This document shows positions 1 to 64,000 of a stretch of 64,000 bases of DNA, piece after piece; positions within the stretch are counted from its first letter, which is position 1; every line of letters begins with the position of its first letter. Below the pieces are notes generated by a model. That model ran no database searches, was not told where the DNA came from, and was given only the letters and a program-made list of their open reading frames with translations. The position numbers and the translations under genes are program-made. The DNA is from Escherichia phage DK-13. The stretch lies in sequence record MT611523.1; one strand, written 5' to 3'.

Positions 1-218
1 TCGAAGAAATTATGTACGAAGCATCAATTGAAGGCTTTATGGCTAAGATTGGTTCCTGTCAGACCATGGACGGTCTGAAGGAGTTGGAAGGCTATTATAA
101 GAAACGCAGCAAAGAAGCTGAACTGAAAGATTCCGATGATATCAGTGTTCGCGATGCTCTTGCCGGTAAACGCGCCGAGCTTGAGGATATGGACGACGAA
201 GAAGACGAAGATTTCTAA
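1..218 (+). CDS. hypothetical small acidic protein; 5' end may lie beyond the window (UvsW.1 position in the T4 map)
   Basis: Frame open from window start, first ATG at 12; acidic C-terminus DMDDEEDEDF; convergent with the uvsY-side genes. Confidence 0.4.
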   Translation, partial: EEIMYEASIEGFMAKIGSCQTMDGLKELEGYYKKRSKEAELKDSDDISVRDALAGKRAELEDMDDEEDEDF

Positions 219-252
219 ATAAAAAGGCCCCAACCAAAAGGAAGGGGCAAAA
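218..252 (-). terminator. rho-independent terminator for leftward transcripts
   Basis: On - strand: hairpin GCCCC-(12 nt loop)-GGGGC followed by CTTTTTATTT; lies just downstream of the 276..443 ORF. Confidence 0.6.
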
Positions 253-275
253 CCAAAAATGGTTAACAACACTAG

Positions 276-443
276 CTAAATTAAAAGTTGGGTCTCGTTC
301 AGTTGCTCTTCTGTATTTTCCGTAACTGGCAAACTCTGAACATAATTATAACAGGCGCCCGGATGCACCGGACCTTGGTCTGTATCCACAACCAATGCAG
401 AATCGATTGGAGTTTTACAGACAACACAAATCTTATCTGACAT
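276..443 (-). CDS. 55-aa CxxC...C zinc-ribbon-like protein (uvsY.-2 position); not in ORF track (<60 aa)
   Basis: ATG preceded by GAGGAGACAATC; translation MSDKICVVCKTPIDSALVVDTDQGPVHPGACYNYVQ...; stop TAG then terminator. Confidence 0.45.
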   Translation of the reverse strand: MSDKICVVCKTPIDSALVVDTDQGPVHPGACYNYVQSLPVTENTEEQLNETQLLI

Positions 444-582
444 GATTGTCTCCTCAGTTAAACTTACATATCTATTTAGTGCTCTTCATAATAGCAGCAC
501 GAGCTTTCATCTCATTAACAATTTCGGTTATTCGGTTTGCAGAGATAACCATCTCGTCGAGAATCTTACTAATATTTTTCAT

Positions 583-816
583 TTAATTTTCCTTAAAGTA
601 TCTCATACCAGTATCTATTCCCATATTGTGAGAATAGAACGCATCATCGATGTATCCTGCAAATTTACCTTTAACATAGATAACATCTTCACCACAAGGG
701 TGGTCAGCGCAGATACGAATATCTGCACGATTCAATTTCCATTCCTTCATCATATACTTAATTTCTTCTTCGAACTCTTCGTCTTGGTTAAACGCATCGT
801 CGATAGAATATCGCAT
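583..816 (-). CDS. hypothetical protein (uvsY.-1 position)
   Basis: 77-aa ORF; ATG overlaps uvsY stop (TAATG); GAGG 12 nt upstream. Confidence 0.55.
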   Translation of the reverse strand: MRYSIDDAFNQDEEFEEEIKYMMKEWKLNRADIRICADHPCGEDVIYVKGKFAGYIDDAFYSHNMGIDTGMRYFKEN

Positions 817-1250
817 TACTTGCCCGCCTCAAATTGTCTTATTTCTAACATATGTTTAAGTGCGAAACTTCGTGACTTAACACCATCTAATGCAGCGCTA
901 CAGAAGTCCTGGAGCAGTGTCCAATACTGAATTGACGTATCAATCTTCAGTACGCTTGAATCTGCGGCCATGACTGTTTTCAATTCTGACTTCTCGTACA
1001 CATCCATGCATACTTCTTCCCCTGGGTCACCCCTTCCTGTATAATGGTCTAGTCGTTTTTTCAGTGCAGTTTTCTTCTGAATCTCAAGACGCATTATTTC
1101 TTTCTTGCAGTTGGTATACAATCTCAACCATTTGCTATGCAACAAAACGTTGTTTTGTGTTTCATATTGAAGTTGTGTACCATCAATTTTTAAATCTGCA
1201 TCTAACTCATCCTGAAAGACTTCTAACTTATATTCAATCTCTGTTTTCAT
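816..1250 (-). CDS. uvsY: UvsY recombination mediator
   Basis: Matches remembered T4 UvsY (…KLQYE..NNV.L.SKWL…, …SLQYW..L.DFCS.ALD..KSR.FA.KH….FEAGK); start moved to internal ATG at 1250 because the tracker ATG (1280) overlaps the promoter -10. Confidence 0.85.
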   Translation of the reverse strand: MKTEIEYKLEVFQDELDADLKIDGTQLQYETQNNVLLHSKWLRLYTNCKKEIMRLEIQKKTALKKRLDHYTGRGDPGEEVCMDVYEKSELKTVMAADSSVLKIDTSIQYWTLLQDFCSAALDGVKSRSFALKHMLEIRQFEAGK

Positions 1251-1278
1251 AATGTATCCAATGTAAGGGTCTAGAACC

Positions 1279-1305
1279 ATTATACAGCCATAAAATTAAA
1301 GCATT
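1279..1305 (-). promoter_or_regulatory. MotA-dependent middle promoter upstream of uvsY
   Basis: On - strand: TTAATGCTTTA (MotA-box-like TGCTTTA), 12-nt spacer, TATAAT; overlaps gene 25 3' end. Confidence 0.5.
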
Positions 1306-1693
1306 AACCGTTTTGACTTAGCTGAATCCTGATTTGTTCGAGGGTATCAGGGTCATCAACAATGCTGAACTGAACTGTTACGATAATGGAGTTATCATCA
1401 TACATAGGGACAACTGCCACCTGTAGATTGCTTATCCTTGGTTCGAAGTTCCGCACCGCGGAGACGATGTTGCGTTTAATGGTATCTGTGATTAATGGAG
1501 TGATATTCTCGAAAAGCTGATTACTTATATCACATCCAAATTCAGGCATAAAAGGCCTTGACCCTTTTCTTGTGGTGATTATTCCCAAAAGACTGTTCTT
1601 AACAGACCTTGCACCAGTTACTTTAGCAACGTCTTTATCCCAACTTGTAGATAAGTCGGGAGACACATCGCTATACATTTTGTTTATATTCAT
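1304..1693 (-). CDS. 25: baseplate wedge protein gp25 (GPW/gp25 lysozyme-like family)
   Basis: 129 aa; MNINKMYSD... and ...GIITTRKGSRPF.PEFGCD... match remembered T4 gp25; synteny. Confidence 0.9.
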   Translation of the reverse strand: MNINKMYSDVSPDLSTSWDKDVAKVTGARSVKNSLLGIITTRKGSRPFMPEFGCDISNQLFENITPLITDTIKRNIVSAVRNFEPRISNLQVAVVPMYDDNSIIVTVQFSIVDDPDTLEQIRIQLSQNG

Positions 1694-2317
1694 TTACATA
1701 AACTTAAAGAATTCTTTAAGCCCCTTAATTACATGGACAGAATGTGCTCCGCACTCGCAAGAGATAGGAATAGCCATTTGGACCTGTGGCTTGAGAAGTT
1801 CTTCTGTTAGTGCATTTATATCATCGAGGGTAATTGCATTGTACAGGTCCTCGATTTCAGCTTCATTTAAGTCATCAACAACGATGCGCTCACCGCCTTC
1901 CGTGATAATATATTCGATACAACAAGCAATCATTTTTCCTTTATCACCATCTTCAAACAGTCCAGGATAACGGAATTTAATTTTAAACGCCCCGAAATCA
2001 CGAATAACTTCAGACTCATCCACGATGCTTGCGCGACTTATAGTCACAGGAATATCTTGTTCCTTTCCGCACTCACATACCCATGTATGCTCGACGTTAA
2101 CAGCTCCGAGACTATTTGCCCAGAGATTAATAAGAAGCAGCTCGGCTTCCTGTTTGTTTAACCCTTTAGCATCAGTGCATTTATTAAGCAGTTCAATTAT
2201 TGCAGGTTCCATACGCTTTTCTAATTTTGCCTGAAGCAAATCTTTGTATTCGCGCAAGGTAAAAGCCCTACAATTTATAGTTTTATTTTTAATTTGGACA
2301 ATAAATTCATAAGTCAT
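1694..2317 (-). CDS. 26: baseplate hub protein gp26
   Basis: Synteny (between 25 and divergent 51), size 207 aa from ATG with AAGGAG SD; tracker start at 2350 is TTG. Confidence 0.7.
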   Translation of the reverse strand: MTYEFIVQIKNKTINCRAFTLREYKDLLQAKLEKRMEPAIIELLNKCTDAKGLNKQEAELLLINLWANSLGAVNVEHTWVCECGKEQDIPVTISRASIVDESEVIRDFGAFKIKFRYPGLFEDGDKGKMIACCIEYIITEGGERIVVDDLNEAEIEDLYNAITLDDINALTEELLKPQVQMAIPISCECGAHSVHVIKGLKEFFKFM

Positions 2318-2334
2318 AATTTGCTCCTTTACTG

Positions 2335-2346
2335 TATTTATAAATA
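2335..2346. promoter_or_regulatory. overlapping divergent late promoters (TATAAATA on both strands) between genes 26 and 51
   Basis: + strand TATAAATA at 2339-2346; - strand TATAAATA at 2335-2342 (near-palindrome TATTTATAAATA). Confidence 0.6.
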
Positions 2347-2370
2347 TCAATAAAGATAAAAGGGGATTCT

Positions 2371-3123
2371 ATGGCCAATATCGTAAGATGTGAAATGCCA
2401 GACGGAGTTCATCGTTTCAAACCGTTTACAGTCGCTGATTACCGTGATTTACTGCTTGTGCGAAACGACATGAACAACAAACCCGTCGAAGAACAAAAAC
2501 AATTATTAGACGAACTGTTGGAAGATTATTTTGGAGAGTATCCAAAAGCATGGAGGCCTTACATATTTCTGAAGGTATTCACTTCCTCTATCGGTAAGAC
2601 AAAAGTCCCGGTAGCGTTTGAATGTCAAAAATGTAAAAAGACAAAGCAGACTTTGTTTAACCTGAATCAGGGTCCATTAGTAAATCCAACGATGGAAACC
2701 GCCGGGATAAAAATACAATTTAAGTTCCCTGAAGTGGAATATAAAGATAAGTCAGAGCTTGTCTTGAATACCATCCAGACTGTCGAAGACTCGGAACAAA
2801 AATACAATTGGGAAGACCTTCCTGAAGAAACAAAGATGCAGGTTATCGATGCAATTGATATAGAGAGTCTCGAAGCACTCCTTAAGAAAATGCATTCGGT
2901 TTATATTCCATTTACATATGGCTGTTGTGAAAAGCACAAAACCGAATACACTGACCTGCTTGACGTCTTTAAGCTTATCCTTAACCCGGATGAAGTCTTT
3001 GTATTTTATCAAATTAACCACTTGCTGGTAAAGAATCAATATTCGCTGGATAGCATCATGCATATGATTCCTATTGAACGAGGTATTGCTTTATCACTAG
3101 TTGAGAAGGACTTGAAAAAATGA
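2371..3123 (+). CDS. 51: baseplate hub assembly protein gp51
   Basis: 250 aa, late promoter upstream, position before gp27; synteny/size only. Confidence 0.65.
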
Positions 3124-4289
3124 CAGTTAAATCTATGCAGCGCGAAGGCTTTCCTAATATCAGCATCCGCCTTTACGAAGATTATGATGCATGGCTTGAG
3201 CACCGTTTTGTGGAACTAGCTGCTACCTTTACAACGTTAACCATGCGCGATTCCCTTTACGGAAGAAACGAGGGGCTCTTGCAATTCTATGATACGAAAA
3301 ACCTACATACAAAAATGAATGGTGAACAGGTTATTCAGATTTCTGTTAAGAATGCCAACTCTGACCGAACCCAATCTAGAATATATGGAAGTAAACACTT
3401 TGCCGTTTCCGTGGATTCAAAGGGTGATAACATAATTACAATTCAGCTGGCTCCTATTCACGAAATTGAAGACTTGAAATTTAGTCGTATGTTTTACCCG
3501 AGCGTACAGGAAACATTAGTCGAAATGACCGGGGTAATTTATCAAGATAGACCATTACTTTCCCCACCAATAAACGGCATAAACGTTTATGCTCCTAACG
3601 TTCCATGGTGTGATTCGATGAACCAATATATGGAATTCATAAGGGAAGTTGGCCTGTCGGTAGAAACTGATAAATTTGTTTTTGTATGGGAAGATATTGA
3701 TGGGATAAGTATCCAGGATTATGAATGGCTAACATCACAAGAGCCAATTAATTTTGTGGTGGGGGAACCTCGATTGGTTGGGCAATTTGTACAAAACCTG
3801 ACTACTCCTTTAGCCTTCGATTTTGAATGGTTAACAAAGGCAAACCAACACACAAGAAAACCATACGAAAACGCAACCGTGTATGCACATTCATTCCTTG
3901 ATAAGAACGCAACCAGAATAACTTTTGGGGAAGGACAAAACAGTATTCTGGTATCTCGTTCCGGTGGCTATGCAGATTACACATACCGAAATGGTTTCGA
4001 GGAAGCACAACGATTGATAACCATGTCACAATATGACGGTTACGCGCATTGCAAAACGTACGGGAACTTTGAATTAACTCCGGGCGATAAGATAAATTTC
4101 TTTGACCCTAAGAACCAATTCAAATATGATTTTTACGTAGACGAAGTTATTCATGAAGTGAGTAACAATACATCAATTACAAACCTCTATATGTTTACCA
4201 ATGGTAAGCCTATCGAAGTTGAAGAACCACCGAAGGTTAAAAATGAACTTAAAACTGATTCTGCCGACGAAGAAAATACAGCTGGGTGA
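3120..4289 (+). CDS. 27: baseplate hub protein gp27
   Basis: 389 aa; ATGA overlap with gene 51 stop; synteny and size (T4 gp27 about 391 aa). Confidence 0.8.
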
Positions 4290-4761
4290 TAAAGAGATTC
4301 ATGTTCCTAAGCTTGGTCTCAAGCATCACAATCTGATTAAAAACGAACCTAACCCATACGCTGCATTAAGAAAGATTATGCAATCGATATTCCCTAATCT
4401 TACAGCAGCCGAATCCGACTTTGTATCTTTACATCTCCTGGAATTCAATGGTAAGCTAAAAGACAAACGCGAGATTAATGGATTTACATATAAGCTGGAT
4501 GATGTTTATATCTGTCAGCGCCTTGAATTTTCTTATCAAGGAAAGACATTTAAATTCCGCTCCAATAAACCGTATGAAGAATTCGGACCAGTTGACAATC
4601 TCCTGGAGACCCTTTATCTTGGGGAAGATGTTCCAGACTTTCTGGATATGCCTGCTTTTGTTGCTAAGTGGGCAGACGATATCACAAGCACATTAGCAAT
4701 CCCGGGTCCGAATGGTCCTGTTAAGGGGTTACTGAAAATAATGGAACTCCTAAATGAATAA
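4243..4761 (+). CDS. 28: baseplate hub distal subunit gp28
   Basis: Start moved to ATG at 4243 (GAAGG SD); 172 aa; overlaps gp27 3' end; synteny. Confidence 0.65.
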
Positions 4762-6499
4762 AAACTCCGAACAAACGAGCTTCAGACGCGGTGGACCTAA
4801 TAAAAAGCTTATCGAAGAATTAGCACCACAAAGGAGGGCGGAAGCCCTCTCTGCTGAACAGAATGATGAATTATCGAATCTGAATACAACTCTTACAAAT
4901 ACTCAGGCGGCAACCGAACTTGTATCGGAAGCTATTGAGGATAAGGGTAATCAGATTATTGAGAATATCCAGACCAACAATGGAGTCCTCCAGGATATCA
5001 GTGCTGGGGTTGAACTGACGGCCGAAGCCACCGAGAAGACTCAACAAGGGATTAAAAACCTCACGGATATTCTCTCGGATAAGCTCGACAAACTCAGTGC
5101 AATGATAAGCGGTAAAATAGGCGTCACGTCTCCTGTGGCTGGTTCTGAAAGCCTTAAACCTGTGGAGGATGCACTACCAGAGCCTGAAGAGAATAAGCCC
5201 ACAGCGAGCGTTCCAGCGCTCATACCGCCAGAAGAAAAAAAGCCCGACGCTGACTTCATTCCGGAACCAGAACAGCCAAAAAACGATGCAGAAGGTAAAG
5301 AGACTAATACCTGGTCACTTGGTGATAAGCTTGATACCCTTTCGAAGATAACCGAAAAAGGATTTAAGGCATCGATTTCTGTAGCTGACCGAATCTCCGG
5401 GATGCTGTTCAAATATACAATTACGGCAGCAGCCGAAGCAGCCAAGCTTATTGGTGGATTATTGTTGTTGGTATTCGGTATCGATGCAATACGAGTTTAC
5501 TTCCAATATTTCATGAAGCAATTCGAAAAAGGCTGGGCCGAATTTAATGATAAGTTCAAAGAATGGGGTCCGTTGCTTGAAGGACTAATGACCTGGGCTA
5601 AGAACGCCGAAGCGATGTTTAGTGAAAGGAACTGGTTAGGATTAGCCGAAGCTATTATCCGTGGGATGGTCAACTTAACGAAGAACATGGCTCAACTTCT
5701 TATGCTTGGTATTTCAAAATTAATCTCGGCTATTTTAAGTAAAATCCCTGGGATGGGTGATTTAGCAGATAATGTGGAAGCCTCAGCTTTGATGTCTTAT
5801 CAGCAAAATACAGGGGCAACTCTGGATGATGAAGACCAAACCAAGATAGCAAAATATCATGACAAACGTTCGGCCGAAGCAATGGAAGCTGCAGAGAAGA
5901 TGAATAAGAAGTATAAGGATAAACCTGAACTAATTAATCAAGCCGAAAAATATGGTAACCTTACCAAGGAACAAGCTGACCAGCTTCGCGCGGGTGGGAT
6001 TGACACAAGCTTCAGAGACCTTCCGGAAGAAGAACGTCTGGACTATTTCAAGAAGCGTGACAAAGCACAGGCTGATATTATTCGTTTGACCCAAACTGCT
6101 GACAACCTAATGAAGCCAGACGCAACCGATAAAAAGAATGCGATGGAAATGAGAGCTAACATTGAAAAACAATTAGCTGACCCAGCTATGGCAAAAGGTG
6201 GAGCTCCGAAAGACCTGAATATGCGCACCCTGTTGGAAAAACTTGATAAGTCTCTCGAGAAGTTCAAAGACGAACCGAAAGTTAAACCGCCGGATGTTAA
6301 GACTTCTCCGGATGCACAACAAGCTGCGAAGGTTGACGAAGGTATGAAGGCCAAAGAAAATAAATACAAGGATGCACCAGCTCAGGCACAAATTAACACG
6401 GTCAATAATATTCAGAAGACTTCCAGGACGCAATACAATATGCCTCCTCAAAGTTCAACCCCTGCCCCTGGCATGAGACAGGCCACGAGAATTAACTAA
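4754..6499 (+). CDS. 29: baseplate hub / tail-length protein gp29
   Basis: 581 aa, coiled-coil/low-complexity centre, overlap with gene 28 stop; synteny/size. Confidence 0.75.
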   Translation: MNKNSEQTSFRRGGPNKKLIEELAPQRRAEALSAEQNDELSNLNTTLTNTQAATELVSEAIEDKGNQIIENIQTNNGVLQDISAGVELTAEATEKTQQGIKNLTDILSDKLDKLSAMISGKIGVTSPVAGSESLKPVEDALPEPEENKPTASVPALIPPEEKKPDADFIPEPEQPKNDAEGKETNTWSLGDKLDTLSKITEKGFKASISVADRISGMLFKYTITAAAEAAKLIGGLLLLVFGIDAIRVYFQYFMKQFEKGWAEFNDKFKEWGPLLEGLMTWAKNAEAMFSERNWLGLAEAIIRGMVNLTKNMAQLLMLGISKLISAILSKIPGMGDLADNVEASALMSYQQNTGATLDDEDQTKIAKYHDKRSAEAMEAAEKMNKKYKDKPELINQAEKYGNLTKEQADQLRAGGIDTSFRDLPEEERLDYFKKRDKAQADIIRLTQTADNLMKPDATDKKNAMEMRANIEKQLADPAMAKGGAPKDLNMRTLLEKLDKSLEKFKDEPKVKPPDVKTSPDAQQAAKVDEGMKAKENKYKDAPAQAQINTVNNIQKTSRTQYNMPPQSSTPAPGMRQATRIN

Positions 6500-6507
6500 G
6501 GAATAAC

Positions 6508-7602
6508 ATGAAAGTAAAAGAACTCGATATTGATATTGCGGGTTTATTTAACGGAGGTTCTAAGACCTCCGCTGGGCAGTCAAAAGCTGCCCAGACTCAA
6601 GCTACTATTGTGGCGCAATATCCAGCAGAACGAGCTTCCGGTAATGATTCTTCAGATGATATGCGAGTTAATGACCTTTATAAAAATGGTCTGTTATTCA
6701 CGGCATACAATTTCAGTTCAAGAACATCTCCGGAATTACGCTCAGACAGGTCAAGCCAATTGACTTCATTAAAGAAAGTTTCCAATGGTGCTTCATTTAA
6801 CCCGGTTAAAAGTTTAACATCTTTTGCTAAATCGAAATTAACCGGCGCTGGCTCAACCGGTAAAAGTTTTGATTCAAACGCTGTTGCAAATATCCTGTTG
6901 CCTCGTTCGAAGTCCGATGTAGAATCCGTATCGCATCGATTCAACGATGTTGGTGAGTCTCTTATTACGAAAGGTGGTGGCTCAGCTACAGGTATTCTTA
7001 GTAACATCGCATCGACTGCAGTTTTCGGCGCACTCGAATCAGTTACAAACGGTGTAATGGCCGACCATGGCGAACAGATTTACACAACGGCACGAAGCAT
7101 GTATGCTGGTCCAGACAACAGGACAAAAGTTTATACATGGGAAATGACTCCACGTTCGGCCCAGGACTTAATCCAGATAGTGAAGATATACGAGATTTTT
7201 AACTATTACTCCTATGGAGAAACCGGTAAAAGTTCGTTTGCTTCCGAGCTGAAAGATAAAATCGATACATGGTATAAATCCACCTTCAAAAAGGAAGCAA
7301 TCGATAACTTTGACGGCAAGTTGCTCGGTGAAGAGATAACAAGCTTCCTAACGAACGTTCTGGTGGTCTCTAACCCTACTATCTGGTATATCCGCAACTT
7401 CGGTGATACAAGCTCGTACGATGGCCGTGGGGAGCTATTTGGGCCGTGCCAGATTCAGAGCATAAGATTCGATAAATCCCCGGATGGTCATTTCGGTGGA
7501 TTAGCTATTGCTCCTAACCTGCCATCGACTTTTGTACTTGAAATCACTTTCCGTGAAATCATTACGCTTAACCGTGGCTCACTATATGCGGAAGGTTTCT
7601 AA
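6508..7602 (+). CDS. 48: baseplate tail-tube junction protein gp48
   Basis: 364 aa (same as T4 gp48), synteny. Confidence 0.75.
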   Translation: MKVKELDIDIAGLFNGGSKTSAGQSKAAQTQATIVAQYPAERASGNDSSDDMRVNDLYKNGLLFTAYNFSSRTSPELRSDRSSQLTSLKKVSNGASFNPVKSLTSFAKSKLTGAGSTGKSFDSNAVANILLPRSKSDVESVSHRFNDVGESLITKGGGSATGILSNIASTAVFGALESVTNGVMADHGEQIYTTARSMYAGPDNRTKVYTWEMTPRSAQDLIQIVKIYEIFNYYSYGETGKSSFASELKDKIDTWYKSTFKKEAIDNFDGKLLGEEITSFLTNVLVVSNPTIWYIRNFGDTSSYDGRGELFGPCQIQSIRFDKSPDGHFGGLAIAPNLPSTFVLEITFREIITLNRGSLYAEGF

Positions 7603-8561
7603 TGTTTACTTTACAAGAATTTCAAACACAAGCGATTAATATCGACTTGCAGAGGAATAACCTTTTTAGTGTGGTCTTCGCGACCACGCCTTCCTCTAAA
7701 TCTCAGAATCTTCTGGACCAGTTCGGGGGTGCATTATTCAGTAACCTTCCTGTTAACTCAGATTGGTTTGGATTAACACAAGGTGACTTAACTCAGGGGA
7801 TAACAACTCTTGTTACTGCCGGGACACAAAAGCTTATTCGCAAATCAGGGATAAGCAAATATCTTATCGGGGCAATGAGTAACCGTGTTGTGCAATCATT
7901 ATTGGGGGAATTTGAGGTTGGTACTTACCTGCTTGATTTCTTTAATATGGCATATCCAACGGCTGGTCTATTAGTTCACTCTGTTAAGCTTCCGGATAAC
8001 ACATTGAACTACGAAATGGACCTTAACCATAATGCACCAAATATCAAGATAACAGGGAGAGAATATTCTCCATTGGTATTGAGCTTCAGAATGGATTCAG
8101 AGGCAGGGAACTTTAGAGCATTTAACGATTGGGTCAACTCTGTACAGGACCCAGTTACCCAGCTAAGGGCCTTGCCTGAAGACGTTGAAGCTGATATTCA
8201 GGTTAACCTTCATTCGCGTAACGGATTGCCGCATACGGTTGTTATGTTAACTGGTTGTGTTCCTGTAAGTGTATCAGCGCCTGAATTGAGTTATGAAGGG
8301 GATAATCAGATAGCTACATTTGATGTAACTTTTGCTTATCGCGTTATGTCAACTGGTGCGGTGGGAAGAGCTGCGGCATTGGAATGGTTGGAAGATAAGG
8401 TTATTAAGGGTGTATCTGGTATTAGTTCAGATAACAACTTGAACTCAGAAGTTGCCAAATTGAGCCGCTTGTCTGGTGCTCAATCTGGATTAACAAGTCT
8501 ATACAATACGTTTACTGGTTCTGGGAGAACAGTCTCTGGTGGAAGTCAACGTATATTATAA
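7602..8561 (+). CDS. 54: baseplate tail-tube initiator gp54
   Basis: 319 aa, ATG overlaps gp48 stop, synteny; followed by terminator. Confidence 0.75.
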   Translation: MFTLQEFQTQAINIDLQRNNLFSVVFATTPSSKSQNLLDQFGGALFSNLPVNSDWFGLTQGDLTQGITTLVTAGTQKLIRKSGISKYLIGAMSNRVVQSLLGEFEVGTYLLDFFNMAYPTAGLLVHSVKLPDNTLNYEMDLNHNAPNIKITGREYSPLVLSFRMDSEAGNFRAFNDWVNSVQDPVTQLRALPEDVEADIQVNLHSRNGLPHTVVMLTGCVPVSVSAPELSYEGDNQIATFDVTFAYRVMSTGAVGRAAALEWLEDKVIKGVSGISSDNNLNSEVAKLSRLSGAQSGLTSLYNTFTGSGRTVSGGSQRIL

Positions 8562-8594
8562 AAAGAAAGGGACCCGAAGGTCCCTTTTTTATTT
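8560..8594. terminator. bidirectional rho-independent terminator between convergent gene 54 and the 8589..8879 ORF
   Basis: GGGACCCGAAGGTCCC hairpin flanked by A-run upstream and T-run downstream. Confidence 0.7.
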
Positions 8595-8879
8595 GCGGAA
8601 TGAAATGAAACCTGCTGCAGTCATTACAACTTCTTTCTTAGCAAAGACTGTAATTGCAATTGGTGCTTCAGATTCAAGTTGCCCAGTTACTACACCATTA
8701 AAAATATTTTCTGTTTGTTCAGAATTTACAAAGTTTTCAACAGGGCGAAGGTCAAACTTCTTATCTTCGCCAAACACGCGCCGCAGTTCATTACCCACCG
8801 CGCTGTCAAACTCTTCTGAAGCCGGGATAACATTCTCAACTACTAGTTCCTGACCATTAAAGCGAAAAGATGATTTCAT
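8589..8879 (-). CDS. hypothetical protein (alt-proximal small ORF)
   Basis: Start moved to ATG with GAGGAAAACAAA SD (MKSSFRFNGQ...); about 96 aa. Confidence 0.5.
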   Translation of the reverse strand: MKSSFRFNGQELVVENVIPASEEFDSAVGNELRRVFGEDKKFDLRPVENFVNSEQTENIFNGVVTGQLESEAPIAITVFAKKEVVMTAAGFISFRK

Positions 8880-8942
8880 TTTGTTTTCCTCATGTGCAAT
8901 TGATATGAACATTGTATCGCACTTCCTTGTGCTTGTAAACCC

Positions 8943-11003
8943 CTACGAAAGGAATTTAGGAGGAATAGCTTCCAAATTAATACAACTAGCAAGAATACCA
9001 AGACCTTGATTGACTTTCTTCGTTACCCCAGAGGATGCAAACGATGCAAAGTCAACAGATTCTACTGGCTCTTCTGTTTCCTCGCCCTGATAAACGACAA
9101 GCTCACCAGTTTCCATCAACACATCACCATCATAGATAACTGCATTTTCATCCAGTTGGTCCGTAGTCTGGATATCAGCTTCCAGCATTTTGACGTTCGC
9201 GTTTCCTTGATACGAAGCATCAGTAATTTTGGTAATCTTAACTACAGTCCCACGAGGAAGAATAACTTCCTGCTCGGATGGGTTGCCTGACAATTCCCCA
9301 GGAACAATTACGTTAATTAAGTCCGCTCCAGAAATTTTCCAACCAACATGCATCATTACGTGTTCGCGGCGTGCTTCCGGCATATCTGGTAAAACAATTT
9401 CGTCATCAGCCTGGAAAGATGTCCCATCACGATAGTCCTGATGAACTGCAGCCATAGCAACGTTCGCCACCCAGCCACCAAAGATAATCGGTTTAAACGA
9501 CGTTGATACATAGTTCCTGAAATAAAATAATTTAGATTTCTTAATTTTATCAAATGTAGGAACGTTTAAATATTGACCACGCCAAAGAGTTGTATTAGGT
9601 GGCAACTTATGTCCAATTTCAAAGGCCGAATCCAATTCCTTAATTGTTTCGACAACTCTGTCTAGATTTAGGAATTCAGCTTCTTCTTCATAATATTTGC
9701 CCATCAAATAATTATTAATATCGGCATAGTTTGCTCCACAATAATCTGCAATTGCTTCTCGCTGACCATAATGGAAACGGTTGTCAGTATACCCTGCTGT
9801 GAAATTAAGAGTATTTTCTGATGCTTCTTCAGCAAAGTCTTTAACTGCAACACGAATGGCGCTTGTGTATTCTTTTTCCCAGAGCGAGGCTGCATAAGTG
9901 GCTGCATCCACGTTAGGAGGAGCATCATTCATTTTTCTTTCGATAAATGCGGCTTTGCGAAGGTTAAGAATCTCTGCACATGATTCGGCAAAAATCTGCA
10001 TCTGCTTCATACTACCAACTGGAGCACGTTTAAGTTCGCGATGCATACGGTTAAAAATTGGGTCAGAGTCTTCAACACGAATTTCTTCTTTCCAAACACC
10101 ATTTGCTCGCATAGCCGTATCTGCTGCGCGCATACGAGCCATAGTATTCGTTTCGGAAGGTCGAACAAAAATTTCCAGTTCTTCATAATCATCGATAAGT
10201 TCTGCCGTAGCCGGTCGGCTAAACTTAGCAGCTTCTGCATCGATTTCGTCCCAACCTTCTGGCACGGAATCACTTGGAGCGTACTGGGCTTGTGCAATAG
10301 CTCGGCGACTGATTTTAGTTTTCTGGGCAACAGCAGCATCGGTCTTTTTGTTTGCTGCGTCAATCAGAATCTCGGCTGCAATTTCTTGTTTGGATACTTG
10401 TGCACCATTATCTTTATTGGTGAATACATCACCAACTTTAGTTTCGACTTTTTTATATTTCTCAGGGACTGGTGGCATACCATCGACTGAAAGCAGGTCA
10501 ACACCCCTTTTGTACATAATTACATAAGCGTTCTTTTTACCAATGCCAGAAGCATTCGGAAGAACATGATAACGTCCGCTGGTTTTCATTTGAATCAGTC
10601 GATTCATAATACGAATAATAGCTTGGTCTTGTCCTTTCATCTTTTTGGATGGGAAACGGAACAAGACTACATCAGGTTTGCCTAGTTTAATGCTTTCCCA
10701 GACTGTAGTAAAAATCAAGTTAATTGCATCAAGAGGTTTTTCACCTAAACCACCCTTCAGAGGAACAGCATGACCGTGTGAAGTTCCGGATAACAGGAAT
10801 ACCTCGGCAATTGCATCGCCGCGTTTATATTGTTTAACTGTTTCTTTGCCCGTGAATTGCATCAAACGGGCCATAAGAGAATTGGTCCCAGGAACACCGA
10901 ATTGCCAAACCTGTGGGACCTTGTATTTTGGATTCATATTAATGACAGGATAACCGAAGGTTTCGATATATTTGTCAAAGAGTTCATTTAATTGTTCAGA
11001 CAT
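8943..11003 (-). CDS. alt: Alt-like ADP-ribosyltransferase (packaged, modifies host RNA polymerase)
   Basis: 686 aa (T4 Alt about 682), directly downstream of DNA ligase, own late promoter; identity by synteny/size. Confidence 0.75.
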   Translation of the reverse strand: MSEQLNELFDKYIETFGYPVINMNPKYKVPQVWQFGVPGTNSLMARLMQFTGKETVKQYKRGDAIAEVFLLSGTSHGHAVPLKGGLGEKPLDAINLIFTTVWESIKLGKPDVVLFRFPSKKMKGQDQAIIRIMNRLIQMKTSGRYHVLPNASGIGKKNAYVIMYKRGVDLLSVDGMPPVPEKYKKVETKVGDVFTNKDNGAQVSKQEIAAEILIDAANKKTDAAVAQKTKISRRAIAQAQYAPSDSVPEGWDEIDAEAAKFSRPATAELIDDYEELEIFVRPSETNTMARMRAADTAMRANGVWKEEIRVEDSDPIFNRMHRELKRAPVGSMKQMQIFAESCAEILNLRKAAFIERKMNDAPPNVDAATYAASLWEKEYTSAIRVAVKDFAEEASENTLNFTAGYTDNRFHYGQREAIADYCGANYADINNYLMGKYYEEEAEFLNLDRVVETIKELDSAFEIGHKLPPNTTLWRGQYLNVPTFDKIKKSKLFYFRNYVSTSFKPIIFGGWVANVAMAAVHQDYRDGTSFQADDEIVLPDMPEARREHVMMHVGWKISGADLINVIVPGELSGNPSEQEVILPRGTVVKITKITDASYQGNANVKMLEADIQTTDQLDENAVIYDGDVLMETGELVVYQGEETEEPVESVDFASFASSGVTKKVNQGLGILASCINLEAIPPKFLS

Positions 11004-11028
11004 AATAGGTTCCTTATAAAATATGATG

Positions 11029-11036
11029 TATTTATA
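11029..11036 (-). promoter_or_regulatory. late promoter (TATAAATA) for alt
   Basis: - strand AGTATAAATACATC about 25 nt upstream of alt ATG, immediately after ligase terminator. Confidence 0.55.
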
Positions 11037-11040
11037 CTAA

Positions 11041-11060
11041 AAAAGGGCCGAAGCCCTTTT
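11041..11060 (-). terminator. rho-independent terminator after gene 30
   Basis: - strand AAAAGGGCTTCGGCCCTTTTTT right after ligase stop. Confidence 0.65.
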
Positions 11061-11061
11061 G

Positions 11062-12594
11062 TTATTTTAATCCAGTCTTTGACCAGTCGCCAAATACATC
11101 TTCGAATGTGTCTGCATGGTCTTTATCAAAACGGAACCCTTTAATAATCGGCAGGAACAATGCAACCGTATTATCTTTACGAGTCTCGGAAGTCAACCAA
11201 CCATTACATTCACAGTCGGCAATCATTCCAACCAATTCACCTTTACGTGCTTTAACCATCAAGGCTTCACGGTCCATTTCATGACGCTCCTCAATCGGAA
11301 TAGTAACCCATTTTTTGGTTTTCTTATCTTTGACTTGAGTTGTGTCTTTAAAACCAGAACCACAGTTATTCGTAATCTTACCACAAGAAGAACGAAGCAC
11401 CACACCGCCAATCTTATTCGGGTCTTTATCGTGCTCGTAATATCCAATGATTTCCATTGCAATGTCAATTACTTCTTTGAACTTATACAGGTTCTTTGAG
11501 CGCTTGTTTTCCCAAATCGATGCCATGTTTTTAAGGATAATACCTTCAAGGCCTTCATCTACATATTTCTTATAGATAACCTTCGCTTCATCGAGATTGT
11601 TAACAACATGGTTTTCAATCAGAATCATGCGGTCGAAACCATGTAGCACCACGTTATCTGCAATCATCTTTTCCAGAACAGCAAAACGCACATCATATTT
11701 CAGCGGATTGAGAATCTTAACATCAGAATAGACTTCAATCAGTGGAACATAATCCCAAACCTGGAATTTCATACAAGAAGCTTCTGCTGCAGAAATAGTT
11801 CCTTTCAATGATTTGTTTGCCAGACCATTTGAAAAGGTTCTTGATTCAGCAGTTTCTTTTGCAGGAGCAATCTCATCTGAATCGTCAAAAAGGAAGCCCA
11901 AACCGTCATTCTGGGGAGCTATTTTCTGTTCGTGATATACTAACTCGCCATCAATTAAAACGCCCTCAGGATGTCTCTCACGCGCTTCACGGGTGGCTTC
12001 AATCAATTCCTTCTTAAGGAGGTCAAGCTTGAGGTATTCGTTACCAGCTCGGGATAACAATCGAACATCATCCAACTCATCGCCACGAACTTCTGCAAAA
12101 CATCGGGCGCCGTCGGCTTTCAATTGTGCAAAGGCCGGGAACTTAATGTTCTTAGCAATGCCAGCTTCATCATAAGAAGAAGCGAGCATCTGCTGTTGTT
12201 CAGGAATTAAACCTTTCCAAACCTTATTCGCAATTGATACAGACGCACCACATTCCAGGTCACGCATCATCACGCGGCGCAAGACTTCAACATCTGCTTT
12301 TTTACCATCTGCAATATAGCCAGATAATTCCTCGATTGCAGCATTACCTGTTAATTTGCGCGCGGCTAATGTGAATTCTATAAAGTCAAGCATATCATCA
12401 ATATTCAACATGCCAAAGCTTTGAGACGTTGTACCAGGTTTAGGCCATTTCTTTATATAGAACTGGATGCCTTTGGAATATGTCAAACGATACACACGTT
12501 TGAGGGTTTCATTGTCAGAATACGATTCCAGAATAGCTTGTTTCTCTTTAGTGGAATCGGTTGCAGCAATTTCATTTAAAATATCTAAAATCAT
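11062..12594 (-). CDS. 30: ATP-dependent DNA ligase
   Basis: Near-identical to remembered T4 ligase over long stretches (ILNEIA..STK.KQAILE, KRVYRLTYS, IKKWPKPG, AFAQLKADGARCFAEVRGDELDDVRLLSRAGNEY, EGVLIDGELVYHEQ); start at third ATG of MIMILDIL. Confidence 0.95.
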   Translation of the reverse strand: MILDILNEIAATDSTKEKQAILESYSDNETLKRVYRLTYSKGIQFYIKKWPKPGTTSQSFGMLNIDDMLDFIEFTLAARKLTGNAAIEELSGYIADGKKADVEVLRRVMMRDLECGASVSIANKVWKGLIPEQQQMLASSYDEAGIAKNIKFPAFAQLKADGARCFAEVRGDELDDVRLLSRAGNEYLKLDLLKKELIEATREARERHPEGVLIDGELVYHEQKIAPQNDGLGFLFDDSDEIAPAKETAESRTFSNGLANKSLKGTISAAEASCMKFQVWDYVPLIEVYSDVKILNPLKYDVRFAVLEKMIADNVVLHGFDRMILIENHVVNNLDEAKVIYKKYVDEGLEGIILKNMASIWENKRSKNLYKFKEVIDIAMEIIGYYEHDKDPNKIGGVVLRSSCGKITNNCGSGFKDTTQVKDKKTKKWVTIPIEERHEMDREALMVKARKGELVGMIADCECNGWLTSETRKDNTVALFLPIIKGFRFDKDHADTFEDVFGDWSKTGLK

Positions 12595-12603
12595 AATCAC
12601 CTC

Positions 12604-12885
12604 TTAGTCGTTGGCTCTATTATATGCCACATCTTCCAAAAGCAAATCCAGACGCTTATGATAAGTGAACACAAATTTAGTCGCCCCATCCGGTTTCATT
12701 TTAGTCAGGAAGTGAACATAGATAAATCCTTGCTCAACACATTCCCGCCAGATTGGGTTATCCTTGGCCGGATTAATATCAAACGAGTAATTATGATTCA
12801 CATGACGAATAAACTGGTTAACATGACCGTAATCCATCGTGGTGGTTGGGCCACGGTCTGAAATAGTATGAACGACAAACATCAA
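12604..12885 (-). CDS. hypothetical protein
   Basis: 93-aa ORF, ATGA overlap with upstream gene stop. Confidence 0.5.
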   Translation of the reverse strand: MMFVVHTISDRGPTTTMDYGHVNQFIRHVNHNYSFDINPAKDNPIWRECVEQGFIYVHFLTKMKPDGATKFVFTYHKRLDLLLEDVAYNRAND

Positions 12886-13706
12886 TTACCCCCTTGTCCG
12901 CCGGTCGGTTGATTGTACCAATATTCAATGCCAGTACCTACACGCTGGCCATATTGATATGGATATGCTGGATTATATCCAGGAGTCCACGGTTGACCAG
13001 GCTGCCAGCCTTGTTGCATTTGTTGTTGAAGACGGCGAGTTTCACGAAACAGCTCATCCAGTTTACGGAGTTCATCTGGGGTGAATTCTGGTTTGACCGG
13101 TTCATCTTTGTGTTTCAGTTTAAGCTGTCCAGCAACATCGTCCCAGTTAAAAACTTTGGAAGCCGTCTTAGGAATAGCATCACGTTCGCCACGGGCCATC
13201 CAATAAACCGGGACTTCAAGGATTTCACTCGCATGGTCGCAATGGTGTGCAAGGTCATCAATATAACAAATGACATTATATTTGGTCTTCGCTTTCTGGA
13301 ATAACTCTTCTTTAGAGGCTGTATGGCCACACATCATCACTTCTTTAAATGCGCCAGGGAACAAAGCATTCAGGTTGAATTGACGATTCAGACGGGCATC
13401 AATGGAATCACCCAGAGCTGTAACGGCCACAAAATCATATTGCTCTTTGAGGTTATTAATAACCCTTAGCGCATCTGTGTAAGGAGACAAATAGCGAATA
13501 AAATCTGAACAGTTATATTTCTCAATCAACTGTGCTCCCAACTCTTCATCACAATTGAACAGTTTACCAGGGGTCACAAATTTTTCATCCTGAATCATCT
13601 TAAGGATATGTTCCAGGGGTAAATTATATTTTTGGGCGAAATAAGGCAAGCCAGACTGCCATGACAAACATACGCCATCAATATCTGTTAAAATAACGGG
13701 TTTCAT
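12882..13706 (-). CDS. HAD-superfamily phosphatase/nucleotidase-like protein with Q/G/P/Y-rich C-terminal tail
   Basis: N-terminal HAD motif I ILTDIDGV; C-terminal QQQMQQGWQPGQPWTPGYNPAYPYQYGQ...GGQGGN low-complexity tail. Confidence 0.55.
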   Translation of the reverse strand: MKPVILTDIDGVCLSWQSGLPYFAQKYNLPLEHILKMIQDEKFVTPGKLFNCDEELGAQLIEKYNCSDFIRYLSPYTDALRVINNLKEQYDFVAVTALGDSIDARLNRQFNLNALFPGAFKEVMMCGHTASKEELFQKAKTKYNVICYIDDLAHHCDHASEILEVPVYWMARGERDAIPKTASKVFNWDDVAGQLKLKHKDEPVKPEFTPDELRKLDELFRETRRLQQQMQQGWQPGQPWTPGYNPAYPYQYGQRVGTGIEYWYNQPTGGQGGN

Positions 13707-14170
13707 AATGCATCTCTCAATTGGTTAAGTATGTCAATAAATTCTTGTTCAGTCAATATTGTATCATGAACAGTAAGGTGGCTCGCCATCGAATGCTTTA
13801 AAACTTTGCCCTTTGTAGCTTGTAATGCGTCGCGGAACCCTTTGTTTTGGAGCGCTGCTTCAAAATAAACATTTGTATACAACTCTTTCCATGATGCAGA
13901 GTATCTTGAAAAGGGAATTCCAAGCCAGAAAAGCGTCCCACGGTCCGCAGCTCTTGCATAAGCTCTTCCACTTTGCTGGGCGGCCAATCCGGACATCCCA
14001 AATATACGTTTTTGTTGTTCATGATTTCTCACCTTACACCCTTGTAGGAAGCCTTCAAGACCTCCAAACTGGATGCCATCCATAACAAAAGGCCATTTAG
14101 CAAAGTTACTTAATGCACATGATGGCCATGGGAAATTGCTTCTGATTTCTAACTCAGACATCTTTGACAC
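13703..14170 (-). CDS. NADAR-like (YbiA/DUF1768-type) domain protein
   Basis: 155 aa; LSNFAKWPFVMDGIQFGGLEGFLQGCKV resembles the NADAR signature (SNF..PF..DG..F.S.E...Q..K); motif-level only. Confidence 0.5.
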   Translation of the reverse strand: MSKMSELEIRSNFPWPSCALSNFAKWPFVMDGIQFGGLEGFLQGCKVRNHEQQKRIFGMSGLAAQQSGRAYARAADRGTLFWLGIPFSRYSASWKELYTNVYFEAALQNKGFRDALQATKGKVLKHSMASHLTVHDTILTEQEFIDILNQLRDAL

Positions 14171-14366
14171 TTACTACATCAACGTTTGCCCAATGACCAT
14201 AACCAGGTAGACGGTCTTTAATAGATAATCCACCGTCAGATTTCAGCATTTTAATTGTTTTAGTATATGGTTCAATATTTCGGGCCCATGGACTCACGTC
14301 TGTTACGCGATAAGTAACTTCAACCATTTCTGTGCCCAAAATTTTCTGAATCAGTTTCTTAAACAT
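14154..14366 (-). CDS. hypothetical protein
   Basis: 70-aa ORF in operon-like tight packing. Confidence 0.45.
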   Translation of the reverse strand: MFKKLIQKILGTEMVEVTYRVTDVSPWARNIEPYTKTIKMLKSDGGLSIKDRLPGYGHWANVDVVSVKDV

Positions 14367-14367
14367 A

Positions 14368-14562
14368 TTATCCTCGCCTTAAACATTTGATTACAGACAG
14401 TTCACCGCTCATGCGAACGTCTTCAGTTCCGTCAACCCACAAGACTGCATATGCTTCTTTAATTTGGGTATTGTCTAATTTAAACGCAGGCAGGACCTTT
14501 GAAATCATTCCAGGAATACCCACACCTTTTAACTGAACTGTTTGTGATAAGAATAGTTGCAT
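14368..14562 (-). CDS. hypothetical protein
   Basis: 64-aa ORF. Confidence 0.45.
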   Translation of the reverse strand: MQLFLSQTVQLKGVGIPGMISKVLPAFKLDNTQIKEAYAVLWVDGTEDVRMSGELSVIKCLRRG

Positions 14563-14849
14563 TAGAACCTCATCTGAAAGCCGTGCGATTTAACATTGCC
14601 ACCATAGATGTCAGACGTATTAACTTCACGTGCAGCGCTCGGGTCGATATTGATATCATGGTTGAGCTTAGTGATTGCTAGGGTATCACGACCGTTAACA
14701 GTACGGAATTCTACCGGGCAAACTATATCCGCATAGTTTTTAATGGATTCTTTAGTTGGTTGCTTATCAGCAGGTACACCTGGACCAGCTTTAGAGAAAA
14801 CAACTTCACAGAAATTTTTACGTGTATCAAAGTAAGTAGTCATAAACAT
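14562..14849 (-). CDS. hypothetical protein
   Basis: Start moved to ATG after TTGAGGAAAATACT SD (MFMTTYFDTRK...); GNRA-loop hairpin GGGGCGAAAGCCCC just 5' of the SD. Confidence 0.5.
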   Translation of the reverse strand: MFMTTYFDTRKNFCEVVFSKAGPGVPADKQPTKESIKNYADIVCPVEFRTVNGRDTLAITKLNHDINIDPSAAREVNTSDIYGGNVKSHGFQMRF

Positions 14850-14947
14850 AGTATTTTCCTCAAGGGGCTTTCGCCCCATTTAAGATTAGATATCAAATTC
14901 ATTAAGAACTACATCAAAGATTGCTTCCAGGTGTTCAGTATGGAATC

Positions 14948-14977
14948 ATTATGCACTGGACAACCCCTGTTGTAAAC
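14948..14977 (-). promoter_or_regulatory. early promoter (GTTTACA, 17-nt spacer, CATAAT) directly downstream of terminator
   Basis: - strand GGGTTTACAACAGGGGTTGTCCAGTGCATAATGATTCCATACTGA; shares the 3' half CATAATGATTCCATACTGA with copies at 50092 and 53991. Confidence 0.5.
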
Positions 14978-14984
14978 CCTTTAT

Positions 14985-15016
14985 GGAAAATAAAAAAGGG
15001 ACTCCGAAGAGTCCCT
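14985..15016 (-). terminator. rho-independent terminator
   Basis: - strand GGGACTCTTCGGAGTCCC then TTTTTTATTTT, right after stop of the 15021..15182 ORF. Confidence 0.7.
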
Positions 15017-15020
15017 GAAC

Positions 15021-15182
15021 TTATGCTTTCGGCTTACCAAAGCAAGCTGCATCGGCACGCAATACCGCACGAGCACGAGCCTGAAGTTTATCAGTTACCT
15101 GATTGATTCGCTTGTTGGACGCACGCTTGTAACCAGCGCGTTTGGAGGAGCCATCAACAACTTTAACTTCTTTCTTAGCCAT
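15021..15182 (-). CDS. small basic protein (53 aa), not in ORF track
   Basis: ATG..TAA ORF MAKKEVKVVDGSSKRAGYKRASNKRINQVTDKLQARARAVLR...; weak SD; followed by terminator. Confidence 0.35.
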   Translation of the reverse strand: MAKKEVKVVDGSSKRAGYKRASNKRINQVTDKLQARARAVLRADAACFGKPKA

Positions 15183-15479
15183 ATTAAATTCTCTTTAAAA
15201 ATAGAATGCAGGACTTATTGACATTGCCTGCGCAAGCCCTCGAAGGGAACATTAGGTTTCGGATATTTAACGACAGGATAACCATAAACCTCGTCATCAT
15301 ACCAACCACGACTTAGACAGATAACCTTTTTCTGACGCGTGATAGTACAAAATACATTCAAGAGGTACACCATAAAACTGTCGGGGTCTTAAAACTATAA
15401 CGATTCGCAAATCATTAATCAGACAGTTCGATGGCTCCTCGATTTTCTAGCCGCACTAAGGTAGCGAATCACCTAAAAC

Positions 15480-15734
15480 TTACTTCAGGGTTACGACAAA
15501 ATGACGAACAGCTTTACGGGCAGCAGATGCCAGCGGCTTAGCAAATTTCAGTTCATCTTTTGCTTCGAGCACTGCGCGAAGGTCGGTTTGAATCGGGTTA
15601 AGATGTTTGAAATACTGCAGAATTTCCAGTGCTTCGGCTTCAACATCAATAGATGCGCCGTAGTTTTCGTGACCGTTATTCCATGCAGTGCGTTGCAGTT
15701 CAAGAGCGTGTTGTAATTGTTTGTTTAAAGACAT
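15480..15734 (-). CDS. probable rIII-position lysis-inhibition accessory protein (84 aa)
   Basis: Start moved to ATG with GAGG SD (MSLNKQLQ...); lies between gene 31 and the gene-30 cluster where T4 rIII maps; size close to T4 rIII; sequence not independently recognised. Confidence 0.45.
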   Translation of the reverse strand: MSLNKQLQHALELQRTAWNNGHENYGASIDVEAEALEILQYFKHLNPIQTDLRAVLEAKDELKFAKPLASAARKAVRHFVVTLK

Positions 15735-15905
15735 TTTAGAAGCCTCAATATGAGGTGAATATTTGGTGGACACGTTCTTCTGAATTTCACTTCCTTTCGG
15801 CAAGTCTCTCAGTTGTAGTCCACCGTTTAGGATTAGCTAACCCCATACACCAGCAAAGCTCTGTATGACATCAACCAATCCATATTATTATTTATAACGC
15901 TAATT

Positions 15906-16229
15906 TTACTTATAAAGACAAGGAACAGCTTTATAATGACAGGTCACAAATTTCTGCTTAACTTCTTTAGCCTGCTTAAGTCCCAGAGCAACCAGAGGAT
16001 GTGGAACGTTTGCAATCTTGCCAACCGGAAGAGGAGTCAAATCACCTACTTCACAGAAACCTTCAGGAACATCTGGACCAACCGAAAATACTTCACACAT
16101 CTCCGGGATTTCACCCTGATGAAGTTTTCCGATAACGATACCTGATGCCGTAGTTTCTTCATCACCAGCTTGCTTTGGCTCAGAAACCAAAATAATATAT
16201 TCACCTACTGCTTTAATTGGTAATTCCAT
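15906..16229 (-). CDS. 31: co-chaperonin gp31 (GroES functional analogue)
   Basis: Strong match to remembered T4 gp31 ([82 protein letters not shown]); start moved to second ATG (16229) because the first ATG abuts the promoter -10. Confidence 0.9.
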
Positions 16230-16259
16230 ATTTAATCCATGTTGTTTGGTCATGTATTA

Positions 16260-16286
16260 ATAATAACACGCACCGTTTGAAGCATT
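16260..16286 (-). promoter_or_regulatory. MotA-dependent middle promoter upstream of gene 31
   Basis: - strand TTAATGCTTCAA (MotA-box-like), 12-nt spacer, TATTAT. Confidence 0.5.
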
Positions 16287-16584
16287 AAAGGACAAGCAGT
16301 GTCTCGGTCTGCAGTCCATTCACGGAAATCAATTTATTGAAACAGAATGAACGCCATTCATTAAGCTTGGTATCAAATACCCGGATATAGCTAACTGGTT
16401 CTTTATGAGCTTCTGGTCCAGGGGCCTGGATTTCTTTATACGGTAGCAGGTCCAGGTCGCGAGTACAAGTCATACGACGAACGCTGCCATCTGCTTTTTC
16501 AAACAGAACTTCATGAAAGCCAACAGACAAGATAGTCTTGACTTTTTCACGAAGACGAATTGTTTCTTGTTCAGTTAAAATCAT
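16285..16584 (-). CDS. hypothetical protein
   Basis: 99-aa ORF. Confidence 0.5.
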   Translation of the reverse strand: MILTEQETIRLREKVKTILSVGFHEVLFEKADGSVRRMTCTRDLDLLPYKEIQAPGPEAHKEPVSYIRVFDTKLNEWRSFCFNKLISVNGLQTETLLVL

Positions 16585-16586
16585 AA

Positions 16587-16820
16587 TTATTCCAAAACAG
16601 TTTTAATAGTGGTTGCATTACGCTCTTTTAGAGCACGCAATAGATGGTGACAATTTTCAAGAATAGGCACCGTTTTATAGTTCGTTTCGGCGCGAACCCA
16701 CTCGGATTTATAGTACGATTTCCAGCGAGAGAAAAAGTACTTTTTGTATTCTACTGAATAGGCTACTAAGCTTTCGCCTTTTGAGTTTAGCCCTGAAAAT
16801 TTAACTAGACGAAATTTCAT
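16587..16820 (-). CDS. hypothetical protein
   Basis: 77-aa ORF. Confidence 0.5.
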   Translation of the reverse strand: MKFRLVKFSGLNSKGESLVAYSVEYKKYFFSRWKSYYKSEWVRAETNYKTVPILENCHHLLRALKERNATTIKTVLE

Positions 16821-17401
16821 TATTCACCACAAAATTCGTTAATGTTTTCCCAGTTCAATTTGTCTAGACTACGCTTAGGCACATTGAACACCTCAATTCC
16901 TGCATTCTTCAGGATATCATCCCAACCAGGAATATTCTTATCATACGTTTCACAGTAAACCAATTTCTTGATTCCTGATTGAGAAATTGCCTTTGCACAA
17001 TCAGGGCAAGGAGAAAGCGTCACATACATAGTAGCGCCTTCAATTGACGAACCCATTCTGGCTGCGAACAGAATTGCATTAAGCTCGGCATGAATTTCGT
17101 TGTTCTTTGACCAGGCCGAATGAGCTTCGCGATGAGCTTTCGCCAATACAAAACGGTCAACCTTACTGAATCTCACACATTCTGGCTTGTGACCAGGGAC
17201 GAGAACAGGTTTAGGTTTATTCAGTAACCAACCTTGCTCTTCCGCATGCTCGCAACAGTTGACCCCACCTGCAGGGGAACCATTATACCCTGTAGAAATA
17301 ATGCGGCCATTCTTTTCAATAACAGCTCCCACTTTCCAGGAGCAACATTTGGATTCTTGAGATACAAGGTATGCGATTTGCAGAACAGTAGTTGGTTTCA
17401 T
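16820..17401 (-). CDS. cd: dCMP deaminase
   Basis: 193 aa; cytidine/deoxycytidylate deaminase zinc motifs H(A)E...PCPDCAKAI; size equals T4 Cd. Confidence 0.9.
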   Translation of the reverse strand: MKPTTVLQIAYLVSQESKCCSWKVGAVIEKNGRIISTGYNGSPAGGVNCCEHAEEQGWLLNKPKPVLVPGHKPECVRFSKVDRFVLAKAHREAHSAWSKNNEIHAELNAILFAARMGSSIEGATMYVTLSPCPDCAKAISQSGIKKLVYCETYDKNIPGWDDILKNAGIEVFNVPKRSLDKLNWENINEFCGE

Positions 17402-17737
17402 TTACATCACCACGAGATAATTGGTTTTAATAGTTTCAACACGATATAATTCATGTCGCAATTTAGTAATGCTCTTAACATGTGTTGTAATTATACTATC
17501 ACCATCGCTGAAGCGTTTTTTCTTATCGTCAAAAATCACCCCAAACATTCGCTCACCAATTTCTACAGGAGCTTCTGTGATAACAACCGCATCATAATTA
17601 CTTGGGTGAATACTTTTAAACAGAGCATCATTCGCAAGCGTTACTTTGATAAATGCAGTTGTTTCTGGGTCCAACTTACGATGGTCACCTAAATCATTTT
17701 TAAGTGATTCTTTGAAAATATCCATTAAATTCATCAT
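17402..17737 (-). CDS. hypothetical protein
   Basis: 111-aa ORF (cd.1 position). Confidence 0.5.
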   Translation of the reverse strand: MMNLMDIFKESLKNDLGDHRKLDPETTAFIKVTLANDALFKSIHPSNYDAVVITEAPVEIGERMFGVIFDDKKKRFSDGDSIITTHVKSITKLRHELYRVETIKTNYLVVM

Positions 17738-17979
17738 TGAATATACACTCGCTGCGCTTCAACCAGACCATCAGAACCCAATTTCAGTTGGGTCAACTGG
17801 TCACCACCTTTTAGAGTAATTTTCGGATTAATGACAATCATAAAACTGCGTGCAGATTCCTGAATAACTTGCAAAGTCGCAGCAGGGAATCGCTGTGATA
17901 CGCGGTTAATCATCTCTTGAGCAAATGCCTTCACTTTTTCGTGGAACTCTTCAACAGTAATTGGGGTTTCGCTAAGCAT
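17734..17979 (-). CDS. hypothetical protein
   Basis: 81-aa ORF, ATGA overlap. Confidence 0.5.
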   Translation of the reverse strand: MLSETPITVEEFHEKVKAFAQEMINRVSQRFPAATLQVIQESARSFMIVINPKITLKGGDQLTQLKLGSDGLVEAQRVYIQ

Positions 17980-18521
17980 CAGATTGTCTCCTGTTTTACT
18001 TGTTTAACGATAGAAGCTTTTGTGATATCGCCTTTGATAATATAGCAATCTTCAACAGTACCACGGTTTAACAGACGCTCTGCTTCGCCTTCCGCATATT
18101 CTTTTGACACATGACGAGAGTTAATCTCAATCTTGCCATTTTTAACCACAAGCAATTTCCAAACTGATGCAAGTTTTACTGGCACAGGTTCAACTTCTGG
18201 CTTAACACCAACTTCTGCCTGGATGAAATAATCAAATTCATCAGACAATGGACCAGCAGAAACAAACATTGCCCCATGATGCCTGTTCTGTGTGCCAGAT
18301 ATTTTTGGCAAATCCACAAAATCATTTTCATCAATCAAACGAATCTCACAAACTTTTTTACCGCCGCTGATGTCATCGGATAAAATCTTAACTTCAAACG
18401 GAGTCATACCGATGTATCCAGCAATTTGGTAATTGGCTGCCCAGCCTCCGGCAATAAACTGTTTTTTGGCATTTTCAGATACAAATTTGTAAAACTTACC
18501 TTCTTCAAAGAAATCGCTCAT
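17979..18521 (-). CDS. hypothetical protein, member of an in-window paralog family (GKFY...AKKQFIAG N-terminus)
   Basis: 180 aa; N-terminus EEGKFYKFVSENAKKQFIAGG similar to the ORF at 31834..32202; own early promoter upstream. Confidence 0.55.
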   Translation of the reverse strand: MSDFFEEGKFYKFVSENAKKQFIAGGWAANYQIAGYIGMTPFEVKILSDDISGGKKVCEIRLIDENDFVDLPKISGTQNRHHGAMFVSAGPLSDEFDYFIQAEVGVKPEVEPVPVKLASVWKLLVVKNGKIEINSRHVSKEYAEGEAERLLNRGTVEDCYIIKGDITKASIVKQVKQETI

Positions 18522-18550
18522 TTTGTTTTCCTCATGTGTTGATGAAATTC

Positions 18551-18579
18551 ATTATACACCATCCATGGTGAAAGTAAAC
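18551..18579 (-). promoter_or_regulatory. early promoter (GTTTAC, 17 nt, TATAAT) with palindrome CACCATGGATGGTG in spacer
   Basis: - strand GTGTTTACTTTCACCATGGATGGTGTATAATG then SD GAGGAAAACAAA. Confidence 0.5.
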
Positions 18580-18581
18580 AC

Positions 18582-18860
18582 TTAAATTGCTTCGACAACT
18601 ACCGTTTGTTTCTGGAAGTCCATTTTGCATGAAATAGCCAAAATATGGTTATCAATTTTAAATGGAACAATTGCAAATGCTGCACCAGGCGTGAGTTGAA
18701 CAGTGATTGCATCAACTGCATCCGGGAACATGATTTCCAGAATAGCAGACAAACGACCGTGCACTTTTAGTTCAGTCGACACGTCGACGCTTTCGTATAG
18801 ATAATCAGATACAATCTGACTAAAAAGTACTTTAACAATTTCAGAATATGTAGGAAACAT
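18582..18860 (-). CDS. hypothetical protein
   Basis: 92-aa ORF. Confidence 0.5.
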   Translation of the reverse strand: MFPTYSEIVKVLFSQIVSDYLYESVDVSTELKVHGRLSAILEIMFPDAVDAITVQLTPGAAFAIVPFKIDNHILAISCKMDFQKQTVVVEAI

Positions 18861-18931
18861 TTCTTTTCTCGCTTAGTTATTGGGGTATCCAAAGGACCTA
18901 GACCCCATTATACCATAAAATTTTTAAAGCG

Positions 18932-19147
18932 TTAATGGACGGTATGCACCTTGACATTAACGATAAATCGGTCAATGACTTCAGTCAGCGGAACGAATTC
19001 AACATAATATTCGCCCTTGTACCGTTCGTTGATGTCATTACGCAGTGCAGCCAGGTTATTGATAAGAGCAGGAGACATATTCTGACCTACCAGTTTCTGA
19101 AGCTCTTTATAAGCTTCTTCTTCAACTTCATGGTGTTTGTTATACAT
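18932..19147 (-). CDS. hypothetical protein
   Basis: Start moved to internal ATG (MYNKHHEVEEE...) overlapping upstream stop by 8 nt; about 71 aa. Confidence 0.4.
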   Translation of the reverse strand: MYNKHHEVEEEAYKELQKLVGQNMSPALINNLAALRNDINERYKGEYYVEFVPLTEVIDRFIVNVKVHTVH

Positions 19148-19337
19148 AATGTTCTTCCAAGAAGGCCAAGAGTTCTGGAGCGGATTTAAAGATACCGCCA
19201 TCGACCTTGTCTTCATCTTTATAGTCCATTACATCCAGGCCAATACGTCCATCAGTTAAAGGCCATACGCTGAAAAAGTATTCGTAACGTTTTTCAATCT
19301 CTTCGATTGTGCGAAAAATCTTTTCAATGTTATTCAT
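19140..19337 (-). CDS. hypothetical protein
   Basis: 65-aa ORF. Confidence 0.45.
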   Translation of the reverse strand: MNNIEKIFRTIEEIEKRYEYFFSVWPLTDGRIGLDVMDYKDEDKVDGGIFKSAPELLAFLEEHYV

Positions 19338-19529
19338 AAGTTTTCCATGGTAATTGGATTCGAGTTTGTTTTACAGTAAGCTCGACCTCGGGATTCAATT
19401 TTTTCAATCGGAGACATTCTTCCCAGGCGTCTGATTCGTTACTGAACGTATAGAAACGGCCGTCAATAACTACAATCTTTTTCTGATTGGTAATATTAAC
19501 AATGGCCCAGGTATCGCAATAATAGCCCA

Positions 19530-19530
<1 letters not shown>
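19330..19530 (-). CDS. hypothetical protein
   Basis: 66-aa ORF abutting pseT stop. Confidence 0.45.
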
Positions 19531-20748
<1,218 letters not shown>

Positions 20749-20752
<4 letters not shown>

Positions 20753-21231
20753 ACACCAAGCTCCTTATAAAGTTCTTCGCGACAAGTTTTAAGGATTTTA
20801 CCAGTTTCATAAGCTGCGCTTTCAGAAACATCACCAAGTGTGGCGGCAGCTTGCATTTGACCATGGCGTTTAGCCGCATATTCAAAACTTTTTACCAGTT
20901 CACGAATACGTTCTTTTTCATTGTATTCTTCAATAAATTCTGGGTATTCCCAAACAGGTCGCATCATACGATACCAATGCTGAATAGTAATATAATTACT
21001 TCCATCCAGATTAATAATTTGCGAAGGCTTAATAGCGCCCGGGGCATAAAAAGTTACCTGTCTCACTACATCAATACCGTCCACAATAGCCCAAGCAAAA
21101 TTGAAAGTGGCCTTCTTTTCAATTGGTGTGCTTGCACAGGACCCTAATTTTAAGAGCTTTTGTAATACAGGAGATTTAACACCTGAAATGTATTCAGGCT
21201 TAGCCACAAAACTGTTATCACGTAATGTCAT
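20749..21231 (-). CDS. hypothetical protein with its own promoter cassette
   Basis: Start moved to ATG after GAGGAAATGATT (tracker start lies inside the promoter); about 160 aa. Confidence 0.5.
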
Positions 21232-21258
21232 AATCATTTCCTCAAATTTTATTATCCG

Positions 21259-21294
21259 TGGGAGCATTATACTCTGCTCCCATGAGTTTGTACA
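21259..21294 (-). promoter_or_regulatory. early promoter with inverted repeat spanning -10
   Basis: - strand TGTACA-aactcatGGGAGCAgag-TATAAT-gCTCCC; arms GGGAGCA/TGCTCCC. Confidence 0.5.
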
Positions 21295-21398
21295 CTATTT
21301 TCCAAAAAGACCTTGAATATGCAAAGTGGTCGCAATTCCAAAACAAAAACAGAATGCACCAAATCTAACAATATCCCAACCAAGGCTACAGGTCTCTA

Positions 21399-21689
21399 TC
21401 ATTTGCAACGTTCCTCTTTTAGTTCAGAACGATAATAACATAACATACCTTTTTGGTCATGTACATATCTTTTTACATCATTCATCCAAATCCTGAATTC
21501 TTGCGATGCCTCAAAAGGCATACCAACCCACGGCTGACCTTCAATTACCTTCACTTCCCATTGCTGCTTATAATCAGCCAATGCAGCAGGCCAATTAGGA
21601 TGAACTTGGATTGTGGGCTCCACAACGGGCTTCTGGGCGCACGAAACGAGCCCAATAGCCAAACATACTGCCATGATAGATTTCATCAT
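21399..21689 (-). CDS. o-spanin (outer-membrane lipoprotein spanin subunit)
   Basis: 96 aa, signal peptide with lipobox LVSC; ATGA overlap with upstream i-spanin. Confidence 0.65.
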   Translation of the reverse strand: MMKSIMAVCLAIGLVSCAQKPVVEPTIQVHPNWPAALADYKQQWEVKVIEGQPWVGMPFEASQEFRIWMNDVKRYVHDQKGMLCYYRSELKEERCK

Positions 21690-22039
21690 TTGGTGAGCTC
21701 CTGGAAGTCCTGGGCGAACTTATCAAAAGACTGATTAATCTGTTTTTCAACTAATTTAGGCTTCGCGGCCACAACCTTAGTACGTTTTGCATCTGCACGG
21801 AGTTTATCATTTTCCTTCTGCAGGTGTTCAACATATTCCTGACGTTGCTGGTCAAGGAGATTAATTTGATTAATCTGGTCTTTTACTGATTGTAGATTTT
21901 TCGCGTTATCTTCTGCGACTTTGGTGACTTCCGCCACCGCTGTCTTGAGATTATCCACTTTTGCTTTTAGATAGAAACCACTACCAGCAGTTACTACCAG
22001 GGCGAGCATAAGCCCTGCAGTGAGATTACTTATTTGCAT
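21686..22039 (-). CDS. i-spanin (inner-membrane spanin subunit)
   Basis: 117 aa, N-terminal TM helix then coiled-coil; immediately upstream of o-spanin. Confidence 0.65.
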   Translation of the reverse strand: MQISNLTAGLMLALVVTAGSGFYLKAKVDNLKTAVAEVTKVAEDNAKNLQSVKDQINQINLLDQQRQEYVEHLQKENDKLRADAKRTKVVAAKPKLVEKQINQSFDKFAQDFQELTK

Positions 22040-22533
22040 AACTTGATGATTACCTCAACAATATCATCCTGGGATAAACCATTCAGGAGGATGTGATTTG
22101 TGCTGTCAGATGCTGAAATGCGGAACTGATTACCAACTTCATCCGCCATATCATCCTGGGTTAACACTGGATGTTTAATTCCCAGGCGGTGTTGAAGTGT
22201 CAGGGGTTCAACCACAACATAACAAACACATCCATTGATATGTACATTAGGTTGGGTCTGGTTAATGAACACTTCTGCATCATATTTAACCAAATGGTTC
22301 TTTAAGAATTCAACCATTTCAGGAACAGATTCATGCAGTGCTTCTTTCCGCTCTTCTGATTTTTTATCGCGATATTCTTTTTGTTTCGCCTTCAACTTTT
22401 TGTTAGAGGCGAGTTTTTTCCGCAGGTCAGTCATAAGACCAATTTTCTTGGTCCCTTTATAGACATAAATTCCGTCATGACGGTCACCATATTCATTGAC
22501 AATCATTTCATTTGAAATCAGTTGCATATCCAT
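22030..22533 (-). CDS. hypothetical protein, candidate Alc (transcription-termination factor) by position and size
   Basis: Start moved to ATG after GAGGAAAATATT; 167 aa (same as T4 Alc); between spanin genes and rnlA; sequence not recognised. Confidence 0.4.
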   Translation of the reverse strand: MDMQLISNEMIVNEYGDRHDGIYVYKGTKKIGLMTDLRKKLASNKKLKAKQKEYRDKKSEERKEALHESVPEMVEFLKNHLVKYDAEVFINQTQPNVHINGCVCYVVVEPLTLQHRLGIKHPVLTQDDMADEVGNQFRISASDSTNHILLNGLSQDDIVEVIIKLCK

Positions 22534-22546
22534 AATATTTTCCTCA

Positions 22547-22780
22547 TTAGTAGCGGTTATAACCCCGGGGACCAAAAGAGTTGGCACCCAGGCGCTCATC
22601 TTTCTTTTTGGCTCTTGCTCTAAACCCAGAATCACCTGTTTGAGCTTTCAGTTCTTTTAACAATTTGGCCTTCAGGTCAGTAATGAAACCAATCCGGCGG
22701 TCTCCCTTATAGACATAGATTCCATCATTTCTGTCACCATATGCCTTTGTAACTCTGTCATTTGTAATTAAGTTTAACAT
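22547..22780 (-). CDS. hypothetical 77-aa protein, paralog of the N-terminus of the 22030..22533 protein
   Basis: YGDRNDGIYVYKGDRRIGFITDLKAKL vs YGDRHDGIYVYKGTKKIGLMTDLRKKL; own promoter. Confidence 0.5.
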   Translation of the reverse strand: MLNLITNDRVTKAYGDRNDGIYVYKGDRRIGFITDLKAKLLKELKAQTGDSGFRARAKKKDERLGANSFGPRGYNRY

Positions 22781-22811
22781 GTTTTGGTCCTCATCAGTAG
22801 TTGATGGAACC

Positions 22812-22850
22812 ATTATGTATAGAAAGAAGGGGCTTGTACACCCCTTTTTA
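22812..22850 (-). promoter_or_regulatory. compact terminator-promoter: -35 TGTACA sits in the loop of the rnlA terminator hairpin, -10 CATAAT
   Basis: - strand AAAAAGGGGTGTACAAGCCCCTTCTTTCTATACATAATGG. Confidence 0.5.
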
Positions 22851-23987
22851 TTATTCAGGAAGGATTACTTCCGCTTGGTAGTCTAACGGAATGTAAAGTT
22901 TATGATTTTTAAGGAAAACTTTATTGATTTGAGCAATCGTTTGTTCAGTTTCCTGTGGGCGTTGATAGGTGTTCATTAATACGGAGAACAATCCCGGGTA
23001 AGGTTTGCACAACTCTTGACCTTTAATCGCAAACTCGCGACGGTCTTTTCCTGCCAATTGTTTCTGAGCATCAAGCAACAATCCAAGAGTGTTGGACAGA
23101 TAATCCAGATGCGTTACAGTAAAGGCATTAACTTTTTCGCGAGCATAAGTATCGCCAGTAAACATGGCAATAACATCATCCGCCCCGCCAGCAACAACAA
23201 CTTCAAACAGTCGCTCATTATTATTAATGGAGTCTTTAGTATGATGCAGAGCACAATACCATTCTGTTTTCATCTTGAACTTCTGACCACTTGCCAACTC
23301 GTAGACGAAGCCTTCAATCTCTTTCATACCACGGACATTCTCAATGCTCGCCGGGTCATATGCTTCAACCAGGAAAGGACGGAGCGCAGCATCTTTGAAC
23401 AGTTCCTGATAAGGAATATATTCACCAGTTTCATTATGGCGAACGTTCAGTAAAATCAGGTCACGTTCCTGGTAAGGCAAAACAATGCGGTTGGTTGGTG
23501 CAACATATTCCATATTGCATGTATAACCAGCTTCAGTGATTTCAGTTACGCGAGTCCTGAATGCACTGCGATGCTCTTGTTTAAACACCTGCAAGGATTC
23601 AGCAGCTTGGGAGCTTTTGATTGACCCTTTGGATTTAAAGGCGATATTAGTCTGGTCCATATAAGTAGAAACCAAGCTACCATCAGCTTTTGCAGTAACC
23701 AGGACAACCTCATCAAGGTTAAGGTCCATGGTCATTGGATTCTCACCCAGATTAAAGAATTTTTCCATAGGACGGGCGGCAATGCGAACTGGACCATTGT
23801 CATCCATTTCAAACATAATGCCACGACACTCCAGCGCATCATCAAGGAGCCAATCACTATAGGAAGCATAGTTATAGCTAAAGATGCGGAACTTAGTTTC
23901 AAATGGAGAAACAAAATCCGTATAGAAAAACTTACCTTTATCGGATTCGGCGCAAAGCTTCATTAAGTTATCATATAATTCAATCAT
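22851..23987 (-). CDS. rnlA: RNA ligase 1
   Basis: 378 aa; FRIFSYNYASYSDWLL.DALECRGIMFEMD...RPMEKFFNL.ENP matches remembered T4 Rnl1 (gene 63). Confidence 0.9.
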   Translation of the reverse strand: MIELYDNLMKLCAESDKGKFFYTDFVSPFETKFRIFSYNYASYSDWLLDDALECRGIMFEMDDNGPVRIAARPMEKFFNLGENPMTMDLNLDEVVLVTAKADGSLVSTYMDQTNIAFKSKGSIKSSQAAESLQVFKQEHRSAFRTRVTEITEAGYTCNMEYVAPTNRIVLPYQERDLILLNVRHNETGEYIPYQELFKDAALRPFLVEAYDPASIENVRGMKEIEGFVYELASGQKFKMKTEWYCALHHTKDSINNNERLFEVVVAGGADDVIAMFTGDTYAREKVNAFTVTHLDYLSNTLGLLLDAQKQLAGKDRREFAIKGQELCKPYPGLFSVLMNTYQRPQETEQTIAQINKVFLKNHKLYIPLDYQAEVILPE

Positions 23988-24400
23988 TTCTTCACCTTAT
24001 GTTGGTAATTCCACGGGGGATTAAAAAGCTTGATGAACATCGGCTCTTCCAGAGACATCGTTTCGACTGACATTGTGCCAAGTTCATTGGTCATTGACAG
24101 ATTGAAACATTGACGTGCATAGAATACCACCTTTTTACCTTCTTGTAAAGCTTCATGTATCATCCGGGATTTGTTTGAATCACTCGTCTGTTCGATTCGG
24201 TTAATTGCAGTCCGGTAATAGTTGATACGCTTCTTAAGGTTGTTCGTCTTACCAATATACACTAGTTCATCATCAACTGAAATAGCATAGATAACATTTT
24301 TCTTGTTTGCGAGAGTAAGGATAGGGATTTTACCATCGACTAACTCTAACTCCGCGTATTTTATAAAACTGTATTCATCAGCGATTTGTTTCATGGGCAA
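23984..24400 (-). CDS. denA: endonuclease II (GIY-YIG family)
   Basis: 138 aa; GIY-YIG-like VIYAIS...LVYIGKTNNLKKR; position between nrdB and rnlA. Confidence 0.75.
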   Translation of the reverse strand: MPMKQIADEYSFIKYAELELVDGKIPILTLANKKNVIYAISVDDELVYIGKTNNLKKRINYYRTAINRIEQTSDSNKSRMIHEALQEGKKVVFYARQCFNLSMTNELGTMSVETMSLEEPMFIKLFNPPWNYQHKVKK

Positions 24401-24420
24401 AAAGGGCCGAAGCCCTTTCC

Positions 24421-25599
24421 TTATAGATATTTACGGAAACTAGCAAGAACATTCTCATCGACGTCATTGTCAATCTGGGCTACCAGGTAAGCAGACAACT
24501 CAACTTCTTGTGGTGCAGATTGCACATTATCAGAGTTAAGATATTCACGAATCCATGGAATCGGGTGCTTAGTAGATTCTAACACGATTTCACAAGGGAG
24601 ACCGCATTGCTTCATACGAGAAACCGTCAGGTAATCGATGAACCGGTTAAGAATCTCGACGCTCAGCCCAGGGAGTCCACCATCTTTAAACAGATGCACG
24701 GCCCATTCTTTTTCCTGGCGATTAACTTCCATGAAAATGGCTGCGGCTTCTGCTTCACATTCGTGAGCGATTTTAACCCATTCGTCACCGTCAACACCAG
24801 TTTGCAGCTGACGAAGAATATATTGGGTCCCCTTAAGGTGGAGCTGCTCATCACGGGCGATGAACTTCATTATCTTCGCATTACCTTCCATGATTTCCAT
24901 GTTCTTATGGAAGTTAAAGGTGCATGCGAAAGATACATAAAAACGAATAGCTTCCAGGGCGTTAATAACATGCAGGCAGAGATAAAGAGACTTCATCAAT
25001 GCTCGTTTGGCGATAGCTTCTTGTTTGATAGCTCGTTCCAAACGTTCGTCCGCTTCGGGAGTTTCTTTGGCCAGTTCAACAAAAGCAATCTGGTTTTGCC
25101 ATTGACGAGTTTTATTCAGAACATCATCATAGTAATGACCAATGGATTCTGCGCGCTTCATGATTGCATCATCTAACAGGATTTCGTCGAATACCTTCGC
25201 CGGGTCCGTATAGAGATTTCGCATGATGTGCGTATAAGAACGAGAGTGAATTGTCTCGCTGAATGTCCAGGTCTGAATCCATGTATCAAGACTCGGGTCG
25301 GAAACTAATGCGGCTAATGCTGCAGCTGGAGCACGTCCCTGGATACTATCCAGAAGTGATTGGTATTTCAGGTTATTGGTAAAAATATTTTGTTGATGTT
25401 CAGGAAGCTTATTAAATTGGGCTCCATCCATCATCAGGTTTACTTCCTCAGGTCGCCAGAAGTACGAGAGTTGACGCTCTGTCAACTCTTCAAACTGTTT
25501 GTGTCGCTGGATATCATAACGGGCGATGCCCAATCCAGAACCGAAGAACATCGGCTCGGCTAAAACATCCACCGGAGTGGTATTAAAAACTGTACTCAT
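24421..25599 (-). CDS. nrdB: ribonucleotide reductase small (beta) subunit, uninterrupted
   Basis: Diiron RNR beta features; start moved to MSTVFNTTPVDVL (ATG at 25597-25599); no intron. Confidence 0.9.
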   Translation of the reverse strand: MSTVFNTTPVDVLAEPMFFGSGLGIARYDIQRHKQFEELTERQLSYFWRPEEVNLMMDGAQFNKLPEHQQNIFTNNLKYQSLLDSIQGRAPAAALAALVSDPSLDTWIQTWTFSETIHSRSYTHIMRNLYTDPAKVFDEILLDDAIMKRAESIGHYYDDVLNKTRQWQNQIAFVELAKETPEADERLERAIKQEAIAKRALMKSLYLCLHVINALEAIRFYVSFACTFNFHKNMEIMEGNAKIMKFIARDEQLHLKGTQYILRQLQTGVDGDEWVKIAHECEAEAAAIFMEVNRQEKEWAVHLFKDGGLPGLSVEILNRFIDYLTVSRMKQCGLPCEIVLESTKHPIPWIREYLNSDNVQSAPQEVELSAYLVAQIDNDVDENVLASFRKYL

Positions 25600-26324
25600 T
25601 AATTTTTCCTCTTTAAAATTCTTCCACGTTTCCAACCTGAAGGTATAATACCACCCTTTTCTATAAGCGTACAAGATGAGCCATCATTAATCCAAATTTT
25701 ACCGCGTATTCCTTTATATGCTCGGTCCTTGACTTCTGCAAAGGTTGCATCCGGTTTATATGACCATCTGAATCCATATGCATATTGGAATTTCCCTTCT
25801 GCACAATATTTTAGATTTGATGCATTACCGTTAACATGCCGAGCAGCTTCGGCAATTGACTGGAAGCTTTCAATAAATTTTCCGGCTAAATCAAATTTGA
25901 AAATTTTAATTGATGGAACCGAAGTTCTATTTGCAATTGAAACTTGTTCTTTAGATTTATCGGAATGATGCTTACCTAACATTCCCTTTGGATGTGGATT
26001 ATTTTTAAAATATTCTTTCATATGTTTGGAAGAGGACTCTGCAAATCTAAGTCTATGCCATTCATATAATCGATTATTCAATCTATTACCAAATTTATCC
26101 GTACACATTAATGTAATAGCACAAAGTAATCCATGAGTTCTATATATTTTGTACAGTAATTGATGCGCAACGAAATGTTCTCGAGCTGATAATTTAACTA
26201 AATTGGATTTGTCATCTGTGCCGCCCATGCATTTGGGAATAATATGATGGGATTCGGTATAGCCTTCTAAAGGAGAGGCTTTCCGCCTCTCAATTAGAGA
26301 ATCATATATTTTCTTATAATTCAT
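25599..26324 (-). CDS. mobE: HNH homing endonuclease (MobE-like) inserted between nrdA and nrdB
   Basis: HNH motif ESHHIIPKCMGGTDDKSNLVKLSAREHFVAH; NUMOD-like GKHHSDKSKEQVS; ATG overlaps nrdA stop, stop overlaps nrdB ATG. Confidence 0.8.
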   Translation of the reverse strand: MNYKKIYDSLIERRKASPLEGYTESHHIIPKCMGGTDDKSNLVKLSAREHFVAHQLLYKIYRTHGLLCAITLMCTDKFGNRLNNRLYEWHRLRFAESSSKHMKEYFKNNPHPKGMLGKHHSDKSKEQVSIANRTSVPSIKIFKFDLAGKFIESFQSIAEAARHVNGNASNLKYCAEGKFQYAYGFRWSYKPDATFAEVKDRAYKGIRGKIWINDGSSCTLIEKGGIIPSGWKRGRILKRKN

Positions 26325-28579
26325 TACAGTTTACATGCCGAGCAATCATCTGCTTTTGGAACTTCAATTTCGTAATCATCTTGACCAGAACCATCACGAG
26401 AATTATGATAATATAAATTCTTGAGACCAAAATACCAACTGTACATCAAGTCGTCAAGCATAACTGACATCGGAACTTTTCCTTTCGGATAATTCTGTGG
26501 GTCATAATATGTATTGGCTGATGCTGACTGACAAATCCATTTCAACATAATCGCGACTTGTGTCAGATAAGGTTTGTTACCTTGCTTAGCTAGCACCCAT
26601 GCGTAATCGTACAATCCTTTATTGTGCTCAATATTGGGCACGACTTGATTAAAGGAACCCTCTTTTGACTCTTTAATAGAGACTGGTCCACGCGGAGGTT
26701 CGATACCGTTTGTACTGTTAGAAACTTGGGAAGATGACTCACAAGGCATAAGCGCTGATAATGTGCTATTACGGATGCCATGTTCAACCAGGTCTTCCCG
26801 CAACTGCGCCCAGTCACAAACGTAGTTTGGAGCTGCGATTTGGTCAATCTTTTTATTGTACCAGTCGATAGGTAATTCGCCTCGAGCCCAACGAGTGTCT
26901 GAATAATATTCGCAAGGTCCTTTTTCTTTGGCGAGCTTGATTGATGCTCGGATAAGGCCATATTGTAATCTCTCGAACAGTTCATGCGTTAAATCGTTTG
27001 CATCAGCATAGGAAGCGAAATTGCTTGCCAGCCATGCAGCATAGTTAGTAACCCCAACACCCAGGTTGCGCCGTTTTTTGGCTTTCAGAGCTTCTTTAAC
27101 CGGATAACCCTGGTAGTCCAACAGGTTATCAAGAGCACGAACTTGTACTTCGGCCAACTCGTTAATCTTATCTTGGTCCTGCCAGTCAAAACTATCCAGA
27201 ACAAATGCAGACAATGTGCACAATCCGATTTCAGCGTCTTCGCTGTTCACATCAGTAGTCGGGATTGCAATTTCGCAGCAAAGGTTTGATTGACGAATCG
27301 GAGCCTTATCACGGATGAACGGAGTGTAGTCATTCACGTTATCGACGAACTGCGGATAAACCCTGGCCGTACCGGAACGTTCGGTCATGAATAATTCAAA
27401 TACATCTTTTGCTTTGATGCGCTTCTTACGAACCGTCGGGTCTTTTTCTAAGGCTTCATATAACTCGCGGAATTTATCCGGGTTATCAAAATATGAATAA
27501 TACAATTCACCGCCAGCTTCGTGCGGACTAAACAGAGTGATGTAATCATTCTTAGCCAGTCGTTCCATCATCAGGTTATTCAGCTGGACACCATAGTCCA
27601 TATGTCTGATGCGGTTTTCTTCAACGCCCTTGTTGTTCTTCAGAACGAGTAAATTTTCAACTTCCAAATGCCAAATAGGATAATAAGCAGTAGCAGCGCC
27701 GCCACGGATTCCACCTTGTGAACATGATTTAACAGCCGTTTGGAAATGTTTCCAGAACGGAATAACACCAGTATGCTTGACTTCGCCCATACCGATTTTC
27801 GAACCTTCAGCACGAATCATGCCAACGTTGATACCGATACCTGCACGCTTACTGATATATTCGATGATTGAATTAGCAGTCTTATTAATTGACTTCAGGG
27901 AGTCAGCCGCTTCGATAACCACACAGGAACTGAACTGCCTGGTAGGTGTTCTGGCGCCCGCCATGATAGGTGTGGGCAACGAAACCTGTTGCGTGGATAC
28001 TGCATCATAAAAACGGCAAACGTGTTTCAGGCGGTCCGCTGGTTCATCCTGGTGCAGTGCCATGCCAATGGCCATGATAGCGAACTGTGGAGTCTCATAG
28101 ATTTTCCCAGTGGTTTTATCTTTAACCAGGTATTTCTCTTTAAGTTGCATCGCGCCTGCATAAGTCAGGTCAAAATCGCGTTCGTGCTTAATACGAGATT
28201 CCAGGTAAGTAATCTCTTCAGCTGAGTAGCTTGACAACAGCTCTGGGTCATATTTACCTTCATTAACACAATAAGAAATCTGGTCAATAAAAGAACGTGG
28301 CTCAAATTGTCCATAAACATCTTTACGCAGAGCAAACATTGTAGCTTTGGCTGCAACATATTGGTAATCTGGTTCTTCAACCGAAATAAGCCCAGCGGAT
28401 ACTTTGATGATAACCGTCTGAATATCGCGAGTAGTCATGCCATCGCGCAGATGCGGTTTGATTGTTTCGTATAATTCATACGGGTCGATATTAGTTCCTT
28501 CACATGACCAGGAAAGAACTTTAATAATTTTTTGGCCATCAAAATCTTGAGATACACCACTACTTTTTTGTACTTGCAT
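26324..28579 (-). CDS. nrdA: ribonucleotide reductase large (alpha) subunit
   Basis: 751 aa class Ia RNR alpha; active-site region NLCCEIAIPT. Confidence 0.95.
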   Translation of the reverse strand: MQVQKSSGVSQDFDGQKIIKVLSWSCEGTNIDPYELYETIKPHLRDGMTTRDIQTVIIKVSAGLISVEEPDYQYVAAKATMFALRKDVYGQFEPRSFIDQISYCVNEGKYDPELLSSYSAEEITYLESRIKHERDFDLTYAGAMQLKEKYLVKDKTTGKIYETPQFAIMAIGMALHQDEPADRLKHVCRFYDAVSTQQVSLPTPIMAGARTPTRQFSSCVVIEAADSLKSINKTANSIIEYISKRAGIGINVGMIRAEGSKIGMGEVKHTGVIPFWKHFQTAVKSCSQGGIRGGAATAYYPIWHLEVENLLVLKNNKGVEENRIRHMDYGVQLNNLMMERLAKNDYITLFSPHEAGGELYYSYFDNPDKFRELYEALEKDPTVRKKRIKAKDVFELFMTERSGTARVYPQFVDNVNDYTPFIRDKAPIRQSNLCCEIAIPTTDVNSEDAEIGLCTLSAFVLDSFDWQDQDKINELAEVQVRALDNLLDYQGYPVKEALKAKKRRNLGVGVTNYAAWLASNFASYADANDLTHELFERLQYGLIRASIKLAKEKGPCEYYSDTRWARGELPIDWYNKKIDQIAAPNYVCDWAQLREDLVEHGIRNSTLSALMPCESSSQVSNSTNGIEPPRGPVSIKESKEGSFNQVVPNIEHNKGLYDYAWVLAKQGNKPYLTQVAIMLKWICQSASANTYYDPQNYPKGKVPMSVMLDDLMYSWYFGLKNLYYHNSRDGSGQDDYEIEVPKADDCSACKL

Positions 28580-28612
28580 GTTTTCCTCTATAGTTCAAAA
28601 GGGTTGGGAACC

Positions 28613-28858
28613 TTAAATTGTCTCTGGTAGTTCCGAAGTCATTTCATCATTATATTCTTCTTCTGACTGGACAGTGATGTCAAAATATGACTGGACGTCA
28701 CCGGCTGAATCATGACAGTAGACACGTTCATGTCGTTTGGCCAGAAATTTGATTCCGTCAATAGTGATATAAGAATTTGGTGCAGGTAAATCCTGTTCGG
28801 TAAATTGTGGCATTTCAAAAATGACTTCGCCTGACTGGCGTTTAAATCGTAAATTCAT
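28613..28858 (-). CDS. hypothetical protein
   Basis: 81-aa ORF (nrdA.1 position). Confidence 0.5.
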   Translation of the reverse strand: MNLRFKRQSGEVIFEMPQFTEQDLPAPNSYITIDGIKFLAKRHERVYCHDSAGDVQSYFDITVQSEEEYNDEMTSELPETI

Positions 28859-28917
28859 AATTTCCTCTCATTAAATTTTAAATAATTATATCACGGTGCC
28901 CTGAAGCGGAATCGTAT

Positions 28918-29217
28918 TTATGTACCCAAATCCTCGAGCGAAAAGGTGTCTTTGAAAAGTTTGTTAACGACCAGAGCGATAACATCGCCATGACATGCTT
29001 TCGGTTTACATGTACAGGCTAATCGCATTCCGCGAAGGGTTTCAAGGTGTTCTCTTTTGATTTCACCCGATTTAATCTTTGATATGAAATATTCTTTAAA
29101 GTTCTTTATGTTTTCTTCTCGGGTACCATCTTTATATGGATTTCCCCACATGGTACCCCGTTGAATATTCACATCAAAGTCGGATTGATATTTGTTAACA
29201 ACCCGACAGGCTTTCAT
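28918..29217 (-). CDS. hypothetical protein with CxC...CHGD cysteine motif
   Basis: 99-aa ORF; LACTCKPKACHGDVI. Confidence 0.5.
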   Translation of the reverse strand: MKACRVVNKYQSDFDVNIQRGTMWGNPYKDGTREENIKNFKEYFISKIKSGEIKREHLETLRGMRLACTCKPKACHGDVIALVVNKLFKDTFSLEDLGT

Positions 29218-29278
29218 AGTAGGAAGTTAAGCCCGACCATTATGGCCAGAAATAAAAGGCCAGCAATTTGAATTTTCA

Positions 29279-29475
29279 TTAGACCTCAACAATAAACCAG
29301 ATAGACCGATTGAAATCATCATATTCATACGATTTAATCACACGCATAACATAAAGTTCTTTGTTCTGGACAAAAATCGTTGTTTTCTCTTTAGGCAGTT
29401 CATCGAGACTTATATTCATTTTTTCAAACAGCACCTCATTGGTGCCGTATCTATTGTTTACTATACGAATATTCA

Positions 29476-29476
<1 letters not shown>
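29279..29476 (-). CDS. hypothetical protein
   Basis: 65-aa ORF. Confidence 0.45.
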
Positions 29477-31252
<1,776 letters not shown>

Positions 31253-31262
31253 TATATTTTCC

Positions 31263-31502
31263 TCACGCTTTCTTAGCGACTTTCCAGTCAGCTTTAAATT
31301 GGTCAACGTCAGAGTGATGAATCCAGAAACCAGATGAGCTACCATCTTCATAAAGAGGACAACCATCACACTCATCTTTCCAACCCATTGCACACAAAGT
31401 TTCTTCAGCTTTTTCCAGAGCTTCTGGATTGTTACCCTGGATTGTGAAATACCATTTGCCTTTAACTTCTGAATCTTTGATGCTCTCACGTTGTAATTTC
31501 AT
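31263..31502 (-). CDS. hypothetical protein
   Basis: Tracker start is TTG inside the promoter; ATG start after CTGGAGAATAAA gives 79 aa (MKLQRESIKD...). Confidence 0.5.
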   Translation of the reverse strand: MKLQRESIKDSEVKGKWYFTIQGNNPEALEKAEETLCAMGWKDECDGCPLYEDGSSSGFWIHHSDVDQFKADWKVAKKA

Positions 31503-31541
31503 TTTATTCTCCAGTTTTGTTGTGTAACTCAATATGGGACC

Positions 31542-31570
31542 ATTATGTCATAGCCCCATTTGGTTGTACA
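31542..31570 (-). promoter_or_regulatory. early promoter (TGTACA, 17 nt, CATAAT)
   Basis: - strand AAAAAGTAGTGTACAACCAAATGGGGCTATGACATAATGGTCCCATATTGAG. Confidence 0.45.
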
Positions 31571-31577
31571 CTACTTT

Positions 31578-31832
31578 TTAAATTTTATCAAGCCATTTTC
31601 CAAGTTTAGTCATTTCCTTGGTGGCTTTTTCCATACTTCTGAATTTAATTAATAAAGGATAGGTATCTACACCCATCACCAGATTGGTTGCAAGACTATG
31701 TTCACCAACAAGCCATAATGAGTATGTTTGAACATCCAGACCATAATTTCTGTCTTTATGTAAACGTACACCCATCACTTCAAATTGTTCACTGGCTTTT
31801 TCCACTGCATTCAGGAAATCATCTTTAGTCAT
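31578..31832 (-). CDS. hypothetical protein
   Basis: 84 aa from first ATG (tracker start is TTG). Confidence 0.45.
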   Translation of the reverse strand: MTKDDFLNAVEKASEQFEVMGVRLHKDRNYGLDVQTYSLWLVGEHSLATNLVMGVDTYPLLIKFRSMEKATKEMTKLGKWLDKI

Positions 31833-31833
31833 A

Positions 31834-32202
31834 TTAGACCCCAAAAGTTGCTTTAATCAGTGCAATGACTTCTGCGGCATTTTTGTGATTGACTTGCACA
31901 TGAATGGTTTGGGTATCAACATCAGGAGCATCGCCATCAACTTCCAGGAAGTGACAGAATTCCCATTCAGCGAGTTCAAAGTACTCATCAACATCACCCA
32001 TACTATTCAGGATGGTACCATCTTTCATTTCAACTTTTTCAACAAAATAATCACCTTCAATATAACACATATCCAGGACTTTGAAGGAACTACCATGTTG
32101 TTCCATCAACTTGACCATGCACGAATTATCATCAGGACTACCAGCGATGAATTGTTTTTTAGCAGCAGGGTCTAATACGTAAAATTTACCAGTTTCCATC
32201 AT
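31834..32202 (-). CDS. hypothetical protein, paralog family member
   Basis: Start moved to ATG after GAGGAAATTAAA; 122 aa; similar to 32550..32912 over full length and to 17979..18521 at N-terminus. Confidence 0.5.
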   Translation of the reverse strand: MMETGKFYVLDPAAKKQFIAGSPDDNSCMVKLMEQHGSSFKVLDMCYIEGDYFVEKVEMKDGTILNSMGDVDEYFELAEWEFCHFLEVDGDAPDVDTQTIHVQVNHKNAAEVIALIKATFGV

Positions 32203-32225
32203 TTTAATTTCCTCATTTTTGTTGA

Positions 32226-32260
32226 GGGAACATATTATCATGTTCCCGTTGGTTTGTATA
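32226..32260 (-). promoter_or_regulatory. early promoter with perfect palindrome GGGAACAT/ATGTTCCC around -10
   Basis: - strand TATACAAACCAACGGGAACATGATAATATGTTCCC. Confidence 0.45.
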
Positions 32261-32488
32261 CTAAGCTTGAATCAAGCCCATATAAAATTCAGCGTCTTCC
32301 GGGTGCATCCCTTCGCAATATTCATTTTGCATAAAGCGGGTAAGGTCTTCAAGAGGACCTTGAACTTCAATTTGAATACTAAAGAATTGGGTATCTTTAA
32401 TGTAAGTCATACACAAAGAAGGATACCGATTACGAATAACTTCGTAAGTGTATTCAAAATCAACGATATCAATATTAACCTTAGCCAT
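32261..32488 (-). CDS. hypothetical protein
   Basis: 75-aa ORF, SD GAGGAAAATAAA. Confidence 0.5.
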
Positions 32489-32517
32489 TTTATTTTCCTC
32501 ATGTAGTTGATAGGTCT

Positions 32518-32547
32518 ATAGTATCTCAACCATAGACCGTTGTAAAC
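32518..32547 (-). promoter_or_regulatory. early promoter (GTTTACA, 17 nt, TACTAT) with inverted repeat GGTCTAT/ATAGACC
   Basis: - strand AGTTTACAACGGTCTATGGTTGAGATACTATAGACC. Confidence 0.45.
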
Positions 32548-32549
32548 TG

Positions 32550-32912
32550 CTATTTGAAAGCTTTTTGTAGAAGTTCAATGATTTGGTCGACGTTATTAGC
32601 ATCTACAACACAATTAATAGAAACCGCCCCCGAAGGTGTTTTTGTATAATTGGAGTATTCACGGAAGCAATAAAACTCTTCTTCACTAAGTTCAAAATAA
32701 TCATCACCCATGCCATCATCATTATAGATTGCACCATTAGCACAAATGATTTCGGTTACATAATCATAGCCGTCTAAACTTGATATTGATTTAACTTCAA
32801 ACCAACCGCCATTTTCTTGGATGATGTCGACCATACTAGCATTCGATGAACTAATATCAATGAAAGATTTAATACGATGTGGATTGAACTCATATTTTTT
32901 GCCGATTTCCAT
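32550..32912 (-). CDS. hypothetical protein, paralog family member
   Basis: 120 aa; shares DxYFEL.E.EF motif and overall pattern with 31834..32202. Confidence 0.5.
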   Translation of the reverse strand: MEIGKKYEFNPHRIKSFIDISSSNASMVDIIQENGGWFEVKSISSLDGYDYVTEIICANGAIYNDDGMGDDYFELSEEEFYCFREYSNYTKTPSGAVSINCVVDANNVDQIIELLQKAFK

Positions 32913-32950
32913 TTTTATTTCCTCAGTTGTTATCAGTAGTTGATGGAATC

Positions 32951-32979
32951 ATTATGCCTTAGCTCAAGGGGATTGTACA
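32951..32979 (-). promoter_or_regulatory. early promoter (TGTACA, 17 nt, CATAAT) fused to gene 32 terminator
   Basis: - strand ...TTTTTATTTTAAAAAAGTAGTGTACAATCCCCTTGAGCTAAGGCATAATGATTCCATC. Confidence 0.5.
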
Positions 32980-32984
32980 CTACT

Positions 32985-33016
32985 TTTTTAAAATAAAAAA
33001 GGGACCCGAAGGTCCC
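32985..33016 (-). terminator. rho-independent terminator after gene 32
   Basis: - strand GGGGACCTTCGGGTCCC then TTTTTATTTT. Confidence 0.7.
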
Positions 33017-33022
33017 CTTATA

Positions 33023-33934
33023 TTAAAGGCCAGCCAGAAGGTCGTCAAGACCATCATCAGAAGGCTCTGGAGTGCTTGGAGCAGTCGCAGTGCGTTCAGA
33101 CTTAGCAGGTTTGCTGGAAGTGAAGTCTTCCATATCTTTATCAAAATCGTCCAGGTCAGCACCCAGTTTATCGGCTTGTGCAGCGGCTTTAGAAGCAGCA
33201 CCACCGAGAGCAGCCGTACCCATTACTTTAGAGAATTTCTTCTGATTCTCTTCAAGGGATTTAAACACCAGCAATTCATTCAGGTCAGACATTTCGTCCC
33301 AAAGTTTTTTCTGGAATGCTTCATCATTGATACCAGCGATTTCAGACTGGTTCATGAATTTGGAATCATCGTAGTTTTTATAACCGGAAACCATTTTAGA
33401 TTTCAGTACGAAGTTCGCACCTTCAAACGGACAAGTTACATCGATAGCAGTTTCACCCATGTCAACATCGACTTCAACCATCTGGTTGATTTTGTCCATG
33501 ATTTTCTTACCAAAGCGATATTTGAATACTTGGCCTTCGTTAGACGGAACTGCAGGGTCTTTAATGACCAGGATGTTAGCCCAGTAAGAAGTATTACGCT
33601 TCAGTTTACGATATTCGGATTCGTTTGTATTGTACAGGTCATTCTTATTCATGTACGCACACACAGGGCAGTTTTCATAATCGCCGTGAGTAGAAGTACA
33701 GTTTTCAATATACCATTGACCAGCATTTTTAAAGCCGTGGTTAACGAGCTTGATGAATGGAGATGGATTTTCTTCATTCTTAGAAGGCAGGAAACGAATA
33801 ACCGCAGAGCCGACACCATCAGTATCTTTCAGTTTCCATTCTTTTTTATCGTCAGAAGAGAAACCAGCACCACCTTTCAGTGCATTAAGGGAAGCAGCCA
33901 GGTCAGCAGGGTTTTTACGTTTAAACATAGACAT
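33023..33934 (-). CDS. 32: single-stranded DNA-binding protein gp32
   Basis: 303 aa; [58 protein letters not shown], acidic C-terminal tail ending DDLDDLL. Confidence 0.95.
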
Positions 33935-33983
33935 ATGATTTTCCTTAGATTATTTGATTTTTAGCAGTTGTTTTGATTACGTA

Positions 33984-34622
33984 TTAATTATACTTCAAAG
34001 TGATTGAAGCGATAAACTTTTGAAATTCAGAATCAAGATGGGGATTCCATCCTAATTTGAATTTATTTATAATGGAAATACCGGTCGTGTGTGTACACGG
34101 TAAACCAGTTTCTCTTGCCATAATAACTGGACCAAGTCTGGAAGTTCTATGCGGTCCTATATACCAGTCATAATATATTCCAGCATTTAACCAAACTAAA
34201 TGAGCACCTTTAGCTATTGTATTAGGATGTTCCCAAGGCAATAAACCTTTAAGGTGAGAATTTAATTTCATATTTATTTTATGTGATTCTGATTTTGGTT
34301 TACCTTTTAATGAAGACTTAAAGGTTCCACGAGCACTCGCCTTATTGAAAAACAATGGCGATTTAACCACATTATAGTGTTGATGGTAAAACTCTTCTTC
34401 TGACAACACATCGTCACACACATGCAGAATTTTAACGGTTGGTTTTTCAGACAATGCCTCAATAAAACGAGATTGTTTGCATGAAGACCAGTATTCTTTA
34501 TTATGTGAATCAATTATAACACCATTTTCAAAAGCACAATTATGCTTTGACCCAATGTAAAAATAAGGAGGCGTTTTATTTTTCAGACGAGTTTCAAATG
34601 TAAACCAATATACAACATTCAA
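33984..34622 (-). CDS. homing-endonuclease-like ORF (GIY-YIG/NUMOD-like, SegG position between 32 and 59); no ATG start, possibly degenerate
   Basis: Tracker start codon is TTG; first in-frame ATG only at codon about 118; N-terminus VVYW...YFYIGSK resembles a GIY..YIG motif pair; GKPKSESHKINMKLNSHLKG resembles NUMOD3. Confidence 0.4.
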   Translation of the reverse strand: MNVVYWFTFETRLKNKTPPYFYIGSKHNCAFENGVIIDSHNKEYWSSCKQSRFIEALSEKPTVKILHVCDDVLSEEEFYHQHYNVVKSPLFFNKASARGTFKSSLKGKPKSESHKINMKLNSHLKGLLPWEHPNTIAKGAHLVWLNAGIYYDWYIGPHRTSRLGPVIMARETGLPCTHTTGISIINKFKLGWNPHLDSEFQKFIASITLKYN

Positions 34623-35272
34623 AACTTACACCCTTTAACAGTCTCGATGAACAATTTACGGGCTTCAAGAGAATCGATATTTAAGATTTTCTTATAAGCA
34701 TTTAGTTTAGTTGAATACTTTTCCCAAACCAAGTCGTTAGTCTGTTCATCATGTTGGTCTATTATACCTAAAAATGAATCAAGCAAACAAAACGTTTCAA
34801 ATGAAATAACATTCGATTGGAGAAGTTTGAAAATATAACTTGTATTCACTTTAGTATTATACTCGAAAATCTCTTGGAGCGATTTGACTTCGACTTTCTT
34901 ACTGAAGTAATAGATGTTCTTTATATCATCTTCGTATACTTGTCTAATTCTTTTAAGTCGGCCAATGTATTCTCTATAAAATATCAGAGCATCGGCATCA
35001 CTTATATCGCCTATCCATGCATCCTGGTTCGCAACCAGGTTTGACATGAATATTAACGTTAATTCTTTAAGAGTGTACTTATCGCTAAGCTTTTCGAAAA
35101 AATACTTATCGCGACGTTTTTGATAAGCACTATCGGAGATTCGCATGGTCCAGTTATATTTGATAATATCATAACGACCCGAAAAATGCTGTTTGATGGA
35201 TAAGTACAGTTGGTATACTGATTTACCATTTATATATCGGTTGTTATTTGGAGGCATGCGAATCGTAATCAT
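34619..35272 (-). CDS. 59: helicase loader gp59
   Basis: 217 aa (same as T4 gp59), position between 33 and 32; ATGA overlap with gene 33. Confidence 0.8.
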   Translation of the reverse strand: MITIRMPPNNNRYINGKSVYQLYLSIKQHFSGRYDIIKYNWTMRISDSAYQKRRDKYFFEKLSDKYTLKELTLIFMSNLVANQDAWIGDISDADALIFYREYIGRLKRIRQVYEDDIKNIYYFSKKVEVKSLQEIFEYNTKVNTSYIFKLLQSNVISFETFCLLDSFLGIIDQHDEQTNDLVWEKYSTKLNAYKKILNIDSLEARKLFIETVKGCKF

Positions 35273-35562
35273 AACAAAAAGTCCAGCGTATTAGTTTTCT
35301 GTGTACGAGACATACTTGGGCGAAGCAGGTTATCATCATATGCTTCATTCATAATCTTATCAATGATTCCCGCAGGAATGTATCGTGCAAAATTACCTTC
35401 AGGAATTCCACGTTCTTCCAACCAGGCGGTCGCAGCTTCCAGATAAGACATTTCAGTTGACTCAACCATGGCTTCAATATCAAGCCCATTTTGCTGCTTA
35501 CTAATCGCCCCGGAAGGCGATTCAGTTTTCTGTGTATCGAAATTAACTAAAGAGGACATCAT
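35269..35562 (-). CDS. 33: late transcription co-activator gp33
   Basis: Start moved to ATGATG after GTGGAG SD, overlapping dsbA 3' end; C-terminal ...LLRPS...KTNTLDFLL resembles T4 gp33. Confidence 0.7.
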   Translation of the reverse strand: MMSSLVNFDTQKTESPSGAISKQQNGLDIEAMVESTEMSYLEAATAWLEERGIPEGNFARYIPAGIIDKIMNEAYDDNLLRPSMSRTQKTNTLDFLL

Positions 35563-35812
35563 AGAGCTCCACAGCTTCGGTTTTTTCATCTTCAAAACGT
35601 TCACGAGTGCCTTTATGATACAGGCCGAGCTGTGTATTGAACATCTTACCGTCAACGCCTAATTCAGTTTTTGCCTTATCTTTAAGGTCTTTAATTTCGT
35701 CTGCATATGCTTCCATTTTTAATTTGGTATCGGAAGCAGCTTTAATCAGCTTGGCTAGTTCAGCACCATGAGTATCAGGACAAAATTCAACTTTCACTTT
35801 TTTCTCTTTCAT
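35543..35812 (-). CDS. dsbA: double-stranded DNA-binding protein DsbA
   Basis: 89 aa (same as T4 DsbA), position between rnh and 33. Confidence 0.75.
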   Translation of the reverse strand: MKEKKVKVEFCPDTHGAELAKLIKAASDTKLKMEAYADEIKDLKDKAKTELGVDGKMFNTQLGLYHKGTRERFEDEKTEAVELYDVLFS

Positions 35813-35820
35813 AATATACC

Positions 35821-36765
35821 TTAATAAAATTCAGCAATATTTGCAGTTAGTTTAGACAGACCAGACTTAACAAAGTAAGGATAAACTTTACTTTTGGCTG
35901 GGATAACGTAGTTATTATATCGTTCTAATATTGAAGCGGATATTTCCGTTGGGATAAAGTCCATATCAATCAACAATTGGTTTTCACAGAATCTATTATA
36001 TTGCTCTTCTGTTAAAAGCGTTTTCAAAACGTCATGGTCGTAATAGTTGAGTGCAATTTGTTCAAGCTCAGCTGCACGGGTTGGCGGAGTACGTTCACCT
36101 TCTTCATGAGTGTAATAAAAATCACCACGAACCTTGATGCTCGACACGTTATCTTTTTTGTCGCCTTTAACAACCTTTGTCACGCAATCCATAAGGGCAT
36201 CGCCTGATTTAGTTTTGACATATTTTTTCTGCATCGGGGACCATTGTTTCACCCCAGGGAATTTATGCAACTGGGTAAAGTCACCATCCGAAGAAACAAC
36301 CATAACCGGATGTCCGAGACTGGTGAGCAACTTCGTTAATACTGCAATATGGTCGTCTGCCTCGACTTTATCAATATTCATCACGATGTAAGGCATGTAT
36401 TTTTCCATTTCATCGATGATGATGTGCATGGCAGCATGTAGACCTTCCCAATCGAATTGAGACTCTTCACGAGCCTTTGCACGGTTTTTCTTATAATAAT
36501 AAGATTTAGTCCGGCGCCAATAGCCATTCTTCGAGTTATCAACACAAATAATTGGAATTGTATAACCAAGCTTTTTGAACTGTACGATATTTTTTCGGAT
36601 AGAGTTCAGAACCAAGTGTCTGGTCATTGCAGTTGTTACTTTCGGAAAGCCTGCGTCTTTGCCGAATTCCTGAAAGGCTGCAGCCATGATAAGCTGACTA
36701 AAATCGAGTAACTGAAAACCTTCTTTTTGACGGTCTTCTTCAGGGAGTAAAAAATCTAAATTCAT
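35821..36765 (-). CDS. rnh: RNase H (5'-3' exonuclease, FEN-like)
   Basis: 314 aa; LGY....C.DN...GYWRR....YYKKNR.KAREES.WDWEG and SSDGDFTQLHK..VKQWSPM.KK match remembered T4 RNase H. Confidence 0.9.
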   Translation of the reverse strand: MNLDFLLPEEDRQKEGFQLLDFSQLIMAAAFQEFGKDAGFPKVTTAMTRHLVLNSIRKNIVQFKKLGYTIPIICVDNSKNGYWRRTKSYYYKKNRAKAREESQFDWEGLHAAMHIIIDEMEKYMPYIVMNIDKVEADDHIAVLTKLLTSLGHPVMVVSSDGDFTQLHKFPGVKQWSPMQKKYVKTKSGDALMDCVTKVVKGDKKDNVSSIKVRGDFYYTHEEGERTPPTRAAELEQIALNYYDHDVLKTLLTEEQYNRFCENQLLIDMDFIPTEISASILERYNNYVIPAKSKVYPYFVKSGLSKLTANIAEFY

Positions 36766-36822
36766 ATGAACCTCTGTTCAATTAGTTGACTCGATTATAT
36801 TAGCATAAAAATTTTAAAGCAA

Positions 36823-36830
36823 TATAAATA
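36823..36830 (+). promoter_or_regulatory. late promoter (TATAAATA) for gene 34
   Basis: TATAAATA about 30 nt upstream of gene 34 ATG. Confidence 0.6.
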
Positions 36831-36861
36831 CACATATACCAAATCAATAAGGATAAAGCAC

Positions 36862-39800
36862 ATGGCCGATATTTTAAAACCAGCATTCAGAGCAACATCC
36901 GGTCTCGATGCTGCTGGTGAGAAAGTCATTAATGTCGCAAAAGCTGATTACTCAGTTTTATCAGACGGCGTTAACGTAGGTTTCTTTATAGAAGAAAACA
37001 CAATTCAACAATATGATGCGACGCGCGGATACAAAAAGAACTTTGCGGTTATTAATGATAACCGTATTTGGGTTGCTCAACGTGATATTCCGGCACCAGC
37101 TGGAGCATTTACCCCTCAGTATTGGTTAGCAACTCGTACTGACCCTAAATGGGAAACTGTTGCATCTCCAACTCGTCAGCTTAGCTCCGGGGAATTTATC
37201 GCAGTCGACTCAGCTGCAAGCTTTACCACATTTACATTGCCTCCGAACCCGACTGATGGTGATACCATCGTTATTAAAGATATCGGCGGTAATACCGGTT
37301 ATAATGAAATTAAAGTTCAATCGAGCAATGTGCCTGGTCAAGGTAACCAAAAGATTGTTCGCTTTGGTAATCAGTATTCAGAAGTTTTAATTACCAAACC
37401 ATTCTCTTATAACATGCTTATCTTTTCAAACCGCTTATGGCAATTTTGGGAAGCAGGTAACGAAGAACGTGGTATCAGAGTAGAACCGTCGACCGGACGT
37501 TTCCATGCACAAGCTGGCGACTTTATTATGCGTCGTTATACAACTGGTGCACCGATTACTTTCATTCTTCCTAAGTATGCAAACCAGGGTGATATTGTCA
37601 AATCTGTTGATATCGATGGTATGGGACCAACGTTCCACCTGATGGTTGAAACCTTTGACACTAGTTCCAGTCTTGATAAAGCTGGTCAGCATCAAATGGA
37701 ATTCCGCACCACAGGTGATGGTTTCTTCGTTTATGATGCTGCCGAAAAACTCTGGCATGTTTGGGACGGTGATTTTAAAACTCGTCTTCGCGTTATTCGC
37801 GACAGCGTTAAACTTTTACCAAACGAAAGTGTCATTGTATTTGGCGAAGATAACTCAACTCCGGCAACGATTAATATCGATTTGCCAACTAATGTTTTGC
37901 AAGGCGATATTGTTAAGATTGCGCTGAACTATCTCCGTAAATCGCAGACTGTTAATATAAGAGCTGCTGTTGGCGATAAGATTGCAACTGACATTAAATT
38001 GCTGCAATTCCCTAAACGTTCCGAGTATCCACCAGATACAACTTGGGTGATGGTTGATTCATTGACCTTTAATGGCAACATCAGTTATACTCCGGTTATT
38101 GAATTATCATATGCAGAAGATGCAGTGTCTGGAACAAGTTATTGGGTTGTCGCTCAGAACGTCCCGACTGTCGAACGAGTTGACTCATTAAATGATTCCA
38201 CGCGTACACGTCTTGGTGTTATTGCTCTGGCAAACCAGACTCAGGCAAACGTTGACCATGAAAATAACCCAGAAAAAGAACTCGCAATTACCCCTCAGAC
38301 TTTAGCCAACCGTGTTGCTAAAGAGAACCAACGAGGCATTGCCAGAATCGCAACGACTGCCCAAGTAAATCAGAACAGTGATTTTGCATTTGTTGATGAT
38401 GTAATTATTTCTCCGAAAAAACTCAATGAACGTACGGCAACAGAAACGAGACGCGGGCTCGCAGAACTCGCCACACAGCAAGAAACCAATGCGGGTGTAG
38501 ATGATACCACAATTATAACTCCAAAGAAACTGCAAGCTCGCCAGGGCTCAGAATCGCTATCCGGTATTGTAACTTACGTTTCAACAACCGGTGCAACTCC
38601 TGCTGCTTCGCGTGAATTAAATGGTACAAACGTTTATAATAAAAATACGGTTAATCTGGTTGTTTCTCCGAAAGCTCTTGACCAGTACAAAGCTACTTAC
38701 ACCCAACAAGGTGCGGTTATTCTTGCGGTTGAAAGTGAAGTAATTGCTGGTACTTCTCAATCTGGCTGGGCAAACGCAGTCGTTACTCCAGAAATGTTGC
38801 AGCGCAAAACTGCTCTTGATTCCCGTATCGGTTTAATCGAGATTGCAACTCAAGTAGAAACAGATGCAGGAACCGATTATACCAGAGCTGTGACTCCTAA
38901 AACGTTAAATGACCGTAAAGCATCAGAAACGTTAACCGGCATAGCCGAGATTGCTACGCAATCAGAATTTGATACTGGAACTGATGATACTCGTATCTCA
39001 ACTCCATTAAAAATTAAAACTAGATTTAATAATACTGCTCGCACTTCTGTTAATGCATTAAGTGGTTTAGTAGAAACAGGGACGCTCTGGGACCATTATA
39101 GCCTGAATATTCTTGAAGCAAATGAGACTCAACGCGGTACGGCAAGATTAGCAACTCAGGGTGAAGTCAATACCGGCACTGACGATAAAACAATCGTTAC
39201 TCCGCTTAAATTGATGTCGAAAAAAGCCACTGAAAATGCCGAAGGTATTGTTCGCATCGCGACAAACGCAGAAGCAACAGCAGGCACATCAAAAGTCTTG
39301 GCCATCAGTCCGTCGGCGCTGAAATATATTGCACAAACGGAAACAACCTGGGAATCATCTGAAACACTGCGTGGATTTGTTCGTTTATCTTCTGGTACAG
39401 CTACTTCGGCCGCAACTACAACGACTGGTGCAGGATTTACATATGCAAATGGTGTGTATACTCCGGACCCAAGTAAACTGGTTAGCTATTCAAAATCTGG
39501 TTATGCAGTTTCACCTTACGAATTAAACCGCGTATTGCAAAACTTCTTACCGATAAATGCGATGGCTGTTAATGCTGAAAAACTGGATAACCTTGATTCG
39601 ACCCAGTTTATTCGTCGTGATATTGCTCAGACTGTTGAAGGTGTGTTAACTCTTACTAAACAGACAAATATATCTGCTCCGGTTGTATCGACGAGCACTG
39701 CAGTGTTTACTGATGTAACGGCTGGCACTTCGACGTTCGGAACTGTGAATGTTGTTAACGGAACTAACAAGTGGAAAATCACCGCTCCTTCCGCCGGAAC

Positions 39801-40818
39801 GACAATGACTATTGGCGATACGACTAACGTATTGACATTAAACACCGCCTCGGGTAATGCTGCTGTATTGAACAACCTTAGTGCCGGAAATGATGTTCAA
39901 GCCAAAAATAATTACGTTCTAAATGGTCGTACTATCGCAACCACAACGGGTGAAGCTTCTGGCGCAACTCTGGCTCTGGGTGATAACTCGCAGAATTTAG
40001 TGCTTAAAACTCTTGATGCTGGCAATATCATAGCAAATGGTGGCGGCGCATTTAAAGTCCTGACCGAGAAAAACGCTGTTGAGATTGTAGATAGAAACTT
40101 TGTTAACCAAGCCGGTGATACAATGTCTGGTGTGCTCCGTGTGAATGCTCCGGTCCGTGTATTCGGTACGAAACCAAGTCTTATCGCACAAGCTCCGACT
40201 GCAGATACTGTTGGCTTCTGGTCTGTCGATATCAATGATGAACCGACTTATAGCCAGTTCCCTGGTTATTGGACAATGAAGTTAAAACGTCAGGTAAACA
40301 TTGATACAGTTCAAACTAAACCTGCTGGGGTAACTGATGAAGTTTGGAATGCTTCTGGTTGGTTAACTGAAAATGGAACTTTCGCCTCGCCTGTTATTCG
40401 TTATCGTAATGACGATGGTACACTCGGTGATGAAGTATTAGGTAGCTCTGGCCAAAAACTGCGCGGAACCTGGTTTGACTATTCGGTTCGTGATAAGGAA
40501 GTTAAATACCCTGGTACGTTAACTCAGTTTGGTAATACATTGGATTCATGTTATCAGGATTGGGTGTGTTATCCAACTGGATTGAACGGTGGTACTATTC
40601 GTTATACTCGTACATGGCAGAAAAATAAATCTGCATGGACGACTTTTGCAATGGTTTACACCGCGGATAACCCTCCGTCTGCAGAGGATGTTGGTGCATT
40701 ACCGGCCGACAACACAACAATGGGGAACTTAACCATTCTCGATTGGTTGCGTATCGGTAACGTGCGCATCATCCCAGACCCGACCACTAAATCCGTTAAG
40801 TTTGAATGGGTTGAATAA
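36862..40818 (+). CDS. 34: long tail fibre proximal subunit gp34
   Basis: 1318 aa; first of the 34-35-36-37-38 block; internal repeat units ...E(T/S)xRGxAxxATxxExxxGTDDxxxxTPxKL. Confidence 0.9.
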   Translation: MADILKPAFRATSGLDAAGEKVINVAKADYSVLSDGVNVGFFIEENTIQQYDATRGYKKNFAVINDNRIWVAQRDIPAPAGAFTPQYWLATRTDPKWETVASPTRQLSSGEFIAVDSAASFTTFTLPPNPTDGDTIVIKDIGGNTGYNEIKVQSSNVPGQGNQKIVRFGNQYSEVLITKPFSYNMLIFSNRLWQFWEAGNEERGIRVEPSTGRFHAQAGDFIMRRYTTGAPITFILPKYANQGDIVKSVDIDGMGPTFHLMVETFDTSSSLDKAGQHQMEFRTTGDGFFVYDAAEKLWHVWDGDFKTRLRVIRDSVKLLPNESVIVFGEDNSTPATINIDLPTNVLQGDIVKIALNYLRKSQTVNIRAAVGDKIATDIKLLQFPKRSEYPPDTTWVMVDSLTFNGNISYTPVIELSYAEDAVSGTSYWVVAQNVPTVERVDSLNDSTRTRLGVIALANQTQANVDHENNPEKELAITPQTLANRVAKENQRGIARIATTAQVNQNSDFAFVDDVIISPKKLNERTATETRRGLAELATQQETNAGVDDTTIITPKKLQARQGSESLSGIVTYVSTTGATPAASRELNGTNVYNKNTVNLVVSPKALDQYKATYTQQGAVILAVESEVIAGTSQSGWANAVVTPEMLQRKTALDSRIGLIEIATQVETDAGTDYTRAVTPKTLNDRKASETLTGIAEIATQSEFDTGTDDTRISTPLKIKTRFNNTARTSVNALSGLVETGTLWDHYSLNILEANETQRGTARLATQGEVNTGTDDKTIVTPLKLMSKKATENAEGIVRIATNAEATAGTSKVLAISPSALKYIAQTETTWESSETLRGFVRLSSGTATSAATTTTGAGFTYANGVYTPDPSKLVSYSKSGYAVSPYELNRVLQNFLPINAMAVNAEKLDNLDSTQFIRRDIAQTVEGVLTLTKQTNISAPVVSTSTAVFTDVTAGTSTFGTVNVVNGTNKWKITAPSAGTTMTIGDTTNVLTLNTASGNAAVLNNLSAGNDVQAKNNYVLNGRTIATTTGEASGATLALGDNSQNLVLKTLDAGNIIANGGGAFKVLTEKNAVEIVDRNFVNQAGDTMSGVLRVNAPVRVFGTKPSLIAQAPTADTVGFWSVDINDEPTYSQFPGYWTMKLKRQVNIDTVQTKPAGVTDEVWNASGWLTENGTFASPVIRYRNDDGTLGDEVLGSSGQKLRGTWFDYSVRDKEVKYPGTLTQFGNTLDSCYQDWVCYPTGLNGGTIRYTRTWQKNKSAWTTFAMVYTADNPPSAEDVGALPADNTTMGNLTILDWLRIGNVRIIPDPTTKSVKFEWVE

Positions 40819-40826
40819 GAGGTAAT

Positions 40827-41957
40827 ATGGAAAAATTTATGGCAGAGTTTGGACAAGGATACGTCCAAACGCCAGTTATATCAGAAAATAATGCCGTTAA
40901 ATTTAAAATGAGTATAGCAGGGAGCTGTACTCTTTCCACGGTGAAATCGTATATCAAATTTCAGGATGAACAAATCGGACCAACTACTTTTGGCAATGGT
41001 TTGACTCTATTAGAAATTGATACAACTACGAATAAAATTGTTAACACGAAAAACTATTCATTGACCAGCACACATGATGTAATCAGTCAGGCATTAATCA
41101 CCTTTGTGGAATCTGTTCCAGCTGGAAGATTGATTGCTTTTATTTCTTCTGGGAAACTAAATGCCTCGCAAACATTAATTGACTGGCTTCGTAAATGTGG
41201 CTCAAGAGCATTCCCCGAGAAATGGTTGATTGATAAAGTTGATACATCGTACTCGGCTTTTTACATAACCGGCCGGAACGTAATTGTTTCGGAGCATGTT
41301 AAGTATAATGACGGAATGTTAGTTGAGGATGTTTCAACTCCGCTTGAAGTCATTTATGATACCTTTAGTGATATAGGAGCAACAGGCTATCCTGTGCGCA
41401 TAACGGAAGACGAGAGCACGTATTCATCAACAGGTGATGGAACATCAACCGCGATTAGAAGGTTCCCCACAGAGGACCTGGTGACTCCTATGAGCACCTA
41501 TAACCTTTTACCTTTGGATGTGCTTTACTTGAAGTTTCAGATGTCATTTGACGCTGCACTGAAAGCCGCCGGGACTGTAAGGACTTCGGTTCGATTCTTT
41601 AAAAGCCCCAGCACTTCTCCAATATCAAATACAAACATCGATATTGCAGCGAACGTTCCAGCTGGTGCATGGGCAAGTTTCGAAAGATATGTCGAGATTC
41701 CAGCGGAAGCCGATGGCTTTACGGTAGTAACATCAAGGACTGTAGCTGTGGGAACTGGGTCAATACGTAATATTGTTATTGGTGAGATAACCAGAGGTGA
41801 CTCGGCATTCAAACCAGCTGAATTTGGTGTCAACGGCATAAGGATGTCATATGCAAACGATACAACAAATACAGGCAATACAATTGTAACATTACCAGAT
41901 GCGCAAGCTCCGAGAGCCGGCAAGATATATGCGGCCGAACTACGAGAAAAACAATAG
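40827..41957 (+). CDS. 35: long tail fibre hinge (knee) protein gp35
   Basis: 376 aa, synteny. Confidence 0.8.
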   Translation: MEKFMAEFGQGYVQTPVISENNAVKFKMSIAGSCTLSTVKSYIKFQDEQIGPTTFGNGLTLLEIDTTTNKIVNTKNYSLTSTHDVISQALITFVESVPAGRLIAFISSGKLNASQTLIDWLRKCGSRAFPEKWLIDKVDTSYSAFYITGRNVIVSEHVKYNDGMLVEDVSTPLEVIYDTFSDIGATGYPVRITEDESTYSSTGDGTSTAIRRFPTEDLVTPMSTYNLLPLDVLYLKFQMSFDAALKAAGTVRTSVRFFKSPSTSPISNTNIDIAANVPAGAWASFERYVEIPAEADGFTVVTSRTVAVGTGSIRNIVIGEITRGDSAFKPAEFGVNGIRMSYANDTTNTGNTIVTLPDAQAPRAGKIYAAELREKQ

Positions 41958-41978
41958 GACTCTTCGGAGTCCTTTTTT
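41957..41978 (+). terminator. rho-independent terminator after gene 35
   Basis: GGACTCTTCGGAGTCC then TTTTTT, followed by late promoter. Confidence 0.6.
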
Positions 41979-41981
41979 CGT

Positions 41982-41989
41982 TATAAATA
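41982..41989 (+). promoter_or_regulatory. late promoter (TATAAATA) for genes 36-38
   Basis: TATAAATA about 35 nt upstream of gene 36 ATG. Confidence 0.6.
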
Positions 41990-42024
41990 CAAAATATCAT
42001 ATGCCGGTTGAAGAGGACTTATAA

Positions 42025-42672
42025 ATGGCAGATTTAAAACTAGGCTCAACAGCCGGAGGTTCGGTCCTCTGGCACCAAGGTAATTTCCCATTAACACCAG
42101 TCAGTAATGACTTATATTTCAAAACTTATAAAATTTATTCCGAATATAACAAGCCACAAGCAGTCGATAACGATTTCGTTTCTAAAGCTCTTGGCGGTAA
42201 TTATAAAGCAAATGTATATTTCGAACAAGGCTTGACATTTAACGATTCAAATGGTTATGGAATTAAGTTGGGAGCGAGAACGGGCGGTGCACCATTTACA
42301 GCATCTTTCCGTATTAAAGGACCGTTTGGATTTGAGACTGAAACGGGAACACCATTCGTTATTTTTGACCCTGACACTACAACAGGAGCAAAACGTCTTA
42401 CTGTTATGGGTGATACGTTAGCTCGACAAATTTATGATGAAACAGGTCGTGTATTTTCTCCAGGAAATACTCCGTCAAAAGCTCAAGTTGGTCTTGGTAA
42501 TGTAACTAACCAGCGACAGGTGGAACTAAATAATAGTACATTGCAAACAATGACAGGTAACTTGTCAGCACCTAATTTCTTCTCTAGGAACCCAGCATCA
42601 GACCCGGCCCACGTGCCCCGTTTTGACCAAATCGTTCTTAAAGACTCCGTACAAGATTTTGGATATTATTAA
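42025..42672 (+). CDS. 36: long tail fibre distal connector gp36
   Basis: 215 aa, synteny. Confidence 0.8.
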   Translation: MADLKLGSTAGGSVLWHQGNFPLTPVSNDLYFKTYKIYSEYNKPQAVDNDFVSKALGGNYKANVYFEQGLTFNDSNGYGIKLGARTGGAPFTASFRIKGPFGFETETGTPFVIFDPDTTTGAKRLTVMGDTLARQIYDETGRVFSPGNTPSKAQVGLGNVTNQRQVELNNSTLQTMTGNLSAPNFFSRNPASDPAHVPRFDQIVLKDSVQDFGYY

Positions 42673-42680
42673 GAGGCATT

Positions 42681-45600
42681 ATGGCTACTTTAAAACAAAT
42701 ACAATTTAAAAGAAGTAAGGTTGCCGGCGTTCGTCCGGCGCCAACAGTTCTTGCTGAAGGTGAACTGGCTATCAACCTGAAAGACCGCTTACTTTTTACT
42801 AAAGATGACACCGGCGCCATCATCGACCTTGGCTTTGCTAAAGGTGGTAATATTGACGGTAACGTTATTCATAAAGGAAATTACAATCAAACCGGCGCCT
42901 ATACTATAGCCGGAGATATTTCACAAACGTCTGGACATTTTACTACTACTGGTAATATAACAGCAAATGGTGATATTACTGCAAAAGCCCGTTTAATGAC
43001 AGATAACGGTGAAGTTCTTGTACGAGGTACAGGAACCACTCATGTTCGATTCCAGGATTTGGCTGATGCTCGCGAAAGAGGTATAATTTATTCTCAAAAC
43101 CGTACTGGGGATACCAAGCAAATCTTGAACGTTCGTGTCCAGGATTACACTAATTCAACATCTAATATTTTTGCATTCAACGGCGACGGTTTATTTTATG
43201 CTCCATCTATTTCCGGTGGAACATCGGTAAAATCTCCGGTAATTTATACTAATACCGTTGATACCGGTAATAAATCAGCTCTTGATTATGATATATCTTC
43301 ATTAGCAAATAATAATCCTGCAAGTTCAAGCGCAACAGCTATTAACTATCTTAGAATAAGTAGACACGCTGTCGATGGAATTAGGTATCGTGAACTTAAT
43401 AATGTAAATGGTATTTCATGGCATTCTATTTCTACAGCCGGAACAGCTAAGTATCTTTGGTCATTTAATGCAGATGGAGATGTCAAAACATCAAATTCTC
43501 TTTCCGTTGGCCTACCTGGGGATAGCTCAGGATACTCAACATTAGGTCCGTCTGCTATCGCACTTGGCGACAATAACACAGGTTTGAAATGGAGACAAGA
43601 CGGCCAGTTCCATATAGTTAATAATGGAGCTTATACTTTACTTACAACTCCGACTGAAGTTACAAGCCTTAAACAGTTAGTTGCGGGTTATTCAACCAAC
43701 GGTTCTGATTTAATTCTCCCTACAACCCAAAACTATCCATTAGTTATTGTTAATACTACTAATGATAAAAACGGCTTCGGTGACGGTCAAACTCTTTTAG
43801 GATATCACCAAAGCGGCAAATATCACCATTATTTTCGTGGCAAAGGTGTAACAAACGTTAACACCGATGGTGGGTTGTTGGTTACTCCTGGTAACGTTGA
43901 AGTCCGTGGTGGTTCGGTTAATATTGATGGTCTCAGTAATGCTTCGACAGTGCTTTTTAAAGGAAATACTACAGGTTCTAGTTCAGTTGATAATATAGAG
44001 CTCAAAGTTTGGGGTGACACTTTTAATACGGTAGATGGTTCTCGTAAAAACGTAATGGAAACATCTGATGCTACCGGCTGGATGCATTATATTCAACGAA
44101 CTACAGCAGGTAAAGTCGAATCCTATTTAAATGGTACCATGAATGTAATTGAAGGATTGACTGTCAATCAAGATACATCCTTAAAACGCAATCTGTATGT
44201 TTCTAATGAAATTAAAGTTCGCGCTGCTAGTGGTCTTCGTATTTGGAACGATAAGTACGGTGTTATTTTTCGAAATTCGGAAGACCAGCTGCATATTATC
44301 CCGACCAATGTTAATGCCGGCGAAAGTGGCGGATTAGGCCCATTACGCCCATTAAGTATTACGTTAGACACTGGTCAAGTTAAAATCCCTAATTTAGCGG
44401 CTGACCAAGTTTCTTTTATTGCTAACAGCGTATTAGAATTCCCTGCTGGTAATGGTGCATCTTATGCCAACCAGAATACGACTAAAGCTCCGTTGTATCA
44501 AACACTTGGTGCAGCAACCCAAGCATTCTATCCAATTACCAAGCAGAAAAATACAGTTTCTAATGTAACTATTACTCAAGGTATGGACCGCGCTACGAGC
44601 GAATACCGAATTGTTGCTCAAGGTGATTTGCTTGGTAATGGTGATGTTACAGGATTAAAATACTGGCGCTTTACCAAAGAAGGTAACTTCATAGCTCAGA
44701 ACCGCTTATATGCCGGTACAGCTTATATGAATACCGATGGTAATATTGCAGGTTCTATTTGGAAAAAGTATAGCGGTGCTACTAACCTTGATTCTGCGGT
44801 GAATACTCGTGTAGGTAAAGGCGGCGATACAATGACAGGCCGTTTAACTCTTAATGCAAACTCGGATGCTATTGTTATTAACAGTGCTGCAACCGAATCT
44901 GGTTATATGAAAGGACAAAAAGCTGGTATTGATAACTGGTATGTAGGTAACGGCGGTGCCGATAATGCTGTATCAATTTATAGTTTTCAAACTAATTCAG
45001 GTGTTAATATTAATGCAGGTGGTGATATTGCTTTAAACCCACAAGGTTCAGCCACTTTTAATTTTAATAGGGACAGACTTTTTATTAATGGCTCTGTCTG
45101 GGCGGCTCACCAAGCTGGCGATTGGGGAACCCAATGGAAGCAAGAAGCTCCGGTATTTGTAGATTTTGGTAATGTTGGTAATGATAGTTATTATCCGATT
45201 ATCAAAGGAAAATCTGGTATTACTAATGAAGGATATGTATCGGGTGTTGATTTCGGTATGCGTCGTATTACTAATACATGGGCCCAAGGTATTATTCGTG
45301 TAGGTAACCAGGAAAACGGTTCCGACCCACAAGCTATATATGAATTCCACCACAATGGAGTTATGTATGTTCCTAACATGGTTAAAACTGGAGCAAGATT
45401 ATCAGCTGGTGGTGGTGACCCTGTATGGACCGGCCCGTGTCTTGTTATTGGTGATAATGATACAGGATTAGTTCATGGTGGTGACGGCCGAATCAATATG
45501 GTTGCCAATGGTATGCATATTGCATCTTGGTCTAGCGCTTATCATATCCATGAAGGTCTTTGGGATACCAATGGTGCTTTGTGGACTGAGCAAGGAAGAG

Positions 45601-46010
45601 CTATTATGTCTTATGGTCATCTTGTTCAGGCAAACGACAGCTATTCTACATATGTTCGAGATGTTTATGTCCGTTCTGATATTCGTGTTAAAAAAGACCT
45701 TGTTAAATTTGAAAATGCTTCTCAGAAGCTTTCTAAAATCAACGGTTACACTTATATGCAGAAACGTGGCCTGGATGAAGAAGGTAATCAGAAATGGGAA
45801 CCTAACGCTGGTTTAATTGCTCAAGAAGTTCAATCTATTTTACCTGAATTGGTTGAAGGCGACCCTGATGGTGAAGCTTTACTTCGTTTAAACTATAACG
45901 GTGTAATTGGTTTAAATACAGCTGCAATCAATGAGCATACTGCAGAAATTGCAGAACTTAAGTCAGAGATTGAAGAACTTAAAGCATTAATTAAATCATT
46001 GTTAAAATAA
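42681..46010 (+). CDS. 37: long tail fibre distal subunit gp37 with C-terminal intramolecular chaperone (S74-like) domain
   Basis: 1109 aa; C-terminal about 110 aa begins at the S-D-x-R-x-K-type motif [10 protein letters not shown] and ends in a coiled coil. Confidence 0.9.
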
Positions 46011-46016
46011 TAAGAG

Positions 46017-46030
46017 GGGCTTCGGCCCCT
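46017..46030 (+). promoter_or_regulatory. UUCG-loop hairpin immediately 5' of the gene 38 Shine-Dalgarno
   Basis: GGGGCTTCGGCCCC followed by TTGGAGGTTTATATG. Confidence 0.45.
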
Positions 46031-46839
46031 TGGAGGTTTATATGGCAGTAGTAGGACCATGGGTTGGAGGGTCTGCAGTAGCTAATACAGGACAAAACTG
46101 GATGGGTGGCGCGGCCCAACGATTAAGAATGGGTGCTCCGTTTTGGATGAGCAATATGATAGGTCGGTCTGTTGAAGTAATTCATACTTTAGGTGGAGAC
46201 CATAACTTTAATGGGCAATGGTTTAGAGACCGTTGTTTTGAAGCCGGCGCTGCGCCTATTGTGTTTAATCTTACAGATACATTAGTATCTTATACCCCTG
46301 ATGTTCCATTGTTCTTTATGTATGCGGATACTCCAAACGAATACGTTGTTTTGAATATTCATGGTGGGGTTCATATGTGGGGACGTGGTGGTCACGGCGG
46401 TTGGACCCACTCAGGTGGAGACGGTAACGGCCAACGGGGTGGTGATTGTATAGTCAACCATATAGGTCATAGACTACGTATTTGGAACTATGGGGTTATC
46501 TGCGGCGGTGGCGGAGGCGGAGGCGGTATTGCTTATCGACCTCACTCAGGTGCTAACTGGCAAGATATCGGCGGTGGCGGCGGACGTCCATTTGGTCCAG
46601 GTGGTGGTGGCGGGTATTCCGGCGGCGGCGCTTCTTATGAAAGCCCTGGCGGTGGATACGATTATGGTAACGCCCACTCAGGTCGTGGCGGGGATGCCGG
46701 CGGTGCAGGCCAGAACGCATGGTCTGATGGTGGTAAAGTTCTAAAAGTCGGAGCCGGTGGCGGTTCTGGAGCTGCTGTTGCCGGTTATGCTCCTGCATGG
46801 GGCGCGACAGGTACGATTTACGGTCCTTGGCTTAGTTAA
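46030..46839 (+). CDS. 38: T2-type tail fibre adhesin gp38 with glycine-rich motifs
   Basis: 269 aa; poly-Gly tracts [48 protein letters not shown]. Confidence 0.85.
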
Positions 46840-46844
46840 GAACT

Positions 46845-46852
46845 TATAAATA
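46845..46852 (+). promoter_or_regulatory. late promoter (TATAAATA) for holin gene t
   Basis: TATAAATA about 22 nt upstream of t ATG. Confidence 0.6.
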
Positions 46853-46874
46853 TCTTTAAAGTTAAGGAGAAAGT

Positions 46875-47528
46875 ATGGAACCAAAAGTAGGAATATCAAT
46901 ACCCGACCTACTTTTTGGACTTCTTGATAGAATTTTTAAAGATAATGCGACCGGGAAAGTTGTTTTTTCCCGGGTACTAGTTATTGTTCTATTATTTTTA
47001 ATGGCGGTAATCTGGTATAAAGGTGATGCAATTTTAGATGCGTACAGGGATGCTTCATATGCCTCGTACACAGAAATGATAAGGCAAGACCAGGATAACA
47101 GATTTAAAATTGCAGCTATCGAGCAAATCCAGATAGTCCACTCGTCAAGTGGAGCAGACTTTACAGCAATATATTCTTTTAGACCAACTAACCTTAACTA
47201 CTTTGTGGATATGGTGGGATATGAGGGGATATTGCCTGATACTGTCGACGAAAAAAATTTGGGTGGGTTTCCAATAGATAAAACTTCAGCAGAATATTTG
47301 GCGGGGGTTAATGGTAATTATTTTGAATCCAGTACGGAATCTGTATTCTTACCAACAAAGAAAAAAAGCAGCTTCTCATATATGTTCAGCTGCCCATTCT
47401 TTAATTTGGAAAACGTTTATGCAGGTACAGTCTCGCTGTACTGGTATAAGCAAAAACCTATCCTTGGTTTTGATAGGCTTTCTGCTATGTGTGGACAAGC
47501 AGGTCGTACGCTTGGGCGTACACGTTAG
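46875..47528 (+). CDS. t: holin T
   Basis: 217 aa; N-terminal FG.LDR.FKDNATGKV..SRV.V..LLF.MA..WY plus single TM; conserved C-terminal periplasmic domain resembling T4 T. Confidence 0.9.
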   Translation: MEPKVGISIPDLLFGLLDRIFKDNATGKVVFSRVLVIVLLFLMAVIWYKGDAILDAYRDASYASYTEMIRQDQDNRFKIAAIEQIQIVHSSSGADFTAIYSFRPTNLNYFVDMVGYEGILPDTVDEKNLGGFPIDKTSAEYLAGVNGNYFESSTESVFLPTKKKSSFSYMFSCPFFNLENVYAGTVSLYWYKQKPILGFDRLSAMCGQAGRTLGRTR

Positions 47529-47800
47529 AATCCGGAGGTATACATCATAAGATAACGGTGTATATCTTCGAATCCTTCGTTAAATTGTTCAATGATTTGT
47601 TCAATTTCATCTTCAGATAAACTTTTAAACAACTTGTTAAACGATACATTGTTTAACTCATTCCCATTCTCATTCCGTAATCCTAACTCATTCAAAAACG
47701 CGATAAACACATCACGCTTCATCGTAATATCTTCCCGGTCGGTTTTAATCAAAATTGAAGTTACAGTAACAATTTCAGAAACGATTTCAAATTTAGTCAT
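47525..47800 (-). CDS. asiA: anti-sigma70 factor AsiA
   Basis: 91 aa; EIVTVTSILIK..REDI...R..FIAFLNE.G......L....F.K....L...........F.EGFE...RYL.MYT matches remembered T4 AsiA. Confidence 0.85.
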   Translation of the reverse strand: MTKFEIVSEIVTVTSILIKTDREDITMKRDVFIAFLNELGLRNENGNELNNVSFNKLFKSLSEDEIEQIIEQFNEGFEDIHRYLMMYTSGF

Positions 47801-47858
47801 TTTAATTTACTCAAGTATTCAATAAGACATTCAATTATTCAGTAAGGATATTGTACTA

Positions 47859-48023
47859 TTATTCCTCTGGGTTGTACACATGATTTTTCATCTGTACAAC
47901 ATATTCCTGATACATCTGTTCAACTGGTTCCTGGAACTTAAAATCAGCTCCAAGGAATTCCTCAAAGCAAGACTGTTCGTGTGTACGCTGGCCAGTAATG
48001 GTGTTCTCTAAGTTATGACTCAT
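47859..48023 (-). CDS. small hypothetical protein (54 aa), not in ORF track
   Basis: ATG after AAGGGGAATCGTT SD; MSHNLENTITGQRTHEQSCFEEF... Confidence 0.3.
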   Translation of the reverse strand: MSHNLENTITGQRTHEQSCFEEFLGADFKFQEPVEQMYQEYVVQMKNHVYNPEE

Positions 48024-48132
48024 AACGATTCCCCTTGTGCTTCTGCTTACGTTTGGACTGCATTTCAGTTTTCTTCTTATCCTTATGGACAGACGCCTTA
48101 TTGAAATCGTGCTTAGCTACCAGATTGTTCAT
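48013..48132 (-). CDS. small basic hypothetical peptide (39 aa), not in ORF track
   Basis: ATG after AAGGAAATTGC SD; lysine-rich; overlaps 3' end of 48113..48391 and 5' end of the next ORF. Confidence 0.25.
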   Translation of the reverse strand: MNNLVAKHDFNKASVHKDKKKTEMQSKRKQKHKGNRYES

Positions 48133-48391
48133 GCAATTTCCTTAATTGATATTCAAGAGAACTGATAATTTCTTTATTAGTTGCAATATACATATCACGT
48201 AGGAAGGGTTTCAGACCTTCTCTAACTCTATACGTGTTATCACTAATATCCTTTATATATTCATGGTCTAAAGCATCCCAAGCCGGCTGGTTAACATAAG
48301 TTCCCCAGTTGTCTTCCATCATAGTGTTCAGACGTTTGATATGATTGATATGAGTTTCGATTGCATCAATCTGGAGTTGTTTAAGGTTCAT
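48113..48391 (-). CDS. hypothetical 92-aa protein, candidate Arn (anti-restriction) by position and size
   Basis: 92 aa equals T4 Arn length; between asiA and motA; sequence not independently recognised. Confidence 0.4.
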   Translation of the reverse strand: MNLKQLQIDAIETHINHIKRLNTMMEDNWGTYVNQPAWDALDHEYIKDISDNTYRVREGLKPFLRDMYIATNKEIISSLEYQLRKLHEQSGS

Positions 48392-48888
48392 TAATAAAGG
48401 TCCTCTGAATAAAGTTCTTTTTCACTACCGCCACGACGTTCAATACGCACTTGATTTGCATAAGTCGCAATAATCATTGCTTCTTCGCGGGTCCAGTAAT
48501 TGCTGTACTGGTCAATGAATCCTTGATTATCACCACAAACATGGTCTGACACAAGTTTATCACTTACTTGGTCAAGCACTTCTGCCATATCCTTGGAATA
48601 ATGTCTGGCACCAGGAATAACCAGAGTCCCACCATCTTTTAACTTAAATCGGTTGGCTGCACATACAATCCGTCGCTGATATTTTTCATTATTGTTCCAA
48701 TGAGCAATCTGCCAACAGATTTCAGGAACTTCTTCTAAAACATCCTCTTCCGTATATTCGGTGTATCCATAAGCCTGTAATTTAGCTGCTAGACTTTCTA
48801 GAGTTTCACGAGAAAGAGCTTTATCTAATAAAGCCATACGGTCTTTAAAGGATAATTCTTTACCTTTTAATGGATTCATTTGAACCAA
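48391..48888 (-). CDS. hypothetical protein
   Basis: 165-aa ORF; motif RIVCAANRF...[11 protein letters not shown]. Confidence 0.5.
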
Positions 48889-49208
48889 CCTTTAACACGT
48901 TGCCACAGACTTTTCTGTTGAGCTTTATTAACACCAATTGAGCGAATAACTGGTTGTGATTCCTGGTATTCTTTGTAGTCAGCTTTATATACTTCATATG
49001 CTGCTGGAACAAAGGCACCAATCGCTGCCATGAAGTTCTTGCGTGCACCAAACGGAGCTACTGCATCATCCTGACGATGGATAAGATACTGACCAGCTTT
49101 GACCTTGACAATAGTTCCAAGGTAAGCGCCATGATACCAAACATCCCAACCCTCTTGAGTAGGTTCTACACAAGCGCGCAATTCATTAACAATATTCAGC
49201 TTATTCAT
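48876..49208 (-). CDS. hypothetical protein
   Basis: 110-aa ORF. Confidence 0.5.
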
Positions 49209-49215
49209 AATTTCC

Positions 49216-49824
49216 TCACTTTAAGATGTTAATAACATGTTGAATGTTTTCAGTTGACATAACATTGTCAATGTAGGTATTCAATCCACCCACTTTAACG
49301 CTAAATCCCACATCTGTAAACTGTTTTACTATCTTTTGTTCAGTATTATACGCATGTACGCGAATCTGACCATCACGCCGCACATCAATCTGTTTTAATG
49401 TCTTGATACGCTTGAACTTCACAATCAGATTGCTGCGGTCTTCTGAAATGCTCTTAAAGTCAATACCAATAGACAATAATTGCTCTTTGATATATTCTGC
49501 AGTCGCTTCCATTTCATCAGTAACACCGCGTTTTGTTCTTGTCTTCTTCACTTCCAGAAGGTCGGGATTATTTTCATTCGCCCAAAGTTCAGCTGCATCC
49601 AGAATAAGGTCAACACCCTTTTCTGTAATCATCAAACCATCACCAGAAGCTTCAACATAGTTGTTATTCAACAATGTCTGCACGCTATCAATTGACGTGT
49701 TCTGCTGGCCTAAAACAACCTCAGGACGCACGAAGTTGTTTTTGTATACAAACACCAGAGCATTAACATCAGTCTCATGTAGAGCGTTCTGGGAGCATTT
49801 AACGATATAATTTAACTTGTTCAC
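49216..49824 (-). CDS. motA: middle-transcription activator MotA
   Basis: 202 aa; GDGL.IT..G.D.I and KQFTDVGFS resemble remembered T4 MotA; position next to 52. Confidence 0.75.
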   Translation of the reverse strand: MNKLNYIVKCSQNALHETDVNALVFVYKNNFVRPEVVLGQQNTSIDSVQTLLNNNYVEASGDGLMITEKGVDLILDAAELWANENNPDLLEVKKTRTKRGVTDEMEATAEYIKEQLLSIGIDFKSISEDRSNLIVKFKRIKTLKQIDVRRDGQIRVHAYNTEQKIVKQFTDVGFSVKVGGLNTYIDNVMSTENIQHVINILK

Positions 49825-49826
49825 AA

Positions 49827-50042
49827 TTATCCCTTAATAGATTTCATATAATTTGATGCATATGATTGTACCACAGTACGTTTCATATGGGAAGTAGAAA
49901 CAATCACATCAATCGCTTGTTTACGTTCTTCTTTAGAGTTTGCCAGTTTGAACATGTCAAAGTAGTAATAACAAGCTTCTTTATTAGATTTGAATTTAGC
50001 GTTAATGTATTCTTGACCTTCATTCTGTTGTGCAGTAAACAT
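49827..50042 (-). CDS. hypothetical protein
   Basis: Start moved to ATG after GGAGAATAAA (MFTAQQNEGQ...); about 71 aa. Confidence 0.45.
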   Translation of the reverse strand: MFTAQQNEGQEYINAKFKSNKEACYYYFDMFKLANSKEERKQAIDVIVSTSHMKRTVVQSYASNYMKSIKG

Positions 50043-50091
50043 TTTATTCTCCAAAGTTTTTGTGATTCATTGTGTAACTCAGTATGGAATC

Positions 50092-50120
50092 ATTATGCAG
50101 CGGGTCAAGGGGATTGTACA
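50092..50120 (-). promoter_or_regulatory. early promoter (TGTACA, 17 nt, CATAAT) fused to terminator
   Basis: - strand AAAAAAAGTAGTGTACAATCCCCTTGACCCGCTGCATAATGATTCCATACTGAGTTAC. Confidence 0.5.
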
Positions 50121-50130
50121 CTACTTTTTT

Positions 50131-50158
50131 TAAAATAAAAAAGGACCCCGAAGGGTCC
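50131..50158 (-). terminator. rho-independent terminator downstream of gene 52 and the 32-aa ORF
   Basis: - strand GGACCCTTCGGGGTCC then TTTTTTATTTT. Confidence 0.7.
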
Positions 50159-50256
50159 TAGTCTTTATCTATCTTATTACCAATAAACATACCAACAATC
50201 ACACCTGCGATTGCCGCGAAAATACAAAGCAATGCAAACTCAACTCCAAAACTCAT
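50158..50256 (-). CDS. 32-aa hydrophobic membrane peptide, translationally coupled to gene 52 (ATGA)
   Basis: MSFGVEFALLCIFAAIAGVIVGMFIGNKIDKD; SD TGGAGG inside gene 52 3' end; not in ORF track. Confidence 0.35.
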   Translation of the reverse strand: MSFGVEFALLCIFAAIAGVIVGMFIGNKIDKD

Positions 50257-51632
50257 AGAGCCTCCAGGTCATTAAGGTATTCAGTTTTAACATCAGTTGT
50301 CTTCCAGTACTCATGCTCAGCTTTCTTAGCCTTTGCTTCGTCTGCAAGCTTCTTGGCTTCATCAGAGGTCATATGGTAGATGTTCATCGCCACTAACTTC
50401 TCTGCATAATCGCCATATATTTCACTCGCCTGGAGTTCCTCAATCAACTTCTTACGAGGTTTCCCCTGGATAACAACCTTGCCATCAATCACTTCTTTAA
50501 TAAAGAAGACTTTTGCTCGGGCCAGTTTAAATGCTGCTTCAGTTTCTTTAATCTTACTGTCAATTCGCACTTGAACATAAGTCTTACGGACATCAACGAA
50601 ATCGCGAATCAGGTCAAGCGTGTTTGTGTATTCAGCCAGCTTGCCTTTGTGATTAAGCACTGTTAAGTTCTGGGAGAGCTTCTCAATCAGACCAAAGTCT
50701 TTCATGATTTTCTCATGATTTTCTTCTTCAGTACCATCCAACTTGTATTCTTTGCGGAATTTAATCTTAAACCCAAAACCATGCTCGCCACAGTTATCTT
50801 TCCAGGTGATAAAACCTTTCTCTTCCAGCGGGTCCAGGATTTTACTTGTATACTTTTCCAGGTTCCATTGGACCGGGATTTCAGTAATTTCCATTTGGGT
50901 CCTGGAAGTCATTTTGTATGTGCCATGAAGCTCATACTTACCAGGCTCTTCCAGCTCAACCACTTTACCGCGGAATTCTGGATATTTTACTTTCGGAGCA
51001 ACCGGCTCCCGACCTTCCACGATAGCTTTAACAGCTTCCTTGACGTCCTGGAACGAATGAGGAAGAATATCAGTAGCGAAGCCAACAGCAATCCCAGAAG
51101 TGGCGTTAAGTAATACAGTAGGAATAACAGGAAGATAAAAAGCAGGAGGCTTATGTTCTTCATCAGGATGGACCGGAGCATATTCTGTATCCTTAAACAA
51201 GTTATAAAAGTTCTTTGAAACCCTTGCGAATACATAACGAGCTGATGATGCTTCTGGAACCATTCTGGAACCAAAGTTACCTTGCCCATCAAACATGGGG
51301 TATTCATTTTTATATGTTGCGACCAAACCAGAAGTTGCTTCTTCCGCTGATGCTTCGCCATGGTGATAACCATAATCAGCTACGCCACCTGCAATGGAGG
51401 CAACCTTATGGAATTTATTCTTATCGCCACGAGCCAGGTCTAATGCTCTCGCCATAACAAATCTGTGAACTGGTTTAAAACCATCAATCATGTTTGGGAT
51501 GGCACGACCTTCCACAGTGTAGATAGCATATGACAATGCTTCCACATCAATAATGTCTTTTAGACTGCGTGGGTTAAGGGACCCCATGGAATCACTGAAC
51601 TGTTTGGACATCATACTTAAAACGTCAGACAT
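50253..51632 (-). CDS. 52: DNA topoisomerase II medium subunit gp52 (GyrA-like)
   Basis: 459 aa; GyrA/ParC-type N-terminal region DGFKPVHRFVMARALDL; synteny. Confidence 0.9.
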   Translation of the reverse strand: MSDVLSMMSKQFSDSMGSLNPRSLKDIIDVEALSYAIYTVEGRAIPNMIDGFKPVHRFVMARALDLARGDKNKFHKVASIAGGVADYGYHHGEASAEEATSGLVATYKNEYPMFDGQGNFGSRMVPEASSARYVFARVSKNFYNLFKDTEYAPVHPDEEHKPPAFYLPVIPTVLLNATSGIAVGFATDILPHSFQDVKEAVKAIVEGREPVAPKVKYPEFRGKVVELEEPGKYELHGTYKMTSRTQMEITEIPVQWNLEKYTSKILDPLEEKGFITWKDNCGEHGFGFKIKFRKEYKLDGTEEENHEKIMKDFGLIEKLSQNLTVLNHKGKLAEYTNTLDLIRDFVDVRKTYVQVRIDSKIKETEAAFKLARAKVFFIKEVIDGKVVIQGKPRKKLIEELQASEIYGDYAEKLVAMNIYHMTSDEAKKLADEAKAKKAEHEYWKTTDVKTEYLNDLEAL

Positions 51633-51640
51633 ATATCACC

Positions 51641-51781
51641 TTACCAGATTAACGAATGTACTGCCATTATAGCATCAGAAATAAAAAGCACAACCTGTAC
51701 TAATGCAAACATAACTCCATAATACAACGCTACCAATAAGGTAGCAAGGGCTAACGAGTAGCCCAAGATTTTCTTAATCAT
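51641..51781 (-). CDS. 46-aa hydrophobic membrane peptide
   Basis: MIKKILGYSLALATLLVALYYGVMFALVQVVLFISDAIMAVHSLIW; ATG overlaps upstream stop (ATGA); not in ORF track. Confidence 0.4.
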   Translation of the reverse strand: MIKKILGYSLALATLLVALYYGVMFALVQVVLFISDAIMAVHSLIW

Positions 51782-51942
51782 TTATTAATAGCCGATTCAA
51801 GAAATTTAACTAAGGCATCCAGTACAAACCATGTGCAAATAAATCCTGCAAAAAGAGTACTTGGGACCCATACACCTGTAGCAAAAAGAGTCACAGCAAC
51901 GATAACAGCTACGAGCCAGATAAAAGTAAAAACTGATTGCAT
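51778..51942 (-). CDS. 54-aa membrane protein (possible Ac-like)
   Basis: Start moved to ATG after GAGGAAAAC; MQSVFTFIWLVAVIVAVTLFATGVWVPSTLFAGFICTWFVLDAL... Confidence 0.45.
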   Translation of the reverse strand: MQSVFTFIWLVAVIVAVTLFATGVWVPSTLFAGFICTWFVLDALVKFLESAINK

Positions 51943-52031
51943 GTTTTCCTCACAGGCGTCCAAAGACGCCAGTTAATTTCAGATTATGACGATGCCATTG
52001 CATCACATGTTCGTTATGGAAATTACTCATA

Positions 52032-52481
52032 TTAATAGCTCTGTAAAATGAATTTAAAGTTATCAGCAAGCATGCGATTCATTTCTGAAAGGGTCTGGCA
52101 ATCAGAACTATGTGAGCGAGTGAACGCCATCGCAATTTGACCTTTACCATAACCAGTTGTCAGAGGTTTCATTTTAGAAACTGGGACAAACAGGACTTCA
52201 TAGATAACCCCATTGTTCGCCATTGTGCGAGACAGTTGCGAACGCTGTTTGCGGATGTGACTTAATACAGTGTCAAACCCTTGTTGTGAACGTTGGTTAC
52301 CAACATAAAAACGTGCGGCAACAATACGTGATTCGCCTTCACCTTTGACCACGAAATAAAAACCTGGTTGGGTGACAGCTTCTTTAGTTGGACGCCCTGC
52401 AACATAATTGCCATTATGGATGTGAGCAACAGTGGTAGCGCCAGCATTCAGTACGTCACGACGGGTCATGTAAGTAGTCAT
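52032..52481 (-). CDS. hypothetical 149-aa protein, candidate Ndd (nucleoid disruption) by position and size
   Basis: Between gene 52 and rIIB, size close to T4 Ndd; sequence only vaguely familiar. Confidence 0.4.
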
Positions 52482-52520
52482 ATTAATTTCCTCAGTAAGT
52501 TAAAGTTTTGTGCTCCAGTG

Positions 52521-52555
52521 GGGGTCATTATACTCTGACCCCAAGAGTTTGTACA
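52521..52555 (-). promoter_or_regulatory. early promoter with inverted repeat spanning -10
   Basis: - strand TGTACA-aactcttGGGGTCAgag-TATAAT-gACCCC; arms GGGGTCA/TGACCCC. Confidence 0.5.
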
Positions 52556-52900
52556 CTATTTTTGAAGTTGTTCTAAAATAAATCCGCTGGTGTAAAGGCT
52601 TGCATTATACAGGCGGTCAAGAGACAACGAATCCAATCCATAAGCTTCGCGAATTGCATTGATAACACTCTCATAACTTGTATAATAAACATCACGATAA
52701 TCGCGGTCCATAGTCATGCGGAACTTAATAAATTTGTAGAAACCAGTTTCAGGGTCCTGATAGAATGCAAATTCTGCAGACATCAAATTTTTAAGGTTAA
52801 CAGCTTTTGTACCACCTGAATAACTTAAATCAAATGCTTCTGATATGCTAATCTGTTTAAAGAACATAATGTTGCGATTACCAAAAAATACTTTAGACAT
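52556..52900 (-). CDS. hypothetical protein
   Basis: 114-aa ORF with own promoter. Confidence 0.5.
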   Translation of the reverse strand: MSKVFFGNRNIMFFKQISISEAFDLSYSGGTKAVNLKNLMSAEFAFYQDPETGFYKFIKFRMTMDRDYRDVYYTSYESVINAIREAYGLDSLSLDRLYNASLYTSGFILEQLQK

Positions 52901-52932
52901 AATATTTTCCTCAATTAAATTTTATTATCCAC

Positions 52933-52967
52933 GGGAACATTATACTCTGCTCCCAAGAGTTTGTACA
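52933..52967 (-). promoter_or_regulatory. early promoter with inverted repeat spanning -10
   Basis: - strand TGTACA-aactcttGGGAGCAgag-TATAAT-gTTCCC; arms GGGAGCA/TGTTCCC (one G-T wobble position). Confidence 0.5.
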
Positions 52968-53213
52968 CTATTCTACATCTACTGCGCCATCCCACAAGTC
53001 AACTTCTTCTGATGATTCCATCAGTTCATCAACTGTGAAGCACTCAGTATTATTTTCAATTGCAAAACGCTTCTGATAAAAAGGATAATCCAAACAGTTT
53101 TCAGTGCGCACGGGGCGTTCACTGTTATCCATTAAAGGCGAAATGCGAATCAGTTGTTGACCATTACCCAGGACAAATTTTTCACCAACTGCAATGTCTT
53201 TAAAAAGTTTCAT
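52968..53213 (-). CDS. hypothetical protein
   Basis: 81-aa ORF. Confidence 0.5.
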   Translation of the reverse strand: MKLFKDIAVGEKFVLGNGQQLIRISPLMDNSERPVRTENCLDYPFYQKRFAIENNTECFTVDELMESSEEVDLWDGAVDVE

Positions 53214-53416
53214 TGCTTAGCTCCATTCCAAATTACATCAACAACAGACTTCAAACCATTATCCTGGATTTGTGTGAATACTTCAGCAGCAATCCAGAGC
53301 TGGAAACCAATCATTGCAATGGCACCAATGAAAATCAGGATAATCATTGCCACAATAAACTTGAACATAAAGTCAAAGCGACGATTGGATTTCTGAAAGT
53401 GTGAATTGTAATTCAT
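53210..53416 (-). CDS. small membrane protein (68 aa)
   Basis: Start moved to ATG after TTGAGGATAATATT; hydrophobic segment FMFKFIVAMIILIFIGAIAMIGFQLWIAA. Confidence 0.45.
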   Translation of the reverse strand: MNYNSHFQKSNRRFDFMFKFIVAMIILIFIGAIAMIGFQLWIAAEVFTQIQDNGLKSVVDVIWNGAKQ

Positions 53417-53426
53417 AATATTATCC

Positions 53427-53543
53427 TCAAAAGAAATAGTTAAAGTAAACACGCACATGGTCAATCATAAAAACAATTGGGAAAATGCTCAGGACAACAA
53501 ACAGTACAAACATGTTCCAAATGGCTTTAAGTAACTTTTTCAT
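53427..53543 (-). CDS. 38-aa hydrophobic peptide, not in ORF track
   Basis: MKKLLKAIWNMFVLFVVLSIFPIVFMIDHVRVYFNYFF after SD CTGGAGATGATT. Confidence 0.3.
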   Translation of the reverse strand: MKKLLKAIWNMFVLFVVLSIFPIVFMIDHVRVYFNYFF

Positions 53544-53688
53544 AATCATCTCCAGTAGTTGATAGGTTCATTATACTACAACCACTGGAGATGTATACTC
53601 TTTTATGCAAGTTTCATTAATAATAAACTAAAACAAACGCAAATTACTGGGATACACAATATCCAGATAAGACACCAGGTTTTGCTGC

Positions 53689-53955
53689 TCAAAATATCAC
53701 CTCTTTGATTTCAATCAGACCACGGTGCAATGCAGTGCGAAGGTCATAAAGAATATCTATGCCATCAACATTATCCAGTTTTCCATCAATAAGCTTTTTT
53801 AAATCACGCTTTGATGCAACTAGCGGGCGAAGAAATTTACATTCAGAAAGAGACAACTCTGTAGTAACATCATCACCATCACCTGACGCATCATACATGG
53901 CGGCAACAACCATACCTGTAACTTTGTGCTTGGCGTAATATAATTTGATATCCAT
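53689..53955 (-). CDS. hypothetical protein
   Basis: 88-aa ORF, SD GGAGAAACAAA. Confidence 0.5.
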   Translation of the reverse strand: MDIKLYYAKHKVTGMVVAAMYDASGDGDDVTTELSLSECKFLRPLVASKRDLKKLIDGKLDNVDGIDILYDLRTALHRGLIEIKEVIF

Positions 53956-53974
53956 TTTGTTTCTCCAGTTTGGT

Positions 53975-54019
53975 AACTCAGTATGGAATCATTATACATA
54001 GACTCCATACTGATGTACA
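53975..54019 (-). promoter_or_regulatory. early promoter with 10-bp inverted repeat flanking -10
   Basis: - strand TGTACA-TCAGTATGGA-gtctatg-TATAAT-gat-TCCATACTGA. Confidence 0.5.
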
Positions 54020-54030
54020 CTACTTTTTAA

Positions 54031-54306
54031 TTAATTTTGCATTTGTTCTTTAACTTCTTTATATGCGCCAACTGCATTCACGACCCCAGTAAAATCTGCA
54101 GTCCCACGATAGAGATAGAAAGCAATTTCAGTCAGGTGGTAGACTTCAAATTCTGAAAGATAAACGATAACGTCATAATATGCAACTTGACCCTGGACTT
54201 CGTTGAATACCACATCAAAAATTTCATGGGTTGGAAAATTGATGTTGTTGTTTTTGAGTGCTTGGATAAGAATTTGTTTGATGTTGTGAGTAGTAACGTG
54301 TTCCAT
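54031..54306 (-). CDS. hypothetical protein
   Basis: Start moved to ATG after hairpin-embedded SD (MEHVTTHNIKQ...); 91 aa. Confidence 0.5.
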   Translation of the reverse strand: MEHVTTHNIKQILIQALKNNNINFPTHEIFDVVFNEVQGQVAYYDVIVYLSEFEVYHLTEIAFYLYRGTADFTGVVNAVGAYKEVKEQMQN

Positions 54307-54312
54307 GATAAT

Positions 54313-54338
54313 GTCCTCATTTGTTGGTATGAGGACAT
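54313..54338 (-). promoter_or_regulatory. hairpin sequestering the Shine-Dalgarno of the 54031..54306 gene
   Basis: - strand TGTCCTCA-taccaacaaa-TGAGGACA then TTATCATG; SD GAGGA lies in the 3' arm. Confidence 0.45.
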
Positions 54339-54367
54339 TATTACACAGTTGGTTCAGCTTGTAAACC
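54338..54367 (-). promoter_or_regulatory. early promoter (GTTTACA) inside the 3' end of the upstream gene
   Basis: - strand GGTTTACAAGCTGAACCAACTGTGTAATAATG. Confidence 0.4.
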
Positions 54368-54947
54368 GGTGATAGGGAAATTTTTCTTCTGAACAAGAAC
54401 GGAGGTACCAGCCATCCCCTTGTGACTTCTGCACAAGACCAGACTCAGGAACGAAAGCACCAGGCCCAGCAAGGAATTTTGGTTTAAATCTATAACCTTT
54501 GAGAGTCTCTTTTACATCGAGCATAATCATAAGGTCAGCAAGTTTGTGTTGCATAAAGGGACCAAGATTAACCCCGTAACCATGTGGATAATCGCCCTGG
54601 TGACCAGTATGCACGGATATCCATTTGGAACCAGACTGGTGGGTCTTGACTTCGATTCTTACCCCTTCCTTCGAAACTACATCAAATGCAAAGGAATAAG
54701 GATTATCGTAATCTTCATCACCGCCACATAAAAAACCGGAGGTCCATTTGGCAATAGCTTGTTCAGCCATTGTGGCCACCATACATCTTTGCATGACTTG
54801 CTCACGGTCCTGACCTGGGTCTTTACGCAATGAATACCGGGCAGTGTCTACAATCTTTTGCAGGGATTCGGGGGTTAAGTCTTCCTTTGTATAAAGGAAG
54901 GAGGGCATCTTTTTCAGATGCTCCCATGTTTTACTCTTCTGAATCAT
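54354..54947 (-). CDS. PD-(D/E)xK-like nuclease candidate; possibly DenB (endonuclease IV) by position
   Basis: Start moved to ATG after AAAGGATGAGCTG; motif AFDVV...RIEVKT (D...E.K); about 197 aa near rIIB. Confidence 0.4.
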   Translation of the reverse strand: MIQKSKTWEHLKKMPSFLYTKEDLTPESLQKIVDTARYSLRKDPGQDREQVMQRCMVATMAEQAIAKWTSGFLCGGDEDYDNPYSFAFDVVSKEGVRIEVKTHQSGSKWISVHTGHQGDYPHGYGVNLGPFMQHKLADLMIMLDVKETLKGYRFKPKFLAGPGAFVPESGLVQKSQGDGWYLRSCSEEKFPYHRFTS

Positions 54948-54951
54948 CAGC

Positions 54952-55272
54952 TCATCCTTTAAAATACATATCGGATTTTTCGACAATATCCAAAGAATTT
55001 TGCTCAGCTTGCTCTTGATAATCACTGCCAATATAAACTTTGTCTACATGAACGACGCCATAATAAATTCTGGCACTTTCGGCTAGAGTAGAATGGTCCA
55101 GACTACGAAGTTCTTCTTTCGTTGCAAGAATGATGTCTCTCGCATATAACCGGCCAGTTGACTTTGTAGAAGCATAATGACAATCAACACAATAAACAAT
55201 ATCCGCAACATGATTACCATGCAACCGAATTTCATTAATAGATTCATCGCCAACGTTCATATAGTTAATCAT
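54952..55272 (-). CDS. hypothetical protein
   Basis: 106-aa ORF. Confidence 0.5.
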   Translation of the reverse strand: MINYMNVGDESINEIRLHGNHVADIVYCVDCHYASTKSTGRLYARDIILATKEELRSLDHSTLAESARIYYGVVHVDKVYIGSDYQEQAEQNSLDIVEKSDMYFKG

Positions 55273-55275
55273 AAT

Positions 55276-55473
55276 TTATTCACCAAAATAAGAGATACGA
55301 GTTGCCAGAATATGAGCATATGCGCCCATCGCATCTAACTGGGCAATCAAAAGACCTTGTTGACGAGCATCGAGAGTTTCAAAAACACCACCCTTAATAA
55401 ATTCTTCAAGAGCATTGATTTTCAAAACCAGCTGGTCATGTTCTTCAACTACACGTGCTTGGAAACCTAACAT
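55276..55473 (-). CDS. hypothetical protein
   Basis: 65-aa ORF; GGGGCTTCGGCCCC hairpin immediately 5' of its SD. Confidence 0.5.
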   Translation of the reverse strand: MLGFQARVVEEHDQLVLKINALEEFIKGGVFETLDARQQGLLIAQLDAMGAYAHILATRISYFGE

Positions 55474-55506
55474 AAAGCCTCATTAGGGGCCGAAGCCCCG
55501 ATTAAT

Positions 55507-56481
55507 TTAGAATTGTTCAGTTACATCGTCAAGGACTAAGTAACCACAGACCCGCATTTTGGAATCATTATAATCCACCGGGATACTTACAACATCACGC
55601 GGGTGAACTTTACAGGATACGATGCGTCCATCACCATGACCAAAACCACTTCCGATATAACCTTTAGAGCAAACATGCAGCCCGGTTGAACAGGTCTGTT
55701 CGTCATTATCGTTCACACGAGAGCGCGGCATTTTAACATATTGGCCAGGGCTGTTGTCGAATGTATTTGAGTGACAATCTTTGTAAGTTGCACGAACCAT
55801 TTTCCATGTGATGAAATGACCGTCTTCGGTGATTTCAATATCGTTCGCAACCAGGAAGTCAAACAAACGCTGTACAGCTTTTTCACTCGGGTTCTCAAGG
55901 AGATTCTCAAGGAACGGCAGATAGAATTCAAAGTCTTCGCCATTTTGCATTGAATCAATGATACGAGTAACCAGGCCGGAGCGCAGTTCAATTCCCTGAT
56001 AGAACAAACTACCACCTTCAATACGCACATCACCTTTCACATATTTTTGTACTGCAGCTTTGATTGAGATAAACTCGATAGCATCATCAAAACGAGATTC
56101 TTTGAGTGCCTGAATAATATCATCAAAGTGTTTATGGTCTTTTGTTGCGTTCCAGACTGTACGACCTTCAGTGATGGAAACGAATTTGCTTGATGCGTTC
56201 CATACGATTTCTGGACGGCTACCGCCGATTGTATCTTCAACAACCGGGACTTCAACCGTTACTGTCACCGGAGCATTAATCGCCACCCCGACAGCGGCTT
56301 TCAATGATGCAGAAATGGTTTTAGATAATTTTGATTCTTTATCATTTTTCAAAACACGGCGAATGGTGTCAACCGATACACCGAAATTATCTGCTAGTTC
56401 CTGTTGGGTATAATTACCAGTTTTATAAAGAGAAACTACCTGGTTTTGGTCAAATTTGGATAAAGCTTTAATATTAAACAT
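55507..56481 (-). CDS. rIIB: rIIB lysis-inhibition/membrane-integrity protein
   Basis: 324 aa directly downstream of rIIA; sizes and order as in T4. Confidence 0.8.
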   Translation of the reverse strand: MFNIKALSKFDQNQVVSLYKTGNYTQQELADNFGVSVDTIRRVLKNDKESKLSKTISASLKAAVGVAINAPVTVTVEVPVVEDTIGGSRPEIVWNASSKFVSITEGRTVWNATKDHKHFDDIIQALKESRFDDAIEFISIKAAVQKYVKGDVRIEGGSLFYQGIELRSGLVTRIIDSMQNGEDFEFYLPFLENLLENPSEKAVQRLFDFLVANDIEITEDGHFITWKMVRATYKDCHSNTFDNSPGQYVKMPRSRVNDNDEQTCSTGLHVCSKGYIGSGFGHGDGRIVSCKVHPRDVVSIPVDYNDSKMRVCGYLVLDDVTEQF

Positions 56482-56482
56482 A

Positions 56483-58717
56483 TTATTCCTTATTGGCCGC
56501 TTCCACGGCCTTCATGATTTGAGCAACGTTCTGTACTTGTTCAGTTGACATGGCGTTACGGTTATATAAAAAGTGTGAAACAATCGGGTGATTCTTTTCA
56601 AATTCAAAAACCATTTTATCGCTTGTTACCGAAGCGTTTTTGGTCAGGTCGTCATAAATCTTATTACAAAGGACCAGAGTTTCCTGCATGGTCTTATCAA
56701 CTGTTCCACTGTTATATGCATTATAAGCAAAGAACTTATTGAACTGCATTAGTTCAGCATAGTCAGTGTTCACATCTTTCTGAACATCTTTCGCATAAAA
56801 ATACTTGAACATAAAATTCAGTTCTGCATATTCAGACAGGATAGGAATATAATAACGCGAACGGCTTGAAGCGGCAATGTACTGGTCCGCATCAACTGAA
56901 TCAATCAATTCCACATAACCATTGACTGCAGCTTCAATCAGACAATCACACTGCGCCAGCTTGGTAACCTTTTTCTGAAGCTGTGGACGAATAACACAGA
57001 ATTCATTGATTTCCAACAGGTTTGCCAGTTTACACAATGTCTGGGTCCCGAAGGTCGTGGTGCCATATTCTTGATTCAACGGGGAAATGCTGCTGCGGTT
57101 AATGAATACAGCATAACCATCGATTTCCTCTGCATCAGCAGCACACGTAAATTCTTCAACAGCCTGCCATCGACCATTGGTTTTAGTCCAACGAATCACC
57201 GATGGAGTCTTTGACTTAACACGCTCTTTCGGGTCCGCAACCGGAATCCAGTCTTTTACAAGGGCGGTCAGTTCAGACGTACGATAGATATTAACTGTAT
57301 CGCCTTTAAATCGTTCTTGAAGTTGAACCATCAGACGTGTTTGAATTTCGCTGGTTGGGTCAACGAACAATAGACTACTACCCTGCACAGTCGGAACTTT
57401 ACCAGATGCTTTGAGCTTTTTGGCTTTCGCGCTGGTGTCATACAGCATTGAACTGATACCACGAATCATCGCAATTCGCCCTTTAGCATCGTCAATAACA
57501 ATATTCAAGGTATCATTATGAATACCAAACATGCTTGTCAGGCTTGCAGTATTCGTGTTCGAGCTTGAGTTACGCAGACGTTTCAGACGGGTGGTGCTAT
57601 AGATATCATAGACAACCCCGGCATTAATAAGGTCTTTGTCCAGCTCGAACATTTCGTACATCTGGTTAAAAGTCAATTGTGATTTTGTAAATTTCGTTTC
57701 AGCATTACGAGCTTTCAGAAAATTACGAGCTTCATAACTCAGACTCTGCAATTCGCGATACGTATGGCGGATACATTCTGATTCCTGCCATTTCTTACAA
57801 TCATCTTCCATGACCTTCTTATCAAGCGATTCAATACGTTCAACGATATTTGCGACCGTACGTTTGTCCAGTGATAATGCTTCGCGAGAAGGTGCAATAT
57901 CCAACGAACCCATCGGGAACTTAATAAAGACAACATCATTTTTGGCAGTCATCCAGGTTTTCTTTGTATAACCATCACCAATCGGATAAACAATACCGCC
58001 GTAAATTGCATAAAGTCCATAACGTTCTGGGCTGCTATAATCAATACGCGCTGGAGCATAATAATCATCAAATTCTGGGAAGTAATTAATTTCGCCTACG
58101 CCTTGCACTTCAGCCAGTCCAGCAAATGGACGCATGATATACGCAATCTCGTAGCGGAACTTACCAAAATCATTACTATCAACCGGGACAACAACTTCAA
58201 TCCCTGTGCGGTCACCAGGTTTCATTGGTTCGCTAAAGGTTGGCTTAATCTGTGGACCATCGCCGTCCATATAAGCGACATATCCATTAACTTGACCATC
58301 ATGATATGAAATCAGGCTAAACGTCTCGGTATAACTGAACGGAGATTTAGAACCCAGACCAAAGCCACCAATAAAATCATTGGATTCAGCCTTGGATGAT
58401 GCAAAGAAACTGTTATACAGACCTGGAGTGTTTTCATCACCACGAATCTGGAAATCACTCATACCTGGACCAAAGTCACGACACACAAAACGTGGGTCCA
58501 GTTCACCAGGAGCTTGAACAATGAATTTATCCTGACAGCCATTGAGCATATGAGCATCAATCATATTGGTAATCAACTCACGAACAACTGCACGCACCTT
58601 ATTTGTGTAAAGGTCGCTGGTCAGAATCTTAAACACCTTTGGAGATGCCTGGATTGTGAATGCTGATGCCTTGGCACCATTACCAAGGATTGTTTCCTTT
58701 TCAGTTTCTAAAATCAT
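56483..58717 (-). CDS. rIIA: rIIA protein (GHKL-type ATPase-like N-terminus)
   Basis: 744 aa; N-terminal histidine-kinase-like ATPase signature (ELITNMIDA..., GGFGLGSKS); position between 39-side genes and rIIB. Confidence 0.85.
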   Translation of the reverse strand: MILETEKETILGNGAKASAFTIQASPKVFKILTSDLYTNKVRAVVRELITNMIDAHMLNGCQDKFIVQAPGELDPRFVCRDFGPGMSDFQIRGDENTPGLYNSFFASSKAESNDFIGGFGLGSKSPFSYTETFSLISYHDGQVNGYVAYMDGDGPQIKPTFSEPMKPGDRTGIEVVVPVDSNDFGKFRYEIAYIMRPFAGLAEVQGVGEINYFPEFDDYYAPARIDYSSPERYGLYAIYGGIVYPIGDGYTKKTWMTAKNDVVFIKFPMGSLDIAPSREALSLDKRTVANIVERIESLDKKVMEDDCKKWQESECIRHTYRELQSLSYEARNFLKARNAETKFTKSQLTFNQMYEMFELDKDLINAGVVYDIYSTTRLKRLRNSSSNTNTASLTSMFGIHNDTLNIVIDDAKGRIAMIRGISSMLYDTSAKAKKLKASGKVPTVQGSSLLFVDPTSEIQTRLMVQLQERFKGDTVNIYRTSELTALVKDWIPVADPKERVKSKTPSVIRWTKTNGRWQAVEEFTCAADAEEIDGYAVFINRSSISPLNQEYGTTTFGTQTLCKLANLLEINEFCVIRPQLQKKVTKLAQCDCLIEAAVNGYVELIDSVDADQYIAASSRSRYYIPILSEYAELNFMFKYFYAKDVQKDVNTDYAELMQFNKFFAYNAYNSGTVDKTMQETLVLCNKIYDDLTKNASVTSDKMVFEFEKNHPIVSHFLYNRNAMSTEQVQNVAQIMKAVEAANKE

Positions 58718-58724
58718 GTTTTTC

Positions 58725-58928
58725 TCACTTTATGTTACGTTTGATTAATTCTGCAACTTCAAGAAGTTCATCCTTTGTTGCGGTGTCTGAAGCTATTTTA
58801 ATACGGATTTCTTTGAAGCGTTCTTTAAACTCTTCAGCTTCTCTTATATCAAAAAATCGTTGGATAACACGGTATTCTTTATGGACGGCTTTATCAAACA
58901 GTTCCATATTCACTTTGAAGTTCGTCAT
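58725..58928 (-). CDS. hypothetical protein (rIIA.1 position)
   Basis: Start moved to ATG after CAGGAGATTGGAA (tracker start is TTG); 67 aa; overlaps upstream gene by about 35 nt. Confidence 0.5.
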   Translation of the reverse strand: MTNFKVNMELFDKAVHKEYRVIQRFFDIREAEEFKERFKEIRIKIASDTATKDELLEVAELIKRNIK

Positions 58929-59193
58929 TTCCAATCTCCTGCAATATTTTTCTCATACTACGCATGGTAGCTTTATGTTCTTGGTCATGGTATATCAATG
59001 CAAGGAGTGCTTCAATTCGCTCCTCAGGGACCTTCTGGCCAGCCTTAATGCTCATGGCTGTTGCTCTTACAGCCAACAAGTAACTTCGCTTCCTGTCGCT
59101 ATCTGGGAGCTCCTGTACCTTCCTCAGGCCTGCTTCCATAATACAACGAGCAACATTCTGCAGATTAACTAAACTTCCATCAGACATAATCAT
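58894..59193 (-). CDS. hypothetical protein
   Basis: 99-aa ORF after SD GAGGTGAAAAT; own promoter and terminator upstream. Confidence 0.5.
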   Translation of the reverse strand: MIMSDGSLVNLQNVARCIMEAGLRKVQELPDSDRKRSYLLAVRATAMSIKAGQKVPEERIEALLALIYHDQEHKATMRSMRKILQEIGNDELQSEYGTV

Positions 59194-59210
59194 ATTTTCA
59201 CCTCAAAGAC

Positions 59211-59239
59211 ATCTTAACGCAATTTTTATGGCTTGTACA
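59211..59239 (-). promoter_or_regulatory. early promoter (TGTACA, 17 nt, TAAGAT)
   Basis: - strand TTATGTACAAGCCATAAAAATTGCGTTAAGATG. Confidence 0.4.
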
Positions 59240-59242
59240 TAA

Positions 59243-59264
59243 TAAAAAAGGACCCGAAGGTCCT
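59243..59264 (-). terminator. rho-independent terminator
   Basis: - strand AGGACCTTCGGGTCCT then TTTTTTATTAT. Confidence 0.65.
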
Positions 59265-59269
59265 TTTGG

Positions 59270-59422
59270 CTACTCAACTTTATAGACTTGCCCATACGCG
59301 GTATAGTATTCACCATCCCAGGTCTCGCACATAATGGTGACAAAGGATGCAAACAGGGGTTTAGTATCGGCCCACAGATAACCGTATTCGCCATTTGACA
59401 ACGTAACCCACCACTTTTTCAT
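59270..59422 (-). CDS. small hypothetical protein (50 aa), not in ORF track
   Basis: ATG after TAGGAGAAGTCC; MKKWWVTLSNGEYGYLWADTKPLFASF...; preceded by palindrome GGGAGAATATTCTCCC just after gene 39 stop. Confidence 0.35.
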   Translation of the reverse strand: MKKWWVTLSNGEYGYLWADTKPLFASFVTIMCETWDGEYYTAYGQVYKVE

Positions 59423-59464
59423 GGACTTCTCCTATAAGACGGGAGAATATTCTCCCACATCTAT

Positions 59465-61297
59465 TTATAGCGTCGCATTCATCCAGTCTTTACGCTGCTG
59501 GGAATCTTTACCGAATAGCATTTCGAACAGTTCTTTCCAGTTGTCGGGCAATTGAACAACTTCGAATACCGGTTCGAGCAATACACGTTTATACTCGGCA
59601 TCTTCCAGAGAACCAAGCCCCTTGATATATCGGATGGTGTGCTTCGGAAGTTTATCCTTAGCTTCTTCATAGTCAGGGAGAGAATAGAACCATTCTTGTT
59701 TATCTTTGAGCTGTGCAATAATAACAGGAGTTTTCACAAAGCGAATTCGTCCTTCATGGAACAACTCTGGCCAGTTACTGAAAAACGCCAATAATGATGG
59801 ATAGATACTACCGACACCATCCACATCCGCATCTGTCATGATAGCAATGTTTCGGTAATTCATATTCTCGGCCGGTTGTCCAATCGTTAATCCAGTAATT
59901 GCACACACATCAAAGGCTTCAGCGTTCTTCATAACTTCAACAGCTTTCAGACCCCATGTGTTTTTAAACTTACCACGTAATGGATAAGCACCTTGCAATT
60001 CACGGTCACGAACCTTGATAAATGGACCGGTTGCAGAATCACCTTCAGTCAGGAACAGAGTTGTTTCCAACTTATCATTGCCCCATTCGTTGGCTTTGAT
60101 ATGCTTTTGTACCTTGGCCTTTGAAGCTTTCTTATTTGCTTTAGTCTCTGCTGCTTTCTCTGCAGCCAATTTACGGGCTAATGCAGCTTCAACAATCGGC
60201 ATAATCAGCGGTTCATTTTTCAGAATAGCTTGCGCGATTTTCTTGGCATCAATCTTAATGTGATTTCGAATTTCGCCAGCCGGAGAAGTCAATCGCTCCT
60301 TGGTCTGGGAATCAAATCGCATGTTGCTCATATCGCGGATGAACATAAGCATGGTGAGACATTCTTTAACTCGTGCCTTGGTCACCTCGATGCCTTTATA
60401 TTTGCGCTTAATCGCAGGCTGAAGGTATTCACAGATATCATCCATAACACATTCAACGTGGTGTCCGCCATTCTTTGTATGAATATTGTTGACATAAGTC
60501 AGCTGACGGAAACCGTCCGGGCTGGTCGTAAAGGCCATCGATACTGTATCAGTTTCCTGGATAACAACTTCAGTTCCGAATTGCTTGGAGAACTTCTTGA
60601 AATTACCATCAACCTTTTTACCATTAAAGGTGAACTGAATATCCGGATAAACAACCGCGAGAGTCTGTAAACGGTCTAATGTAATATCCAGATAAATCTG
60701 GGACAGACTATTTTCTTCAAAGTGACTAAAATCTGGAACAAATATAACAGTTGTACCTTTGCCCTTAGATTTCTTGGTGGACCAACCTTTGTTTTCCATA
60801 CCGTTGGAGCAGTTAACAGTAATTTCATTTGTCCCATCAGCGGTAATCCCGGTGAACAATACAGAGAAAATATTGGTCAGAGAAGACCCGACACCATTCA
60901 TCCCGCCAGTTTTACGTTCAGCATCATCACCGAAGTTGCCACCGGCTTTTGGAATAGTCCATGCTGCAACAGGGCCAGGGATTTGTTCACCGTTTTGGTC
61001 TGTAACCATTGCTTGTGGAATACCACGGCCATTATCAGAAACCGAAATCTGATTATCTTTAATTTGGACATCAATTTTATTGGCAAATTTAAAACTGGTG
61101 CGAATTGCTTCATCAACAGAGTTATCGATAATTTCATCAATCAGTTTTACAATACCAGGAACATAGCTTACGGACTTATATTCACCAAACAAGAATCGCT
61201 CATGCGCTTCATTTGAACTGGAACCAATATACATCCCGGAACGTTTTTTGATATGCTCGACGTCCGAGAGTACTTTAATTTCATTATTAATCATCAT
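59465..61297 (-). CDS. 39: DNA topoisomerase II large subunit gp39 (GyrB-like ATPase), unsplit
   Basis: 610 aa; GHKL ATPase motifs (...DNGRGIP..., GGMNGVGSS) plus TOPRIM-type C-terminal region; single continuous ORF, no gene-60 split. Confidence 0.9.
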   Translation of the reverse strand: MMINNEIKVLSDVEHIKKRSGMYIGSSSNEAHERFLFGEYKSVSYVPGIVKLIDEIIDNSVDEAIRTSFKFANKIDVQIKDNQISVSDNGRGIPQAMVTDQNGEQIPGPVAAWTIPKAGGNFGDDAERKTGGMNGVGSSLTNIFSVLFTGITADGTNEITVNCSNGMENKGWSTKKSKGKGTTVIFVPDFSHFEENSLSQIYLDITLDRLQTLAVVYPDIQFTFNGKKVDGNFKKFSKQFGTEVVIQETDTVSMAFTTSPDGFRQLTYVNNIHTKNGGHHVECVMDDICEYLQPAIKRKYKGIEVTKARVKECLTMLMFIRDMSNMRFDSQTKERLTSPAGEIRNHIKIDAKKIAQAILKNEPLIMPIVEAALARKLAAEKAAETKANKKASKAKVQKHIKANEWGNDKLETTLFLTEGDSATGPFIKVRDRELQGAYPLRGKFKNTWGLKAVEVMKNAEAFDVCAITGLTIGQPAENMNYRNIAIMTDADVDGVGSIYPSLLAFFSNWPELFHEGRIRFVKTPVIIAQLKDKQEWFYSLPDYEEAKDKLPKHTIRYIKGLGSLEDAEYKRVLLEPVFEVVQLPDNWKELFEMLFGKDSQQRKDWMNATL

Positions 61298-61319
61298 CTT
61301 TCCTCTTGTGTATGGAGGT

Positions 61320-61346
61320 ATTATAAGTCACATATTTTAAAGCAAA
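61320..61346 (-). promoter_or_regulatory. MotA-dependent middle promoter upstream of gene 39
   Basis: - strand TTTGCTTTA (MotA-box-like), 12-nt spacer, TATAAT; overlaps T-run of upstream terminator. Confidence 0.5.
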
Positions 61347-61362
61347 AAGGCCCGAAGGCCTT
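61343..61362 (-). terminator. rho-independent terminator
   Basis: - strand AAAGGCCTTCGGGCCTTTTT right after stop of the 61363..61761 gene. Confidence 0.65.
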
Positions 61363-61761
61363 TTATTTGAATCGAAGCTGCTCTAACATTTTAATAGCTT
61401 GTAGACGTCCGGCTTCAGTTTTAACCGTAATAATAACATCACCGCCGGTAACAACGATATCCTCTTTTGATTCCTGTTCGGTTATTTCAGAATCACATTC
61501 CGGGACTTCTTCAAAATATTTAAATTCATCACCAAAAATAAGACCGGTTCCATTACGACTATGGAAAGAAAACCCAGTTCCATCGATAGTACTAAATTCC
61601 GTAACAACATTTGCTTCCATCTTAGTGACTGAAAACTCTTTGGTAGTAACCAAATCAATGATAGAGGTTCCTTGTTGGTTCAAAATGCTACCAGGCATAC
61701 CGACATGTTTAAGGAAGCCATCTAAATCTTTAATGCAATAACTCTTTCCAATTTTAAACAT
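61363..61761 (-). CDS. hypothetical protein
   Basis: Start moved to ATG after GAATGAGGATATT; about 132 aa. Confidence 0.5.
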   Translation of the reverse strand: MFKIGKSYCIKDLDGFLKHVGMPGSILNQQGTSIIDLVTTKEFSVTKMEANVVTEFSTIDGTGFSFHSRNGTGLIFGDEFKYFEEVPECDSEITEQESKEDIVVTGGDVIITVKTEAGRLQAIKMLEQLRFK

Positions 61762-61768
61762 AATATCC

Positions 61769-62029
61769 TCATTCGAATCGGATGGTTGAATTCTTAAACA
61801 GCAATCCAGAACAAACGGTTCCTTCAACTTTCTTACCAGTTGGGCCCACGGCTGTAAAACCTGTGTGTTGAAAATCATCTTTACCACAAGAGAACCAGTT
61901 ATAACCGGTGATTTGGATTTGCTCATAGCCGTTTGCATCTAATACACGAATGGCATTATCTGCATCAGTACAACCAGCCAATGAAACCGCCAGTACCAGT
62001 GCTGCAATAGAACGATTAATGTATTTCAT
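61769..62029 (-). CDS. predicted lipoprotein
   Basis: 86 aa; signal peptide with lipobox LAGC (MKYINRSIAALVLAVSLAGCTDA...). Confidence 0.55.
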   Translation of the reverse strand: MKYINRSIAALVLAVSLAGCTDADNAIRVLDANGYEQIQITGYNWFSCGKDDFQHTGFTAVGPTGKKVEGTVCSGLLFKNSTIRFE

Positions 62030-62035
62030 AATTCC

Positions 62036-62212
62036 TCACTTAGTCAGCAGGTCGTAAAAACCGCCATTAACATGTTTAGGAGCCGAGACTAACCGAACAG
62101 CCAGCCGATGGCAATCAGGACAAACATCATTATCTCTTTCAGAGATTTTCTTGATTTTTTCGTATTCTTTTGCGCAGTCATTGGATTGGCATTTGTAATC
62201 ATAAAGTGGCAT
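62036..62212 (-). CDS. FmdB-type zinc-ribbon protein (58 aa), not in ORF track
   Basis: MPLYDYKCQSNDCAKEYE...DNDVCPDCH; SD AAGGAATAAC. Confidence 0.5.
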   Translation of the reverse strand: MPLYDYKCQSNDCAKEYEKIKKISERDNDVCPDCHRLAVRLVSAPKHVNGGFYDLLTK

Positions 62213-62213
62213 G

Positions 62214-62588
62214 TTATTCCTTAAAATGTGCTTTCAACATCTGGTACACGGTCCAGGCTTCAGAGTTATTAGAAATTGTGATTTTAGTCAAAGGGAATTC
62301 GCTTGGTTCAAATGCTTCATCAGCGTCTTCGCATTCATCTTCAGTATCGTCATCTTTTTCTTCTTCAAAGAAACGACGCTCATCTTCCTTTATGAATATT
62401 CTCTCTATTCCACCGGTCGAAAATTCTATCCGATATACATCACCACCTTCAATTCCGACTGGTCTAAATCCTTCACCATTGATTATAGCATCAGCTATAT
62501 TATCATTATCAGAGCATAACAAACGAAATCTGCTTTCAGCAACATTATCTTTAAAATAATACCATTTATCAGTTTCAAATTTCAACAT
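62214..62588 (-). CDS. hypothetical protein with strongly acidic segment
   Basis: Start moved to ATG after GGAAGGAGACTTATC; about 124 aa; EEEKDDDTEDECEDADEAFE. Confidence 0.5.
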   Translation of the reverse strand: MLKFETDKWYYFKDNVAESRFRLLCSDNDNIADAIINGEGFRPVGIEGGDVYRIEFSTGGIERIFIKEDERRFFEEEKDDDTEDECEDADEAFEPSEFPLTKITISNNSEAWTVYQMLKAHFKE

Positions 62589-62805
62589 GATAAGTCTCCT
62601 TCCAAAAATCTGTACCATCTTCTGATTCTTCGCGGAACAGCGCATAGCTAGGTAATTCCGCACCTTCATACGCATACACATAAATGATATCAGTGGTGCA
62701 AAGAAATTCATTGATGTTTTTCTTAACAATCACTTTATCACTTTCAGCGGTTTCCCAGAACTCTTCAGCGGTCAGGGAAGTGGTCACACAATCTTCATTA
62801 AACAT
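62575..62805 (-). CDS. hypothetical protein
   Basis: Start moved to ATG after CAATGAGGAGAATATT; about 76 aa. Confidence 0.45.
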   Translation of the reverse strand: MFNEDCVTTSLTAEEFWETAESDKVIVKKNINEFLCTTDIIYVYAYEGAELPSYALFREESEDGTDFWKETYHVEI

Positions 62806-62850
62806 AATATTCTCCTCATTGATAGGGCAAAACCCTATCATTTTTATAAT

Positions 62851-63342
62851 TTAGGCACGATGAATATCAGCATACTCAACGATAAAGCTTTCAGGAACCA
62901 CCTTAAAGGTTCCAAGGAACACGATGTTATAGAGCTTAACGCCTTTTTCAACCCACTGGTCTGTGATGTAACCAGACATGCTAGTGGTTTCATAAGTACC
63001 AAAAGGTTCGTCAACATATTCAAACGGTTTAGGTGAAACAAAAAAGACACCTTTGCCCAATTTCCATTTAAAATCAACCCCAACATGAGACTGGTCAATG
63101 GTTTCAACTTCTTCGGTCACAGGAGCGATGTACCCAGTAAATTCGGTTGATTCCAGGAATTTAGGATGTACATAAGCCAATTGAGTTTCAGTCTGGCCAT
63201 TTTTAGGAATAATACGCACTTTAACTTCTTTAATTCCACCTACTAAATTAGTGCGAAGACCCACAACCTCAACAAAACGACCAGCAGCTTTAGAACGAGA
63301 TTCTTTAGAAACACGTGCAATATCACCAACTTCAACTTTCAT
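62851..63342 (-). CDS. hypothetical protein; candidate MotB-like by position/size; paralog of the next gene
   Basis: 163 aa; basic beta-rich N-terminus MKVEVGDIARVSK...; C-terminus ...GYITDQWVEKGVKLYNIVFLGTFKVVPESF similar to 63419..63889. Confidence 0.4.
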   Translation of the reverse strand: MKVEVGDIARVSKESRSKAAGRFVEVVGLRTNLVGGIKEVKVRIIPKNGQTETQLAYVHPKFLESTEFTGYIAPVTEEVETIDQSHVGVDFKWKLGKGVFFVSPKPFEYVDEPFGTYETTSMSGYITDQWVEKGVKLYNIVFLGTFKVVPESFIVEYADIHRA

Positions 63343-63378
63343 AATTTTCTCTCTTGGTTAATAAGTTTATTCTCCAGT

Positions 63379-63413
63379 GGGGCCATTATACTCCGGCCCC
63401 AAGAGTTTGTACA
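63379..63413 (-). promoter_or_regulatory. early promoter with inverted repeat spanning -10
   Basis: - strand TGTACA-aactcttGGGGCCGgag-TATAAT-gGCCCC. Confidence 0.5.
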
Positions 63414-63418
63414 CAAAT

Positions 63419-63889
63419 TTAATTAAAAATTTCAACAGCCATGGAACGTGGTACAACAGTAAATTCACCAGCATGGACAACGTTCAGGAGTTCAACACCA
63501 TCTTCAATCCACTGGTCTGTTACCCAACCACAAATGGAACTATTAAATGGACGTTTGATTTGAACTGGTTTACACAACAAGTCAATAGGGTCACCCAGCT
63601 CGCTAACTTCTTCCAGCAGTACAGATTCACGCGGATAAAGGATAGCTTCAAGATTGTCACCTGATTCATTGACTGCAGTAAATTCAAAAATGCTTTGGTG
63701 ATTGTGGTACTTAACTGTTTTAACGGTAAATGGAGCAAATCCAAAAATACCTTTCAGTACCCGCCAACCGGCATTCAATGCATTAGTATTATCAAAATCA
63801 CCATATCCAACAAGTTGATAGGTTTTGTCAACTTTGATAGGAGTTTCTTCAACTTCTTTGAAGAGTTCAATCTCAGCTTCATAAACCAT
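63419..63889 (-). CDS. hypothetical protein, tandem paralog of 62851..63342; reading frame stays open upstream to the window end
   Basis: C-terminus ...CGWVTDQWIEDGVELLNVVHAGEFTVVPRSM; no in-frame stop between 63890 and 64000, so the true start may lie outside the window. Confidence 0.45.
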   Translation of the reverse strand: MVYEAEIELFKEVEETPIKVDKTYQLVGYGDFDNTNALNAGWRVLKGIFGFAPFTVKTVKYHNHQSIFEFTAVNESGDNLEAILYPRESVLLEEVSELGDPIDLLCKPVQIKRPFNSSICGWVTDQWIEDGVELLNVVHAGEFTVVPRSMAVEIFN

Positions 63890-64000
63890 AATTTTTTCTA
63901 CTTCATTTGTATCAAGGCGACGTGCATGTAGAATATATGCTTTATCAAACCAGTTACTTTTTACAAAAGTTTCAACAATAAATTCACCTTCACCTAAAGC

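What the first reader, a model, noticed from the sequence alone, without database searches (positions are those of the whole stretch)
62851..64000. Tandem paralogous genes upstream of gene 39, each with its own promoter; second copy runs off the window
The 163-aa and at least 156-aa ORFs share a conserved C-terminal about 40 aa (G(Y/W)(I/V)TDQW(V/I)E.GV.L.N(I/V)V..G.F.VVP.S) but have different N-termini. The first has a basic beta-rich N-terminus and sits where T4 places motB, a DNA-binding protein I recall as associating with H-NS. The second frame stays open to the window edge.
Basis: partly seen in the sequence, partly recalled or inferred. Interest (0 to 1): 0.45.

Follow-up and report, generated by a model that had tools for sequence, protein, structure and literature searches.

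The report
Phage motB and motB.1 genes
These two neighbouring genes are motB and motB.1 of a T4-like phage, a pair already published as sharing a C-terminal domain, so the finding is correct but ordinary.

Summary
ORF1 (62851-63342, minus strand, 163 aa) is MotB (Pfam PF17613, E 5.5e-52). It sits in T4 gene order: 39, 39.1, 39.2, goF, cef, motB, motB.1.

ORF2 (63419 to beyond 64000) is the last 193 residues of a 250-aa MotB.1. Its start lies 171 nt past the window edge.

The shared C-terminus is significant (BLASTP E 3e-12; Pfam motB hit E 2e-8). Patterson-West et al. 2021 already described MotB and MotB.1 as tandem genes with a common C-terminal domain and different N-termini. Their Table S4 lists the SP18 ortholog of ORF2. 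Kim et al. 2025 described the MotB.1 N-terminus as an LSm-like barrel.

"Each with its own promoter" is half right. motB has a strong T4-type early promoter wrapped in a covarying hairpin, a known promoter-early stem-loop (PeSL) cassette. In close relatives motB.1 starts on the stop codon of an upstream small ORF and has no promoter of its own.

Small additions: this genus carries two tandem homologous N-terminal modules in MotB.1 (hhalign 96.7%). The shared domain is acidic and models as a five-stranded beta unit. The duplication predates the T4/SP18 split. Verdict: already known, low interest.

The parts
62851..63342 (-). motB coding sequence (163 aa plus stop), the MotB nucleoid-associated DNA-binding protein ortholog
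   Evidence: Pfam PF17613 E 5.5e-52 over residues 1-159. phrog_1671 E 2.4e-67. 100% identical to MotB of Escherichia phage DK-13. Annotated motB at the same place in SP18 and UPEC01.
63151..63342 (-). MotB N-terminal domain (residues 1-64): a basic, KOW-like small beta-barrel
63052..63150 (-). MotB linker (residues 65-97), low-confidence and acidic, variable in length across the family
   Evidence: pLDDT is below 50 for residues 71-84. Other MotB proteins carry a 20-aa insertion here (alignment A2).
62854..63051 (-). MotB C-terminal domain (residues 98-163). The part shared with MotB.1 is residues 105-156 (62875-63030).
   Evidence: pLDDT is 90-96, with five strands at 98-157. BLASTP to ORF2 gives E 3e-12. 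Columns invariant in both paralogs: D, W, E, G, L, N, V, G, V.
63343..63418 (-). motB.1-motB intergenic cassette of PeSL type: an AT-rich tract, -35 GTGTACA (TGTACA at 63413-63408), -10 TATAAT (63390-63385), and a Shine-Dalgarno-like GAGAG at about 63349-63353
   Evidence: Promoter scan gives 10/12 matches. The same element is present in T4 as GTTTACA-N17-TATAAT. The motif TACAAACTC-N9-GAGTATAAT occurs 4 times in the window against 0.09 expected, always on the minus strand.
63378..63401 (-). 8-bp hairpin whose 8-nt loop and closing pair hold the -10 hexamer (UGGGGCCG / GAGUAUAA / UGGCCCCA)
   Evidence: RNA fold -15.8 kcal/mol, z -2.8. On 25 distinct instances 96.5% of cells pair, against 37-55% when the 3' partner is slid, and 5 of 8 pairs show changes on both sides.
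63419..64000 (-). motB.1 coding sequence, C-terminal 193 codons plus stop (residues 58-250 of a 250-aa protein). The first 57 codons lie beyond the window.
   Evidence: phrog_2333 E 3.2e-56. 99% identical to the 250-aa P0001. 97.6% nucleotide identity to contig L043, where the gene starts 171 nt further upstream. Annotated motB.1 in SP18.
63845..64000 (-). MotB.1 N-terminal module A, C-terminal part (residues 58-109). This is the module type found in the 141-aa and 180-aa MotB.1 proteins of many Tequatrovirus-like phages.
   Evidence: Alignment A3. In the AF2 model module A is beta-alpha-beta-beta-beta-alpha-beta at residues 35-106.
63602..63844 (-). MotB.1 N-terminal module B (residues 110-190), the ortholog of the T4 MotB.1 N-terminal (LSm-like) domain
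   Evidence: Residues 112-251 of the UPEC01 ortholog are 45% identical to the whole T4 MotB.1, E 5e-34. The AF2 model repeats the module A pattern at residues 117-188. hhalign of A against B gives probability 96.7%, E 3.2e-10, over 76 columns.
63422..63601 (-). MotB.1 C-terminal domain (residues 191-250), homologous to the MotB C-terminal domain
   Evidence: Pfam motB positions 118-152. Five strands at residues 202-247. 81% identical to T4 MotB.1 and 54% to the window's own MotB over the 37-aa core.
63888..63915 (-). Weak promoter-like match (TTGATA-16-AATTAT) in front of the internal ATG at 63889. It lies inside the motB.1 coding sequence and is probably not a promoter.
   Evidence: 9/12 matches. 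The scan found 10 such sites in 2.8 kb against 9.0 expected. The frame is open upstream and is coding in relatives.

Best explanation
The window comes from a T4-like phage of the genus Gaprivervirus. The two ORFs are its early genes motB and motB.1.

Shown by homology and synteny:
- ORF1 is the ortholog of T4 MotB.
- ORF2 is the ortholog of T4 MotB.1, enlarged by a second copy of its N-terminal module.

Taken from experiments on T4: MotB is an abundant early protein. It binds host and phage DNA without sequence preference, compacts the nucleoid, changes how H-NS sits on DNA, de-represses H-NS-silenced genes, is toxic when expressed alone, and doubles burst size.

Inferred here:
- In this phage, DNA binding rests mainly on the basic KOW-like N-terminal barrel.
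- The C-terminal five-stranded beta unit that MotB shares with MotB.1 is acidic in both proteins. It is more likely a protein-protein module (self-association along DNA, or docking to one common partner) than the DNA-contacting surface.
- MotB.1 would then bring two LSm/SH3-like barrels, rather than a DNA-binding barrel, to the same partner.

Expression, inferred from sequence: motB.1 is translated as the second gene of a transcript that starts upstream of a small ORF beyond the window. The cassette between motB.1 and motB is a promoter-early stem-loop (PeSL). Its hairpin can form only in read-through RNA and would attenuate or stabilise it, while its promoter restarts transcription for motB.

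The duplication that made the two C-terminal domains is old. It predates the split between T4 and SP18-like phages.
For: Identity:
- Pfam and PHROG matches.
- 96% nucleotide identity to annotated Gaprivervirus genomes, and T4 synteny.
- Homolog lists in which every hit carries PF17613.

Published biology: PMC6070864, PMC7827196 and PMC12449154 for MotB. PMC12152347 for the MotB.1 N-terminal fold, and for the finding that a T4 motB.1 deletion does not change burst size or latent period.

Charge: MotB residues 1-60 have pI 10.1. The shared domain has pI 4.4-4.6 in both proteins. Every MotB.1 examined has pI 4.6-5.2.

Age of the duplication: over the core, orthologs are 76-81% identical and paralogs 46-54%.

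Expression:
- Promoter scan and T4 counterpart.
- TAATG overlap with the upstream ORF.
- An upstream promoter-like site in relatives.
- Hairpin covariation and stability.
- The PeSL description, with measured promoter and terminator activity in RB49/phi1 (PMC2839356).
Against: - No experiment exists for this phage's proteins.
- This MotB is acidic overall (pI 5.96, against 9.23 for T4), so T4-like DNA coating is not guaranteed.
- The protein-protein role of the shared domain is inference from charge and conservation only. No multimer model was run.
- The motB.1 start and its lack of a promoter come from relatives at 96-98% identity, not from this genome.
- The hairpin has no U-tract, so it is not a canonical intrinsic terminator.
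Confidence: 0.9

Rival explanations
1. The shared C-terminal domain is the DNA-binding (OB-fold) domain. Both MotB and MotB.1 would then be nucleoid-binding proteins that differ only in their accessory N-termini.
Confidence: 0.25
2. MotB.1 is an RNA-binding LSm-like protein that acts on phage or host mRNA. Its similarity to MotB is only a leftover of domain shuffling with no shared function.
Against: MotB.1 had no effect in the published mRNA reporter assay, and multimer models were not confident. The C-terminal domain is the most conserved part of the protein: the run C214-H233 is invariant at all but two positions in alignment A3. That argues against a functionless remnant.
Confidence: 0.2
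3. The C-terminal similarity is a recent tandem duplication or gene conversion within this genome.
For: The genes are adjacent and in the same orientation.
Against: Over the core, the paralogs in one genome are 54% identical, while the orthologs in T4 are 76% (MotB) and 81% (MotB.1) identical. Both genes are present side by side in T4, T6, RB-type, SP18-type and other genera.
Confidence: 0.02

Closest known systems
Bacteriophage T4 MotB (Pfam PF17613; Patterson-West et al. 2018 and 2021; Son et al. 2021)
   Same: Full-length homology, the same position between cef and motB.1, the same two-domain layout (KOW-like N-terminal barrel plus conserved C-terminal beta domain), and the same early promoter cassette upstream.
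   Different: About 53% identical to a Tequatrovirus MotB cluster (P0192). Acidic overall (pI 5.96, against 9.23 for T4) because the linker and C-terminal domain carry more acidic residues. Only the N-terminal barrel stays basic. No functional data exist for this ortholog.
Bacteriophage T4 MotB.1 (phrog_2333; 'Category 2-4' MotB homologs of Patterson-West et al. 2021; LSm-like family of Kim et al. 2025)
   Same: The same C-terminal domain (81% identical over the core), an orthologous N-terminal module B (45% identity to T4 MotB.1 over its whole length), and the same position immediately upstream of motB. The SP18 ortholog is listed in that paper's Table S4.
   Different: 250 aa instead of 143. 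It carries a conserved, disordered leader motif and two tandem homologous N-terminal modules (A plus B), where T4 has one. Module A is the type found alone in the 141-aa and 180-aa proteins of other T-even phages.
PeSL, promoter-early stem-loop cassettes of T4-type phages (Arbiol et al. 2010, Genome Biol Evol 2:140)
   Same: An intergenic sigma-70-like early promoter with an AT-rich upstream tract and a GGGG...CCCC stem-loop overlapping the -10 box. It is repeated several times per genome in the variable early regions.
   Different: PeSLs were described and tested in RB49 and phi1. Here the element is in a Gaprivervirus and in T4 itself. Its promoter, terminator and recombination activities were not tested for this copy. 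The covariation count is mine.

Membership tests
MotB (Pfam PF17613) | Full-length match to the family profile above the curated cut-off | tested here: met
   176.3 bits against a 25-bit cut-off, residues 1-159 on profile positions 1-158 of 162. phrog_1671 E 2.4e-67.
MotB (Pfam PF17613) | Conserved genome position: early-strand gene between cef and motB.1, upstream of gene 39 | tested here: met
   The window order 39, 39.1, 39.2, goF, cef, motB, motB.1 matches T4 and SP18.
MotB (Pfam PF17613) | N-terminal KOW-like barrel plus a conserved C-terminal beta domain | tested here: met
MotB (Pfam PF17613) | Highly basic protein (T4 MotB pI 9.23) | tested here: not met
   pI 5.96, net charge -2. Only residues 1-60 are basic (pI 10.1). 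Family members range from pI 5.1 to 9.4, so this is not a strict family feature.
MotB (Pfam PF17613) | Non-specific DNA binding, co-purification with H-NS and StpA, toxicity in E. coli | not testable with these tools
   Known only for T4 MotB (PMC6070864, PMC7827196).
MotB.1 (phrog_2333) | C-terminal domain homologous to the MotB C-terminal domain, with the DP.DLL...GWVTDQWIEDGVELLNVVH motif | tested here: met
MotB.1 (phrog_2333) | N-terminal LSm/SH3-like barrel unrelated to the MotB KOW domain | tested here: met
MotB.1 (phrog_2333) | A single N-terminal module, as in T4 (143 aa) | tested here: not met
   Two tandem homologous modules: hhalign 96.7%, E 3.2e-10, BLASTP 28% identity, E 2e-4. This is an architectural variant within the family.
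MotB.1 (phrog_2333) | Gene immediately upstream of motB on the same strand | tested here: met
PeSL (promoter-early stem-loop) | Sigma-70-like early promoter with an AT-rich upstream tract, in an intergenic space | tested here: met
   TGTACA-17-TATAAT, 10/12 matches, preceded by TTTTTAATTAAATTT.
PeSL (promoter-early stem-loop) | Stable stem-loop (GGGG...CCCC) overlapping or next to the promoter boxes | tested here: met
   -15.8 kcal/mol. 96.5% of cells paired, and 5 of 8 pairs with changes on both sides.
PeSL (promoter-early stem-loop) | Repeated in the genome, preferentially in variable early regions | tested here: met
   4 copies in the window on the early strand. 37 loci in IMG/VR, several per genome.
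PeSL (promoter-early stem-loop) | Measured promoter and terminator activity; recombination into mini-circles | not testable with these tools
   Shown only for RB49 and phi1 cassettes (PMC2839356).
OB-fold cold-shock DNA-binding domain (proposed for the MotB C-terminal domain) | OB topology and structural neighbours of the cold-shock / S1 type | tested here: inconclusive

The most novel reading that the evidence does not exclude
The acidic C-terminal barrel shared by MotB and MotB.1 is a self- and cross-association domain, or a docking domain for one common host partner such as H-NS/StpA or RNA polymerase. The co-transcribed, very acidic MotB.1 would then cap, titrate or redirect MotB on the nucleoid, for instance by limiting MotB spreading or toxicity. 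The doubled LSm-like module in this genus would add a second binding valency. The pair would be a two-component nucleoid-remodelling system rather than two independent proteins.
Probability: 0.15. Interest if true: 0.45.

Novelty: already known. Interest (0 to 1): 0.12.

Why it matters
The finding matters little as a discovery. The gene pair, its shared domain and its different N-termini are published, and the ortholog of this very protein is listed in the published table.

Three points are useful for people working on MotB:
- The shared domain is acidic and modelled as a small beta unit whose structural neighbours are SH3-like barrels. This shifts the likely DNA-binding surface to the N-terminal KOW-like barrel and suggests a protein-protein role for the shared domain.
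- MotB.1 proteins are built from shuffled modules: a leader motif, one or two LSm-like modules or a KOW barrel, and the common C-terminal domain.
- The T4 reference sequence truncates MotB.1 by a single extra G. Published work on the '13.8 kDa' MotB.1 may therefore have used a protein that lacks most of the shared domain.

Tried and rejected
- PADLOC defence models found nothing for MotB, MotB.1, the upstream small ORF or the GoF-like ORF.
- An Rfam scan of 61200-64000 gave only a chance-level snoRNA hit, E 0.15.
- A PDB sequence search with the shared-domain profile gave only chance hits, E 0.45 or worse.
- The first viral-contig pattern had a wrong spacer (N10) and found nothing. It was corrected to N9.
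- The extra N-terminal domain of the 248-aa MotB.1 forms (module C) shows no significant similarity to modules A or B (hhalign probability 1% and 20%).
- A profile of modules A and B gives only weak, non-significant scores for the upstream 85-aa ORF (7 bits), for GoF, and for the other neighbouring T4 and window ORFs that scored at all; T4 MotB.2 gave no hit even at E 10.
- The shared-domain profile against 1.84 billion cluster representatives found no members outside small phage-type proteins. The few long hits match through short repeats and were disregarded.
- Son et al. 2021 (NAR) is not held in the library. Its conclusions are cited only through papers that cite it.
- The plus-strand ORFs across the region (58, 95 and 78 aa) overlap the two genes and have no support.
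- Recent duplication or gene conversion was rejected on identity values.

Full report
**What is in the window.** On the minus strand, the ORF listing gives a 163-aa ORF at 62851..63342 and a frame that ends at 63419 and stays open to base 64000. That frame holds 193 in-frame codons. The ATG at 63889, which gives '156 aa', is internal.

Downstream on the same strand lie genes matching Cef (PF24050, E 4.9e-23) and GoF (phrog_622, E 1.3e-29). After them come a 58-aa ORF and an 86-aa ORF at the positions of gp39.2 and gp39.1 in SP18, and then the topoisomerase large subunit, gene 39. The 2.7 kb at 61300-64000 is 94-96.5% identical to Gaprivervirus phages such as UPEC01 and SP18. Gene order matches T4: 39, 39.1, 39.2, goF, cef, motB, motB.1, then motB.2 or a small ORF, then dexA.

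**ORF1 is MotB.** It matches Pfam PF17613 end to end (176 bits, E 5.5e-52) and phrog_1671 (E 2.4e-67). It is 100% identical to MotB of Escherichia phage DK-13. It is about 53% identical to P0192, a 162-aa MotB cluster of Tequatrovirus-like phages, and 76% identical to T4 MotB over the 37-aa conserved core of the shared domain.

**ORF2 is MotB.1, truncated by the window edge.**
- It matches phrog_2333 (E 3.2e-56) and, at its C-terminus, Pfam motB (34.7 bits, above the 25-bit cut-off).
- The annotated relatives encode 251 aa, named 'motB.1' in SP18 and 'MotB domain-containing protein' in UPEC01.
- The closest database protein, P0001, has 250 aa and differs from the window fragment at 2 of 193 residues.
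- Contig L043 carries P0001 and is 97.6% identical to the window over 658 nt. There the gene starts 171 nt beyond the point that corresponds to base 64000.
- In L043, UPEC01 and SP18 the start ATG overlaps the stop of an upstream 85-101-aa ORF (TAATG).

**The shared C-terminus.** BLASTP between the two window proteins gives 24/52 identities, E 3e-12. An alignment of 20 C-terminal domains from both families has nine invariant columns (D, W, E, G, L, N, V, G, V). Over the 37-residue core, orthologs are 76% (MotB) and 81% (MotB.1) identical between this phage and T4, while paralogs are 46-54% identical. The duplication is therefore older than the split of the two genera.

**This is published.**
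- Patterson-West et al. 2021 (PMC7827196) state that T4 MotB and MotB.1, encoded by adjacent genes, share a conserved C-terminal domain and differ in the N-terminal region. They say one gene may have arisen by duplication of the other, and that 41 phage genomes, T4 included, carry both.
- Their Table S4 lists SP18 gp011 (MotB) and gp012 (YP_003934637, the ortholog of ORF2).
- Kim et al. 2025 (PMC12152347) describe the MotB.1 N-terminus as an LSm-like five-stranded barrel shared with GoF and Frd.2. They report that a T4 motB.1 deletion has normal burst size and latent period and no effect in their mRNA reporter assay.
- T4 MotB is toxic and binds modified and unmodified DNA without specificity. 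It co-purifies with H-NS and StpA and raises burst size two-fold (PMC6070864). Later work is summarised as compaction of host and phage DNA and relief of H-NS silencing.

**Anatomy from structure prediction.** Both models use AlphaFold2 with family alignments.
- *MotB* (pLDDT 82): an N-terminal four-stranded unit at residues 8-58, a low-confidence linker (pLDDT below 50 at residues 71-84), and a C-terminal five-stranded unit at 98-157 with pLDDT 90-96.
- *MotB.1*, modelled on the full-length P0001 (pLDDT 76): a disordered leader at 1-27, and two units with the same beta-alpha-beta-beta-beta-alpha-beta order at 35-106 and 117-188. A five-stranded C-terminal unit follows at 202-247.
- The tool does not say which domain gave which hit. 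I therefore cannot decide between the published OB-fold assignment of the MotB C-terminal domain and an SH3-like topology.
- No solved structure is detectable by sequence.

**Two N-terminal modules.** The two units of MotB.1 are homologous: BLASTP gives 28% identity (E 2e-4) and hhalign on family alignments gives 96.7% probability, E 3.2e-10, over 76 of 81 columns. Module B is the ortholog of the T4 MotB.1 N-terminus. Module A is the type found alone in the 141-aa and 180-aa proteins of many T-even phages. The Gaprivervirus protein thus joins the two N-terminal types in one chain. They may correspond to the separate 'categories' of the 2021 paper, but I did not check that assignment.

A profile of the shared domain searched against 1.84 billion cluster representatives finds only 35 proteins, of which I fetched 21. 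Those fetched are small proteins of the phage type. They include further combinations, such as a KOW barrel plus leader motif plus a MotB.1-type C-terminal domain. The family is narrow and built by module shuffling.

**Charge and the likely division of labour.**
- T4 MotB has pI 9.23. This MotB has pI 5.96, yet its first 60 residues keep pI 10.1.
- The shared domain is acidic in both proteins (pI 4.4-4.6).
- All 26 MotB.1 proteins examined have pI 4.6-5.2.

From this I infer, without a direct test, two things. DNA binding sits in the N-terminal KOW-like barrel. The shared domain serves self-association or docking to a common partner. The published alternative, DNA binding by an OB-fold C-terminal domain, stays open at lower probability.

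**Promoters.** The motB.1-motB spacer carries GTGTACA-N17-TATAAT (10/12 matches to consensus) at 63413..63385. T4 has GTTTACA-N17-TATAAT at the same place.

The motif TACAAACTC-N9-GAGTATAAT occurs four times in the window, always on the early strand in front of an ORF, against 0.09 expected. It also occurs at 37 loci in IMG/VR, several per genome. In all 35 distinct instances the six bases on either side of (A/G/T)GAGTATAAT pair with each other, in 13 different arm combinations. On 25 distinct sequences, 96.5% of cells pair (37-55% with slid partners) and 5 of 8 pairs change on both sides. In addition, no shuffle out of 500 reaches the observed covariation score.

The wobbles are G-T only on the sense strand. 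The RNA hairpins fold at -11 to -16 kcal/mol. This is the promoter-early stem-loop cassette of Arbiol et al. 2010. They list stem-loops that overlap the -10 box, note the GGGG...CCCC arms, and measured promoter and terminator activity in RB49/phi1. So motB has its own early promoter.

motB.1 has no promoter of its own. The 9/12 site at 63915..63888 lies inside the gene. In relatives the nearest upstream candidate (GTGTACA-N17-CATAAT) lies before the small ORF that precedes motB.1.

**Verdict.** The motB identification and the H-NS recollection are correct. The finding is an already described gene pair. The increments here are modest:
- the doubled N-terminal module;
- the acidity and beta-unit nature of the shared domain;
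- the age of the duplication;
- the covariation count for the promoter hairpin;
- the frameshift in the T4 reference sequence.

Noticed in passing
L004 (NC_000866 / AF158101) 3792-4151 against L003 (MT984581) 3510-3941: The T4 reference genome has one extra G inside the GWVTDQWIEDG motif of motB.1 (ATTGGAAG against ATTGAAG). This gives a 119-aa, 13.8-kDa protein that lacks most of the shared domain. A re-sequenced T4 and all relatives encode the full 143-aa form, and the downstream DNA is otherwise identical. Kim et al. 2025 quote 13.8 kDa for their MotB.1, so the published assays may have used the truncated form.
   Followed up: partly
window 21266-21292, 52527-52553, 52939-52965, 63385-63411 (all minus strand); loci L006-L042: There is a repeated class of T4-type early promoters in which the spacer (-23 to -18) and the discriminator (-6 to -1) form a covarying hairpin around the -10 hexamer, with 13 arm variants and G-T wobbles only on the sense strand. 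It matches the PeSL cassettes of Arbiol et al. 2010. The 3' arm makes a GC-rich discriminator.
   Followed up: yes
window 61363-61761 (minus strand) and 62214-62588 (minus strand): The ORF next to gene 39 (132 aa) belongs to the same PHROG as the window's GoF (phrog_622, E 1.2e-17 and 1.3e-29) and matches the C-terminus of the goF PHROG (E 8.4e-8). goF therefore also has a paralog in this locus. The 191-aa reading from ATG 61938, annotated in UPEC01, overlaps the gp39.1-like ORF and is probably too long.
   Followed up: partly
L001 6880-7137 (minus strand), L002 6879-7184, L043 230-535; beyond the window edge: The small ORF translationally coupled to motB.1 (85-101 aa, phrog_17795) aligns end to end with the profile of MotB.1 modules A and B, but only weakly (7 bits, E 0.0045 in an 11-sequence search). 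It may be a free-standing copy of the same module, or the match may be chance.
   Followed up: partly
P0001 residues 1-27 (beyond the window); also P0248-P0250, P0253, P0254, P0256, P0257: A conserved short motif, (L/F)IDFDV.S.YV.P.KPL, is disordered in the model (pLDDT below 50). In KOW-type and some LSm-type relatives it sits directly in front of the shared C-terminal domain. In this phage the two N-terminal modules lie between it and that domain. Its function is unknown.
   Followed up: no
window 62851-63342 (minus strand) and alignment A2: MotB proteins vary widely in charge (pI 5.1 to 9.4). This one is acidic overall (pI 5.96), while T4 MotB is described as highly basic (pI 9.23). T4-like DNA coating may not hold for all orthologs.
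   Followed up: partly
P0260 (43 aa, from the representative search): This is a chimeric peptide: the first 17 residues are nearly identical to the T4 MotB.2 N-terminus (one D for N substitution) and are joined to the last 26 residues of the MotB.1 C-terminal domain. It looks like a deletion joining motB.2 and motB.1 at a short ED(G) match, and recalls the 29-aa 'Category 3' peptide reported for RB69.
   Followed up: no
window 62820-62840: An 8-bp hairpin (UGAUAGGG UUUUG CCCUAUCA on the minus strand) lies between the motB stop and the cef start. The scan calls it terminator-like only for the plus strand, where the T-run lies.
   Followed up: no
L043 1364-1918: The metagenomic contig with the closest MotB.1 (99% identical) carries a 184-aa MotB with the 20-aa linker insertion, not the 163-aa form of the window. 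The two adjacent genes therefore have different histories, in line with exchange at the intervening promoter cassette.
   Followed up: no
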